Below, piece by piece: positions 1 to 64,000 of a DNA stretch of 64,000 bases. The notes beneath the pieces were generated by a model that searched no databases, was not told the origin of the DNA, and saw only the letters and a program-made list of their open reading frames with translations. Source of the DNA: Tubulanus polymorphus (taxonomy: Eukaryota; Animalia; Nemertea); NCBI RefSeq assembly GCF_964204645.1, contig NC_134030.1, forward strand, positions 10,375,947-10,439,946, read 5' to 3'. A program made the translations under genes and the position numbers. Numbering within the stretch: position 1 is the first letter of the stretch; each line of letters starts with the position of its first letter.

Positions 1-823
1 CTTGATCAAGTTTATGATTGATTTTCGGTGTATCTTGGTATGAATATAGCACTGGGTAGTTCTCTGAACATGGAAATCGGAGTCCCCACAGATCAGTCAT
101 TCTAGAATTCAAGGACTTTTCAAGGAGAAATTTTCAAATTTCAAGGATTGTATGTATCAGTTCCATATCCCAATTACAGTACACTCCTCCTTAGTCAGTT
201 CTGTTTATCTCAGTTAACTGTTAATTCAGTGACTTAGTAGGCAAATACAATCCTTTACACAAACTAAACTCTGGTTTTAATTCAGTAACCGCCTAAACCA
301 TTTAATTCCATGTAATCTGCGTGTATTAGACGACTACTAGCCTAACTAGATGGTACTACGAGTTGAAGTTACTCAGTTAAAGTTTGAAATCAAATTTTTG
401 TATCCAGAACTGTGGAACTGGATCCAGGACTGTGGGACGGTGGAATTTGATTCAGAACTGTGGAATTAGATCGAGAACCTCTAAATTGAATCTAGAACTG
501 AGGAATTTGATCCAGAACTGTGAATAGAAGGCCTGATAAAACAATACCTAAATGGTCCTGATAAATGACTGCCGTAATCAAAGAACTGATTGTTGATAGG
601 CCTAGCTGGTTATTTTAGTTTTTAGTTTAGTTTAGTTTATTTTGCTCAACAAAAAGACATTTCCTTAGAGCACAGAAAAAAATTACAAAATTACAATTCA
701 TGTGTGAAAACATACATAGATGGGCAAATTACATAAACATACGTATATAGACATAGACACCATAAATCTAACCTATTACCTTTTGGACACTACTGGTACC
801 GTTGAAGCGTGGCGATTGCTTAA

Positions 824-2621
824 CCCTTTAACCGGCAAGTATTTTTCGGCCTATGAGAGATTTTGGACCTTGCAAGGGGAAAACTTAATAACTCAGTAGA
901 TATGAGGGATAACCCCATACTGCATGTTTTTATGAAAGCTCTTTTCACATGCTTTCAAATGATACCATGTTTGCGAACTTTGAGAGTTACCTTCAGGGTC
1001 TGATCCCAAGGTCACAGATCCCAAGGTCATCCAGATTTTTGGGCTACCCTTCATCCCAATATGAATTATCATCAGAATCTTTCATTACCATGTCCAAAAT
1101 ATCAGCCAAACTCACTAGAGAACGTCTTTAGTGCATAGGCCATTACTACTAACGATCAGTGCTTCACCTAGCCAAAAATAGAAGGGCTGTCCGCCCTGCC
1201 CCCGAAAATAACCGCCCTTGTGCCCTTCAGATGTGTCCCATGCTCGCCCTTGTGCCCTCATCACTTGCCGTAGGTCCGCCATCCTGCCCTTGTCAGTCAC
1301 GAGTAATGAGTCAGGGCTTTCAAAATAAGCCGACGCATCCGACTGTTAGTAAGTTTCCTGCGACGGCTATGAAATATCTCGTATGATATCAACGATAGTA
1401 GCTCATGTGATCAGTGGTTATATTCAAATCTACTGCAGTCAGGGCCAAATTCGGTTTTCGTATCTAGTCGACTAGTGGTCGGAACTAATAACCGAATGCG
1501 CTTGATTTTCGAACTATTTCCGGAATATAGTTCCGACTGACGGACATTCGGTTTCCTTGAGTTCAACTATAGTCGACTAACTCAGATAACCGAAGGTGGC
1601 CCTGTGTGCCATCGTGTGAAAACGTGCCTCAGACGCGTGGCCTAGTTTAAGTTTCCAGGAAATTGGCTGACTTCCAAACTACTGCCAATCATTCTAGCGA
1701 CTGCTGTTGTAAAGCTGGTAGTGTATATTCCATGGATTGTTTCGTTTAGAACACATCGTGATGCTCTGGATCTTTTTATCTAGACTATTAGACAAATTTT
1801 ATATATACAAGGTGAAAAACTTTGTTGCGTGAACTCACAGAGAGACTCCCACAGACAATTAGTTTGAGTAGCCTAATAGCAGTAATGTGTTCTTAAGCTG
1901 GCTGCTTACCAATTATCAACAGTTACTTGCCAATCACTAACACTATCAATTTAAATCAATTAATTTGATATTTCTAAGATAAAAAATATGCAATTTCATG
2001 TAGGCCTATACACTATTGCTGGTTCTTTTTCGCTGTATTTGCTACTTGAGCTTTTTTCTGCAATTTTTTTGGTCTGTAACTGGTTTTCCAAATCATTTTG
2101 AAAGCCCTATCTAGATTAACTTCTGTTCACAGGCATAGGTGTAAGGATGTACTGTGGTCAAGTGTGTCACTCATGGCAAAATCAGAGTTAAACATAGTTT
2201 CTAGTCCTCAATCGTAGTAGGGGGTACCTCGATTCTATGCAATAGGGGACATCGCAGTTTGCCCCTAAAACAGACGTGAGCGCATTATAATGTGCCCTTG
2301 CTCCGATGGAATCACGCACAAAAATGCCCTCATTTGAAATCAGCACCCTGCCCTTTTTTAATGCAAGATGAAGCACTGAACGATATTCTCAATTTTGGAA
2401 ATCTGACCCACGTGACATGTGGTTTCCATACCCCCTTCTACATGCCAAATGTATGATATATCACTTTCCAACCTTGTTAGACATTGTAGGCCGTCTGGTG
2501 TCGCCATCTGCTGATAGGAAAATGAGTTAGAATGCTTCACCGAAATCTATACTTGACTATTCTATTCACTATAGCTGGTCTATTCAAATGGGTCGCTAGC
2601 GACCGATTGCCATTTAAAGGG
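824..2621. mobile_element. Non-autonomous piggyBac-like DNA transposon (~1.8 kb)
   Basis: TTAA on both sides (820-823, 2622-2625). TIRs CCCTTTAACCGGCAA vs revcomp CCCTTTAAATGGCAA (13/15). No transposase ORF. Confidence 0.7.
1441..1603. mobile_element. MITE nested in the piggyBac-like element; related inverted copy at ~60108-60348
   Basis: Ends AGGGCCAAATTCGGTT and AACCGAAGGTGGCCCT are inverted repeats. Internal tagtcgacta/ggaacta motifs recur at 60110-60345. Confidence 0.55.
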
Positions 2622-3026
2622 TTAAGACAAAAGTATGGGCTAGCCTTCTTTATAAAATGAGCCAGATTTATTAGGGTTTGTTCGTGGATTTAGTCACACC
2701 ACACCTGAATGGTCACCACACCGAACTGTCGATCTTCAGTGGTCTAGTAGTTGCCATACCCGAGTTCAAATTCTTTTGTAATAACGAATTGGGAACTCCT
2801 GGCTTCAGCATTTACAATGAATTCTTGTACAACGAATATCTACATTAAATTTAGTAGCGCATATATACTTTACGCGATAATAAACTTTCACAAAATCTGA
2901 GTAAATTGCGTTATATTTCTGTGAATTGATTTTTGATTCGATGCGAACAATAAATCTTACAAACAAATTGTCGCGAGAATATTGCGTCGGTTTGCTGATA
3001 CATTCAACAATTAATTGTGATGAATT

Positions 3027-3976
3027 ATGAATTCTACTCACATGCAAATCGGTCGAACTTTTCATAGTTACATAGTTCTCATGTCTGTGGTGAACAAGTC
3101 CGGAATCTACCGCACCGCGTTCCTGGCCGTTCTGCCTGTCGTGTTCCTGTTCGGAGCATTCGGAAATTCGGCAACTCCCTGATAATGATAAATCGCAGAT
3201 TCCGCGGTTTATCTTACGCTAACTATCTGATCGTTTTGTCGCTCAACGATTTCGCGGTCTGCGTCAACTATACGCTGATGCCCGTTTTACAGTCCGTTCT
3301 CTTGTACGTTAAAGACGGTCCGATATTCATCATGAATTCGCTGATCAGTTGTAAAATATACGAGTTTACGATACAACTTGCAGTTATCAATAGTTCGTGG
3401 TTACTAGTAGCCGTATCTCTAGAACGCGCGGCAGTTGTGCTGTTCCCGTTCACATCTCGTTTGATATGTACACCTAGATTCGCTAGATTCACCATATTGA
3501 TAATCACTGCTGTAAATTTTCTGGTTATATACCTCAGCCCCGCTTTGTCGATACATTTCACCGACCGGTTTTTCGGATGTTACCACGAATTATCCGACCA
3601 AAAACAGTTCTTCTCCATAATAGTCATTCAGGTTTTCCTCATACCGTTAACGTTGATCATTTCGTCGAATTCCGTTATAATAGTTCAATTGTTCAGAGGT
3701 TCGAAAATCGTCTCGTCCGATCAGAAAACTACGAAATCGAAACGTACGACGATAATGCTCGTAACGGTTTCGCTCGCGTTCGCGATATGTACGCTCCCAT
3801 CTACTATCACCACATTTTTACCGATCCCGCCGGAACAGACGGATTTTCTATACGACATATTCGCGCAGTTCGAAATGTGAAATTGCGTCGTCAACTTTTA
3901 CATATATCTTTTACTGGGACGAGAAATTCGCGAATATTTCTGTATGAAAATCCGCTGTAGAAATTACGTCAAATAA
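3027..3976 (+). pseudogene. Class A GPCR pseudogene, tandem duplicate of 8718-9665
   Basis: Colinear with the intact copy, including ~250 bp upstream. A 1-nt deletion near 3177 (gcaactccctga vs gcaactttcctgata) shifts the frame in TM1. An in-frame TGA at 3878-3880 replaces TAT in TM7. Confidence 0.88.
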
Positions 3977-4109
3977 CCATAGATTCCAAGCATGATTCAC
4001 TTCAAACAACTTGAACCCATATTAACTGTGGACTGGTTACGATGACTTACAAATTACATTTTAATTTAGATCTTAAATTATTGACTGGTTGCAGTGACTC
4101 AGATATTAC

Positions 4110-7100
4110 ATCATAGAACATGTCATGAGCTACAACTTTTCCATTGATAATGGTAACAAAATATGCCTAGGTGCCAATACAATAAGGGAATACTTATGTT
4201 ATTGTATTGTTCAACGCCCCCTGGTATATACGAATTACCTGGCCATATACAAAATCCAATGACCTTGAATCTCACCACAATTATAGACCATGTCTTGAGC
4301 TACAACTTTCCAATTGATTGTGGTAAGAAAATATGCATAGGTACGAATATAATATGGAAATACTAAGTTATTGAATTGTTCAACGTCCCATGGTGGCCAT
4401 TTACAAAACCAATGACCTTAAAACTCACCACATTCATAAAGCATGTCAGCAGATACGATTTTGTAATTGATTGTGGTAACACACTATGCCTAGTTACCAA
4501 TATAATATGGAAATACTAAGTTATTCTAGTTATTCAACGCCCCCTGCCATATGCAAAGCCCAAAGACCGCGAAACTCGCTTAATTCATAGAACATGTTAT
4601 GGTAATGAGCTACAACTTTGCAATTGATCATGGTAACAAAATATGTCTAGGTACCAATATAATAAGGAAATACTAAGCTATTCTACTTATCAACGCCCCC
4701 TGGTGACTATATGGAATAATTAATTACCTTGAAACTCACCGAAATCATTGAACATGTCATGAGCCATAACTTTTCAATCGATTGTGGTAACAAAATATGC
4801 ATAGGCACGAATATAATATAGAAATACTAAGCAATTGCATTGTTCAATGCCCCTGGTGGCCATATACAAAAACTTATGACCTTGAAACTCACCACAATCA
4901 TAGAACACGTTATAAGCTACAACTTTCCAATTGATTTTGGTTACAAAATATGCTTAGGTATCAATATAATGTGGAAATACTTTTTTCCACCTACAAATGA
5001 ACTGATGACACCAAGATGGCCGCCAACTGCGTCATAAATGGCTGATCAAATTACCAGTCACAGGTATAAAAGATCTCTTCCCAAAGAATACCCATCACAA
5101 ATTGCAATGAAAACTGGCAAACCCTTAGGAAGTTACGGGACTCAAAATTGACATCTTTGGGCACAAAAAAGGTCACAGGAAAGCCATCTTGAGTCCGATC
5201 GACCCAATTTTTCTAATGCTGATGGGCCCTTGGGATTTACAAATATATCTAAAAGATCAAGGTAATTGATCAAAGCATCTTCAAAATTTCCCTCGAAAAC
5301 TTCAACAAGAGCCCCAAGGGGCACAATGGCCAGCCTGTCAGATTTGCTTTTTATAAATGATGTAATCTGTGGGTTATATTTATCAATATACACTCCCTGC
5401 TCAATATCATTTACATAGTAAAATCGTGTGTTAACACAGACAGCAGGAACGAATGTAATATAGAAATACTAAGTTATTGTATTGTTCAACGCCCCCTGGT
5501 GGCCATAAAAAAACCAATGAGCTTGAAACTCACCTCGATCATAGAACATGTCATGAGCTACAACTTTCCAATTGATTATAGTAGCAAAATATGCTTAAGT
5601 ATCAATTATGATGTGGAAAAACTTTTTTTCCACCTACGAATGAGTACTGATGACCCCAAGATGGCTGCCAAGTGCGTCATAATTGCCTGGTCAAAAATAC
5701 CCTCTCGGATATAAAAGATCCCTTTCCAAAGAATACCCATTACAAATTGCAATGAAACATGGCGCACCATTAGAAAGCTACAGTACTCAGAATTCAGGCC
5801 AAAATTGACATTTTTGGGAACAAAAAAGGTCACAGTACGGCCATCTTGAGTCCGATCGACTCAATTTTTCTCATGCCGATGGGCCCTCGGGGGATACAAA
5901 TATATACGAATGATCAAGGTTATTGATAAAAGTGTCTTCAAAATTTCCCTCGAAAACTTAAAAAATGTGTAAAAAGTGCTGATTTTTGCGAACAACAATG
6001 GCTGCCAGTCGGCCATCTTGAATCTGACAGGGCCAGTTTTTGGCCTGAAGATGTGTCTAGGGTAGATACACGTATAAAACAAATATCAAGACATTATCTT
6101 GAAGCGTCTTCAAAACTTTGGAACTAACACGAACTATGTAGATGGTTATCTCTCGACCTCAAAAGCTTCAAGACCCATCTCAAAACAACTTTGTTCCATG
6201 CAGCATACCATTAACTCTCGGAAAGCGAATTGTATTTAACATTTTTTGGCAGAATAAAATTTGATTGAATTTGCAATTCGGGCACATGGCTAATTGGCAT
6301 ATCAAGGTCATACACCCGATTTGGTAAAACCTTTTTTCGCGAACCTTGCGCAATTGTCAAGGATGAATTTTCTGTAGAGCAAATAAAAATTCCTCCCAAA
6401 CAACAAATCAACTAAAGATTTCATAGAAATCGATCTTGAAATACAATTTTAAATCTTAAAATAAAACCCGGAAGTAAAACAGCAGACGATACCGCGGATT
6501 CACGTGAACACCTGATTTCTGTAAACGAAATGTTGGTTGTGACAAAATTGTTCAGACGGTTTTAGGTGGTAATAAGTACGGAAACGTAACAACCATGGTC
6601 GACTTATTCGATGAAATCAGGCCTATGTGATATCCAAATTTTGACTTTTTTATTCTCCAGACCTCCCTGATATAGAAATAAAAGATTTTGGTGGTACGAA
6701 AGTGCAATCACAGCGCCGACGGGGACAGAGCCGTGTCAGAGATCGGCGGAGTGAAAATTGAGGTGGACGAACACGAAGAAGTAGGCTATTGCGCTACTTG
6801 AATCACGAAAACTCCTGGCGCGGCCCCGACGCTTTTCGTTGATTAAGTAATACAAATATCATGCAATGGGTTTTCACAATCTACCGCTGGTATTTACCGG
6901 ATTTCAATATCACTCCAAAATTCAAAGAAACCTCGAAATATCGAACCGGAACACTTCCGGTAGATATCCGCGGCTGCCCAACCGGGAAACTTATTTGTTT
7001 CAATAGATATTGATAGGATCCATCATCTTCACCCGTCAAGGGATTCGAACCCACTAAGCTAAAGCCATGCCAGAATCGGGTCGGGCCAATCACAGCGCTT

Positions 7101-7781
7101 GTAACAAACCACATTAGGCTTCTGTGGAATTTCCCAGTAAATGGGCCAATCAGCAAACACGTAGCGAACGCGGAAGTATTGTCGCGTGTTGATACATGAC
7201 GTCATGCGCAAAAGCGCCAGTAATGAAATCGCGATAATTCACGTGAACAGCTGCTGATATTTTCAGATAAACCAATCACAGGGAAGACACAACTTCCTGA
7301 TTGGCTGATAAAAATTGAAATTTTCCCGATTTAACTTTCGTGAAAAATACAGAAAACATTTTTATGAGACCCTATTTCAAAATTCTGCTCGCTACGATTC
7401 CGAGAATGGATTACGCTTAAATACGTGATTTGTTCGAATATGCCCTCACTTGGCAAGCAAAAGAGCCTTTTGTGTGGAAAAAATGTCATTTAAATTCGCT
7501 CCATTTGTATAGAAATAGGCTCAGCCTACGGCTGGCCTAAAAATGTGTAAAAAGTGCTGAATTTGGCAAACAACAATGGCTGCCAGTCGGCCATCTTGAA
7601 TCTGAGGGTCAGTTTTTGGCTGAAGATGTTTCTAGGGTAGATACATGTATGAACCAAATATCAAGACATTGCCTTGAAGCGTCTTCAAAACTTCCCAAAA
7701 TAACTGGATTCCGTCTACGGACAACGGACGAAAAGTGAATGCAATAGCCCGCTGGGACTTAAGTCCCAAGTGGGCTAAAAA
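4110..7781 (-). mobile_element. Helentron-type non-autonomous element (HINE/DINE-1-like) with ~120-bp internal tandem array, interrupted by a second HINE
   Basis: ~120-bp repeats (tcaacgccccctggtg...) at 4110-4980. Core is homologous to 41651-42913. Terminal hairpin gcccgctgggacttaagtcccaagtgggc-taaaaa at ~7747-7781. Confidence 0.7.
5305..7540 (-). mobile_element. Second HINE-like element inserted into the first
   Basis: Host sequence ...aaaacttcaa / aaatgtgtaaaaagtgctg is split here. End hairpin gcccc-aa-ggggc (5311-5322). Subterminal IR ggccagcc (5328-5335) / ggctggcc (7530-7537). A-run insertion site with no clear TSD. Confidence 0.65.
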
Positions 7782-8717
7782 GGGCATTCTGAAACTTTGA
7801 AAATCTGCTTTTTGCTGCAATTTCCAAGCAATTCAGTCCTGAAACAAAGCGCTTTCTAGCAAATTAACTGCTTTGAGATGTAGTTTCCAGGTAATAAAGC
7901 CAAAATCTTGAAGAATTATGTGCTTTTTGTTAAAATTACCTACGTCGTCTTCTAAAAATGTTTTTGAGATTTGACGGTAGCACGTGCCTATGGTGCTACC
8001 GTCTGAATCCGCGCCTGCATTGTTTTGTGAATCAAACATTTGAAATGAACATAGAACTGAATAGAACTGAGCAAGTGGGTCCAGTTCCATACAGTTCCCA
8101 CTTGAAATTTGAAAGTTGACACATAGGAAAAGAATTGATTTTAACTTTCTTTGTTTTCTTTTGTAATTCAGATTGGAAGATTTTGTCTAAAAAAAGCGTA
8201 AAATGTTTGATGGAGTTTTTAGCCATTTACCGAAACAATCGGTCGAACTCCAACTTTTACACCAGTAAATAAAGCTAAGCCGCGATCATTCACTCGATAT
8301 TAAACAATGCTCAAACAAAGCCAAGTGGGTCATTTCCAGTAACAGTTATGTACCAGTCAATGTGCCTCGTACATTTACTGCAATGAATATGAAGCACCAG
8401 ATTGGCAATGATACACTATGTAGGGTTATGTAGCCTAGTGAAAATTAGTATAATAGAAAATGTCTTGTTTGTAATAATGAATTGAAAACTCCTGATTTCA
8501 GCATTTAAACCTACAGCGAATTCTTGTACAACGATGATCTAAATTAAATTCAGTAATGTTTAAATCTTACACGAAAATAGACTTTCACGAAACCTGAGCA
8601 AATTGCGTTAGATTTCTGAGGATTGATTTTCAATTGGACGCGAACAGTAAATTTTAACGAACAAATTGTATGTAGAATATCGCGCCGGTCTGCTGATACA
8701 TTCAACAATTAATTGTC

Positions 8718-9665
8718 ATGAATAATACTCAGATGCAAATCGGTCGAACTTTTTACAGTTACATAGTTCTCATGTCTGTGGTGAACAAGTCTGGAATCTA
8801 CCGTACCGTGTTCCTGGCTGTTCTGCCTGTCGTGTTCCTGTTCGGAGCATTCGGAAATTCGGCAACTTTCCTGATAATGATAAATCGCAGATTCCGCGGT
8901 TTATCTTACGCTAACTATCTGGTCGTTTTGTCGCTCAACGATTTCGCGGTCTGCCTCAACTATACGTTGATGCCCGTATTACAGTTCGTTCAGTACGTTA
9001 AAGACGGTCCGATATTCATCATGAATTCGCTGATCAGTTGTCAAATCTACGAGTTTACGTTTCAACTAGCAGTTATCGATAGTTCGTGGTTACTAGTAGC
9101 CATATCTCTAGAACGTGTGGCAGTTGTGCTCTTCCCGTTCACGTCTCGTTTGGTATGTACACCGAGATTCGCCAGATTTACTATATTGATAATCATCGCA
9201 GTTAATTTTCTGGTAATATACCTCAGCCCCGCTTTGACGATACATTTCACCGACCGGTTTTTCGGATGTTACTACAAACTATCCGACCAAAAAAAGTTCT
9301 TCTCCATAACCGTCATCCAGGTTTTCCTCATACCGTTAACGTTGATCATTTCGGCGAATTCCGTTATAATAGTTCAGTTGTTCAGAGGTTCGAAAATTGT
9401 CTCGTCCGATCAGAAAACGACGAAATCGAAACGTACGACGATAATGCTCGTAACGGTTTCGCTCGCGTTCGCGATATGTACGCTCCCATCTACTATCACT
9501 ACACTTTTACCGATCCCGCCGGAACAGACGGATTTTCTATACGGCATATTCGCGCAGTTCGAAATGTATAATACTGTCATCAACTTTTACATATACCTTT
9601 TACTGGGACGAGAAATTCGCGAATATTTCTGTAAGAAAATCCGCTGTAGAAATTCATTCAAATAA
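8718..9665 (+). CDS. Intronless rhodopsin-like (class A) GPCR, FMRFamide/sex-peptide-receptor-like orphan type, 315 aa
   Basis: Seven hydrophobic segments with GN (TM1), LSLND (TM2), SLER (DRY-like), IP (TM5), FAICTLP (TM6) and NFYIY (NPxxY-like, TM7). Confidence 0.92.
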   Translation: MNNTQMQIGRTFYSYIVLMSVVNKSGIYRTVFLAVLPVVFLFGAFGNSATFLIMINRRFRGLSYANYLVVLSLNDFAVCLNYTLMPVLQFVQYVKDGPIFIMNSLISCQIYEFTFQLAVIDSSWLLVAISLERVAVVLFPFTSRLVCTPRFARFTILIIIAVNFLVIYLSPALTIHFTDRFFGCYYKLSDQKKFFSITVIQVFLIPLTLIISANSVIIVQLFRGSKIVSSDQKTTKSKRTTIMLVTVSLAFAICTLPSTITTLLPIPPEQTDFLYGIFAQFEMYNTVINFYIYLLLGREIREYFCKKIRCRNSFK

Positions 9666-10211
9666 CTATAGATTTCATTACATTTTAATTCGAATTCCAA
9701 ATCTAATTTGCATGGTTTAAAAAAATACAACTGTTCAATTATTTCAAATCTATACCATCATAATTTTGGGTAAAATATGAAATGGAAAAATGCCCTAACT
9801 TGAAAATAACTGCTAATAAATAGAGTCAAGTATTCTTATTCAAACGTTGAATTACAGGTACATTAACCATTCCATCTTCATCGAAATAGAATTTGAATGC
9901 TACTTACTAGGCCTAAAACCTAAATGTTTTCAAATTGCCAGTTTCTCAATATTCACAGAGTTTTCAAGGACTTTTCGGCATTTTGTTCATGAATTCAAGG
10001 ATATTCAAGGACCTTGAAAAGCATTTTTCGTTTAGCAGGAGTTTTCAAGGAATCATGAAGTCGTTGGGACCCTGAGTTGGAATGACGGAAACCGAATAGC
10101 GGACGGAGTATCTATCAAAAGGCGGAATGGCGAAAAACTATGTTGCAATTGTAATAACTAATTACTCATTTATCTGGTTTTTACTGCACGCTACTAAGCG
10201 CAGAAAACAAT

Positions 10212-10404
10212 AAACCGGTCGGTGAAATGTATCGACAGGGCCGAGGCAGATGAGGTATATAACCAGAAAAAGTCTACTGCGGCGATTATCAATATAGTAA
10301 ATCTGGCGAATCTTGGCGTACATATCAAACGAGATGTGAACGGGAAGAGCACGACTGTCGCACGTTCTAGAGATACGGATACTAGTAACCACGAACTATC
10401 GATA
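10212..10404 (-). pseudogene. Inverted fragment (TM3-TM4-ECL2) of the same GPCR family
   Basis: Reverse complement matches ~9075-9262 (atcgatagttcgtggttactagta...catttcaccgaccggttt). Confidence 0.8.
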
Positions 10405-12649
10405 GGCCTAACAGAAATACATCATCTTCAAGAATCATCTTACTTGAAGCAGATTTGACCATCAATAATTACGTTAGGCCTACGAGCTATTGAAGTAACA
10501 TACCTATCGAACAATCTGACGAGAAGTTGGCTCCCTTGTCTTAAATTCGGTACCTAGGGGTCAAAAACTTTTTGCATTTTCAGGCCCCTTGTTTTTTTTT
10601 CTTTATATAGGCCTAGAACCTATGATACTGGGGTCAAAATTGTATGTGTTTAAGGCCCCTACGGGCAGTGCAGCTTGCTATAGGGGCTGCAAATGGAAAC
10701 ATTGCTTACGACTACTGCTGCTAGCCACCACAGTATTTGCCAAATTTGGGCTGTTTGTTTCTCTTTCCGTCAGTATTTAGGCCTATTTAAAATCAACACG
10801 AACACTAACAGTCATTGAACATAACAAATCCTGAATAACTTACCAACAATTCAGTTTTTTGACGCTTTCTAAATCTGACGCTCTTGTTCTGGCCAGTACC
10901 AGGTCTTCAGTTAATTTCGGCATATTGAAATGAATATTCACATTTGAGCTCACAGACCACTATTCGAAAATCTTCTATATCCTATAGTAAAGACAAGAAA
11001 TTTGAGCGTTTAGTTCACATATAAGCGCGTATAAATCCAGGGGAAATCATGCTTTTCATGGCTGCTAGGCCAGCATCTTAAGATGCATTCAATGATAATA
11101 ATAATTCAAGCACTCAAGTGGTTTTCGCCCTATACCCAATCTAAATTTTGATATCATCAGTTTCTTTAGAGTGGGGTATCCCTGCGCAGGTATAGGCCTA
11201 CCAGTACATGTGAGCCGAATATTGAAGCGGATCGTGGTATCCTTACTCCAGACAAAACCAATCTAGGGAACCCCTCGTCTGAATACCAGTCATTGTTACA
11301 GGTTGTTTGGGGAACAACGGCTAGATACTAGACTACTTTCTTTTTTTTTAGTAGGAATGTCTGTCCGCTGGGATGTCTTCCAGGCCATATGTGACAGGAT
11401 CATCGTGAGCAGTGCCTTAAGTGTGTCGACATGACTCCAGTTAAAAACTGCTGGGTCCAATCTAAGGCAGCGCTTGTCTGATTGCCCGGGACAAGTTTAT
11501 TCTCATCAGGGCAAATAGGTTATCATTGAATATATACTGCGATGACAACGTAAGCGCGAATTAGTGTCGCAGAGGTGTGTCGTGTGTAAATGGCATGCGG
11601 GACCGGACAAGAGCATTGATCGATCTCCAACCCGCTTACAATCTCGCGTTCATTTGCCCACCAGACTTGTTTTAGTGCAATTTTATGTCTCAAAGCTAAA
11701 GCTTTTTTCCACTCAATAGAAAGGATTATCGTGCCACCAGTCGGACTGCCTGTGATGTTGTAAGGTCAGTTGATTTATGAGGGGCGAGCGAAATTTCAGA
11801 TATGCTTGTCCAGGGCCAGAGGCCAAGTCAAGTGGCTTTTGTTTTTCTTTTGAACTGTTTTTCCTTGACCTTATCGACATCGAATCCCGAGAGATGTCTC
11901 AATACGTCATACAACCTTAATTTGACACCTATCCTATTTGTAGAACTATGACAACATTTATGGGGGATCTCTTTTTCATTCTGAAACTATTTTTGATCCT
12001 GCCTAGCGCATCTTGGAGCTACTAACCTAATCAAATACCAGACTCATTCATCAAGATTTATGGATTGATGTCTGTCTGCAGACATCTGTCTGTTTCCAGA
12101 ACCTGTCATGTCAGGTCCCGAAAAAACCCAAACTCATGACAATATTTGACGAAACGGCGAAATATCTAGGCATGTGCTAGACGAATGGAAGAACATTTTG
12201 AGTTGAATGAATATTCTGACCCGTCGTTAATATCGAAAATGATTCAACAATAACGATAAGGAAAATGTTCTGACAAATAATTCATTTGAAAGGTTGATTT
12301 ATAAGAAGAAAATATTTATGTGTAAACTATGACTTATTTCTGTATTAAAGGGAAAAAATAAGTTTCAGGCATAGATGAATTAATTAATGTAGAAGTAAGA
12401 GCACATTATAAGAGAATATTTTCGCTAGATGAATCGAGGTCTTGATATTTCGTTTCCGCAATAAGACACTGAAAATTATCTGCTCACTATCACAGTTCGG
12501 CAACACTCCTCACTGTCCTGAAGTCCTGAAGTCTCACTATTTATATTCATTGTCTTTATGATGTACATGTAAAAGAGCCGAATGCAATATAGAGACTGAT
12601 TTTATTGAGACTGATTTTAAATCAACTCATCAATTTAAAGCATGAAGTT

Positions 12650-15420
12650 TTTCTTCTATCTATATCAGTTTTAATGCAGACCTGTCGCCACAGGTCCCGA
12701 GAAGCTCTGTAAAATGGCGCGAGCTGCCGTGTGAGGTCTCGCTTCAAAATTATTGTTTTATAGTAACTTAAGATTAACTATATCCGTGGTTAGCAATCTA
12801 CATTATATTCATTACCATAAAGATACCATAAAAAGTGAAGTTTTTCCCAATTCATCAGTTTTAATGCAGACCTGTCACCACAGGTCCCGAGAAGCTCTGC
12901 AAAATGGTGCGCGTTGCCGTGTGAGGTCTCGCTTCAAAATTATTGTTTTATGGTAACTTAAGATTAACTCTATCTATGGTTAGCAATTTATATTATACTT
13001 ATTACTATATAAAGGTTATAAAAAGTAAAGTTTTTTCCATTTCATCAGTTTTAGTGCAGACCTGTCACCACAGGTCCCGAGAAGCTCTGCAAAATGGCGC
13101 GAGCTGCCGTGTGAGGTCTCGCTTCAAAATTATTGTTTTATGGTAACTTAAGATTAACTATATCCATGGTTAGCAATTTATATTATACTCTTTACTATAG
13201 AGAGACCAGAAAAATTAATGTTTTCCTTCATTTCATCAGTTTTAATGCAGACCTGTCACCACAGGTCCCGAGAAGCTCTGCAAAATGGCGCGAGCTGCCG
13301 TGTGAGGTCACGCTTCAAAATTATTGTTTTATAGTAACTTAAGATTAACTATATCCATGGTTAGCAATCTATATTATATTCATTACTATAAAGATACCAA
13401 AAAAGTGAAGTTTTTCCGATTTCATCAGTTTTAATGCAGACCTGTCACCACAGGTCCCGAGAAGCTCTGTAAAATGGCGCGAGCTGCCGTGTGAGGTCAC
13501 GCTTCAAAATTATTGTTTTATAGTAACTTAAGATTAACTATATCCATGGTTAGCAATCTATATTATATTCATTACTATAAAGATACCAAAAAAGTGAAGT
13601 TTTTCCGATTTCATCAGTTTTAATGCAGACCTGTCACCACAGGTCCCGAGAAGCTCTGCAAAATGGCGCGAGCTGCCGTGTGAGGTCTCGCTTCAAAATT
13701 ATTGTTTTATGGTAACTTAAGATTAACTCTATCTATGGTTAGCAATTTATAATATACTTATTACTATATAAAGGTTATAAAAAGTAAAGTTTTTTCCGTT
13801 TCATCAGTTTTAGTGCTGACTTGTCACCTCAGGTCCCGAGAAGCTCTGCAAAATGGCGCGAGCTGCCGTGTGAGGTCTCGCTTCAAAATTATTGTTTTAT
13901 GGTAACTTAAGATTAACTCTATCTATGGTTAGCAATTTATAATAAACTTATTACGATATAAAGGTTATAAAAAGTAAAGTTTTTTCCATTTCATCAGTTT
14001 TAGTGCAGACCTGTCACCACAGGTCCCGAGAAACTCTGCAAAATGGCGCGAGCTGCCGTGTGAGGTCTCGCTTCAAAATTATTGTTTTATAGTAACTTAA
14101 GATTAATTCTATCCATGATTAGCAATTTATATTATACTCTTTACTATAGAGAGACCATAAAAATTAATGTTTTCCTTCATTTCATCAGTTTTAATGCAGA
14201 CCTGTCACCACAGGTCTCGAGAAGCTCTGCAAAATGGCGCGCGTTGCCGTGTGAGGTCTCGCTTCAAAATTATTGTTTTATAGTAACTTAAGATTAACTA
14301 TATCCATGGTTAGCAATCTATATTATATTCATTACTATAAAGATACCATAAAAAGTAAAGTTTTTTCCATTTCATCAGTTTTAATGCAGACCTGTCACCA
14401 CAGGTCCCGAGAAGCTCTGCAAAATGGCGCGAGCTGCCGTGTGAGGTCTCGCTTCAAAATTATTGTTTTATGGTAACTTAAGATTAACTCTATCTATGGT
14501 TAGCAATTTATATTATACTTATTACTATATAAAGGTTATAAAAAGTAAAGTTTTTTCCATTTCATCAGTTTTAGTGCAGACTTGTCACAACAAGTCCCGA
14601 GAAGCTCTGCAAAATGGCGCGAGCTGCCGTGTGAGGTCTCGCTTCAAAATTATTGTTTTATAGTAACTTAAGATTAACTCTATCTATGGTTAGCAATTTA
14701 TATTATACTTATTACTATATAAAGGTTATAAAAAGTAAAGTTTTTTCCATTTCATCAGTTTTAGTGCAGACTTGTCACAAGTCCAGAGAAGCTCTGCAAA
14801 ATGGCGCGAGCTGCCGTGTGAGGTCTCGCTTCAAAATTATTGTTTTATAGTAACTTAAGATTAACTCTAACCATGGTTAGCAATCTTTATTATATTCATT
14901 ACTATAAAGAGACCATAAAAAATGAAGTTTTTTCCATTTCATCAGTTTTAATGCAGACCTGTCACCACAGGTCCCGAGAAGCTCTGTAAAATGGCGCGAG
15001 CTGCCGTGTGAGGTAGCGCTTCAAAATTATTGTTTTATAGTAACTTAAGATTAACTATATCCATGGTTAGCAATCTATATTATATTCATTACTATAAAGA
15101 TACCATAAAAAGTAAAGTTTTTTCTATTTTATCAGTTTTAATGCAGACCTGTCACCACAGGTCCCGAGAAGCTCTGCAAAATGGCGCGAGTTGCCGTGTG
15201 AGGTCTCGCTTCAAAATTATTGTTTTATAGTAACTTAAGATTAATTCTATTTATGGTTAGCAATCTTTATTATATTCATTACTATAAAGAGACCATAAAA
15301 ATTAATGTTTTCCTTCATTTCATCAGTTTTAATGCAGACCTGTCACAGTGGTGTTTTATAGTAACTTAAAATTAACTCTATCTTTGGTTAGCAATTGATA
15401 TTATACTCATTACTATAAAG
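12650..15420. repeat. ~190-bp tandem satellite, about 14.5 monomers
   Basis: Unit ...gcagacctgtcaccacaggtcccgagaagctctgcaaaatggcgcgagctgccgtgtgaggtctcgcttcaaaattattg... recurs every ~190 bp. Confidence 0.97.
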
Positions 15421-15765
15421 ATATACTATAAAGAGACCATAAAAATGAAATTGCAATTGCAAATTGAAATTTGCACAGCGTATTGTTGAGTTTACCAAGG
15501 AAAACTCGTGTTATATAAAGAAATTTATATCCAAATTCAATTTGCACAGTAGGGCTCAAGTGTTGATTTTAATATAAAATATTCATTTTAGAATTCACAA
15601 TCATTGTTTTTTATTTCCTGACGGTGTTTAGTATAACCCGTGAGTTCATGACGGTGTCTGACGGTCTTCCTGACGGTGTCTGACGGTTCCTGGCGGTTCC
15701 TGACGGTGTCTGACGGTGTTTAGTATGACCACAATTAGCGCTATCCCAGTCGGGATTCCGCCGCA

Positions 15766-15777
15766 AGTGACGTCACT
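15766..15777. promoter_or_regulatory. Palindromic CRE/ATF-type site upstream of the TMEM245 ATG
   Basis: AGTGACGTCACT, a perfect 12-bp palindrome containing TGACGTCA, ~35 nt before the start codon. Confidence 0.5.
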
Positions 15778-15812
15778 GGGGATGCCAGCTGTCAAAATTT
15801 CGAAACCAAACG

Positions 15813-16325
15813 ATGGCTTCTCCGACCTACGAATATCTGCGCTCCCCGTTCAGCAACGTGTTTCAAATTCTACCCGAAGGACATGACAAGGCATTGAAAC
15901 AAGCGTTCTACAACACGGCCGCGTTGCTGTTCGTCATCATCGTCGGCGGGGCGGTGGTCGCCGTCTATTTCGTTTTACACCCGTTCATCCAGCCGTTGCT
16001 GTGGGCCGTGCTGTGCGGTACGTTTCTGCATCCGTTCAAAAACACGTTGACCGGCGTCGTGAAAACCTGGCTGCAAGGACTGAAGGGCAGACGCACACCG
16101 TTAGTCGTCGGAACGGCTTTGATCCCCGTGCAAATCGTCGATCGGGTAACTGAACGAATCGGCTCGGCGATTTTCAATAATTTGAAGCTGATCGGAGTGT
16201 TGAGTATCGGTTTGCCGACCGTTTACATACTTTACTATTTCGGGCCGTTGCAGACGATATTCCACGGGTTTCAAGCTTTCGGATATTTCTTGTATCAATT
16301 AGTCGGATACTTCAGTACGATATGG
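15813..16325 (+). CDS. TMEM245: Transmembrane protein 245, coding exon 1
   Basis: DKALKQAFYNTAA...PLLWAVLCGTFLHPFK is the TMEM245 N-terminal signature. Donor TGG|GTAAG, phase 0. Confidence 0.92.
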
Positions 16326-16639
16326 GTAAGTTAGAGATTCTTGCTTTCTTCAACTTATGTCCATAAGACAGCTTTCGATTCTAATTGTATTCTGGCTTGA
16401 GCATAGAAGTACGATATGGATAACTTAGATAGATATTTGAAGATTCGACTGCTGCAGTTTAGGTCTCAAACAATGGCCACTTTCGATTTTGAACGTATTC
16501 CGGCTTTGAGCAAGTCAGTTTAATCCTTAGTTATCAATGCTTTGAATCACAAGAACTAATATCAGCAAATACATGTATATAGATTGTTGCATATAGAAAA
16601 AGAAATATAAATACACACACAAAAATTGACAATTAACTA

Positions 16640-17139
16640 CTGTCTGTCACACCTACTCTCCGTGCGACGTTTTGGTCCGTAATTTCGTTAATAATCGGTT
16701 TATCTACCTTTATTATGCATCAATTTGTTCAGTGAGGAATTTGCATTCAGAAATAAACAACAATTTTCACTTAAGTTGTTTTTGTTTTCATTTATGAGCG
16801 ATAGTTTACTCAGCATACGCTCGCGTAATGCTGAAAAATCGGCTCTGCGGACGCTCGGAAACGTTACAGTGACGTCATCACCTGCTCATTAGCATATCAA
16901 AATACAGTAGGTGGCGCCACGTGACGGGCCATAAAAGCCGTTTTTCAGCATTACGCGAGCGTATGCTAGGTAAACTATCGCTGATAGAAGAAAACACAAA
17001 CAAATTTCTGCCAGTTCATGATTTATTTCTGAATGCAAATTCCTTACTGAACAAATTGATGCATAATATTTACAGATCAACTGATTATTAACGAAATTAC
17101 GGACCGTAACGTCGCACGAAGAGCATGTGTGACAGACAG
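16640..17139. mobile_element. Foldback Tc1/mariner-like MITE (500 bp)
   Basis: TA|CTGTCTGTCACAC ... GTGTGACAGACAG|TA, with ~200-bp imperfect inverted arms. Confidence 0.8.
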
Positions 17140-18127
17140 TAGTCAACAAGTTACAAGGAGTTATCAGGCTAAGCAGGTCCTCCCTCCCGAGTAGTATGCA
17201 AGTTGAAATAATAATCAATAACTAACTGGGTAACCTCTGTATCCCCCTTACCATAGAACATTTCAGTACTAAGACTAAACTTTTGGGGTCAGTTGTTCGA
17301 AAGTTGGTTTGAGTTAACCAATGGATAGTTATCTTTAACCAACTTTTGAGCAACTGGCCCCAGGTCGCTATCAAGGAAGTCAAAAGATGAAACGTCAGAT
17401 TGATTTGAATATAGGAGTCAGAAAGCGAATTAATGTGAGTTTGATTTAGGTTGTTATGATGTATTATTTAGTACGGTCCAAAATAGAAAATAACGATGGG
17501 TTGCAATTAATGTGACACTGTTTACATACTGATAAATCATCATGAATTGTGGAAGATGTGATACTGTACTACTTTAGGCCTACTCTAATGCTCAAATGTG
17601 TTGGTTTTACCATGGACTCTAAAACGAAAGTCCATGGTTTTAGGTTTTACCAATTACCTACTAAGATAGACCCTATAGGTTAAGTTTGCATCACGCATAC
17701 CAGTAGCCTACATAATCCTAATCCAGCAACTAGCAGCATATGGTAGCTCCAAGTTGCGATACAACACAATGCGCTAAGAATGAAAAGAGTCTGAAATGTT
17801 TCCTTGAGCTAATAATTAGGCCTATTTGAAATTTCAACTACCCCTAGCCTATATCCTGTATAGTCATCTTTGGTAATACTACGGTTATAACAAAATTATG
17901 CAGTCCAGAATAAGGGTACTTATCGAAGAATAATAATATGTGATACCAAATCAATGGTGATATATAGCATAAAAACAGTTAAACAAACTAAACAACTTCC
18001 ATTAGTGGAGCAAATTAGGGGTACTTATGAAAAACACCAAATTAAATATACATAGTTGAAAATTTGAATAAAATTTGTGACAATTGATGAGTAAAAATTA
18101 CATACTCTTTTCCTTACTTTTTTGAAG

Positions 18128-18353
18128 GTGCTGACACTAATCATCGGTTACGTACTGATTGTGATATTCTATTGGACGCCGAAATCCAGTCCGATATTGA
18201 AGTATCTCGCCGTGCCTGTTTGGATAGCAGCTATGTTACAGATAGCCGGGCTCGCCGGACCGCTGCGAGTACCTTTGTTCATAGCCGTGATATCGATGTT
18301 GGTCATCGGATGCATCGCCAGCATAAGAGAAGCCAGGAGAAAACAAGTTCCAG
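18128..18353 (+). CDS. TMEM245: TMEM245 exon 2
   Basis: AG|GTG...CCAG|GT. Reads VLTLIIGYVLIVIFYW; phases 0/1 are consistent. Confidence 0.85.
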
Positions 18354-18675
18354 GTTTGTAGCAATTGAAAATGCGACCAATTGCCAATTTTTGGCAGGTT
18401 CTATATCATGTTGCTGCGGCGAATTTACTTCAATATCATCAAAAACGTGGTATTCAAGGACAAAAACGTCATTCAGTAAATTATTGCCGCAGCTTTCGCC
18501 GCTGCAGTAGCCTCAGTTCCTACGCCACTGAATACTCAAGAATTTCAAATAGGAAGATGTTGATTTCTGTACGGAAGTTTGAAGTTTTGGGTGTTTCTAA
18601 TTTATTCTAAGCTAATGGTTTCGAATCCCACTATAACCGTGTTTGTGTAGCAGTCGAAAAAGAGTCAGGGCTTAT

Positions 18676-18783
18676 TGAGGAGTAGTAGGCAGGGTGGATG
18701 TGGGTGGCTTGAGGAGTAAGAGGCAGGGTGGATGCGGGTGGCTTGAGGAGTAATAGGCAGAGTGGATGCAGGTGGCTTGAGGG
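18676..18783. repeat. 32-bp G-rich minisatellite, ~3.3 copies
   Basis: ttgaggagtaa/gtaggcagggtggatgc/tgggtggc repeated just upstream of exon 3. Confidence 0.85.
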
Positions 18784-18818
18784 CTCATAAGATTGATTAA
18801 GGATGAACTATTTTCTAG

Positions 18819-19166
18819 GTCAACCACCGATATCGGCTTGGGCGATTATAACCGGTGACTCAACTTCGGCAACAACGCCGACCTCGGAGGATGAAGATGC
18901 AGTGGCGCCGTCTACCAGCGCCAACGAAAACAATGATTCGACTTTGAAAGATACAACGACAGACGCCACCGGAGGAGAGAACAAAAACAAAGAATCGTCA
19001 TCGTCGAAGAAGAAGACGACGATGAAAGCGAAAAAAATGCGGACACTCAGCGACAGTTGTTTCATCGCTTTGTTTTGGGCGCTGATTCTCGTGAGGATCT
19101 GGATTCATTTCTGGGTGATAAAACTGCTGCCTATTTTACTGGCCATACTTTTCATCAAGAAATTAG
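18819..19166 (+). CDS. TMEM245: TMEM245 exon 3
   Basis: tag|GT...TTAG|GTGAG. Low-complexity loop followed by SDSCFIALFWALILVRIW; phases 1/1. Confidence 0.85.
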
Positions 19167-20228
19167 GTGAGTTGTTATGAGTATCTTGGTATGAAGGGCA
19201 CGTGATATGGACTACGGGGGTACGGGAAATATTAATTAGGGCCTAATGATGATAAACTTCGACATTCGTAAAAGCGCCTACTTCATTGTTACCAATGTTC
19301 ACCGGTGCATGGATGGGCTCAGTTGTTACAGGTTGTAAGATCATTTGAACAGACATTTTTTAAGCGCTCGTTTGGAATTGTTGAAATTGGGAATGTTTCT
19401 GAGGTTATCGTCCAAAGGGATACCGCTATTACACAGAAGTGTCCACCAAAACTCTTGGGTTTGTACGGAATATGAGACAACTATCTACTGTAAATGGAAT
19501 AAATGAGCAAAATGGTACATAAATAGGCAACAAGTTTTGAGATACTGAGGAGCTAATCCATGCAAGCACTTATAAACTGTAACAATGAGTTTATGGTCGA
19601 TGCACTGGTGTATAGCGCTATAAAGGGATAGGCCTATGGGCGTTTGCATGTTTTACTGTGGAGTGGGCAAGGGCCAGAGCTGGAAATTTTATCGTGTGGC
19701 CCCCTGTCCGCTGATGCCACTCTTGTTATATTTTCAGATGCATTTGCAATCAATCATTCTTAAAGAGCTTTGGAAGAATCCCTTCTTTCACTGATTGTGT
19801 TTCCTAATGCTCTCTATCAATCTCTCACTCTCAAACGCACATTAAGGGCTGAACATCTTTGAAGCACCACCCTCATCCTCTCACTCTATACATGCCTGTC
19901 AGGTTTCTTTTTGTATAAAAAAAAATCTGAAATGGAAAACATTCGCCGATTCTTATTTTCCGATAGGGCCTGGTGATATTGTGGCTAATTTCACAGTATG
20001 AATGTAGTTTGTACTAGATATAATTTTCAGATTTGTTTAACTTAAACCACATCGTTTGGACTGTTGACTAGCATCTATCATCATTTCGCCTGTTAATGGC
20101 TGTTCTTCTTAGAAATAATGTATCTGCACAAAGTGTGTGGAACTTTTCTATCGACAGGTGACACGCATTAAAACGTTTCTTTCGGCTAATTGGTAGCTTT
20201 CATAACCCACAACGAAACCTATAGCCTA

Positions 20229-20403
20229 CGAGAGATATCGCACAATAATTCTGCCAAAGATGTAAAGTTCTTGAGTTGGAGTATATTTGAGCAATGTTTC
20301 GGCTAATGACTATTTGCCATCATCAGGCGTACTGATGATGGCTTATAGTCCTTAGCCGAAACGTTGCTCTGATATTGGCTGAATCATTGTGGGATTTCTC
20401 TCG
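20229..20403. mobile_element. Palindromic Penelope-like relic with two hammerhead-like cores
   Basis: Inverted arms, 9-bp TSD TATAGCCTA, and CTGATGA-stem-GAAA on both strands. Relatives at 22596-22753, 23076-23349 and 38770-39165. Confidence 0.65.
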
Positions 20404-23400
20404 TATAGCCTATTCATCCGACATGCATATTGTGTATTTTCTTGCGTATAAGATTAAAGCAAATATTGGGCATTTTGCTTGCGAGTTACTTGGTAAAAAA
20501 GACGCATAGCATGGTTGTTGCTCTGGAGAAAATTATCGGACGTATGTATTAATTACGGCAGTGGAATTGATGGAATGTACAGCAGCGTTATCTACGTGTA
20601 TAACGTATGCCTTCTCATCTTTCCTTTTATTATTCTATGAAATGTGTTGAATGTGGTGCGCGGCTGTTGGCCTAGTGAATGATTTTCATATCACGTATCC
20701 TTGTCCGACATCCCAAGACATTCTTCTGAATACACATTGGCTATCGGGATATTGTCCCATTCGTGAAAAGTGCATACACTAATAAACAAGGTTCAATCAG
20801 CCTTCGATTTCAATTTTTGAGATCGCAAGAAAGTTGGGGAATTTTGGAAAAAAGAGTTATCTAGTTCATTTTCAACCCTTTAATTGCATCTACACCATAG
20901 TGTGGTTTATAAATCGGCGATTGACTTTGCTATTACACCGCACTGGTAATTATTTTTAACTCTAATGAAAGAGAGCTTTAGGATAAGAAGAGATTGATAA
21001 CTAGTGATACACCGCGCATTGGTATAGATGCACTAAAGCAGTATGCCGATACACTGGGATGGAATTTTTTTTTCCTAAATTTTCTCCAGCACTTTAGGGT
21101 ATTGATTAGTGAGCACTGCAAGGGTTCCCTTTCAGTTTGATTAGTGAGCACTGCAAGGGTTCCCTTTCAGTTTGTCTTCACCAAAGTGCGGTGTATAGAC
21201 TGGTAATGGACTTTGTTTATTCACCACGTCATGGTGTATTGATGTAACTAGTAACTAGTTTTGTCTTTAACCCTTTCAGTGCATCTACACCACAGTGCGG
21301 TGAATAATCGGTGATGGATTTTGCTAGGACACAGCACTGCGGTGTATTGGTGTTATTAGTAATTATTTTTTATCTCTATGGAAAGATGGCAGCACCTGCC
21401 AAACATTGTGAAATATTAGTAACTAATGATACTCTGCTCCGCGGTGTAGACGCACTGTAGTGTATTCCCGTTATTCAATAGACTAGGTCAAAATTTTCAA
21501 ATTACCTCCAGCACTATAGGGTATTAATTAGTGAGCACTGAAACAGTTAATGAAAGATGGCAGTACCTGTCAAACATAGTGTTAACTTACTATACACCGC
21601 ACTTTGGTGTAGGCGCACTTTAGTAGTATGTCTGTCATGCAAGACAGTGGGGTAGAATTTTTTTGAATTTTCAAATCATCCCCAGCACCTTTGGGTATGA
21701 ATTAGTCAGCAATGAACAAGTTAAGTCATAAGAAGCAAGGGATTCGTGTAGTATGCATTGCTGTGGACCTCATCGCATTACCCTATACGAAAACATCATC
21801 TACTTTCCTTTCTTAAATCGGATTTCTGAATTTCAGTCCATCACGTCCTGGATTTATATGCATCTCGGTCAGGTATCTATACGTTCATGTGCTCAGTAGT
21901 GCATGGACATGAAACTAACACAGGGCTACGAAGATCCTTGGTGAATAGATAGTCCTACGCTGAAAATTCTTACAAGAAATAGCAGCAATAACAAGTTTAT
22001 TGAACTGAAAACGCAAAGCTTCAACTATCAACTAATACTGTGGCAGATACATGGTCTGGACACTCCCTTAAAATTTTGAAGATTTTTCAAAACAAACGCC
22101 AAAATTCACAATTTCAATTGTCATTTTGAAACTTCAGATGTAGTGCACATCGACTCACACAGAACCCCTTCTATAATGATGCATACTATGTATCGATGTA
22201 TATAGGTCTAAACATTACTATAACAGTTTTTATGACATCATACATAGATTGAAAAAAAATGTTACAATCAACAATAGCAGCTGGCACAATACACTGCTTA
22301 TTATAAAAAATTCAGAGATTAGTCTTCATGAATTTTTCGTAGTTTGTCGCGGATGTATTATGCGGCGTATTGGTCATAGTCTACTTTCATTAGTGTGCGG
22401 CCAGCGTTAGGCAACGGCTGAAACGTTATATTGTTTCGTTTTTCTTAAAATATTATTACGTTATTGAATTTTCAGTGTGGGACTTTCCATTTTCTGGGAT
22501 ATTCGGAAATCATCGCTTTAAATTTCTCTCGACTAAAGACGTTTCCTAAACGAAGTACCCGCTTTGTGCTATGAAGTTCAAAACGTCAGTTAATAAGAGA
22601 AATCCCACAATAACGAAGCCAAGATTGAAAAATTCTATATCAGAATGATTATATTTGAGGAGCGACATTTCGGCTAACAACTGTTAGCCATCATCAGGCG
22701 TACTGAGTACTCAGAATTTTTCAATCTTGGCTTCTTTATTGTGGGATTTCTCTAGTTATCATCATACATGGATCATACACGGATATTGTGTATCTTCTCG
22801 TCTTAACGTTAGTTAATTCAACAGAAAATGAAACATTATTACCCAAGAAGCATGAAGAATGTATTAAGCTTTCATTGTCAGTGCTTTTCTCCCGATTAAC
22901 AATACGGTTTATAGGCCTAAATTTAAATCGACTGACTTCATCTGAGTTATTGCTTTATTTCAGCACTGTTGACTTAACACGTTCGCTGCCGACTACGGAA
23001 TTTCCCTTTCTGTTACCAATGCCACTATGAATCACGATCGATGAAAACTATATCTGTGTCGTATGACGATAATATAGAGAGAATCCCACAATAATAACGA
23101 GAGACCAAGTCTGAAAATGTTTTCTAGAGCTAGTAGTTTATTCGATTATATTAATGTATTCCTGACTATATTCTAATAGTCATCATCAGGAATATTGTAT
23201 TCCTGACTATATTCTGATAGTCCCCCATCTTCAGGAATATTGTATTCCTGAAGATGTCTGTTAGAATGTAGTCGAAATGTTGAATAAACTACTGGCTCTA
23301 GGAAACATTTTAGGACTTTGTCTCTCATTATTATTGCGGGATTCTCTCTATGTTGCCACTACGAATATATTCGTAGCTGATTCTTCCTATTTACAGTTAC

Positions 23401-23708
23401 TGATATTTGCACTCAGGCACACGGGAATGACACAGTTCCTGATTGGCTGGCAATGTGAACAAACTTCATTCACATCGCTCATTGGTTGATTTCAAGCGAA
23501 GGCTGACTATGTTACAGCTCCAGTGTCGACCTACGAGTATATTTGTAAGGCAATTGAGGACGGCACCTTAGTATCAAGCTGGCAGCGAACGCATTAGAAA
23601 AGCTACCACAATTAAAAATTATTTTTTGCAATCACAATTATCAAAGATTTATATGCTTGAAAATTATCTAATTCAATTACAACAATCGAAGATTTATTTA
23701 TACTGCAG

Positions 23709-23857
23709 GTTCTCAGATCGGAGGATGGGAATTTCTGAAACAACGATTGGACATTTGTTACAAAATGCTGCAGGACTGGGCGGGTGAACGAAAAGAAGCG
23801 ATTTGCCCGGCGCCGGTTCGAGGTTTTACTCGTATGGTCATTACCGGTGATCGAAAG
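23709..23857 (+). CDS. TMEM245: TMEM245 exon 4
   Basis: cag|GT...AAG|GTAAA. Reads ERKEAICPAPVRG...GDRK; phases 1/0. Confidence 0.85.
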
Positions 23858-25199
23858 GTAAATCCGATACGTCGGACCAGGCGCGAGTTAGATTTTAGCA
23901 CAGGACAAATGATTACGTTTGAATTGCCACTAGTTCTGGAAATAAGCCACTTCGCTTTGTTTAAACATTGTTTAGTATCGAGTGAGTGGTTTACATGACG
24001 CACTCTCAAATTAGTTGCAAAATCTAACCAGTTTCCAAAATTTGGCTCGGACCTGGTCCAATTATTTTTGGGGGGGCCAAATTTGGGCTTGACCCATTGT
24101 GCCGCACATTTTTAGAAACATGAGAAAGCACTGCCTCTGATGGGAGTTGAGATATCTAGTGGCAAGGTGGATATAGAAAAAATCAGAACATCATACAAAA
24201 TAAAGAATTAACCAGTAATCCCCAGTTCCTAACTTTGCTTTATTCTTCTAAACCTATAGTAGGATTTGATAATACAACCTTACCCCCTAAAATTTCAATT
24301 ATATATAGTTAGCTACAGTAACACATTTTTGAGACCCTCTGTACAACGGTACGATTGGAGAGACATGTTCATAACAACGCGTCGATTCAACAATTCAGAC
24401 GTTCTTGTCAGCAACTCTTCGGAAGATCTTTACGATCATATAATTGTAGTTATTAACTTGTTGCCATAATTGAAACTTCTTGTTGGATACGTACTCTTTA
24501 GTATATCTTTATCATCATATTGCGTTTTGCTCTTTACTTATGCGAAACCGTTAGATATGCCCAGAGTATTACTGCATTTGTTTGAGCGCTTTTGCGGGGA
24601 AAAAAACATTTACATTAACTTCTCATGGCCTTTGTCCGATAATGCAGAGTATGGATTTTTCAAGAAAAAAGAATGGTAGGACAAAGAGGAAAGAAATTAA
24701 AAAGAACAATTTTATAATAGGCATTTTAAAATGGAAAGGAATAGGAAAAATATGAAAATTTTCTTTTTGATTATTTGAGTATTTTTCACATAAAACCTCG
24801 GAAGGACTGCGGGAAGAAAATTTCGGGAGTGAAAATCATGACGAAAGTCGCAAATGATGCGGAATTTGCAGCGATAAATAACTTGTTGCAAATCGTGGGA
24901 TTGAAAATCAAGACATACATAACAAAAAGAGATTATTTATTTTTGAAAAATCGGCACTGAGTGTTGCTGCAGCTCGAGGTTCCCATCATCGCTATCATAT
25001 TTCGACGAATTTTCCTTATTAGAATCACTGAAAAACCTGGACATGGTCAGCACTGTCATTATACGTCTAAACCATTGTAATGTAATGTGTATTTCATCAT
25101 GTGCACATACAAAATGTATAATAATTTATTGATATAGGCATATTGCTTCCCACAATTTCATGAATTCATTCATATATTAAGTAATTTTATTGAATACAG

Positions 25200-25381
25200 A
25201 TTGTCAGTTTTCTGGAAGATTCGATGGATGCCGTGATGAGTATCGCCGTGATTTTAATCGTCCTGTTCGGTTCGATTACGTTCTGTTTGTTCATGGTCGT
25301 TCAGACGAATCACGAGAGCATGCACCTCGTGACCGTTACCAGCAACGTGCTCAATAAAACTCTTCATCCGGAACTCAGCCA
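25200..25381 (+). CDS. TMEM245: TMEM245 exon 5
   Basis: Reads IVSFLEDSMDAVMSIAVIL...HESMHLV...HPELS; donor GTAAGT; phases 0/2. Confidence 0.88.
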
Positions 25382-25776
25382 GTAAGTATCACGAATAATG
25401 CGGATTTCAATCTGCATCTGGAACCGCCATTTTTTTATCCCTATCATTGTGTCTACACTGCAGTGCGGTGTATAAAATTGTTGATGGACTTCGCTAGTAT
25501 GCTACATGATGGTGTATTGATGTTATAAGTAATTAGTTTTTACCTCTACTGTAAGATTGCAGCATCCATGAACAAAGCGAAATGTTAGCAACTAATGATA
25601 CACCGCGCCATAGTGTAGACGCACTAAAGCGTTGTGCCCTGGAAGATAAAAAAATCGGACAGATAGTGATAAGTATCAAGTGCATCCAAGGTCTTAAGAC
25701 ATCAGTCATTGTAGTTTGTTGGTCTGTTTTGCACTGTCTGCATGTACCGGTATTCATGTTAGTACTTCATTTTCAG

Positions 25777-25867
25777 ATGGTTTCCAAAAGGAGAAGAGTT
25801 GGAGAAGGCCCTGGACAGCATGGTGAATAATGCTTATATACACGGAAGAGAATGGATTACGTCGAAG
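25777..25867 (+). CDS. TMEM245: TMEM245 exon 6
   Basis: Reads WFPKGEELEKALDSMVNNAYIHGREWITSK; phases 2/0. Confidence 0.88.
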
Positions 25868-26285
25868 GTGAGAGGCAATATTGAATGAAGGCCCTATGAA
25901 ATGGAATTTGCAAAGTTTATAAAAAGTTTTAATCCCTCAAGCTTCGAAACATTTCTTATAATTTCCGAGATATGGCTCCGTAATGAAGACATCATGCTGA
26001 TAAAACCAGATTCAAACAATTTCTGAAAGCCAAAGATTCAAACAATTTCTGAAAGCCATGATAGAGATCATAGATATACCTGTTAGTCATAGTTCGTCAT
26101 CTGTAAGGAGATTTTTCCATCTCTAAAAAAGTAATCAGAGAACTTTTTCACATGAAAATTTGCCCATATGTGCTGTCCTATTGCAGATTTCTGGGGTTTA
26201 GGCTACATGGGCACAGCCATTCTGCATCACTTTCTTGCGAAGCTTATTCCAGGTTTTATCGGTAGGGTTGTTAAATGATTTGCAG

Positions 26286-26396
26286 GTCCACCAGTTGCTA
26301 AATGGTGATAAACATAAAAACAACGAGGACGCAGAAAAGCTGCAGAAACAAGTGCTTCAAATCTGGGATAAGTTATACCATCTTTGGTTAGCCAGG
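26286..26396 (+). CDS. TMEM245: TMEM245 exon 7
   Basis: Reads VHQLL...KQVLQIWDKLYHLWLAR; phases 0/0. Confidence 0.85.
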
Positions 26397-26777
26397 GTAG
26401 GTCTACTTAACTGATGATTGAATACTAACACAGGGCCAAGGCCGTTTATTGGCCCCAAATATCTGAAAGCTACTGCGACTGGACTCGAGGCTCTTCACGC
26501 CAGAGTCGGACATAATGCCACGTTTTCGTGTGTCGTAGTTTCTGTAATTTTGATTTTTCCGCCGCAAGGTTGTTGGCCCTATGCACAAGCCCCAATCTAG
26601 AGGACCAGGAGTCTGGTTTTCATCTGACTTCCTTCCTTCTGCCTGTCAGGCCTACGAGGAGTTTCCACTCCCAACGGCATAGCCCCCAGGTCTTTGATGA
26701 AGTAGTACACAAGCAACAACTTAGCAGACTCGCAGTAACAGCTACGAATCGTTGAAAATTGTTCCTTCTTCTTTCAG

Positions 26778-26948
26778 GGAAATTCAGCAACGGCTAACCT
26801 CGTGATGAGTACGCGCCCGGATGTGTTTCGGTCGCCTTTAGCGATGACGAATTGGACGGGAATCTTCGATCTCGTACAAAGTACCGGTCTTTTCAAATAC
26901 ACGGATATAATGGCGTTTTGTCAAGAAAATATCGGTGTTTTCATGTCA
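26778..26948 (+). CDS. TMEM245: TMEM245 exon 8
   Basis: Reads ...DIMAFCQENIGVFMS; donor GTGAGT; phases 0/0. Confidence 0.85.
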
Positions 26949-27602
26949 GTGAGTATAAAATCAGAATGAGTCATCCAAGTGTCTTTAGGAATCAACTTGT
27001 TTTTAGAATTGGGGGAGGGGTGCTGAATAGTGAAATAGCATGGTATTTCCATATATATATTGACTCCTATGCATATTCTGTATCCACGAAATCATTTCAT
27101 GTTCCATGATTGTGGTGAGTTCAAGGTCATTAGTTTCTGTATACTTTCACCAGGGTGTGTTGAATATTGAAATTCTCAGATTTTCAAGCATTTCACCAAG
27201 TGGCAATATTGTCTGTGGACCCCTAGTTCTATTCAGATTGGTATCTATGGATATTTTAGTAACACAATTAATTGCAAGGCCATAGCTCATGACATCTTCT
27301 ATCGTTGTAGTGAGTATCAAGGCCATTGGTTTCTGTATATGTACACCCGGGGGTATTGAGTGGTGATAACATGTTATGTCCATACATATTGGGAACTATT
27401 ACATGCTTTGAAACCAAAATAAAAACTGTAGCTTACCACATATTCTATGATTGTGGTGAGTTTCAAAGTCATTCATTTCTGTCTATGTCCATCAGAGGGT
27501 AGCGAGTATTTAAATAACTAGATTGTCAAGCTATTTACCCAGTGAGCATGATGTCCCGGGACCCCTTGTCCTTTAATTACTATGTTATGTTTTCTATTGT
27601 AG

Positions 27603-27725
27603 GTTTTGGAATCTATCTGGGTTGTGCTGAGTGGCAATATCAGCCTTGTGATAAACATTGCAACTGCTATATTGTCAGTTGTATTCGGAGGCGGAACTGC
27701 GATTCTTAACTTTGTCATTTCATCT
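27603..27725 (+). CDS. TMEM245: TMEM245 exon 9
   Basis: Reads VLESIWVVLSGNISL...GGTAILNFVISS; donor GTAAGT. Confidence 0.9.
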
Positions 27726-28319
27726 GTAAGTGTAGTGCTAGAAGGAGGATCATGCCGAAGTCTCAAGTTTAGTTACTTAGTCTTCGGTAATAACTCATAT
27801 AGGTCACCACAGCGACGATCACTATGTTCATTCCTTATCCATCTGAAAACTTATACTTAGTAAATTAAATTGGTGATATACCAATTTGGAACTACTGCCT
27901 CTTGGAATAACAGATTTATCAAATTTCTCTTCTTAACCTTTTCAGTGCTGCATAATCAATACACGAACGTGCTAAAGATGACTTGAAAATGTTTATACCC
28001 CAAAAAGATTCTACCCCAGTGTGTTGATTAACGGGCATACTTCTAGTGCCTCTATACCATGGTGCTGTGCATCGTTAGTTACTAATATTTCGCTATGTTT
28101 GACAGGTGTTGCCTTTTTTCAATAGAGATAAAACTTATTACTAATAACATCAATACTTTGCGATGCGGTGTGCTAGCAAAGTAATTGCACTGCAGTGTAG
28201 ATGCACTCAAAGGGATAAGTTGTCATGTAAACTAATTATGACTCGCAATTAACTCTAACTCCCAGCTGTAGTTAATTCCTAAACATTCTCGGCCTCAGCA
28301 GTCGACCAAACAATAACTA

Positions 28320-29018
<699 letters not shown>

Positions 29019-29372
29019 TGAAATTGTTAGCATACTTCATTCCTAATTTCAACAAGGGCTCACAATGCACCTAAATACATCTAATTTTTCAAAATTTTCT
29101 GTATTTATTCTATCATGTAAGTGTGTAAACTTCCTGTCTTTCCTGTTTTTTAAATCTTTTGGGAATTTGTCAGATTTTCCTCTAATTCGGAAACATGTGG
29201 GAAATTCATTTAACACTTCATGTAGCTTCGCTAGTGTTAATCTCCTAATTATTGGGCCGTGTGTCCGTAACAAACCCCTGCTGTAAATGAACGAAAGACT
29301 TGCATTGCTATAATGACATAATAACAGACTTTGATCACACAATTCTCTTGAAAAAACAAATAAATTAAATGA

Positions 29373-29705
<333 letters not shown>

Positions 29706-29939
29706 TAATGCCATTGGTTGGCATTATTACCCATCTCGGACTTTGTACCAGAAATCTTGTATCGATCATCTCTCCCTGACAGATAGATTTAAGACCAGTC
29801 TCTAAGATCATCTTAGTTTTATAGACAATCCAACAACTTTATACCAGTTTTAAGGATTAAAACCTTTTTTGGACTTTTGTCACGACTGTGCAACTGGGTC
29901 CTTTACTGGTCGAGGCTGCAGATTGATCTGAATTCCTGA

Positions 29940-30179
<240 letters not shown>

Positions 30180-30568
30180 TGAAAATATATGTGCAGTCAA
30201 TTGCCTTACTCGGAAAAACTGCTGAAGTTGGTGAATTATCCTGAAATTTATATGGAACGACCTTCTATTTTTCCAATTCATAAATCAGATATTTGCAGTC
30301 CCAACGCGGTACTGAGTAAGCCAGGGGCCGGTTCCATAGTCATGGCGTAGACTTAAGCCCAGTCTAAGACCATGTTAGTTCTATAGCCAATCTAACAACA
30401 ATTAAGACCAATCTTAAGACTTAAGCCCACTTTTGGACTTAAGTCTTGACTGTGGAGCTGGCCCCAGGAGTCTACTGTGTCAATAAAATTTTAAGCCAAA
30501 GGTGCCACATTTCTACTTCATCGGTCATAATGATTGTCATCTGTATGTACATATCGTTGTTGTTACAG

Positions 30569-30617
30569 ATGTTCGACCGCGAGCAGTTGACAGGAAAGTT
30601 CAATTCAATTTGCAAAG
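30569..30617 (+). CDS. TMEM245: TMEM245 probable exon 13
   Basis: ttacag|AT...AAAG|GTAGG. Reads DVRPRAVDRKVQFNLQ; phase-compatible (1/2). Confidence 0.6.
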
Positions 30618-31028
30618 GTAGGCCCGATTGATTCTTCTTACTTCAGTATACGTCGCGATATACCTATCCCGCTCACTTTTTAAAGTCATTGGACGAGTTG
30701 GTTTTTATTCTGATTTATATTTAATTCGAAGATTCAGAGCTCAATCTACTGACAATTAGTAATGTATAAGTATGTATATAGCGTAGCATTCCTAGAGAAA
30801 CCCACCCATACATATACAACACATTTATATCCCGATCAAACTAGCCTTTAACTACAAAGCCTAACTCTGATCACATAAGATCCAACCCTATTGTCATAAG
30901 GAATCAGTAACCAGTAACCATCGAATTTTCAGTAGGGGAATTTTTGCGACATAGGTGTCCTTAAGATCATTAAGACTGATCACACCAGTCAAGCACAATC
31001 GTTAGGATCGGACGTGTTCTATTTCTAA

Positions 31029-31788
31029 AGGGGGGCTCAGATCGACCTTACGACGCGACTCAACTGGTCGGCGACTGGTTTTCCGGCGACTACCGCCGAT
31101 CGTCGCACGATTTTCGTCGCCGATTCTAGTCGATCTGAGTCTAGCTACGACTGTCGTGCGACAGTTTTTCACGATCGGCGACTGAATCGCAGGAGTTGAA
31201 CATGTTCTACTTCTACGACGCGACGGAACCAGTCGCCGACTCGTCGTCGTCGATGTGCGTGTTTCTGCGATGAGTTGCTGACTCCACAACTAATTTCAGC
31301 CAATCGGAGCGGCGGATCAAAAATGAACATGGCGACCTCATGGCCCGCCAAATATGAAGGAAAGCTCATTGTTATTGTGAGAAGAGAAACACAGCCTCCA
31401 TATACTTTCCACGACATTTTTGCATGTTGATAATAAAAAACCTTTGATGAATAACCTAAAATCATGAATATTATTTGAATCACTCTAAAAATTTCAATTT
31501 TTCTCTGACAATAATTCTGCTAAATAGATGGAGAGTTTATGGAATAAAAATGGCATACATATTGTTATTTTTTATTGGGAGATATGTGCACGTAACTTTG
31601 AATGGGTCACGTGATCTACTCGTTGGGAGCCCACGACTCGGTGTATCGGTGTCGATGTGAGCGCGCTCACGTCCAGTCGTTATGACCAATAGCAACTGGT
31701 CGCCGATTATCGCTGAATTCGATCTGAGTGCAATCTACGATAGTCGCCGACAGTTGAGTCGCGTCGTAAGGTCGATCTGAGCCCGGCT
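31029..31788. mobile_element. PIF/Harbinger-like MITE (760 bp)
   Basis: TAA TSD (31026-28, 31789-91). ~48-bp TIRs AG(GG/CC)GGGCTCAGATCGACCTTACGACGCGACTCAACTG. Confidence 0.85.
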
Positions 31789-31886
31789 TAACAACGATCG
31801 GACCGGAACGGATCTTTAGTGACCTGAGAGTACTCACAACCGACCGTAAGGTCGTAGCCAATTAACAGCAATGACGCATCACTTAA

Positions 31887-32097
31887 TCCTTTTGCTGCAT
31901 ACACACGTGCACTCCCAGTGCGTATTGCATTTTCATTAAAAAAATCTGAATTTTCGACCTGAAATTGTCTCGCATGCGTTTCTTTCCTCTACGCGGGTTT
32001 GAGCTCAAAATCAACAGGTCCAACATTTCCAAAAAGGCATACGCACATCGGGTACAACCCGTATGACGTTTTCAAAATGTCATGTGCAGCAAAAGGG
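31887..32097. mobile_element. piggyBac-like MITE (second small family)
   Basis: TTAA-TCCTTTTGCTGCA ... TGCAGCAAAAGGG-TTTTAA. Confidence 0.6.
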
Positions 32098-32485
32098 TTT
32101 TAAGCATTCCATTCAAAATGATCGCGGATCTTACGTGACCTGATGAGTGTAGCTGAGATCCGAATAAACGAGTCTCGGCTGAATCAGCGACTCGACCTCG
32201 CGATGTGACACTAGCGTTCTTAAGACCGAATCGCCGACGATCGGATCGGATCGGATCTTGGCGCGACCCGAGTTAGGCTTCAGTTATAGAAATACAGACT
32301 CTTTCCAACCGCCTCGATATAATTGACGTTTGATGTTGAAATGATGTGTTTTTAGGGAGTTACTATTCCCGATTCGATCTGTCAGGTAACGACGAAAATT
32401 TCGTAAGAAATTCGCTCCTTATTTTAATAAAGATCAAGCGCATGGTGTGAATCGATCGTGACCGGGGACGGCGTATAATACAAAC

Positions 32486-32486
<1 letters not shown>

Positions 32487-32521
<35 letters not shown>
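32487..32521. repeat. (TA)n microsatellite
   Basis: About 17 TA units. Confidence 0.95.
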
Positions 32522-32523
<2 letters not shown>

Positions 32524-34704
32524 CTATTCAAATCAACCATAAATTTACACAACTTCGGTACCGGGAGCAAATGATTATTTGTATTTCTATATAGCGAGAT
32601 ACATGCGTGTACAATTGTTCACGACGTTGAGATTCAGTTTTTGCGATGTTTGTGTGTTGGAAAACCCATGGTCGTTGGTAGATGCTCTTCCAAAGCAAAG
32701 ATTGCTGGCTGCCTCCAAGAATGCCTCCATAGTATCGTCGTCAATATCCGCCGTCAGTTGGACTTGTATGTTAAAATGCACGAACAGGGTGACCACTTGC
32801 CTGGAAATCAAGAATCATGGAATTTTTTCTTCTTTAAAAGAGTCGCGGAATGGTGAGGGAATTTTTTAAGAAGGCTAAAAATCAGGGAAATTTGTTATTG
32901 AGATTTCTAGGTCGTGCGTAAAATCAAACAGTTCCGTCCATATCTTATATATCTGACTGTGTTTATTGATTGGATTCTTAGCAGATCAAGTCAGAGAAAA
33001 CAACCTCCATGTCAGAAAACGATTAGGAAAAAATCGGGGGAAAGCAAAAGCAAGTGAAATGAAAGTGGCCACCCTGAAGAAGCTGTTTGGTTATTTCAGT
33101 TGACTACTGAAAATGATTCGTGTCCGAGGGTAATTCTATTGAGGTTTATTTCGAAGAAAAGACTTTGATTACTGCAAATTGTTCTCGACCTAGAGAAATA
33201 TTTACAGTCCCAACTTCACAGAATAAAGCGCTGTCTACTTACAGAATAAAGCGCTGTCTACTTACAGAGTAAAGCGTTGGTTACTGTTATTAGATGCCAC
33301 TTCAGTATTTTCCGATATCATGGGGGCTTCATGGAGGCGACGAATCTTTCGTTAAAGGGTCTAAAAGATAGCTTTGTGGTTGATAATCATAAAACTGGAT
33401 GGGAGCACACACATGAATATATAGTATATCACATATATATTCATAGCACATGTACGTATTTTTTATACCTGGTATATCGGCTTTTAGTACACGTACATAG
33501 ATTTAGAGTTATCTCTATTTTTGCCCGCAAGTTATTCGTCCTCTTGAGTGCAGTGTATTTGACACCTCGACGAACGCGTCTCTATCTCTTAAGTTTTCCC
33601 CACGAATGAATATCCGATTTAACCACGTACTCCTTGTACAAAATGTATACACATCCTCACAGGTACAGAAGACTCCGCCTATAGCCATACCGGTCCCTTC
33701 AGTTATCCATTCAAATGATAAAAAGATTTTCTGTCCCTACTAGTTGTCGATGCGAAAAACTATTCAGGTATTTGTCTATACCGGTAACATTTTGCTGCTA
33801 TAGGCGCAATTCTTTAGTACAGACTCATATACCTACACTTACTTAGGGTAAGTTGTTAACCACTAAGTAGGTATCTACTTAATAACAAGGGGTGATACCA
33901 ATTGGTTAGATTCCTTAGAGAAATGGGTAAAAGACCCTAATCCATAGGTGTCCCATTGGGGGTCTGAGCAAAAGAAGCGAAGTTCACGAAAAATGACAGC
34001 GAAAAGCAAAAAGTGGCTGCTCTTAAACGCATCGAAATTTAGAAACTTGCTCTCTTGGAGAGGGTCCCAAATCCCCAAAAGTTGGGTTATATATTCATCC
34101 CCTCTTTGAAAAAATTCTGAACGACACTCTTGGAAATCTCATTCTCTAGGCAAATGGTATTCGAGTCTCTGACCTGTGAGGGTTAAGTATACACGGGTAG
34201 CTATATTTGATGATTTTGTTATTCTTTGAGTGTTTAGTACTACCCGTATTCATTTGCGATTATGTAGGTATAGTATCCTATTCAAACGATCAATAACCCT
34301 TTCAGTGCGTCTATACCGCAGTGCGGTGTATATATCAGTGATGCGCTTAGCTAGTACACCGCATCGTAATCAGTTTTATATCTCCATCGAAAGATGGCCC
34401 CACTTGTCTGTCAAAGGAATTGGAAAATCGATAACTAACAATACACCGCACTGTGGTGTAGACACACTAAAAAAGTAAGCCCGCTATTCAAAACACTGGG
34501 CTGGAGTCTTATGAAAATTTTCAAATTATCTCCAGCACTTTCGGGTATCAATTCGTCAGCGCTAAAAGGGTTAAAACGATTGAAATTCAGGCTGAGTCTT
34601 TAGAAAATTTTCAAATTATCTCCAGCACTTTCAGGTATCAATTCGTCAGCGCTAAAAGGGTTAAAACGATTGAAATTCAGGCTTTATAATTTTGTTCTCT
34701 TTAG

Positions 34705-34816
34705 CGATGCTGGAAGTAGCAATAACTGCAATAGCGGCGGCAGTGACGGCAACAACGGTAGCAATGATCCTGCAGTTGTCACGGCGGAACCGGCGTCTGC
34801 CGAGTCAGTATGCTAA
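34705..34816 (+). CDS. TMEM245: TMEM245 candidate terminal coding exon (gives an 880-aa protein)
   Basis: Strong polypyrimidine/TAG acceptor. Phase-2 frame SDAGSSNNCNSGG...AESVC* is open. An alternative candidate exon lies at 36519-36604. Confidence 0.5.
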
Positions 34817-37800
34817 CAAACTGATTTGGACTGGTTTTTTCTGAAATCACGTATTTTCTTAACCGGAAACTAATCAAACAATCATCAAATTTTTTGCTTG
34901 CATTTCAACCATTGATTCAAATATTCCGAAGCATGTGTGTGATTGTGAAACTAGTCCATATACAAGGTCTCTGATCTCTTGATAGCACTAATATTGATAA
35001 TTTCTAGTAGCCTAATCTCGTCCTGTTTTGTTTTTTAGTTCTTTCCCAAATTCTCCCCAATCACTATTCACTTACTCTTCAATTGTATTTCGATGATGGA
35101 CTGATTGTGGACTGGTTCAGTCCATTGTTGAAACTGGTTAACCTCTCTCTCTTTCCTTAGATTCTAAGCAAAGCATGCATTATACGTACTGACACAAACC
35201 ACATTTTTCCTTTTTGATAGTTTTTCGTCGCTTTCATTTACCGTAATAGCGTTTGAATTTAACAGTGTTCAGTTCTTCAAAAGATGTTTGAAGTTGATAA
35301 CTGTTGTAGTGACTATTAAAACTACATTGCAATACCATGGTGTTGATAAGTCTTAAACCCACTACACGCATTTACATATTGAAGGAAAATAAGGGGAAAA
35401 AGAAACAAACAGATTAAAAGATAAAAAACAAATTTCAATTATCAAAAATTAAATCAAATCATTCATGTTTGATGAAAAAAATTTGATTTTGATCTTTTAA
35501 ACAATGTATATAGTGGGTTTTAAACTGATCATCTATTCCCCACGTCAGAGTGTATGGGCTATTCTTCTACCATGCTGTTAACGTCAACCAACTTTAGAAC
35601 AACTGATCCCTGCACTTTATATAAAGTTATTGTGGACTTGTTTCTTAGATAGTAAACGTTAAAACCTGGGGAACATGTACTGGCGGTGACTTTGAATCCT
35701 ACAATTTTCTTTCCTTAGGTTTTAAGGATACTCTGCAAGGGCGGATATAGGATTTTTAGAAAGGGGTTGCGCCAACTTGAACGTCAAGTTAAGCGCTACT
35801 TATGAAAATGATAAATCCAGAAATGCTTTTTTCCTGCCTTAAAACAACAAAGGGGATCAGTGTTTGAGAAAATTCCTTCCAATTCCTCCCTAAAACAGTG
35901 GCGGATCCGGGGGTGTCCGCGGGGTGTGGACATTCCCCTTGAAATGTTTAAGTCCCTTAAAATTCCATCCTCAAATATTCCAGGCTGAATATTTTCTGAA
36001 GAACGATAAAAAGATTAAGATTGAACATCTGAGAAATATCAAAATTTTGTCGAATCAGGCCTGGGCCGAGCTTTTTTGAGGAGTAGTTCTATTTCAAGAA
36101 AAAGGGGCAGAGTACCTGAATAAATCATTTCAGAATGAATTACTTTTTTTCCTAAAAAAAAACATGAAAATTGTATCAAAATTTTTTCGAAAAATCTTAA
36201 CCCAACTGACTTTCTGGAGGGCACTTTGATGAAATTTTAGGGGGTTTGTTCGCTAACTTGACACCCCTCTTTTCTTTGACCTTGGATTGGCTGCTGTAAA
36301 ATCCGCCCTTGATCTAGATTAGTTTCTTATTGTAGTAGTTTATCTTTCTGAAGTTAAGTGTATTAGGCCCTATTTGATATTCAAATAGAACTGGATTTGG
36401 TCTTTACCTAGCTAACATGTCTTTCTTTAAAACGAGGATAGACCGATACGGTTTTAGTCCATTTCGCATTGTACGTAATAGTTGGATATTTTTCTATATT
36501 CTCTCACGCCGCGTTCAGGCAACGAACGAGTTGTCCGGATATAAGCGATCATGATCGTCGAACCATCGACCGATTACACTCGCAATACGGTCCCGAATTA
36601 TAGGGTAAGACATACGTAACCTTCACAGTCTGTGTGTTCAGTATTGACCGGGCCCGTAGCCATTTAGGTCAGGCACATTTCGCGTAAGAAGAGTAGCCAC
36701 CACCAGCAGTAAATAACCCGCAACCTGTTTCAATGAATAACTTAGTGCCAGTGGCATTGGAACCGTAGTAACTGCAGCAGCGCCGCAGCAATAATTTACT
36801 GAATGGCATTGTTTTTCTTTCTAGACAGTACTATTTTTTTCTTTGACAAAATTGATGTAGATTTTGAAGTGGCAATATAAGAACCTGTCAAAAATCGGCA
36901 ATTGGCCGCGGCAATCAAAAATTGCTTCCAACGCGCCTGAGTACGTACGCCCTGAAGGGGATTTCAATATCATTATAAAAGTATAGATTGGTGGGTGGGG
37001 TTCGTGCCATAATAGACATACTTTATTTGGGGTAGGGGTAGAAATAGTTTGTACTTCATGTGCGGTACGGGAGTGGTTTTTCATGAACGTGATAAAATTT
37101 TCAATTCAACCTTTTCAGTGCATCTAACTGCGGTGTAGAAATCGGTAATGGACTTTGCTAGTACACCGCGCTGTGGTGTAGAAGCACTGTAGTGGTAAGC
37201 CTGTTATTCAACACACTGGGGTGGAACATTTTGAAATTTTCTATCTCAGCACTTTCGGGAATTAATTAGTCAGCACTGAAAAGGTTAATATTCGTATATT
37301 TCTAAATAATTGTTTCCAGACATCATATAATTATACATTGATTCATTGTTCCTTAAATGGGGAGGGTGTTATAGTACGTACGCTTAGGTGGGTTCTAGAA
37401 AATTTAAGATTGAAATTTTTAGCATGCATACTTTAAGCACGGCCCCTTACGTAACATGAAAGGTTGAACAGTAGTACAGTCGGTATTGTGGTACCCTGGT
37501 AATGAAACAGAAACCAGCTCACAAAGAACTAGTTCATCGGAACTGCATTGAAGTTGTTATTTGAATTGTTATGCTTTGTAAAGCGCTGTGATTAAATTCC
37601 ATTTGTACGGCACTTTATAAGAAAATGAATTATTATTATTATTATATTTTGAATATGGCATACAATCGGTTACCTGGCAAATCGCAGTTACTAGAATAAA
37701 TGTTCACCATTTGGTGATATAAAAGAACGGGGTTCATCTCGGTGATCCCGCTGGCTACGGACCCGGCATTCTTGTCAGTCTTGTCAGGTGATAAGTGCAA

Positions 37801-40800
37801 GTTACTGGTACAAGGTTGATTTCACTGTGGTCTCGGCTTTTTGAATTGAATATAATATTCAGTTGATTTAGGTGACAAATTACTTAAGTTTGTAAAAAGG
37901 TAAATATGCAGGCAGAACTGTTATTTTCTCCTAGCTTTCTGCTGCCATGCTTTTGGGCCACTATCATTGATCATATTTACAATGCTTAGCTGTTTTCATA
38001 AATTTTCGATTTTTCCTGGTGATTCTTGCTATGAATTGTTGGAAGAATGCCGTTGGTCCCACATCTCATTGGTCCCACAATTTATTTGACGTGTCATTGG
38101 TCCCACGTATCATTTAAGTCCCACGTCTCATTGGTCCCACGATCAACCTAGAACATAAAACAGGTGTGAAAATCAATACGCCAATTCAGTATGGCCCTGG
38201 TGTGATTATATGTAACTAGGAGTATGGTGCCTGGACTGGGTCCAGTACCTTGTAGATGTGGGACCAATGAGATGTGGGGCTTATGAGACGTGGAATAGAT
38301 TGTGGGACCAATGAGACGTGGGACTATCCCCGAATTGTTAATCCGAGTGCTCTTTATTAAGTAAATACAATTAAGAAAATATTGGAATTTCAATTGAAAA
38401 ACTCGTTAACCTTTTCTGTACCTCATTTCCAAACCTGAAATTGTGTATATTAATTACTAGGGCAGGCTGTATACAACGTGAACTGGAAAGCTCAATAACT
38501 GAAAATAAAACCCAGCTTGACTTAGATCAGTTGATTTTTGTAACCCCCCCTCCACCATTTCTGACCAAAAGTTTTTCAACTAATCTGTTATTCTGTGTGT
38601 GTTCGGTCGTTTCCTGCTGAATGTCACAATTTAGATACCAGACAAAAGGGTTAATTCTTTAGATACGAAATGTTTCGAATCACTTATTGTGAACCTGGTT
38701 CTGGCAATTATTAGTTATTGCGGTATATTCGTGAGTGTTGCTGGCAGTGCTAGAAAATACAATTGAATGATATAATCAGAATTCCACATTAAAGACGAAG
38801 AAATTAAGTCGGAAAAGGTTTCCTTAGGCTGGTAGTTTATTTGACATTTCGACTATAAACTTATAGTGATCTTCAGGAATACTGAACAAGCTAAAGAAGT
38901 TACAGTCTAAAGCAGATTTGATAAATCTGCTTTAGCTTGTGACTATGTCATACCATTCCTTAGTTTGTATCATTTTTTATTACCGGGGTACTTAAAATTA
39001 CCAGTAAGTCTCTTTGTTCTGGATTGTTTCCTAATTTCTCTTGTAACTCAGTATTCCCGGAGATGACTATAAGTATATAGTCGAAACGTCGAATAAAACT
39101 ACTAGCTCAAAGAAACATTTTCCGACAAAATTTTTTCGTCTTTACTGTGGAATTCTCATGTTATATTATCATCACTCTATAGTGTTTTACCAATGGTGTA
39201 CAGTTGAAATTGAAGACTTTATCATCGATTTTTGACTTTTTTCCCATTAATTTTAATTACAGGGCAAACAGCACGTTTTCATAGATGACGAAAACTACTT
39301 CCAGATCTTCCCGCGCACATTTTTCGACGACGAATCAGCTGCGTCTATGAGTCATATTTCCGTGGAGAACGTAGTGTTCGGAAAGCTGTTAAATCATCAG
39401 ATTCATCGAAGGTTCATTTACTTAAAATAGTTGTTACTCAAGGAAATGAAGAAGTTGATTATAAGATACAAATAATTGATAATAACTGGATTATCAGAGA
39501 TGACAATTTTGTGATACTTTTATAAGCTAGAATTATAACACAAATTTACATTACGTTTTTTGATGAGATGTTGTAGAATTTGCTTACTAGGTAGCTAGGA
39601 TTTCTTTGGTTTTTTGCCGATGTTTTTGTGGTCACAGTCAATTTACAGTATTAAAAATGACAGGTGTTTGTTGTTACTACTGATCACTGGGTAACATTTT
39701 TGCTTTAGTAGAAAAATGTGCATTCGTATGTTTGGTCTTACGTACCTTGAACATTGCGGTACTATCCAATTACGAAAAGATTGTGGATATACCCTGCTTC
39801 TGTGTGGAGTACTGGAAATTAGTACTGGTATTGGTTTGATTGCAAGCTTTCAAGTGGCCCAACTTTTCCCTGCTTCATTGGTGAAGAAGAAGGTCCGTTT
39901 TTCCTTCTTTTTCCAAAAGATGCCAGTCCAAAAGAGATAAATATCGCAAATCTTTTGGAATGCTTATGTTAGCGTGTTTCAGATCTCCATATCCTTGGTG
40001 CAAGTTCTTGTACTGTCACCTGGGAAGGCGATGCCAATTCCTATTTTAGTGCAACATATTTTCATGGTGAAAGAGTACCAGAAAATGATAGCTGAAGATA
40101 TAGGAACATTCCTGTAGCATGGATAAAACATTATTTGTGAGAGAATTCCTCGTCATCATTTTCAGATTTTTGGCTAATAGCCATAGTTTGACCTTGCGCC
40201 AAGCCTGTCTGAAAGATGGGCATTGAACATTTGTTAGATCAGTTAGAATTGTTGCCAAGTAAACATGTTACACTTCAAGACAAGTCTAAAATATTGATAT
40301 CCATAATTTATCATTTCAAGTTTAGTTGTTAGTTTATCTATATTCAGTCCAGCCATCTAACATCCCTACTTTAGCCCTACCAAAAGAAAATTTGATCCCT
40401 ACTTTTTTCAAAGGGATCACTTGACAGCCTGCGATTGTAACTTGTATTTTGAGCTTTTAACTTTGTAACTATCATTTTGAGCTATGTTTTAATGCAGTGA
40501 TATTATGTTTGGTCAAATGCGATGTTTATATTGCCTTTTTAATGAATATTGAAAATCCTAGGGATATATGTATTCCTACGCTTAGATGTATAGTACAATT
40601 TTATCAAATAGAAATGTAGGCATTGGTTATAGTCTAGAGCTAGCTACGGGTCATAATGGGGGCCCTGAAATTCGTTACAATTTTTCCAATTCATTCGATT
40701 CATCACTCCTCTGGGTTAAGCAGAATATTGTTTAATGCAATTTTCATGTTTGTTGAAGAAATCTTTCATGTATAATATAGGCCTAATGGTTAACCGCAGA

Positions 40801-41650
40801 ACAAACCGCTAAGTAGGTGGGCTGAAGGATAAATGTTGAAAAGCTTTTCCGACTAAAACAGAGCCTATACCAAAGTACCTGAAAATCTTCAGAATTTTCC
40901 TGTATAAAGTCGTACTTAAACATGAGTTAGTAGTGATTTATAATACTTTATGATTATCAATATGATATCTCTGGTTCTCATTTTGTACATATCATGCCTA
41001 TGTATGTATGTATCTCGAGTAATGGTGGATATTTTATACTAAGAATGAAATATTGTCTGTCATGTATTTATTAAATTATTTGTCACACTTCACAATGATA
41101 ATAAATATTTAGGCTTATTGCTCCATATTTGAATTCTTTTCCTTTGTATTTTTTCCGGGTTTAAACCTAAACCTCCCGAAACCTATGAACTAAAACCCCT
41201 TAGGTCTTATGTTTAGGGGTCTTAGGTTTAATGACACCCGTATTTTTCCTTTTACTTGACCAATCCCTCAGAGGTGAAACGCTTCAAACACAGTGATCCA
41301 TTGAGGTAACAATGGCAACTGGAAAGGTCCACAACAGATATAGAGCCCAGCTTGGGTTTGATCAGTTGATTTCTGTAACCCTCACAATTTCTGAAAAAAA
41401 GTTTTTCAATTAATCTGTTATTCTGTTCGTTTGTTTACCCTGCCGAATGACACAATTTAGTGACCAGACAAAAAGGGTTTTAATTTATCAAATAAGAACT
41501 GTTTCAAATATGATTACTTACCTGGTTCTAGATCCCAGTGAAGTAGCTACCTGAAAATCTTCAAGATACCAACATATTTCTGTATAAAGTTGTGCTAGAA
41601 CGTAGGTATATGTAAGTATGTGTATCTAGTAATGGTGGATATTTTATGCT

Positions 41651-42913
41651 AACTAGGGGTCCAGGGACACCATGCCCACTTGGGAAGTGGTTTCAAATGC
41701 TCAACAATCTAACAATTTCAATATTCAACGTCCCCTGGTGACCATTTACAAAAACTCACCACAATCATAGAACATGTCAGCAGCTACGATTTTGTAATTG
41801 ATTGTGATAACAAAATATGCCTCGTTACCAATTTAATATGGAAATACTAAGTCATTCTACTATTCAACGCCCCCTGGTGACCATATTCAAAACCCAATGA
41901 CCTTGAGACTCACCACAATCATAGAACATGTCATGAACTACAACTTTGCAATTGATCATGGTAACAAAATATGCCTAGGTACCAATATAATAAGGAAATA
42001 CTAAGTCATTCTACTATTCAACGCCCCCTGGTGACCATATTCAAAACCCAATGACCTTGAGACTCACCACAATCATAGAACATGTCATGAACTACAACTT
42101 TGCAATTGATCATGGTAACAAAATATGCCTAGGTACCAATATAATAAGGAAATACTAAGTTATTCTACTATTCAACGCCCCCTGGTGACCATATAGAAAA
42201 ACTTATGTCCTTAAAACTCGCAACAATCATAGATGATGTCATGAGCTACAACTTTCTAATTGATTGTGGTATCAAAATACGCTTAGGTATCAATATAATG
42301 TGGAAAAACTTTTTCCCACGTACGAATGAGTACTGGTTACACCAAGATGGCCGCCAATTGCGTCATAGTTGGCTGATGAAAATTACCTGTCTCAGGTATA
42401 AAACATCCCTTTCCAAAGAACACCCATCACAAATTGTAATGAGAAATGGCAAACCAGTAGGAAGCTACAGGACTCAGAATTCGGGCCAAAATTAACATTT
42501 TTGGGCACTAAAAAGGTCATAGGACGGCCATCTTGAGTCCGACCGACCCAATGTTTGTTATGTTGATGGGCCCTGGGGGGATTCACATATATCCGAAAGA
42601 TCAAGGTAATTGATCAAAGTGTCTTCAAAATTTCCCTCAAAAAGTTCAAAAATGTGTAAAAAGTGCTGATTTTGGCAAACAACAATGGCTGCCAGTCGGC
42701 CATCTTGATTCTGACAGGGCCAGTTTTTGGGCTGAAGATGTGTCTAGGGTAGATACATGTGTAACCCAAATATCAAGACGTTACCTTGAAGCGTCTTCAA
42801 AACTTCCCAAAATAACTGGATTCCGTCTACGGATGGACGGACGAACGGACGGACGACGGACGAAAAGTGAACGCAATAGCCCGCTGGGACTAAAGTCCCA
42901 AGTGGGCTAAAAA
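41651..42913 (-). mobile_element. Full-length Helentron-type HINE (1.26 kb) with ~120-bp tandem core
   Basis: 12-bp subterminal IR GCCCACTTGGGA (41674-85) / TCCCAAGTGGGC (42896-907), terminal hairpin, (GGAC)n microsatellite, about four 120-bp repeats, and an AA/TT insertion site. Partial copies at ~27040-27570 and ~59455-59772. Confidence 0.8.
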
Positions 42914-43408
42914 GGAAATATCCTATTTACATGTATTTGTTAAATTGCGTATTTGTCACTCCGCAATAACGATATGCTTATCAATAATATATAATATGCT
43001 TATTGCTCCATATTTGAAATCTTTTCCTTCGTATCCTTTTACTTGACAGTTACATATTGCTATCTCCCGAGGTGAAACCCTTTATCACAGTTACCTATGA
43101 ACCATTTAGGTTTTTTTTACTGCCAAGTATAGTGATAATTTATGAAGGAAATGAATTGACCGAATCGAAACAAAAAAAGAAATACAGAACTCTTTTCACT
43201 TAATTTAGATCAAATATTTGGTCCATTTAATCCCGAACCATGTAAACTATTATTTGTAATTCGGATTTTACTTAATTTGAAGACATCTGGGCGCAGTTCC
43301 TAGTCATCCAACTCAGTGAGTTATACTATAGGTATTTAACACCAATCACCATAAACTTGGTTCTAATAGTGGATGTGTACAAACGTGCCTTCAATATAAC
43401 AAGTAACA

Positions 43409-43583
43409 CAGTATAAACTCGCTTAATTCAGATCGATTTTATTCAGATTTTCACTCATTTTGGACTAAAATCTCAGTCCCCACTAGGTTATTTCTAATGA
43501 AATGAGAGCACATAATTCGGATTAGATTTAATCCGGACAAAATTTTCCAGTCACAGGTGATCCGAATTAGGCGAGTTCTACTG
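43409..43583. mobile_element. Tigger/pogo-like MITE
   Basis: CAGTATAAACTCGCTTAATTC ... GAATTAGGCGAGTTCTACTG|TA inverted ends. Confidence 0.6.
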
Positions 43584-45132
43584 TACATGTGTTAAGCCTA
43601 TCATTCGAAAAACTTCCTCACTCAGTTCTTATTAATTTGCCCTCTTCAATTTTCAGTGTCCTCTCTTTATTTCCATGCCCTTCGTGAGAATTTACTGCTA
43701 TACTCAAAACCTTTAAAACAATTTCTTTATACTTCATGGCTATTTTCCATTCTTAAGGCCTCTAATAACCGTGTGTGGACATAATCAGGGCCATACAGTG
43801 GGAGGCAGTTGCCCCCCCCAAGAAATTTTGGAAAGTGCCCTGTTTGCAAAATTATTGTTATATAAAATAGAAGTCCTTTTTCAGATTCTTGCCCCAAAAT
43901 TCAAATACTAGGTACGGCCCTGTGATGGCACAAGGGACACATGTACATACAGTGAACTGAATATGTTCATTAAAACCGATAGTTCGTAATATCCGGTATA
44001 AAATTCATCAAATTGTCTTACTATATTTGTTACTGGTATATGCGATGAATCGTTGTATCCGAGTTCGTTGTATTGAGGTTCCACCTGTCAAGGGATTCGA
44101 ACCCACTAAGCTAAAGCCATTCCCCGAACCCCTTGACCTCACGAGTCGTTGCTAGCCGACCAGAATCCGGTCGTACCAATCACAGCGCTTGTAACAAACG
44201 ACATTAGCTTCTATTGGTTTTCCCGTTTTAATTGACCAATTAGCGAACGTTTTACCGAAGTAGGAAGTATTTCGCAAATCGATATATGATGTCATGCGTA
44301 ACGGTGCCAGTAATGAAATCACGCGTCATGAGGCCAGATGGGGCTGGTGGAAGCGAGTTCAGGAGCGATACCGGACCCTGGCAAGCGAGGATGATTGAAT
44401 ATAGAGTCAGACGAGAGAAATGAAACTTATTTATACGCATCGCTTCAACGCCAGTTTAGAAAGCTAAACTTTTTATTTTTCCATCATTCATTCAAAAAAA
44501 AAAAAATTACAGCAAGGTCAATTACATTTCATTAAATTAATAATTACAAAAACCACATCTACGCTAGCTCGTTGAACCCGGGTTTCAATATACCCAGTTC
44601 CACGGTTCATGGTAAATGAACCCGGGTTTCAATGTACCCAGTTCCACGGTTCATGGTAAATTTCCAATAATTGTAGGGTTAAAATTAGTTATTCACTGAA
44701 AACTGTACTACCGTGGTTGTTACACGAAATATCAGATTAGTAACATAAATAACTACTTGAAAATAACAAAGTTTAGTAACAACCGGTCGGCTTTTTTACG
44801 TTTTCGCGCGAACACCTGCTGCAAAGATCTATGTACTCGTTGAGAACCGTCCAAATACATTTTGAGTAGTAGTCACGACGGACGGTGCAACAGCAGCGGC
44901 AGCAGGCAAGCAGAGATCTTCATACCGTCCACGTATGTTAATTCGTCAGTCGACAACATCTGGCGACGAACAAGGTCAAATGCGTATTATTGATAGGCGC
45001 ACGAGCAATTCGAAATCGAAACATTTTCTACCAGTTGACGAAGAGACATCAGCGACGTCTAGATATACCGCTATATGTTTATATATACAAGAAGTGTCAA
45101 TGGAGCACATGAACTAACGCGTGCGGTTATTC

Positions 45133-45210
45133 TCAAGGAAACCCGTCGAAGTCCTCGTCGGCGATTTCCTTAGCGCTTTCTAACTCTTGTTGCTCTCTTT
45201 CTCGCCGATC
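45133..45210 (-). CDS. PSMD3: PSMD3 exon 10 (last)
   Basis: Reads DRREREQQELESAKEIADEDFDGFP*. Candidate AATAAA on - at ~44472-44477. Confidence 0.92.
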   Translation of the reverse strand, partial: DRREREQQELESAKEIADEDFDGFP

Positions 45211-47349
45211 CTACAAGAAAAGAATTACGATCGAAATTATCGACGGTTAGGTTTTTATACGAATTCCGGCGCTGTTGCACGCGGGTTAACTGTTCGATCT
45301 TTGATCAGTCATTCTACGAACACGCGGAATAACGAAGTCCATTATAACGCCCGTGGTCGCTCTTAATGCTAAAAATCTTTCCGAGAACGCGAATATACAC
45401 CAAATCTAACCGGAATCTTACCATAATCAAATTTGTAACTTTTCTGATATTTCCCCGACTCTTCACCATATTTCCATGATAGAATTAGAAGTTATTCTAA
45501 GTGGGGCTCATTTCTTCTGAAAAGGTTCTTGTACAACTTGTACCACTCTTTGTACCGCCAGCAAGGATGAATACAAGACACCAGGACATCAAAATTCCCT
45601 AATTTTGCCCCAACTTTGAACGAGTCGAGAGTTCCCTGATTCCCGCAGGCAAAAAGTAAATCTGTATCTGTAAGATCGGCGAAATTTTCTGAGTCCCGAT
45701 GGTGGTGTTATAACAGACTTCAGGTGTAATACTAATTTGAATTTTTGATTCTTTCAACGACCTCCAGCTATTTAGCTAACAAATGGATGAAACCTTGAGG
45801 AAAATTGAAAAATATTCGCACTAATCGAAAATTGCCATTTTAGTATACCGGTACTCAAATACGATAAACCTTTTCATCCAGATCAGATTCTTCTTAGCAA
45901 GGAAATTTCATTTAATACTTTTACAATCAATTCAAACACGAACTGAGTTTTTATTAGTGCTATTAATCAAAAGTAATAAATAAGTTACTTTTATTAGAAC
46001 GCAATGAACGGATGAAAAAATAATAGAGATTTTCGACGACGGCCTACCAAAATAAATCATACGCACCATCGATCTAGGTAAAGAATACATATTGAACTTT
46101 ACGAAATGGCATAAAATTACTGATAGCGTTTCATGATAATAAAAAAATATATTTCACTGAATATTTCTAGATATTGATTAAGGAAAAGCCATTTAATGTC
46201 TTTTGGCCACATTACACGGTAGACATCGCTTGCGCAGTTTGCAACCTGGAACTGACCCTCACAGACATACTCTTCAACCATTATTCCAGTTTCTGATCAT
46301 CCAAGCTTTCAGAAGTTCACCTCAACAAGATATTTTAGATTGAAAATGAACTTATGAATGAACTAAATGCACATTATATCATTTTTGTCACCACACTTTC
46401 AATTAGTGATCAAGACTTCACACTTCTGAAAGGTTTCAATTGTACTCTTCTACTCTTTTTTCTTTGCATTCATTTCGACCAAAATACGCTTTACCTATTT
46501 CAGGGTTCCAGTTGCTCAAAAGTTGGTTAAGAGTTAATCCTTTCAGTGCACCTACACCACAGTGGGATGTATAAATCGGTGGATTTCGCTAGTACACCGC
46601 ATCTTGGTGCGTGGATGTTATCAGTAATTAGTTGGTTGTCATCTTTAATGAAAGATGGCAACGTCTGTCAAATGTATAGTGAAATATTAGTAACTAACGA
46701 TACACTGCAACGCGATGTAGAAGCACCGAAACGGTACGCATGTTATTCCCCACACTGCGGTGGAATTTCATAAAATTTTCAATCTCATACATCTCTGTCA
46801 CTTTCAGTATCAATAAGTCAGCATTGTAAGGGTTAACCAGCGGATAAATACCATAGTGAAAATTGAATTTGCTTTGTTACGAGGTTATTTGTCCACCAGT
46901 TTAACTCCACTAACCAACTTTTGGGCAACCAGCCTCAGAACAGCGTAATCTGTTAACCAGACAGTAAGCCTGTAAAGAGTTTCTAAAGTTCTGGATTTGC
47001 CATCCCTAAACCAGAATGCATTTGATTGAAACCTGGCTTAAATGTCAGAGGCGAATATCTGAATGAATGGGGTGGTTCCAGGTAGCAGCAGCTGAGCGGA
47101 ATTGTTTGACATGCTTGTTTGTCGGACAGAACACACTTTTTGTATACAAGAATATTTCAACAAATATCTGAGTGCATTAAGATTAACTGTATCAGCCATC
47201 TTTAAGTGAAGTGTCACATAGATTTTGGGAATTTGCGACACTATGTTCTCATTTTAAAATATTGGGTGGTCGAGAAAATATGGTTGCGCGACATTATAAG
47301 GGAGAATAGATCGAAAATCATTCATTAGTTTTCCATTTCTCTTTCTTAC

Positions 47350-47400
47350 CTCGGCTGATTCTAAATCCTTATTGTACGACTTCGGTGGAAACCTCATAGC
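47350..47400 (-). CDS. PSMD3: PSMD3 exon 9
   Basis: Reads AMRFPPKSYNKDLESAE; bounded by CAG/GTAAG. Confidence 0.93.
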
Positions 47401-47681
47401 CTGAAACAGAGACGATCGTCATAATTAGTTCATTTACTACGAGCAAACTCAGTGGATCCTCACTTGCCACAAGTGGAATCGTTGATTGGTCCCCCATAAT
47501 ACGGTCAGATTGCACGGGTGGCCACTTTCCTCTCAAATCCCCTGATTTATTTATGTGATAACACGCAAAATTCCCTGAGTGAATCAGAGAAATTTTTCGG
47601 TTTAAAATGTAACAATTCATTCATTTTTCAATGAGTCTCGAACTGGTAAAGTAACACGAATCAGGGATGATTCATTTATAA

Positions 47682-48303
47682 CCGTATTTTCCGGCCAATA
47701 AGCCGACTCGGCCAATAAGCCGAGGGCAGTTTTTTAGCCTAAAATACATGGATTTCATAAAGCTTCGCCCAATAAGCCGAGGCCCTTCATCAGAGATTTT
47801 AATTCACTGATTTGTCAATTAGTTCGTCTTTGACGATTTAAGAGGCTGACAGTAGCGCCCGCCGATGTGTGAGAGTGCTGTGTATACTATCATCGCCGAG
47901 TGACTGTGCTATATATAGACTCACTCAGCTGATTACTATACACACAGCCATACAAGCAGTACTCGGCTCACTGCTGATTTGCATATATACTAATGTATGA
48001 ACTGACACGTGGTAGTACGATGAACTCGTGTGTTATATAAATGTATACCATTGCCGCTGTGCGGTGATGGAACAATCAAAGTAAAAATAAAATAGTTCAA
48101 AATAGATTATAATTGGTAGTAAATAATGACCTCAAATAAATATCGACCACTTTTCTTGATTTTGACGATCATTGAGAGCATATGAGTAGCATAGATCAGG
48201 AAGTGATTTTTTATGTCAGATCGTATCCGCCCAATAAGCCGATCACGATATTTTGGGTAAAAATCTAAGGCTAGAAAATCGGCTTATTGGCCAGAAAATA
48301 CGG
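47682..48303. mobile_element. Tc1/mariner (Tc2/pogo-type) MITE
   Basis: 25-bp TIRs CCGTATTTTC(C/T)GGCCAATAAGCCGA, with TA at the right end. Confidence 0.8.
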
Positions 48304-49011
48304 TACATACACATACAATTTGAATTTTTCATCATTCCCCCCCATGTACCCCAAAATCAGTCATTTTTTATCACATTAAGCATTATAGCATGTAATTGCA
48401 CTGACCCCTCCCCTTCCCCAAGTGTGTATGTAATAAATGAATGACCCCTCATCCGAATTGTCAAATTCCCCGAGTTTTCCTACATTTTTCTGGATTCTAG
48501 GACAAATGCCCCCCCCCCCGAATAAAATCCCTTTTGATTTGGATTAACACCACCTAAATACTTTACTTAGAAATTCATTTGCATATTATTGAATATAGAT
48601 TTATAAGATATAGAATTACTGATGTTGTGTGCAGATCAAAAACTTTAAATCAGCCCTTGTGTAATCATAATTCACTTACCAAATTAAGTTAACTTAAACT
48701 TAATAAGTCCACTCATTAGTGCATTAGTTAACGTTGGCGGATTTATTGGAATTCGTTTTAGAGTTTCTTTAGCCAATCAAAAACTTCAAAGCAGTCCTAA
48801 TTAGTTAGAATTAGTTCACTTTGTCTAATTAATTTGAAATAAATATCAGTGTTACTTTAAGATTAAAAAGATTTAATTTGGAGGGGCAATTGTCCGGGGG
48901 CAGTTGTCCGGGGGGGCAATTGTCCTGATCCCTTTTTTCTGATTCCCCCCCCGAGTATGGCAGGTTTTCCAGGTCAGCAGCCACACTGCGGTTGCACACG
49001 TTGAAACTTAC

Positions 49012-49167
49012 TTTGACCGACTGATTATGTATATCTAGACAGAATGTGATTCGCTGATGGAAGGCGGCCATCGGTTCACGCGTACTGTATATATCGATGT
49101 TCTCTTTTGACTGTACGTAGCCCTTCTCGTGGTCGATGGTAGCTTCGATCACTCCATCACGAATTGC
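49012..49167 (-). CDS. PSMD3: PSMD3 exon 8
   Basis: Reads [22 protein letters not shown]...[18 protein letters not shown]. Confidence 0.95.
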
Positions 49168-49635
49168 CTGTAACAAAAACATAAACGAATGTTATCATCG
49201 TCCACTTCAAGGATTTGTACGTACGTAGTAACAGGCGACGTGATCACACAAACATTTTCAATCAAGGCCAAACATTAACACGGGTGCCAAATGGCCGGTG
49301 CTGGTTTTATGACCAAAACCTAATTATAGCGAGGGTCAAATTATTGTGCATGAATTGCAACTGGTTCTTGAAGTGACTCACTGCGCTTTTTCATAGCATT
49401 TGTTTAGTATCGAGTGAGCAGTTTAATTAGTGGTCTAATTAGGCACGGGCTAAATTTTACTTTGGTCTGATCCGGCTATAGCATATCCTTGTCTTAAAAT
49501 GAAACCAATAAAAATAATAATAAATAATAATCAATCATAATTCACTGTATCTATCTACAGCTTTGGCACCACCTGACTTTTTTTTTCAGCCAACTGCATA
49601 AGTCTAGACATACGTGTCACCTACAAACCACGCAC

Positions 49636-49859
49636 CTTAGCTACGATGAATTCGGCATCTTCCGGACTATCCAGTTGTAATTTCTGAGCAATATCGGACA
49701 GAGAAATCCTTGAGTACGACAGATTGATCATTCGGACGCCCGTTTTGATGACGTTATGGCGTAATCTGATGATCAACGTATATGTGTGCTCAGCCTGGAA
49801 CTTCGCTCCGAATTTCTCCAACACTTCGTTGAACTTTGCCAAATTACCAGTGCGCACAG
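49636..49859 (-). CDS. PSMD3: PSMD3 exon 7 (PCI domain)
   Basis: Reads [15 protein letters not shown]...[23 protein letters not shown]...AEFIVAK. Confidence 0.95.
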
Positions 49860-50569
49860 CTGAAAACATATAATCAAACGATTTTACCACATAGCCAATC
49901 ATCACAAGAGGCACATTAGAGATTAATTTATTTCTCTACTTGGGTGTTTAATAGTCATTGATAGATGATGTATTGAAAAGTTCATTCGATTTTGATTGAA
50001 TTATAAGGAAGCATCCCTACAGATCAGTCGCTACTGGACATGAGGAGTTTTGATGGGAGAAAATTTCATATTTCAAGGAAGCTCCTGCATCACTTTTAAA
50101 TCCCTATTATGATAGAATACACCTATATCGGTACTGTTTATATCGGTAAACCGCTTATTTGTTGGTTTTATATCCACATTTTTATCTTTGACGCGTTTAA
50201 CAAGGTTTCTTCTTTAAGGTTACAAAAAGATCCTGGTTCCAACTTTACTGATCTAGGCGTAGTCTAATGTACGACTTCCTAAGTATCTTTTTTCGATTTT
50301 CTAAAAATTGAACGAGTTTACAAGGAGCTTCCAACATTTTACTAAAATTAAGTTGAGTTTCAAGCAATTCAAGAGCATTTTCCATCTAGAAGGAGTTTTT
50401 ATGGAATCAAGTAGTCCTATGGACCCTGTGTAGACGAAATTGAAGCGTGGGTAATGGTGTATCTACTAGTGCAACTAGCGGAAAACAGATTGCAACAGTA
50501 GCATTGCCGGTAGTCGTTTCATATTTCATTTTACTTTTTCAAACGAGTTCGGACATTTTTTTTGTCTAC

Positions 50570-50788
50570 CTTGAGTAAGCTGGAAGTACGGAGCTAGCGT
50601 TTTCTTCAACGACGTCTGTCTGAATACGGAGCGTTCAGGAATTTCCCCCAGCAACAATTCGACGACGATGAGAACTTTCTGAACGGTTTGTTTGAATCCG
50701 ACGGCCGTCTGCTGCGGCGCTTTCCTCATCGCCGTCAGTAAGTGTTTATGAGCCTCCGAGTACTCCAACTGCATAGCTTTGATTCTTC
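50570..50788 (-). CDS. PSMD3: PSMD3 exon 6
   Basis: Reads [13 protein letters not shown]...[15 protein letters not shown]...[10 protein letters not shown]...PYFQLTQ. Confidence 0.95.
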
Positions 50789-51407
50789 CTAGAATATGGA
50801 AATAACATCGATGATACACTATATCTTCATTACCAGTACCCGTCACAGTGGCCACTTTCTGCTATTTACCGCCCCCTGTTTCCCTTTTTTTCATATATTT
50901 TCATCATTCATCATTTATGAAATTTGAGAAATCATGGCTCTAAGTTTCAATTGAATTTGAGAAATCTGGCATCGTTGTCTAATGGACATTGTTGGCATTT
51001 TCGCCTTGCTACAGGCAAAATCCTTTATTGCGCTTATCGACTGCGGTGTCCTCATTAACACTTTCATTGTGTTTACACCATAGCGCGGTGTATAGATCAA
51101 TGATGACCTTTGCTAGTACACCGCGTATTAATCACAGTGTATTATTACTAATACATGTAGTTATTAGTTTCTATCTCCACTAAAAGATCACAGCACTGTA
51201 AAACGCAGTGAAATATTAGTACCTGACGATACACCGCACTACGGTGTAGATGCACTATTATAGCGGTATGCCAGCTAATCAACACACTTAAAAATTTTCA
51301 AATTGTCTCCAGCAATTTTGGGTGTCAATTAGTCAGCACTGAGAGGGTTAAGTGAAAGTTCTTGTATATCAGACAGTACATAGGTCTTGTATATCCCGGT
51401 TTCTTAC

Positions 51408-51598
51408 CTATGTAGTAAAGATATCTGGCCCAGTCGTTGTTCGACACGCTTTCCGGATACGTCGATTTCGAAATCAGCTTGTCGGCTTGATCGTACAGGT
51501 TGAAGTGTAGGTAGTTTCGCAACAGCAAATTCAGGATCATCGCTTGTCCCTCGAAGTCCGACCTCAACGTGCACGTGCGAAGTCGCGAGTGTAAAAAA
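51408..51598 (-). CDS. PSMD3: PSMD3 exon 5
   Basis: Reads [19 protein letters not shown]...[18 protein letters not shown]...WARYLYY. Confidence 0.95.
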
Positions 51599-52038
51599 CT
51601 GCAACGAGAAAAGATGCGTATTTTAAAGACCTTGAGATTCAAAACCATTATTTTTGTTTATATAAAATAGATACTCATTGCGAGTTACCTAAGGAGGCCA
51701 GAAAATCTGGGACCAGTTGGTGAAAATATGTTTAAGAGTTGACCAGTGGATAGTTGATGGACAGTGAAAATTATATTTCATTGTTACTATGGTATTTATC
51801 CGCTGGCTATCTTTAACAAACATTTGAGCAACTGGTCCCGGATCATTATAACTGATAGTAGTTACTTGTATTCAGTATGAAAAGAGTTAAAAATATCTAA
51901 TATCTGATATGTTGTTGTACCCAAGTCCGTTACAACAAGGAAAAAGCTTCTTTTCACCGCTGATCCTCAACCCAATGAAGTCATATATACTGAGTATACA
52001 TTCCCAACGCTAATGAGTAATACAGAGCCAAGCTCTTC

Positions 52039-52104
52039 GCATTCAGTCCGTCCTAATGTTCAACCATAGTCTTTAACTCAACACATCAACTATCATCATA
52101 TGCA
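52039..52104 (-). ncRNA. Box C/D snoRNA family A, diverged copy
   Basis: ATGATGA...CTGA boxes retained; several substitutions relative to the other copies. Confidence 0.55.
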
Positions 52105-52479
52105 GGAGTGAGGTATCACATGAGTTGATTTATGTCTTGTATTTATGCACACAGTACTTTCAATAGAAAATAATTCTAACATATTATTTTCAGCATTGGA
52201 ATAAAATGGTTTCTAATCTTTCCATTTTCAATTGGAAAATATGACAATTAACGATTTATTGTGTCCAAAGTGTATTCAATCATTCCAATGGGGGTATCCA
52301 AGTGTTACTCATACAGATGTCGACCCCGAAAAAATCACACAATTTTCTAAGGCCAAAATCCAACTTTTACTCAAGCACGGCAGTTATTACTAAGTGTTAT
52401 TTGAAAACTTTATTACTGATAGCCCTTTATCACTGAGGTAAGATGTAGAAGGCATATATGGCCTTTACAGTCATACTTT

Positions 52480-52548
52480 TTGCATCAGTCCGTCCTAGTG
52501 TTCAATCATAAGTTTTTAACTCAACACATCAACTGTCATCATATGCAA
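52480..52548 (-). ncRNA. Box C/D snoRNA family A
   Basis: TTGCA-T-ATGATGA...TTGA...ATGATT...ACTAGGACGGA-CTGA-TGCAA: C, D', C' and D boxes plus a terminal stem. Confidence 0.75.
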
Positions 52549-52907
52549 GAGTGACGAGGTATCGCATGAGGTGATTCATAAAATTGTAAATATTGTACGC
52601 GGTACTTTCAATAGAAAATGATTCAAATATTCTTTTAAGCGATGGAATAAAACGGTTTGATAATCTTTCCTTTTTATTCATTGGAAAATATGACAATTTA
52701 CTGGAGTGTGCAAAGTAGGCCTATGTGGAGACGATTAAAAAATCTAATTTAAAATTGGATGTCTTTTTAATCACTGGAATGAATTACATAGTTTAAAGTT
52801 GTCGGTTTACGGGGTATAAAGAATGGTCTATCATGTGAACGTTATAAGTTTCTACCACCAACCACCCACCAGATAATAATCTCAGAATTTTCAGTAGTAA
52901 AATCGTT

Positions 52908-53002
52908 GCTTGCATCAGATAAGCTATGTAAGCAATTTTATTCATTGTGTTCTGGTGATACACTCCCATAAGAGGTGTCAATTTAAATCATCATTTGCAA
53001 GC
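52908..53002 (-). ncRNA. Box C/D snoRNA family B
   Basis: GCTTGCA-A-ATGATGA...CAGA...ATGAATA...CTGA-TGCAAGC, with a 7-bp terminal stem. Confidence 0.75.
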
Positions 53003-53510
53003 GGAACAACAAAATTATTCTAATAAGGGTGTCTGAGTGTCGATAGCAGGGGCAGAACCAGGGGGATTTGTGAGACTTGTACAACTCTACTTGTACTTAA
53101 ATTTTCTTAGTGCCTTTTTTCATTTTGTCAACAAAGATTATTAATAACTATGCATTTCAGTGCAGTAGTGCCACTTTTATTGCCTTTTTGGACATGAAAA
53201 TGCCTTTTTGGATATGACAAGTTCTTCTAAACTGGCCCCTCAGTGGAGGAGTAAACCTATATTGCATTTTTGGACATGAAAGCTCCATTTGGGATGCGAC
53301 AAGTCCTTCAAAATTTGCCTCAGGATCTGCCCCTGGAAAGATGCTGACCCGGAAAAAATCACCTGTTTTTTTTTCGGTCTAAAATTTGACTAACTTGCCT
53401 ATAGTGTAAAGTGGTTATTTCAAAGTGTCATTTGAAAGCTTTATCACTGATAGCACTTTATCACTGAAAGTAAGATGTAGAGGGCATATGGCCTTTACAA
53501 CCACACTTTT

Positions 53511-53577
53511 AGCATCAGTCCGTCCTAGTGTTCAATCATAGTTTTTAACTCAACACATCAAATGTCATCATATGCAA
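53511..53577 (-). ncRNA. Box C/D snoRNA family A
   Basis: Same boxes and guide as the other A copies. Confidence 0.75.
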
Positions 53578-53913
53578 GAGTGAAGTATCACATGAGGAGA
53601 TCTATTGCAAATATTGTACGCAGAAAATGATACAAATATTCTTTTTTTTAACAATGGAATAAAATTGTTTTTAATCTTTCCCTTTTCCATTGGAAAATAT
53701 GACAATTTATAATTCACTGTGTACAAAATATGTACTGGTAATCAAACAATCCCAGTTAATTGGATGCTTTTTAATCACTGGAGTGAATTACATAATAATT
53801 TAAAGTTGTAGGTTTTCAGGGTATAAAGATTGGTCTATCGTGTGAACATTGAGTAGCTACCTTAAACCACCCACCAGAAGAGAATGTCAGAATTTTTCAG
53901 TAGTTAAATCATT

Positions 53914-54008
53914 ACTTGCATCAGATAAGCTATGTAAGCAATTTTATTCATAGTGTTCTGATGATACACTCCCATAAGAGGTGTCAATTCAAATCATCAT
54001 TTGCAAGC
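53914..54008 (-). ncRNA. Box C/D snoRNA family B
   Basis: Same boxes and stem as the other B copies. Confidence 0.75.
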
Positions 54009-54412
54009 GGAACAACGTTATTCATACCGTATATTCAATCATTCTAATGGGGGTATCCGAGTGGGGACTTGGGACCAGGGGGACTTGTGAGGCTTGTACA
54101 AGTCAATCAATTTTTTCAAGTGCCCTTTTTTATTTTGCCAACGAAGAAAATAGTGCATTTCAGTGCGATAGTTCCCCTGCTATTGCCTTAATGGACATAA
54201 AGGTCACATTTGGGATGTGACAAGTCCTTTGAAATTCGCCCCTGGATAGACATCGACCCCCAAAAAATCACCAATTTTTTTCGGTCCAAAATTAGACTTT
54301 ACCTGAGCATACAGTAGTTATTTCAAAGAATCATTTGAAAACTTTATCACCGATAGCACTTTATCACTGAAAGTATGATGTAGAGGGCGCATGGCCTTTA
54401 CAGCCACAATTT

Positions 54413-54480
54413 TTGCATCAGTCCGTCCTAGTGTTCAATCATAGTTTTTAACTCAACACATCAACTGTCATCATTTGCAA
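54413..54480 (-). ncRNA. Box C/D snoRNA family A
   Basis: Same boxes and guide. Confidence 0.75.
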
Positions 54481-54769
54481 GAGTGACGAGGTATCGCATG
54501 AGGTATGCAATACTTTCAATAGAAAATGATTCAAATATGGTTTTTAATCTTTCCTTTTTCCATAGGAAAATATCACGATTTACTGAGTCCAAAGTATGCA
54601 CTGGAAATTTAATGATCCCAATCGATTGGATACCTTTAATCACTGGAATGAATTACATAGTTTAAAGTCGTAGGTTTAGAGGGTATAAAGAGTGGTCTAT
54701 CATATGAACGTCGAGTACCCCAACCACCGACCGAAAAAGAATTGCAGAATTTTCAGTAGTTAAATCATT

Positions 54770-54864
54770 TCTTGCATCAGATAAGCTATGTAAGCTATTT
54801 TATTCATTGTGTTCTGATGATACACTACCATAAGAGGTGTCAATTCAAATCATCATTTGCAAGC
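54770..54864 (-). ncRNA. Box C/D snoRNA family B
   Basis: Same boxes and stem. Confidence 0.72.
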
Positions 54865-55185
54865 GGAACAACAAGGACACCAAACATTTTTGGGTGCCCT
54901 TTTCTCTTGTCAACAAAGATAGTCAGTTCATTTCAGTGGGGGAGTATGCCTTATGTTTTTCTTGTGGACACAAAAGTGCCCTTTTGGGATGTGACAAGTC
55001 CTGCAAAATTTGTCCCGGAATTCGCCCCTGGATAGATGTCAACCCTAAAAAAAGTCACCTGATTTTTTTCGGTTCAAAATTTGACTCTTACATGAGTATA
55101 TATGGTAGTTATTTCAAAGTATCATTTGAAAACTGTATCACTGAAGTAAGATGTAGGCTGCATTTGGCCTTAACATCCACACTTT

Positions 55186-55253
55186 TTGCATCAGTCCGTC
55201 CTAGTGTTCAATCATAGTTTCTAACTCAACACATCAAATGTCATCATATGCAA
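55186..55253 (-). ncRNA. Box C/D snoRNA family A
   Basis: Same boxes and guide. Confidence 0.75.
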
Positions 55254-55573
55254 GAGTGAGGTACCATATGAGGGATTTATATATTGTTTATACTGTATGA
55301 GTATTAACTTGGTTCTTGGTGTAATGATGCACGGTATCATTACACGATATAAGAACTAGTAAAACTCCATAATCAAGAACAAAAACGAGATTTGTAGATA
55401 GTCCTTGGTATACGCAAGCAAGACTCCAATATAGAGATAGATAGTCATATCAATTTCAACAATTTGGTCGAATATAATTTTTAACTACTAACAGCCGTTA
55501 TCTTGCAAACTGTGAGCCCTTTATTACTGAGGTAAGATGTGGAAGGCATGTGTGGCCTTTACAGTCATACTTT

Positions 55574-55641
55574 TTGCATCAGTCCGTCCTAGTGTTCAAT
55601 CATAGTTTTTGACTCAACACTTCAACTGTCATCATATGCAA
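55574..55641 (-). ncRNA. Box C/D snoRNA family A
   Basis: Same boxes and guide. Confidence 0.72.
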
Positions 55642-55962
55642 GAGTGAAGTATCATATGAGGTGATTTATAATGTAAATATTTTATTCCATACTTTCAATA
55701 GAAAATGATTATTAATTCTTTTTAGCAATGGAATGAAATGATTCAAATATTCTTTTCACCGATGGAAAATTTGACAATTTACTGTGTCCAAAGTAAGTAC
55801 CAGTAATTAAACAATCCCATTCAATTAAATCACTAAAGCGAATTAAGGTACATCATTGTAGGTTTACAGCGTATAAACAGTGGTCTACCATGTAAACATT
55901 GTGTGGCCACCCCCAACCACCCACCAGGAAAGAATCTCAGAATTTTCATTAGCAAAATCATT

Positions 55963-56058
55963 GCTTGCATCAGATAAGCTATGTAAGCAATTTTATTCAT
56001 TGTGTTCTGATGATACACTCCCATAAGAGGTGTCAATTCAAATTCATCATTTGCAAGC
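55963..56058 (-). ncRNA. Box C/D snoRNA family B
   Basis: Same boxes and stem. Confidence 0.75.
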
Positions 56059-56558
56059 AGAACAACATTATTCCTGTATTCAATTATTCTAATGGGGGTA
56101 TCCAAGTGTTGATAGCAGGGGCAGAACCAGGGGGATTTGTGAGAGGAGTTAGTACAAGTACATCAATTTTTTTCAAGTGCCCTTTTTTCATTTTGTCAAC
56201 AAAGATATTTGTACACTTCAGTGTGATAGTACCCCTGTCATTGCCTTTTTGGATATCAAAGTGTCTAGGTATATGACAAGTTCACCAAAACTGGCCCTCA
56301 GTGTAGGAGTAATGTAAACCTAATATTGCCTTTTTGGACATCAAAGTTCCATTTGGGATGTGATAGGTCCTTTGAAATGTGCCCCTGGTTCAGTCCCAGG
56401 ATAGATGTTGACACCAAAAAAATCACACAATTTCTTTGGACCAAAATTTGCCTCTTACATGAGTTATTTTGAAGTATGATTTGAAAACTTTATCACTGAT
56501 AGCACTTTATCACTGAAGTAAGATGTAGAGGGCATATGGCCTTTACAACCACACTTTT

Positions 56559-56625
56559 AGCATCAGTCCGTCCTAGTGTTCAATCATAGTTTTTGACTCA
56601 ACACATCAAATGTCATCATATGCAA
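56559..56625 (-). ncRNA. Box C/D snoRNA family A
   Basis: Same boxes and guide. Confidence 0.75.
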
Positions 56626-56698
56626 GAGTGAGGTATCACATGAGGGATTTATCATTTATATATTGTTTACACTGTATGAGTATTTACTTGGTTCTTGG

Positions 56699-57478
56699 TG
56701 TAATGATGCACGGTGTCTACACCATTCAAGAACTAGTAAAACTGCGTAATCAAGAACAAAAACGAGATAGTCCTTGGTATACGAAAGCAAGAAGTTTATT
56801 GTACCAAATTATGTATCGTTCGTCACACTCGTGAAAATTCCAATATAGCCTATAGATAGATAGTCATATCAATTTCAACAACTTGCGTCGAATATAATTT
56901 TCAACTAACAGTCGATATCGTGCAAACTGTGAGCTAAGGTCTCACCTAAACCGAGCCAAAATCTCCCCTCCCAGTCAGTGCCTGGGGTTTTATATCCCTC
57001 AGCACTCGACTGGTCACCTGACTATAATTCCAAATCTGATTGGCTAACTTTTAGAATGATATCATAGTTTTGCCAGATGCCTAACAACCTCCGAAATTGA
57101 GGTCCTGCCATTTCTGATGTAAACAGATCTAAATACTATTATTATCTAAATAATGATTTTCTTTGTTTTCTTTTAATTTACCTACTCGACTACCTGTTGC
57201 AGTATAGTGATATTATGGTTTGGTCGAAACAATGGCCACGAACTGAATGTCCTCTTCTATAAATCAATTTCTCTAAAATGGAATTCATTGTTAATGTTTA
57301 CGCCTGACCAAACCGCAAGCTAAATTCTAAGGATTTAAAGTTAGGGGAACATCTCATTCTGCCGTCAATTGTTTACTAATGCCAAATTAATAACTCGTCA
57401 TGTAGCCTTAGATATCCATTGTTTTAATATCTTCAAACATCTTCAATTTTATCGAATGTCAGATTTTTTATCATGACA
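56699..57478 (-). mobile_element. Solo LTR (780 bp); truncated duplicate at ~55320-55517
   Basis: TGTAATGAT...ATCATGACA ends and a 5-bp TSD CTTGG on both sides. On the - strand, TATAAAA (~56988-94) lies upstream of AATAAA (56795-800). Confidence 0.8.
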
Positions 57479-57753
57479 CTTGGGAACGATTATAAAATAT
57501 TATTTTTAGCAATAGAATAAAGTGGGTTTTAATCTCTTCCGTTTCCATCGGAAAATATGTCAATTTACTGTGTAAATAAGTAAGTACCGCTGATTAAATT
57601 ATCGCATTTAATTGGATGCCTTTAATCACTGGAGTGAATTACAAAGTGGTAGGTTTACAGGGTAAAAAGAATGGCCTATCTTATGAACGTTAAGTAGCGA
57701 CCCTCTATCACCGACCAGAAGGGAATCTAAGAGTTTTCAGTACTCAAATCATT

Positions 57754-57848
57754 GCTTGCATCAGATAAGCTATGTAAGCAATTTTATTCATTGCGTTATG
57801 ATTATACACTCCCATAAGAGGTGTCAATTCAAATCATCATTTGCAAGC
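57754..57848 (-). ncRNA. Box C/D snoRNA family B (D' box mutated)
   Basis: C/D boxes and stem intact; internal CAGA changed to CATA. Confidence 0.65.
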
Positions 57849-58102
57849 GGAACAACATTATTCCGGCTGTATTCAATCATTCTAATAAGGGGATCATAAT
57901 GTTGATAGCAGGGGCAGAACCAGGGGTACCAGTGAGACTTGTGAGACTTATACAAGTCCACCAAATAATTTCGAGCGCTCTGTTTTATTTTGTCAACAAA
58001 AATAAATGGTTAATTTTAGTGCGAGAGTATACCTTGTATTGCCTTTCAGGGCATGAAAGCGCCTTTTTCGGATGTGGCATATGGCCTTTACAGCCACAAT
58101 TT

Positions 58103-58170
58103 TTGCATCAGTCCGTCCTAGTGTTCAATCATAGTTTTTTACTCAACACATCAACTGTCATCATATGCAA
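58103..58170 (-). ncRNA. Box C/D snoRNA family A
   Basis: Same boxes and guide. Confidence 0.75.
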
Positions 58171-58488
58171 GAGTGAGGTGAGGTAAGATACAATATTCAG
58201 TACTAGAAAATGATTATAAGTATCTACAAATTACTGTGGCCAAAGTAAGTACTACTAGTTTAAACAAGCATTCAATCCCATTTAATTGGATGCCTTTAAA
58301 CAATTATACAATCCCATTTAATTGGATCCCATTTAATCACTGGAGTGAATTGCATATAGGCCTAGTTTAAAGTTGTAGGTTTAGAGGATATAAAGAGTGG
58401 TTTATCATGTGGACGTTAAAAGTTGCTACCCCCAACCACCAACCATATAAGATAGGGCCTACACAGAATTTTCAAAACTAAAATCATT

Positions 58489-58582
58489 GCTTGCATCAGA
58501 TAAGCTATGTAAGCAATTTTATTCATTGGTTCTGATGATACACTCCCATAAGAGGTGTGAATTCAAATCATCATTTGCAAGC
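58489..58582 (-). ncRNA. Box C/D snoRNA family B
   Basis: Same boxes and stem. Confidence 0.72.
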
Positions 58583-58981
58583 AGAACAACCTACTGCATG
58601 TATTCTATCATTCTAATGGGGGCATCCGAGTTTTGATAGCAGGGGCAGAGCCAGAGCCAGGGGGAGTTATTAGACTCACACAACTCCATAAACTTTTTTT
58701 AGTGCCCCTTTTCATTTTGTCAACAAAGATAATGATGCATCTTAGCGTGATAGTTCCCCTGTTATTGCCCTTGTGGACATGAAAGTGCCCTTTTGGGATG
58801 TGACAACCCCGGCATCCACCCCATGGATAGATGTCGACCCCAAAAAATCACCCAATCTTTTTCCGGTCCCAATATGACACTACACGAGTCTCAAAGTATC
58901 ATTTGAAAATTTTATCACTGATAGCCCTTTATCACTGAAGTAAGATGTAGAAGGCATATATGGCCTTTACAACCACACTTT

Positions 58982-59049
58982 TTGCATCAGTCCGTCCTAG
59001 TGTTCAATCATAGTTTTTAACTCAACACATCAAATGTCATCATATGCAA
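58982..59049 (-). ncRNA. Box C/D snoRNA family A
   Basis: Same boxes and guide. Confidence 0.75.
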
Positions 59050-59235
59050 GAGTGAGGTATCACATCAGAAAAATGATTCAAATATTATTTTCACCCATGG
59101 AATAAAATGGTTTTTAATCTTTCTTTTTTCCATTGGCAAATATGACAATTCATTGTCCAAAGTAAGTACCGGTAATTAAACAATCCCAAGCATCTACCAG
59201 AAAAGAATCTCAGAATTTTTAGTAGTAAAATCATT

Positions 59236-59329
59236 GCTTGCATCAGATAAGCATGTAAGCAATTTTATTCATTGTGTCCCGATGATACACTCCCATAAGA
59301 GGTGTCAATTCAAATCATCATTTACAAGC
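59236..59329 (-). ncRNA. Box C/D snoRNA family B (variant)
   Basis: C/D boxes intact; 1-nt deletion in the D guide; D' altered. Confidence 0.62.
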
Positions 59330-59849
59330 GACCTGTTGATAGTTTACTCAAAAAACCTTTTTCCACTTCAAATGAAGACTGATGACTCTTTAAGATGGCA
59401 GTCCATTGTGCGTCAGTTGACTATCTGATAGAGCAATCCGTCTGATATGTTATGGGAGATCGAAATAATTGAGAGGCATCTTCAAAATTTTCCTTTAAAA
59501 CTTCAAAAATGTGTAAAATGTACTGATCTTGGCGATGATCAACGGCTGCCGGTTGGACATCCTGATTCTGATCACGGGGCCAGTTTTCGGGCTGAAGATG
59601 TGTCTAGGGTAGTTGAATGTACATACCAAAATATCACGAAAATCCCTCCCTCAAAGCATCTTCAAACACTTCCGAAAATAAATGGATTCCATCTACACAC
59701 GAACAGCCGATGACGGACAGAAACTGAACACAATATAACACGCTGGTACTTAAGACCCGAGTGGGCTAAAAAGGCATCTAAAACGTCAATATTCTACACG
59801 TTTGTTCTTTACATCGTAATGAGCTATCGCAGCTAGATTGACGACTCAC

Positions 59850-59986
59850 CTCCGTATCTTGTCGAGTTGGTTCGTCAATTCGTGCGCTCGGAAGTAATAG
59901 AAATACGCCTTCGCCGCGATCATGTCCAGCGACCGACGATTCTGAGCGAGGACTTTCTCCATCAACAGATTCGCGCACGTTACAGC
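59850..59986 (-). CDS. PSMD3: PSMD3 exon 4
   Basis: Reads AVTCANLLMEKVLAQNRRSLDMIAAKAYFYY...DKIR; phases 0/2. Confidence 0.92.
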
Positions 59987-60624
59987 CTTCAAAAACAGAA
60001 ACAAAGCTTCTTCTTTTACACCCGATGCAGTAGCTTCACAAGGAAATATTTCCGTACAGGGTGGCTATATTTGACCTGCTTTGACCCAGACTATTCCCGG
60101 ACACGCACGGCTAACTTCGGTTATCAGAGTTAGTCGACTAGTCGTACATGTACTTAATGAAACCGAATGTCAGTTAGTCGGAACTATAGTCCTGAAATAG
60201 TCGACCACGCGGTTGAGCACGGTTGCAGTAGTTTGGACCTATTTCCAAAATGGCCGACGATGTGAAATATCTTACGACCAAATTATAGCGCGTTCGGTTA
60301 TTAGTTCCGACAACAAGTCCACTAGCGAATAGAACTGAAGTTCGCCCTTGTTGTTCTTTGACTTTCCCTCTGACTGATTTGCTAAGAATTCAACCAATCA
60401 ACTCAATCCAATACGAAAAAGACATGGACGGAAACTGTTTGATTTTACGCATTATCTTGTAGCAACCTCATCTGATTTTTTGGTTATTTTACAAAATTCA
60501 CCGACTTGAAAAAAATATCTACATTTTCTGTTAGTGAAGGAGTTTTCAAGGAATCAAGTGGTAGGAAGCCGGTTATAACCAACACCGAAGGAAGAACGCA
60601 GTATGGTAAAACTCGAATACTTAC

Positions 60625-60759
60625 ATCGGCGTAACGTTCAGTGTCGACGAGATGAATCAATAAGAGCAGATGCATGTAGATTTCAATCTCCGGCAACGTC
60701 GAAAGACTCTTAGCCGAGCGCAGACGCAGCGGGGTCTCCGTTCCATCGGTCTCCATCGG
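60625..60759 (-). CDS. PSMD3: PSMD3 exon 3
   Basis: Reads PMETDG...LPEIEIYMHLLLLIHLVDTERYAD; phases 0/0. Confidence 0.9.
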
Positions 60760-60833
60760 CTAGAAAATACAACAACAGACGAGTGTCGTGAGAACTTAAT
60801 CGGAACATTTTCTAGCTAGCTTAGGTGCCTTAA

Positions 60834-61110
60834 CCCTTTCAGTGCGTCTACACCGCAGTGCGGTGTATAAATCAGTGATAGATTTTGCTAGTACACCGCA
60901 CTGCGGTGTATTGATGTAATTAGTAATTATCTCTTGAAAATGGCAGCACCTGTCAAACATAGTGAAATACTAGTAACTAACAATACACCGAACCGCGGTG
61001 TAGACGCACTATAGTGATATTCCCGTTATTCAACACACTAGGGTTGAATTTTTAAATTTTTCAAATTATCTCCAGCACTATAGGGTATTAATTAGTCAGC
61101 ACAGATAGGG
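60834..61110. mobile_element. piggyBac-like MITE (277 bp), the most abundant repeat in the window
   Basis: TTAA|CCCTTTCAGTGC...GCACAGATAGGG|TTAA. Other copies at ~20875-21125, 21271-21547, 25437-25630, 27937-28214, 34297-34570, 37110-37284, 46538-46832 and 51058-51347. Confidence 0.85.
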
Positions 61111-61114
61111 TTAA

Positions 61115-61763
61115 GGCCACATGCCCAATAAATTGTACTTTTCATTATTAATAAACCAAACGCTACTTTTGTATTAAATAATGAGATCTGACTGTGTGAT
61201 GGAAAATTACTAATGAGCTCTAAATTAGTCGTTTATTTATTCTTCACTTTGTTTACGTAGTTCACTTCCAACCCGCAGTTGGCGCTATTTTGGACGGTAT
61301 CTCTGTGGTAAACACAAGCACGTGTGTTCTCTAAGTAGCCTACATAAAATTGATAAAATCAAAGACAACATCATTTGTTCGCTTTAATGATGGATATATA
61401 GTACGCCCAATAATATATGTTTATCATGTCATATATGATGGCAACAACACATGGAAGATTTTTTGAATTAATTTATTCTAAACTATTATAATAGTTTAGA
61501 ATTCAAAAATCTTCCAAGAGGATAAAATGCCTTTTGAAATGTCTACTGAAATGACTGGAAAACTGTCAGCGTTCAACAGAGATGGCATCAGAAACACGCA
61601 CCTGCACACAGAAACAATAACGTGCTGAAATTGCTGATTTAAAAGTCTTAATACTCAGAAGCCTGAACTTAAATTCAAATCAGGAGCATATTCATAATTT
61701 GTGAACGTATTACTTTATAGAATAACTTTCACACGATATTCTATTCATTGGGCATGTGCTCTT
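61115..61763. mobile_element. TTAA-flanked TIR element (Kolobok-like?) abutting the piggyBac MITE
   Basis: CACATGCCCAAT / ATTGGGCATGTG inverted ends, each next to TTAA. Confidence 0.45.
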
Positions 61764-61817
61764 TTAATTTAAAGAGGTACTAAATAATAGTTATAAACCG
61801 AAGTAGCATCCTATTAC

Positions 61818-62011
61818 CTCATCGAGGTAGCTGAGTAAAACTTCTTTTTGCGCCGACGAACTACTCGGCAAATATCCATTGATGCATTTTCTCAGGATCG
61901 TGTGGTTGAGTTTCTTCCGCAGGGACGCTAAACCTCGTAAGGCGCGCGTAACGAAACGCGGCTCTTTCGTCGACACGGTTTTTTCGATGTGTTTTACATG
62001 TTCCTTGACAT
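61818..62011 (-). CDS. PSMD3: PSMD3 exon 2
   Basis: Reads DVKEHVKHIEKTVSTKEPRFVTRALR...LLSYLDE. Confidence 0.93.
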
Positions 62012-62166
62012 CTGAAAATTTCATAAATCATTTGAGACCGAAAAATCATTAAAAAAATCATCTCTTGTAACTGAGTTAAACGGTATAAACACAGACTATC
62101 ATCGAGCATTTGATGATTCGACATTTTTCGATTGGAAAATCGTCTATAATGTAATTTGCAGCCCAC

Positions 62167-62278
62167 CTTCGATAGTCAACAATTCCGTGTCGACTTTAGA
62201 CTCTTCTTTCGGTTTTTCGGCGTCTTTTTTAGTGTCTTTTTTCTCTTTTTTGGCCGTAGTAGACATCGCAACCGGCAT
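62167..62278 (-). CDS. PSMD3: 26S proteasome non-ATPase regulatory subunit 3 (Rpn3), exon 1
   Basis: Reads MPVAMSTTAKKEKK...VDTELLTIE. The ten exons sum to 1497 nt (498 aa + stop) with all phases consistent. Confidence 0.88.
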
Positions 62279-62288
62279 CGCGTAAATA

Positions 62289-62299
62289 TGCTAAGTCAC
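62289..62299 (-). promoter_or_regulatory. Antioxidant response element (Nrf1/CncC-type) at the PSMD3 5' end
   Basis: GTGACTTAGCA on - matches RTGACnnnGCA, 11-21 nt upstream of the PSMD3 ATG. Confidence 0.6.
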
Positions 62300-62539
62300 A
62301 CTACAGATCAAATATGGCTGCCGTTGCGTAAATTCAATTCAAATTGATTTATTCGTTCAATAATCATCGATGGAGGCGGATAAAAAATAATTAGACAATT
62401 AACTAGATTATCCCGACGATGAACTAGAGGACTAGACTAAAGCATTTCTGCCGCGGGGTTTCGCTTCTTTGACGCGCTGTCGCGCGTGGAATGTGCTCGG
62501 AGCCATCCATCCAACGGCGTCATTCAATCGCCGAGCAAG

Positions 62540-62608
62540 ATGGCGGAGAGCAAGGGAGGTATCTTCGCGAAGACCTTACAAAAACAGTTCGTCCGAACGA
62601 AACACAAG
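62540..62608 (+). CDS. AMPH: Amphiphysin/BIN1-family N-BAR protein, coding exon 1 (gene continues beyond the window)
   Basis: MAESKGGIFAKTLQKQFVRTKHK|GTAATC resembles the amphiphysin N-terminal amphipathic helix (recalled human MADIKTGIFAKNVQKRLNRAQEK), with a phase-0 donor. Confidence 0.75.
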
Positions 62609-64000
62609 GTAATCGTCTTAAGGATTAACTTTAGATGCATCTTTACACCATGCACCTAGTGATCGGTGATATTTTATGTACGTGTCTTTCTTATAAATAC
62701 TTCAAAATCTCGCTTAAACGTTCATTTCGGAGGGCTGGTCTTTATTTACTTCCGGGTTTGTGTCATTCAATGAAATTTTATTGACTAGAATTTCGACTTG
62801 TATTCTTTGTCAGGCACGGATAATTTTAAAGTAGAAGAGTTAAGTTGTCAACTGTTAACTCTTTGCATGCAAATTATGTCTGAACTGTATCCTGTTGTTT
62901 GTGTAATCATTGACCGTCCTAATTGGCATTTCAAGATATGCTTGAAAGGGGTCTGCACTGGATTACCCATTTGCCCTCTCAATTTCAGTAAGCGAGCGTG
63001 CTCTTGTGTTGAATTTCTAAACTTTCCATCCATTGTTGCCATCTCAATTTCTAGTTGTTTTGGTGTATTGTGTCTTTGCTGAAACTCATCCAGTTGTCTG
63101 TGGTAACTGTATTCATAGCTCTGGCTGTATATAAGGTTCGACAAATAAAGTTGTTGCTTGTTCAATGTTTTCCCTTGTGGAGGAATTTGATTTCTTCTCC
63201 GCTCGTTTATAATCAAAAAGACCTGAGTGATGGGTAACCTTTTCGTCAGAGTTGTTCGTGATATAAAGAAAATCGCCATTTTGATGCGAAGTACAGTCAA
63301 ACCTGCTTAATCTGGATCAGTTTAATTCGGATTTTGATCTATGCTTCATTAGCCTTTCTTTTTCATCTACTCATAGTCTGATTTTATTTTGAAAAAAATT
63401 GAAGGGCAAAGGAAAAAATATGAAATTGAGAAATGTATTTTCGATTAATCCAGGAATTAATGCCAGTGCCAGTGGTAAAAATGCTAGAATAAAAAATCAT
63501 ACCATGGATAATGCCATAGGTAAAAATGCCAGCAGGAAATAGATGATTTTGCAAACATGGACTTTATGAACATTGGACATGATATTCTCATTTACACTAG
63601 ATTTTGAATATTGAATGTGAAGTATAACATATTTCTAGGTAATTGAAATTGAGAAGTGAATCTGTGATTTGTAAAAAAAAAGTAAAAACCTAGGCAATTA
63701 GAACATGAGAATATATAAACATAGTACATGGTCTTATTTATTCTAGATGACATCTAGATTATCTACATTATTGGAAATTAGAAAATGAATGCACAGTTTA
63801 GATATAACATATTTTTAGATCAATGAATTTCCTGTTGTAATTCATAAAGATTAAATGATTCAATGAATAGTTTATCAGAAGATTTTTATTAGCTAGTTCG
63901 TTGCAATCTATCATGTCCAATCAACGATGAAATGAATAGTTCATTATTATGGTTTGGAATACCAGTTTTTTTTAAATGATGAATCGAATCAAAAGTTTCG

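Follow-up and report, generated by a model that had tools for sequence, protein, structure and literature searches.

How, or whether, many snoRNAs can leave a single intron is a question for which the PSMD3 locus offers a natural test case. Intronic box C/D snoRNAs of animals are normally freed one per intron, by splicing and exonuclease trimming. Sequence comparison located 16 box C/D units between positions 52037 and 59329 of the window (the whole stretch of 64,000 nucleotides that was analysed), all on the minus strand and in sense orientation to PSMD3. The entire array is housed in intron 4 of this gene, which encodes a subunit of the 26S proteasome (51599-59849, minus strand, 8,251 nt). 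The intron borders are exact, with GT at 59849-59848 and AG at 51600-51599, and the frame was checked. The Pfam profile TPR_PSMD3_N is contiguous across the intron, with positions 125-170 in the upstream exon (59850-60004, minus strand, E 1.9e-16) and 171-236 in the downstream exon (51406-51598, minus strand, E 1.2e-32); the latter is supported also by its translation and by homologues in other animals. PSMD3 is the host of the array, and the sequence-only reading had named both the gene and the borders 51599/59849 correctly. All 16 units lie between exons with adjacent Pfam positions, an arrangement that belongs to the intronic snoRNA gene clusters (at least two sense snoRNA genes in one intron of a coding host). 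Contigs of public runs (two samples, one study) support the assembly: over 150-440 nt of the array they show 0-1 differences from it, and some are identical. Contigs of three public runs, none recorded as RNA, fall on exon, spacers and snoRNAs alike and have no RNA-type joints.

The units form two families, A (68 nt, nine copies) and B (95 nt, seven copies), transcribed in the order B A B A B A B A A B A B A B A A. Number, families, order and strand had all been given from the letters alone, and core matching and mapping of the extents returned the same picture; shuffles of the window gave an expectation of 0.00 for the 25-nt core of A and for the 29-nt core of B alike. The array escaped Tandem Repeats Finder, which covers periods of up to 500 only. 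The array, all on the minus strand, opens with B1 (59236-59329), a SNORD60-like unit that has lost 1 nt from the D-guide region and has a C-to-U change in the stem, where pairing persists as a wobble, followed by the snoR20a-like A1 (58982-59049). Then come B2 (58489-58582), whose D′ guide has C instead of G at position 10, A2 (58103-58170), B3 (57754-57848), A3 (56558-56625), whose 3′ stem has one mismatch, B4 (55963-56058) and A4 (55574-55641). A5 (55186-55253) follows A4 without an intervening B and has its upstream flank in common with A3. The remaining units are B5 (54770-54864), A6 (54413-54480), B6 (53914-54008), A7 (53510-53577, with a stem mismatch), B7 (52908-53002), A8 (52480-52548) and A9 (52037-52105). 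The last is the most decayed copy, with 6 of 68 positions off consensus; among its changes are a mutated C′ box and an additional A behind box D. It scores 88 bits against about 100 for the other A copies.

All 16 copies, nine A and seven B, have the same box C (AUGAUGA) and box D (CUGA) without variation, and in minimum-free-energy folds a terminal stem closes the RNA, 5 bp long in A and 7 bp in B. Both families have an antisense element of at least 10 nt adjoining box D or D′, with the predicted target nucleotide opposite the fifth position. The internal boxes are degenerate: A has UUGA and AUGAUUGA, and B has AUGG/GGGA and AUGAAUA, which flank a covarying internal hairpin. The motif CAGA had been taken for the D′ box of B. 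This was not upheld, as CAGA sits in the loop of that hairpin and is not kept in homologues, and the rRNA-complementary guide of B ends upstream of it, before AUGG/GGGA. B-like RNAs were found in marine metagenome contigs, where they are in tandem too, and they covary in the terminal stem and the internal hairpin. Among 19 sequences (from the window, RPL38 and the metagenomes), pairing is kept in 93.6% of cells, and both sides have changed in 7 pairs, 4 of them among the 7 pairs of the terminal stem; the covariation score is 0.44 versus at most 0.13 in slid controls. Invariant boxes, terminal stems and box-adjacent complementarity to rRNA at known sites bear out the earlier identification of box C/D snoRNA genes. 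That the array members are canonical methylation guides is, on the sequence evidence, probable in our judgement, which applies to the best explanation as a whole.

The guide of A binds SSU CCGUCCUAGU through 10 predicted Watson-Crick pairs, the first of them at position 2 before box D; its target site reads ACCGU*CCUAG. Eight of nine A copies have an identical D guide, ACUAGGACGG, directed to the U in SSU ACCGUCCUAG, and A9 has a wobble-compatible change. This element is also the D guide of the Rfam families snoR20a and snoU43. The match to snoR20a (RF01193) reached 29.1 bits (E 0.0028 on a 96-base stretch) and missed the gathering threshold of 42. Since A and plant snoR20a (snoR20.1) have the same D-guide element directly before box D, the same SSU nucleotide is predicted. 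Family A would direct 2′-O-methylation of SSU U1098 in the numbering of this genome, corresponding to Arabidopsis 18S Um1013, which has been assigned to snoR20.1 (PMC8053127). We equated the two positions by our own count, 35 nt from the A978 site in the table of that paper, and the site is documented here for Arabidopsis only. The guide-target score on the whole rDNA unit was reached in 8 of 100 shuffles and is only moderately rare. Apart from its sub-threshold score, A differs from plant snoR20a in being 22 nt shorter, and the likeness may reflect common descent or convergence on the same site. The plant genes for snoR20, snoR19 and snoR38Y are grouped in polycistronic snoRNA gene clusters (PMC2875012).

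For family B, the D′ guide makes 11-12 pairs with LSU at the site of human 28S Gm4340, with UUGACACCUCUU pairing to LSU AAGAGGUGUCAG. A guide to this site is characteristic of SNORD60, which has been assigned to 28S G4340 (PMC10520360). The SNORD60 model (RF00271) aligns end to end with B and matches UGACACCUC-UAUG; the best hit of 30.2 bits (E 0.0094 on 8.5 kb) missed the gathering threshold of 42. Judged by the guide block, the overall layout and the whole-model alignment, family B is a sub-threshold relative of SNORD60. It differs in lacking 7 nt between box C and the guide, in its D-guide region and in its host, SNORD60 being regarded as derived from a long non-coding RNA gene of the SNHG family (PMC10520360). 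Pairing of the D′ guide with LSU at AAGAGGUGUCA would place the methylation on LSU G3451, which corresponds to human 28S G4340; with the degenerate D′ box taken two nucleotides further 3′, the methylated residue would be G3449 instead. The guide-target score on the whole rDNA unit, reached in 3 of 100 shuffles, is again only moderately rare. Among the copies of B, no stretch is better preserved than the D-guide region (identity 0.99). A search of rRNA and the host gene gave no target for it, and it differs in the RPL38 copy and the metagenome homologues; its conservation is therefore only partly explained. Together, the two families predict two specific rRNA methylations that can be checked.

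The Rfam search, which the sequence-only reading had suggested, gave no family at its gathering score. Moreover, the A-to-B spacer of most units contains a fragment of about 150 nt (58660-58810, minus strand) of a dispersed repeat. Copies of this repeat with 74-85% identity number at least 40 on other contigs, and it shows depth spikes in the public-run contigs. Both observations could be taken to mean that the whole repeat is transposon-derived or satellite-like and its box-like motifs coincidental. We consider this extremely improbable. In the 268-Mb genome, A and B occur in the array and as one A-B unit in an intron of RPL38, and nowhere else, and the B-to-A spacer is unique to the array. 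Dispersal across the genome as a transposable element had been named in advance as speaking against a snoRNA array, and the restriction to two loci came out in favour of the array. The boxes, stems and box-adjacent guides also point to two known methylation sites, and B covaries across organisms. The orthologous PSMD3 intron inspected in another animal is about 540 nt long and has no snoRNA, which together with the two-locus restriction supports the local, independent amplification proposed earlier. On the sequence evidence, the array is a genuine, lineage-specific amplification of genes, of a kind known from rice, flies and mammals. Neither the RPL38 unit nor the A8 unit has the dispersed repeat. 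An ancestral A-spacer-B unit, present also singly in the RPL38 intron, would have gained the transposon fragment before amplification, and the unit with the fragment would then have multiplied by unequal crossing-over.

Are all copies of the array maintained? The bodies of A have a mean pairwise identity of 0.949 and those of B one of 0.959, compared with 0.49-0.75 for the flanks, and body divergence is 4-8 times below flank divergence. A test of each copy by itself found the RNA body to be better preserved than the adjoining flanks in 15 of the 16 (p<0.05). The contrast of near-invariant blocks and diverged spacers, noticed at first sight, holds when identity is compared inside and outside the boxes. 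The changes that do occur are mostly in the D′-C′ loop or wobble-compatible in the stem. Homogeneity of the copies could partly come from gene conversion.

An alternative is that just one or a few copies work and the rest are pseudogenes, kept alike by conversion or recent duplication. Conversion is common in snoRNA tandem repeats (PMC11028025), and several copies have lesions: the D-guide deletion of B1, the guide mismatch of B2, the stem mismatches of A3 and A7 and the six changes of A9. However, the drop in divergence is sharply confined to the RNA bodies, with flanks differing by 13-40%, it is found in those 15 copies individually, and the changes avoid boxes and rRNA guides. Relaxed constraint is seen outside the array, where the A′ copy in the RPL38 intron is without its guide. 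We therefore hold the pseudogene explanation to be unlikely. Most copies have stayed under purifying selection since the amplification, and the array therefore probably serves dosage.

The array would be transcribed with the PSMD3 pre-mRNA, individual RNAs would be released as stable, expressed products and assemble into snoRNPs with fibrillarin, NOP56, NOP58 and SNU13, and these would carry out the methylations; all these steps we infer. Release would need either cuts between units plus trimming, or splicing of cryptic exons. In the latter case each repeat would carry a short non-coding exon, and alternative splicing of PSMD3 would cut the 8-kb intron into small introns, as in the layout of non-coding host genes or SNORD116, with the exon-containing transcripts destroyed by NMD. 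Seven of nine units have a pyrimidine-rich CTTACTTCAG|TGATAAAG motif about 45 nt downstream of A, and the RPL38 unit has a weaker AG version; GTAAG, GTAAA or GCAAG follows about 65 nt further on in about 5-6 units, and the candidate segment opens with stop codons. A short distance from an intronic C/D snoRNA to the 3′ splice site is known to matter for processing (PMC2780460). Against such exons, the segment is entirely absent from unit A2, the motifs are conserved just slightly above the spacer average, and joints in the public-run contigs (from runs not recorded as RNA) are without intron-type ends. Furthermore, splice-site-like motifs follow A in most units, as the repeated exon-intron structure of the SNORD115/116 type would have it, but a conserved 5′ splice site is missing from the candidate exon that follows B, which would leave B and A in one intron. 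Mini-exons of this kind are conceivable but doubtful. Animal introns with more than one snoRNA can also yield snoRNA-ended long RNAs rather than free snoRNAs (PMC11028025). We only tentatively suggest that the PSMD3 intron may be a snoRNA host gene nested in a coding gene, in which mini-exons split the intron or pairs of snoRNAs cap stable snoRNA-ended long RNAs, and alternative splicing and NMD couple the output of the array to that of PSMD3 mRNA.

Intronic snoRNA clusters and tandem snoRNA arrays are both already described kinds, and the understanding of what snoRNAs do is unchanged by this array. What makes it a test case is that two ordinary rRNA guides are present in 16 individually constrained copies within one intron, that the host is an essential housekeeping gene, and that RPL38 provides a single-unit sister locus for comparison. 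The intronic snoRNA gene clusters of rice and Drosophila melanogaster (Liang et al. 2002; Huang et al. 2005; both as cited in PMC2780460), so far as that citing text describes them, similarly combine several sense snoRNA genes in one intron of a protein-coding host, tandem duplicates and canonical rRNA guides. On the same description, the PSMD3 array differs in its 16 genes, all of box C/D type and belonging to two alternating families, which share a single 8.3-kb intron of a proteasome gene. Drosophila intronic clusters have been described as H/ACA clusters (PMC3089462). With SNORD115/116, SNORD113/114 and rat Bsr the array shares a unit of about 1 kb with one C/D snoRNA each, local amplification by unequal recombination, and an RNA that is kept while the spacer drifts. 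The mammalian tandem arrays, however, lie within imprinted genes for long non-coding RNAs, where each intron between non-coding exons holds one snoRNA, and the snoRNAs are orphans (PMC11028025). The PSMD3 array has a housekeeping coding host and two alternating families, both with predicted rRNA targets: unlike orphan RNAs of the SNORD115/116 type, each has box-adjacent rRNA complementarity at a known site. The array shows that large snoRNA tandem repeats are not limited to imprinted mammalian loci or to orphan guides, as the recent review PMC11028025 anticipated.

The array consists of 16 compact blocks on the minus strand, located at 52037-59329 of the window, which follow one another along transcription as B A B A B A B A A B A B A B A A. 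Family A is represented by nine copies with a unit of 68-69 nt and family B by seven copies with a unit of 94-96 nt. The 25-nt core of A occurs nine times in the window and the 29-nt core of B six times, plus a seventh occurrence with a 1-nt deletion, while the expectation for a shuffled window is 0.00 in both cases. All blocks lie inside a single intron, and the borders given for it by the sequence-only reading (GT at 59849-59848, AG at 51600-51599) are exact. The two exons flanking the array match positions 125-170 and 171-236 of the Pfam profile TPR_PSMD3_N, further exons of the host match PCI and Rpn3_C, and at E 1e-39 there is also a match to solved PSMD3 chains; the exons were queried singly, by reference, and without a joined coding sequence. 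Judged by these homologies, the host gene is PSMD3/Rpn3, as had been proposed. Tandem Repeats Finder did not detect the array unit, as its longest period of 500 makes it blind to a unit of this size.

In contigs from public runs (two samples of one study), stretches of 150-440 nt show 0-1 differences from the array, in some cases none; the array is therefore no assembly artefact. The joints seen in run contigs over 53900-59899 (three runs, none recorded as RNA) were repeat-induced chimeras without intron-type ends, and these contigs showed neither RNA ends nor splice-type joints.

The mean pairwise identity is 0.949 among A bodies and 0.959 among B bodies, compared with 0.49-0.75 in the 100-200 nt on each side. 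Differences from the majority consensus amount to 0-4 % per copy in the bodies (9 % in A9) and to 8-45 % in the flanks, and the difference between a body and its own flanks is significant in 15 of the 16 copies taken singly, which bears out the earlier description of conserved blocks set in diverged spacers. In the 268-Mb assembly, searched with BLAST and with two covariance models built from the copies, A and B were found outside the array only as a single unit, A'-B', on contig C4. Weak covariance-model matches on contigs C11 and C2 were inspected and discarded as chance. The B-to-A spacer occurs only in the array. The A-to-B spacer holds a dispersed repeat of ~150 nt, of which the genome has at least 40 further copies; this repeat was inserted into the unit long ago and is distinct from the unit itself. 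The unit is not the genome-wide dispersed transposable element that the sequence-only reading had named as evidence against itself. By these sequence comparisons, the array is more than chance and is not a transposon.

Position 16 of the A copies (third base of the D' guide region) reads U, G, U, G, U, G, U, G, G along the array, and this alternation hints at the duplication of a two-unit block. We do not claim the higher-order repeat (dimer or tetramer duplication) that it suggested, as the tree of the flanks, apart from the pair A3-A5, is star-shaped. An insertion of ~800 nt with CCAAT-like and TATAAAA motifs lies between B3 and A3 (56640-57500, minus strand) and has copies on contig C2 with 83 % identity. 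Its last ~280 nt are found also upstream of A5, and because this insertion end is common to the upstream flanks of A3 and A5, the two group together. Two further features were noticed near the ends of the intron. At 51709-51839, past A9 and before the 3' splice site, an 11-nt inverted repeat (GGGACCAGTTG ... CAACTGGTCCC, ~110 nt apart) looks like a small foldback element, and 59500-59700 is a very abundant dispersed repeat with a summed word depth of ~67,000 in the public run X1, against ~30-90 over most neighbouring sequence.

All 16 copies have identical boxes C (AUGAUGA) and D (CUGA), closed by terminal stems of 5 bp in A and 7 bp in B. The Rfam search at gathering thresholds gave no match in the window. 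In a permissive search, B aligned end to end with SNORD60 at 30 bits (gathering score 42) via the block UGACACCUC-UAUG, and A with the plant snoR20a at 29 bits (gathering score 42), with E 0.0028 for a stretch of 96 bases. Both snoR20a and snoU43 align with A through the element ACUAGGACGG, which immediately precedes box D. A metagenome scan with an 18-nt B core recovered 13 loci, in seven of which the model R2 scores B-like RNAs; three metagenome contigs of 1.7-3.3 kb have two or three B-like copies each. In an alignment of 19 B sequences, 93.6 % of cells pair and seven pairs change on both sides, and the covariation score is 0.44 versus at most 0.13 in slid controls. This pattern supports the terminal stem and an internal D'-C' hairpin of B, the latter absent from the model. 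The CAGA previously read as the D' box of B turned out to be the loop sequence of this covarying hairpin. No A-like RNA was found in the metagenome contigs with B-like RNAs or in the first metagenome scan, which used the A core.

The tandem B-like snoRNAs of marine organisms are those on the metagenome contigs L056 (1-1150), L046 and L053. On L056, a second C/D-like unit (~430-520 and ~900-1010) repeats along with B, and an exon at 278-385, between B-like copies 1 and 2, resembles acidic ribosomal P protein. This identity was not accepted due to the weak match (Pfam E 0.52).

Targets were sought on the genome's own rDNA, a 14-kb unit. The D guide of A is predicted to form 10 Watson-Crick pairs with SSU CCGUCCUAGU, starting from position 2 before box D, with SSU U1098 (ACCGU*CC) facing its fifth position. 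The D' guide of B is predicted to form 11-12 pairs with LSU AAGAGGUGUCAG. As the D' box of B is degenerate, there are two candidate sites within AAGAGGUG: the fifth position faces LSU G3451, or G3449 when the D' box is read as GGGA instead of AUGG. On the whole rDNA unit, shuffled guides reached the observed score in 8 of 100 trials for A and 3 of 100 for B, so the weight rests on the coincidence with sites assigned to those Rfam families, namely human 28S G4340 to SNORD60 (PMC10520360) and Arabidopsis 18S Um1013 to snoR20.1 (PMC8053127). The equivalence of the SSU target with U1013 rests on our counting of 35 nt downstream from the A978 site.

The D' region of A reaches at best nine pairs, including two wobbles, on 5.8S, and it is U/G polymorphic among the copies, so we did not count it as a guide. 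The 17-nt stretch before box D is the best-kept part of B (identity 0.99). This D-guide region matched nothing on the complete rDNA unit (14 kb), where its score was below the shuffle mean, and gave four 1-mismatch matches in the genome, about the control level. No host-gene target was found for it either, the matches in the window being only the snoRNAs' own antisense. Seven bases of the stretch (UUGCUUA) are complementary to LSU UAAGCAA, immediately 5' of the D' target, and we regard extra pairing there only as a possibility.

The A'-B' unit lies on the plus strand of contig C4 (12714377-12714752; 4678-5053 of the RPL38 locus L024), in the intron after an RPL38 exon located on the same strand at L024 4119-4241 (Pfam Ribosomal_L38e, E 5e-22) and 440 nt downstream of its 5' splice site. 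The last exon of RPL38 was not found within this locus. B' still has its boxes as well as its D' guide. In A', box C is altered (UGGAUGA) and the rRNA guide is gone, so the array is the only source of the predicted SSU guide in this genome. The A'-B' unit and the 3'-most array unit have in common a short spacer without the transposon fragment, and the RPL38 intron may be the ancestral home of the A-B pair. Upstream of the RPL38 exon, L024 2125-3604 holds reverse-transcriptase-like open reading frames (145 and 350 aa) that on inspection by eye look like a putative non-LTR retrotransposon fragment. The block TGTAAAGGCC, 8-20 nt downstream of A, is retained by eight units of the array and by the RPL38 unit (L024 4744-4760) despite the decay of A' there; it may act as a processing signal or as a splice donor.

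PSMD3 exon 5 has exon-level homologues in other animals. The best of them, on a Logan contig (84 % identity), has an intron of ~540 nt at the same position and phase, with no A, B or Rfam snoRNA, and the second (81 % identity) has none of these within 1.4 kb upstream. As neither of these two other animals has the snoRNAs in the stretch compared, the amplification appears to be specific to this lineage, relative to the two. Together with the finding of A and B otherwise only in the C4 unit, this agrees with the independent amplification proposed from the sequence.

In the most likely reading, the array would be co-transcribed with the PSMD3 pre-mRNA, and snoRNPs are predicted to assemble then on each unit. 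The repeats would also fit a route in which a non-coding mini-exon per repeat splits the PSMD3 intron by splicing: most units have a conserved acceptor-like motif, CTTACTTCAG|TGATAAAG, ~45 nt after A and donor-like motifs (GTAAG) ~65 nt past it. However, a conserved donor is lacking downstream of B, which under this model would leave B and A together in one intron. Introns with two snoRNAs can give snoRNA-ended long RNAs (PMC11028025).

Imprinted loci of mammals are known to carry large tandem repeats of the C/D type, and more of them are expected in little-studied genomes, as reviewed in PMC11028025. Intronic snoRNA clusters and tandem repeats are both already known, and their combination in PSMD3 is a further example, here with predicted canonical rRNA guides and in an ordinary coding host.
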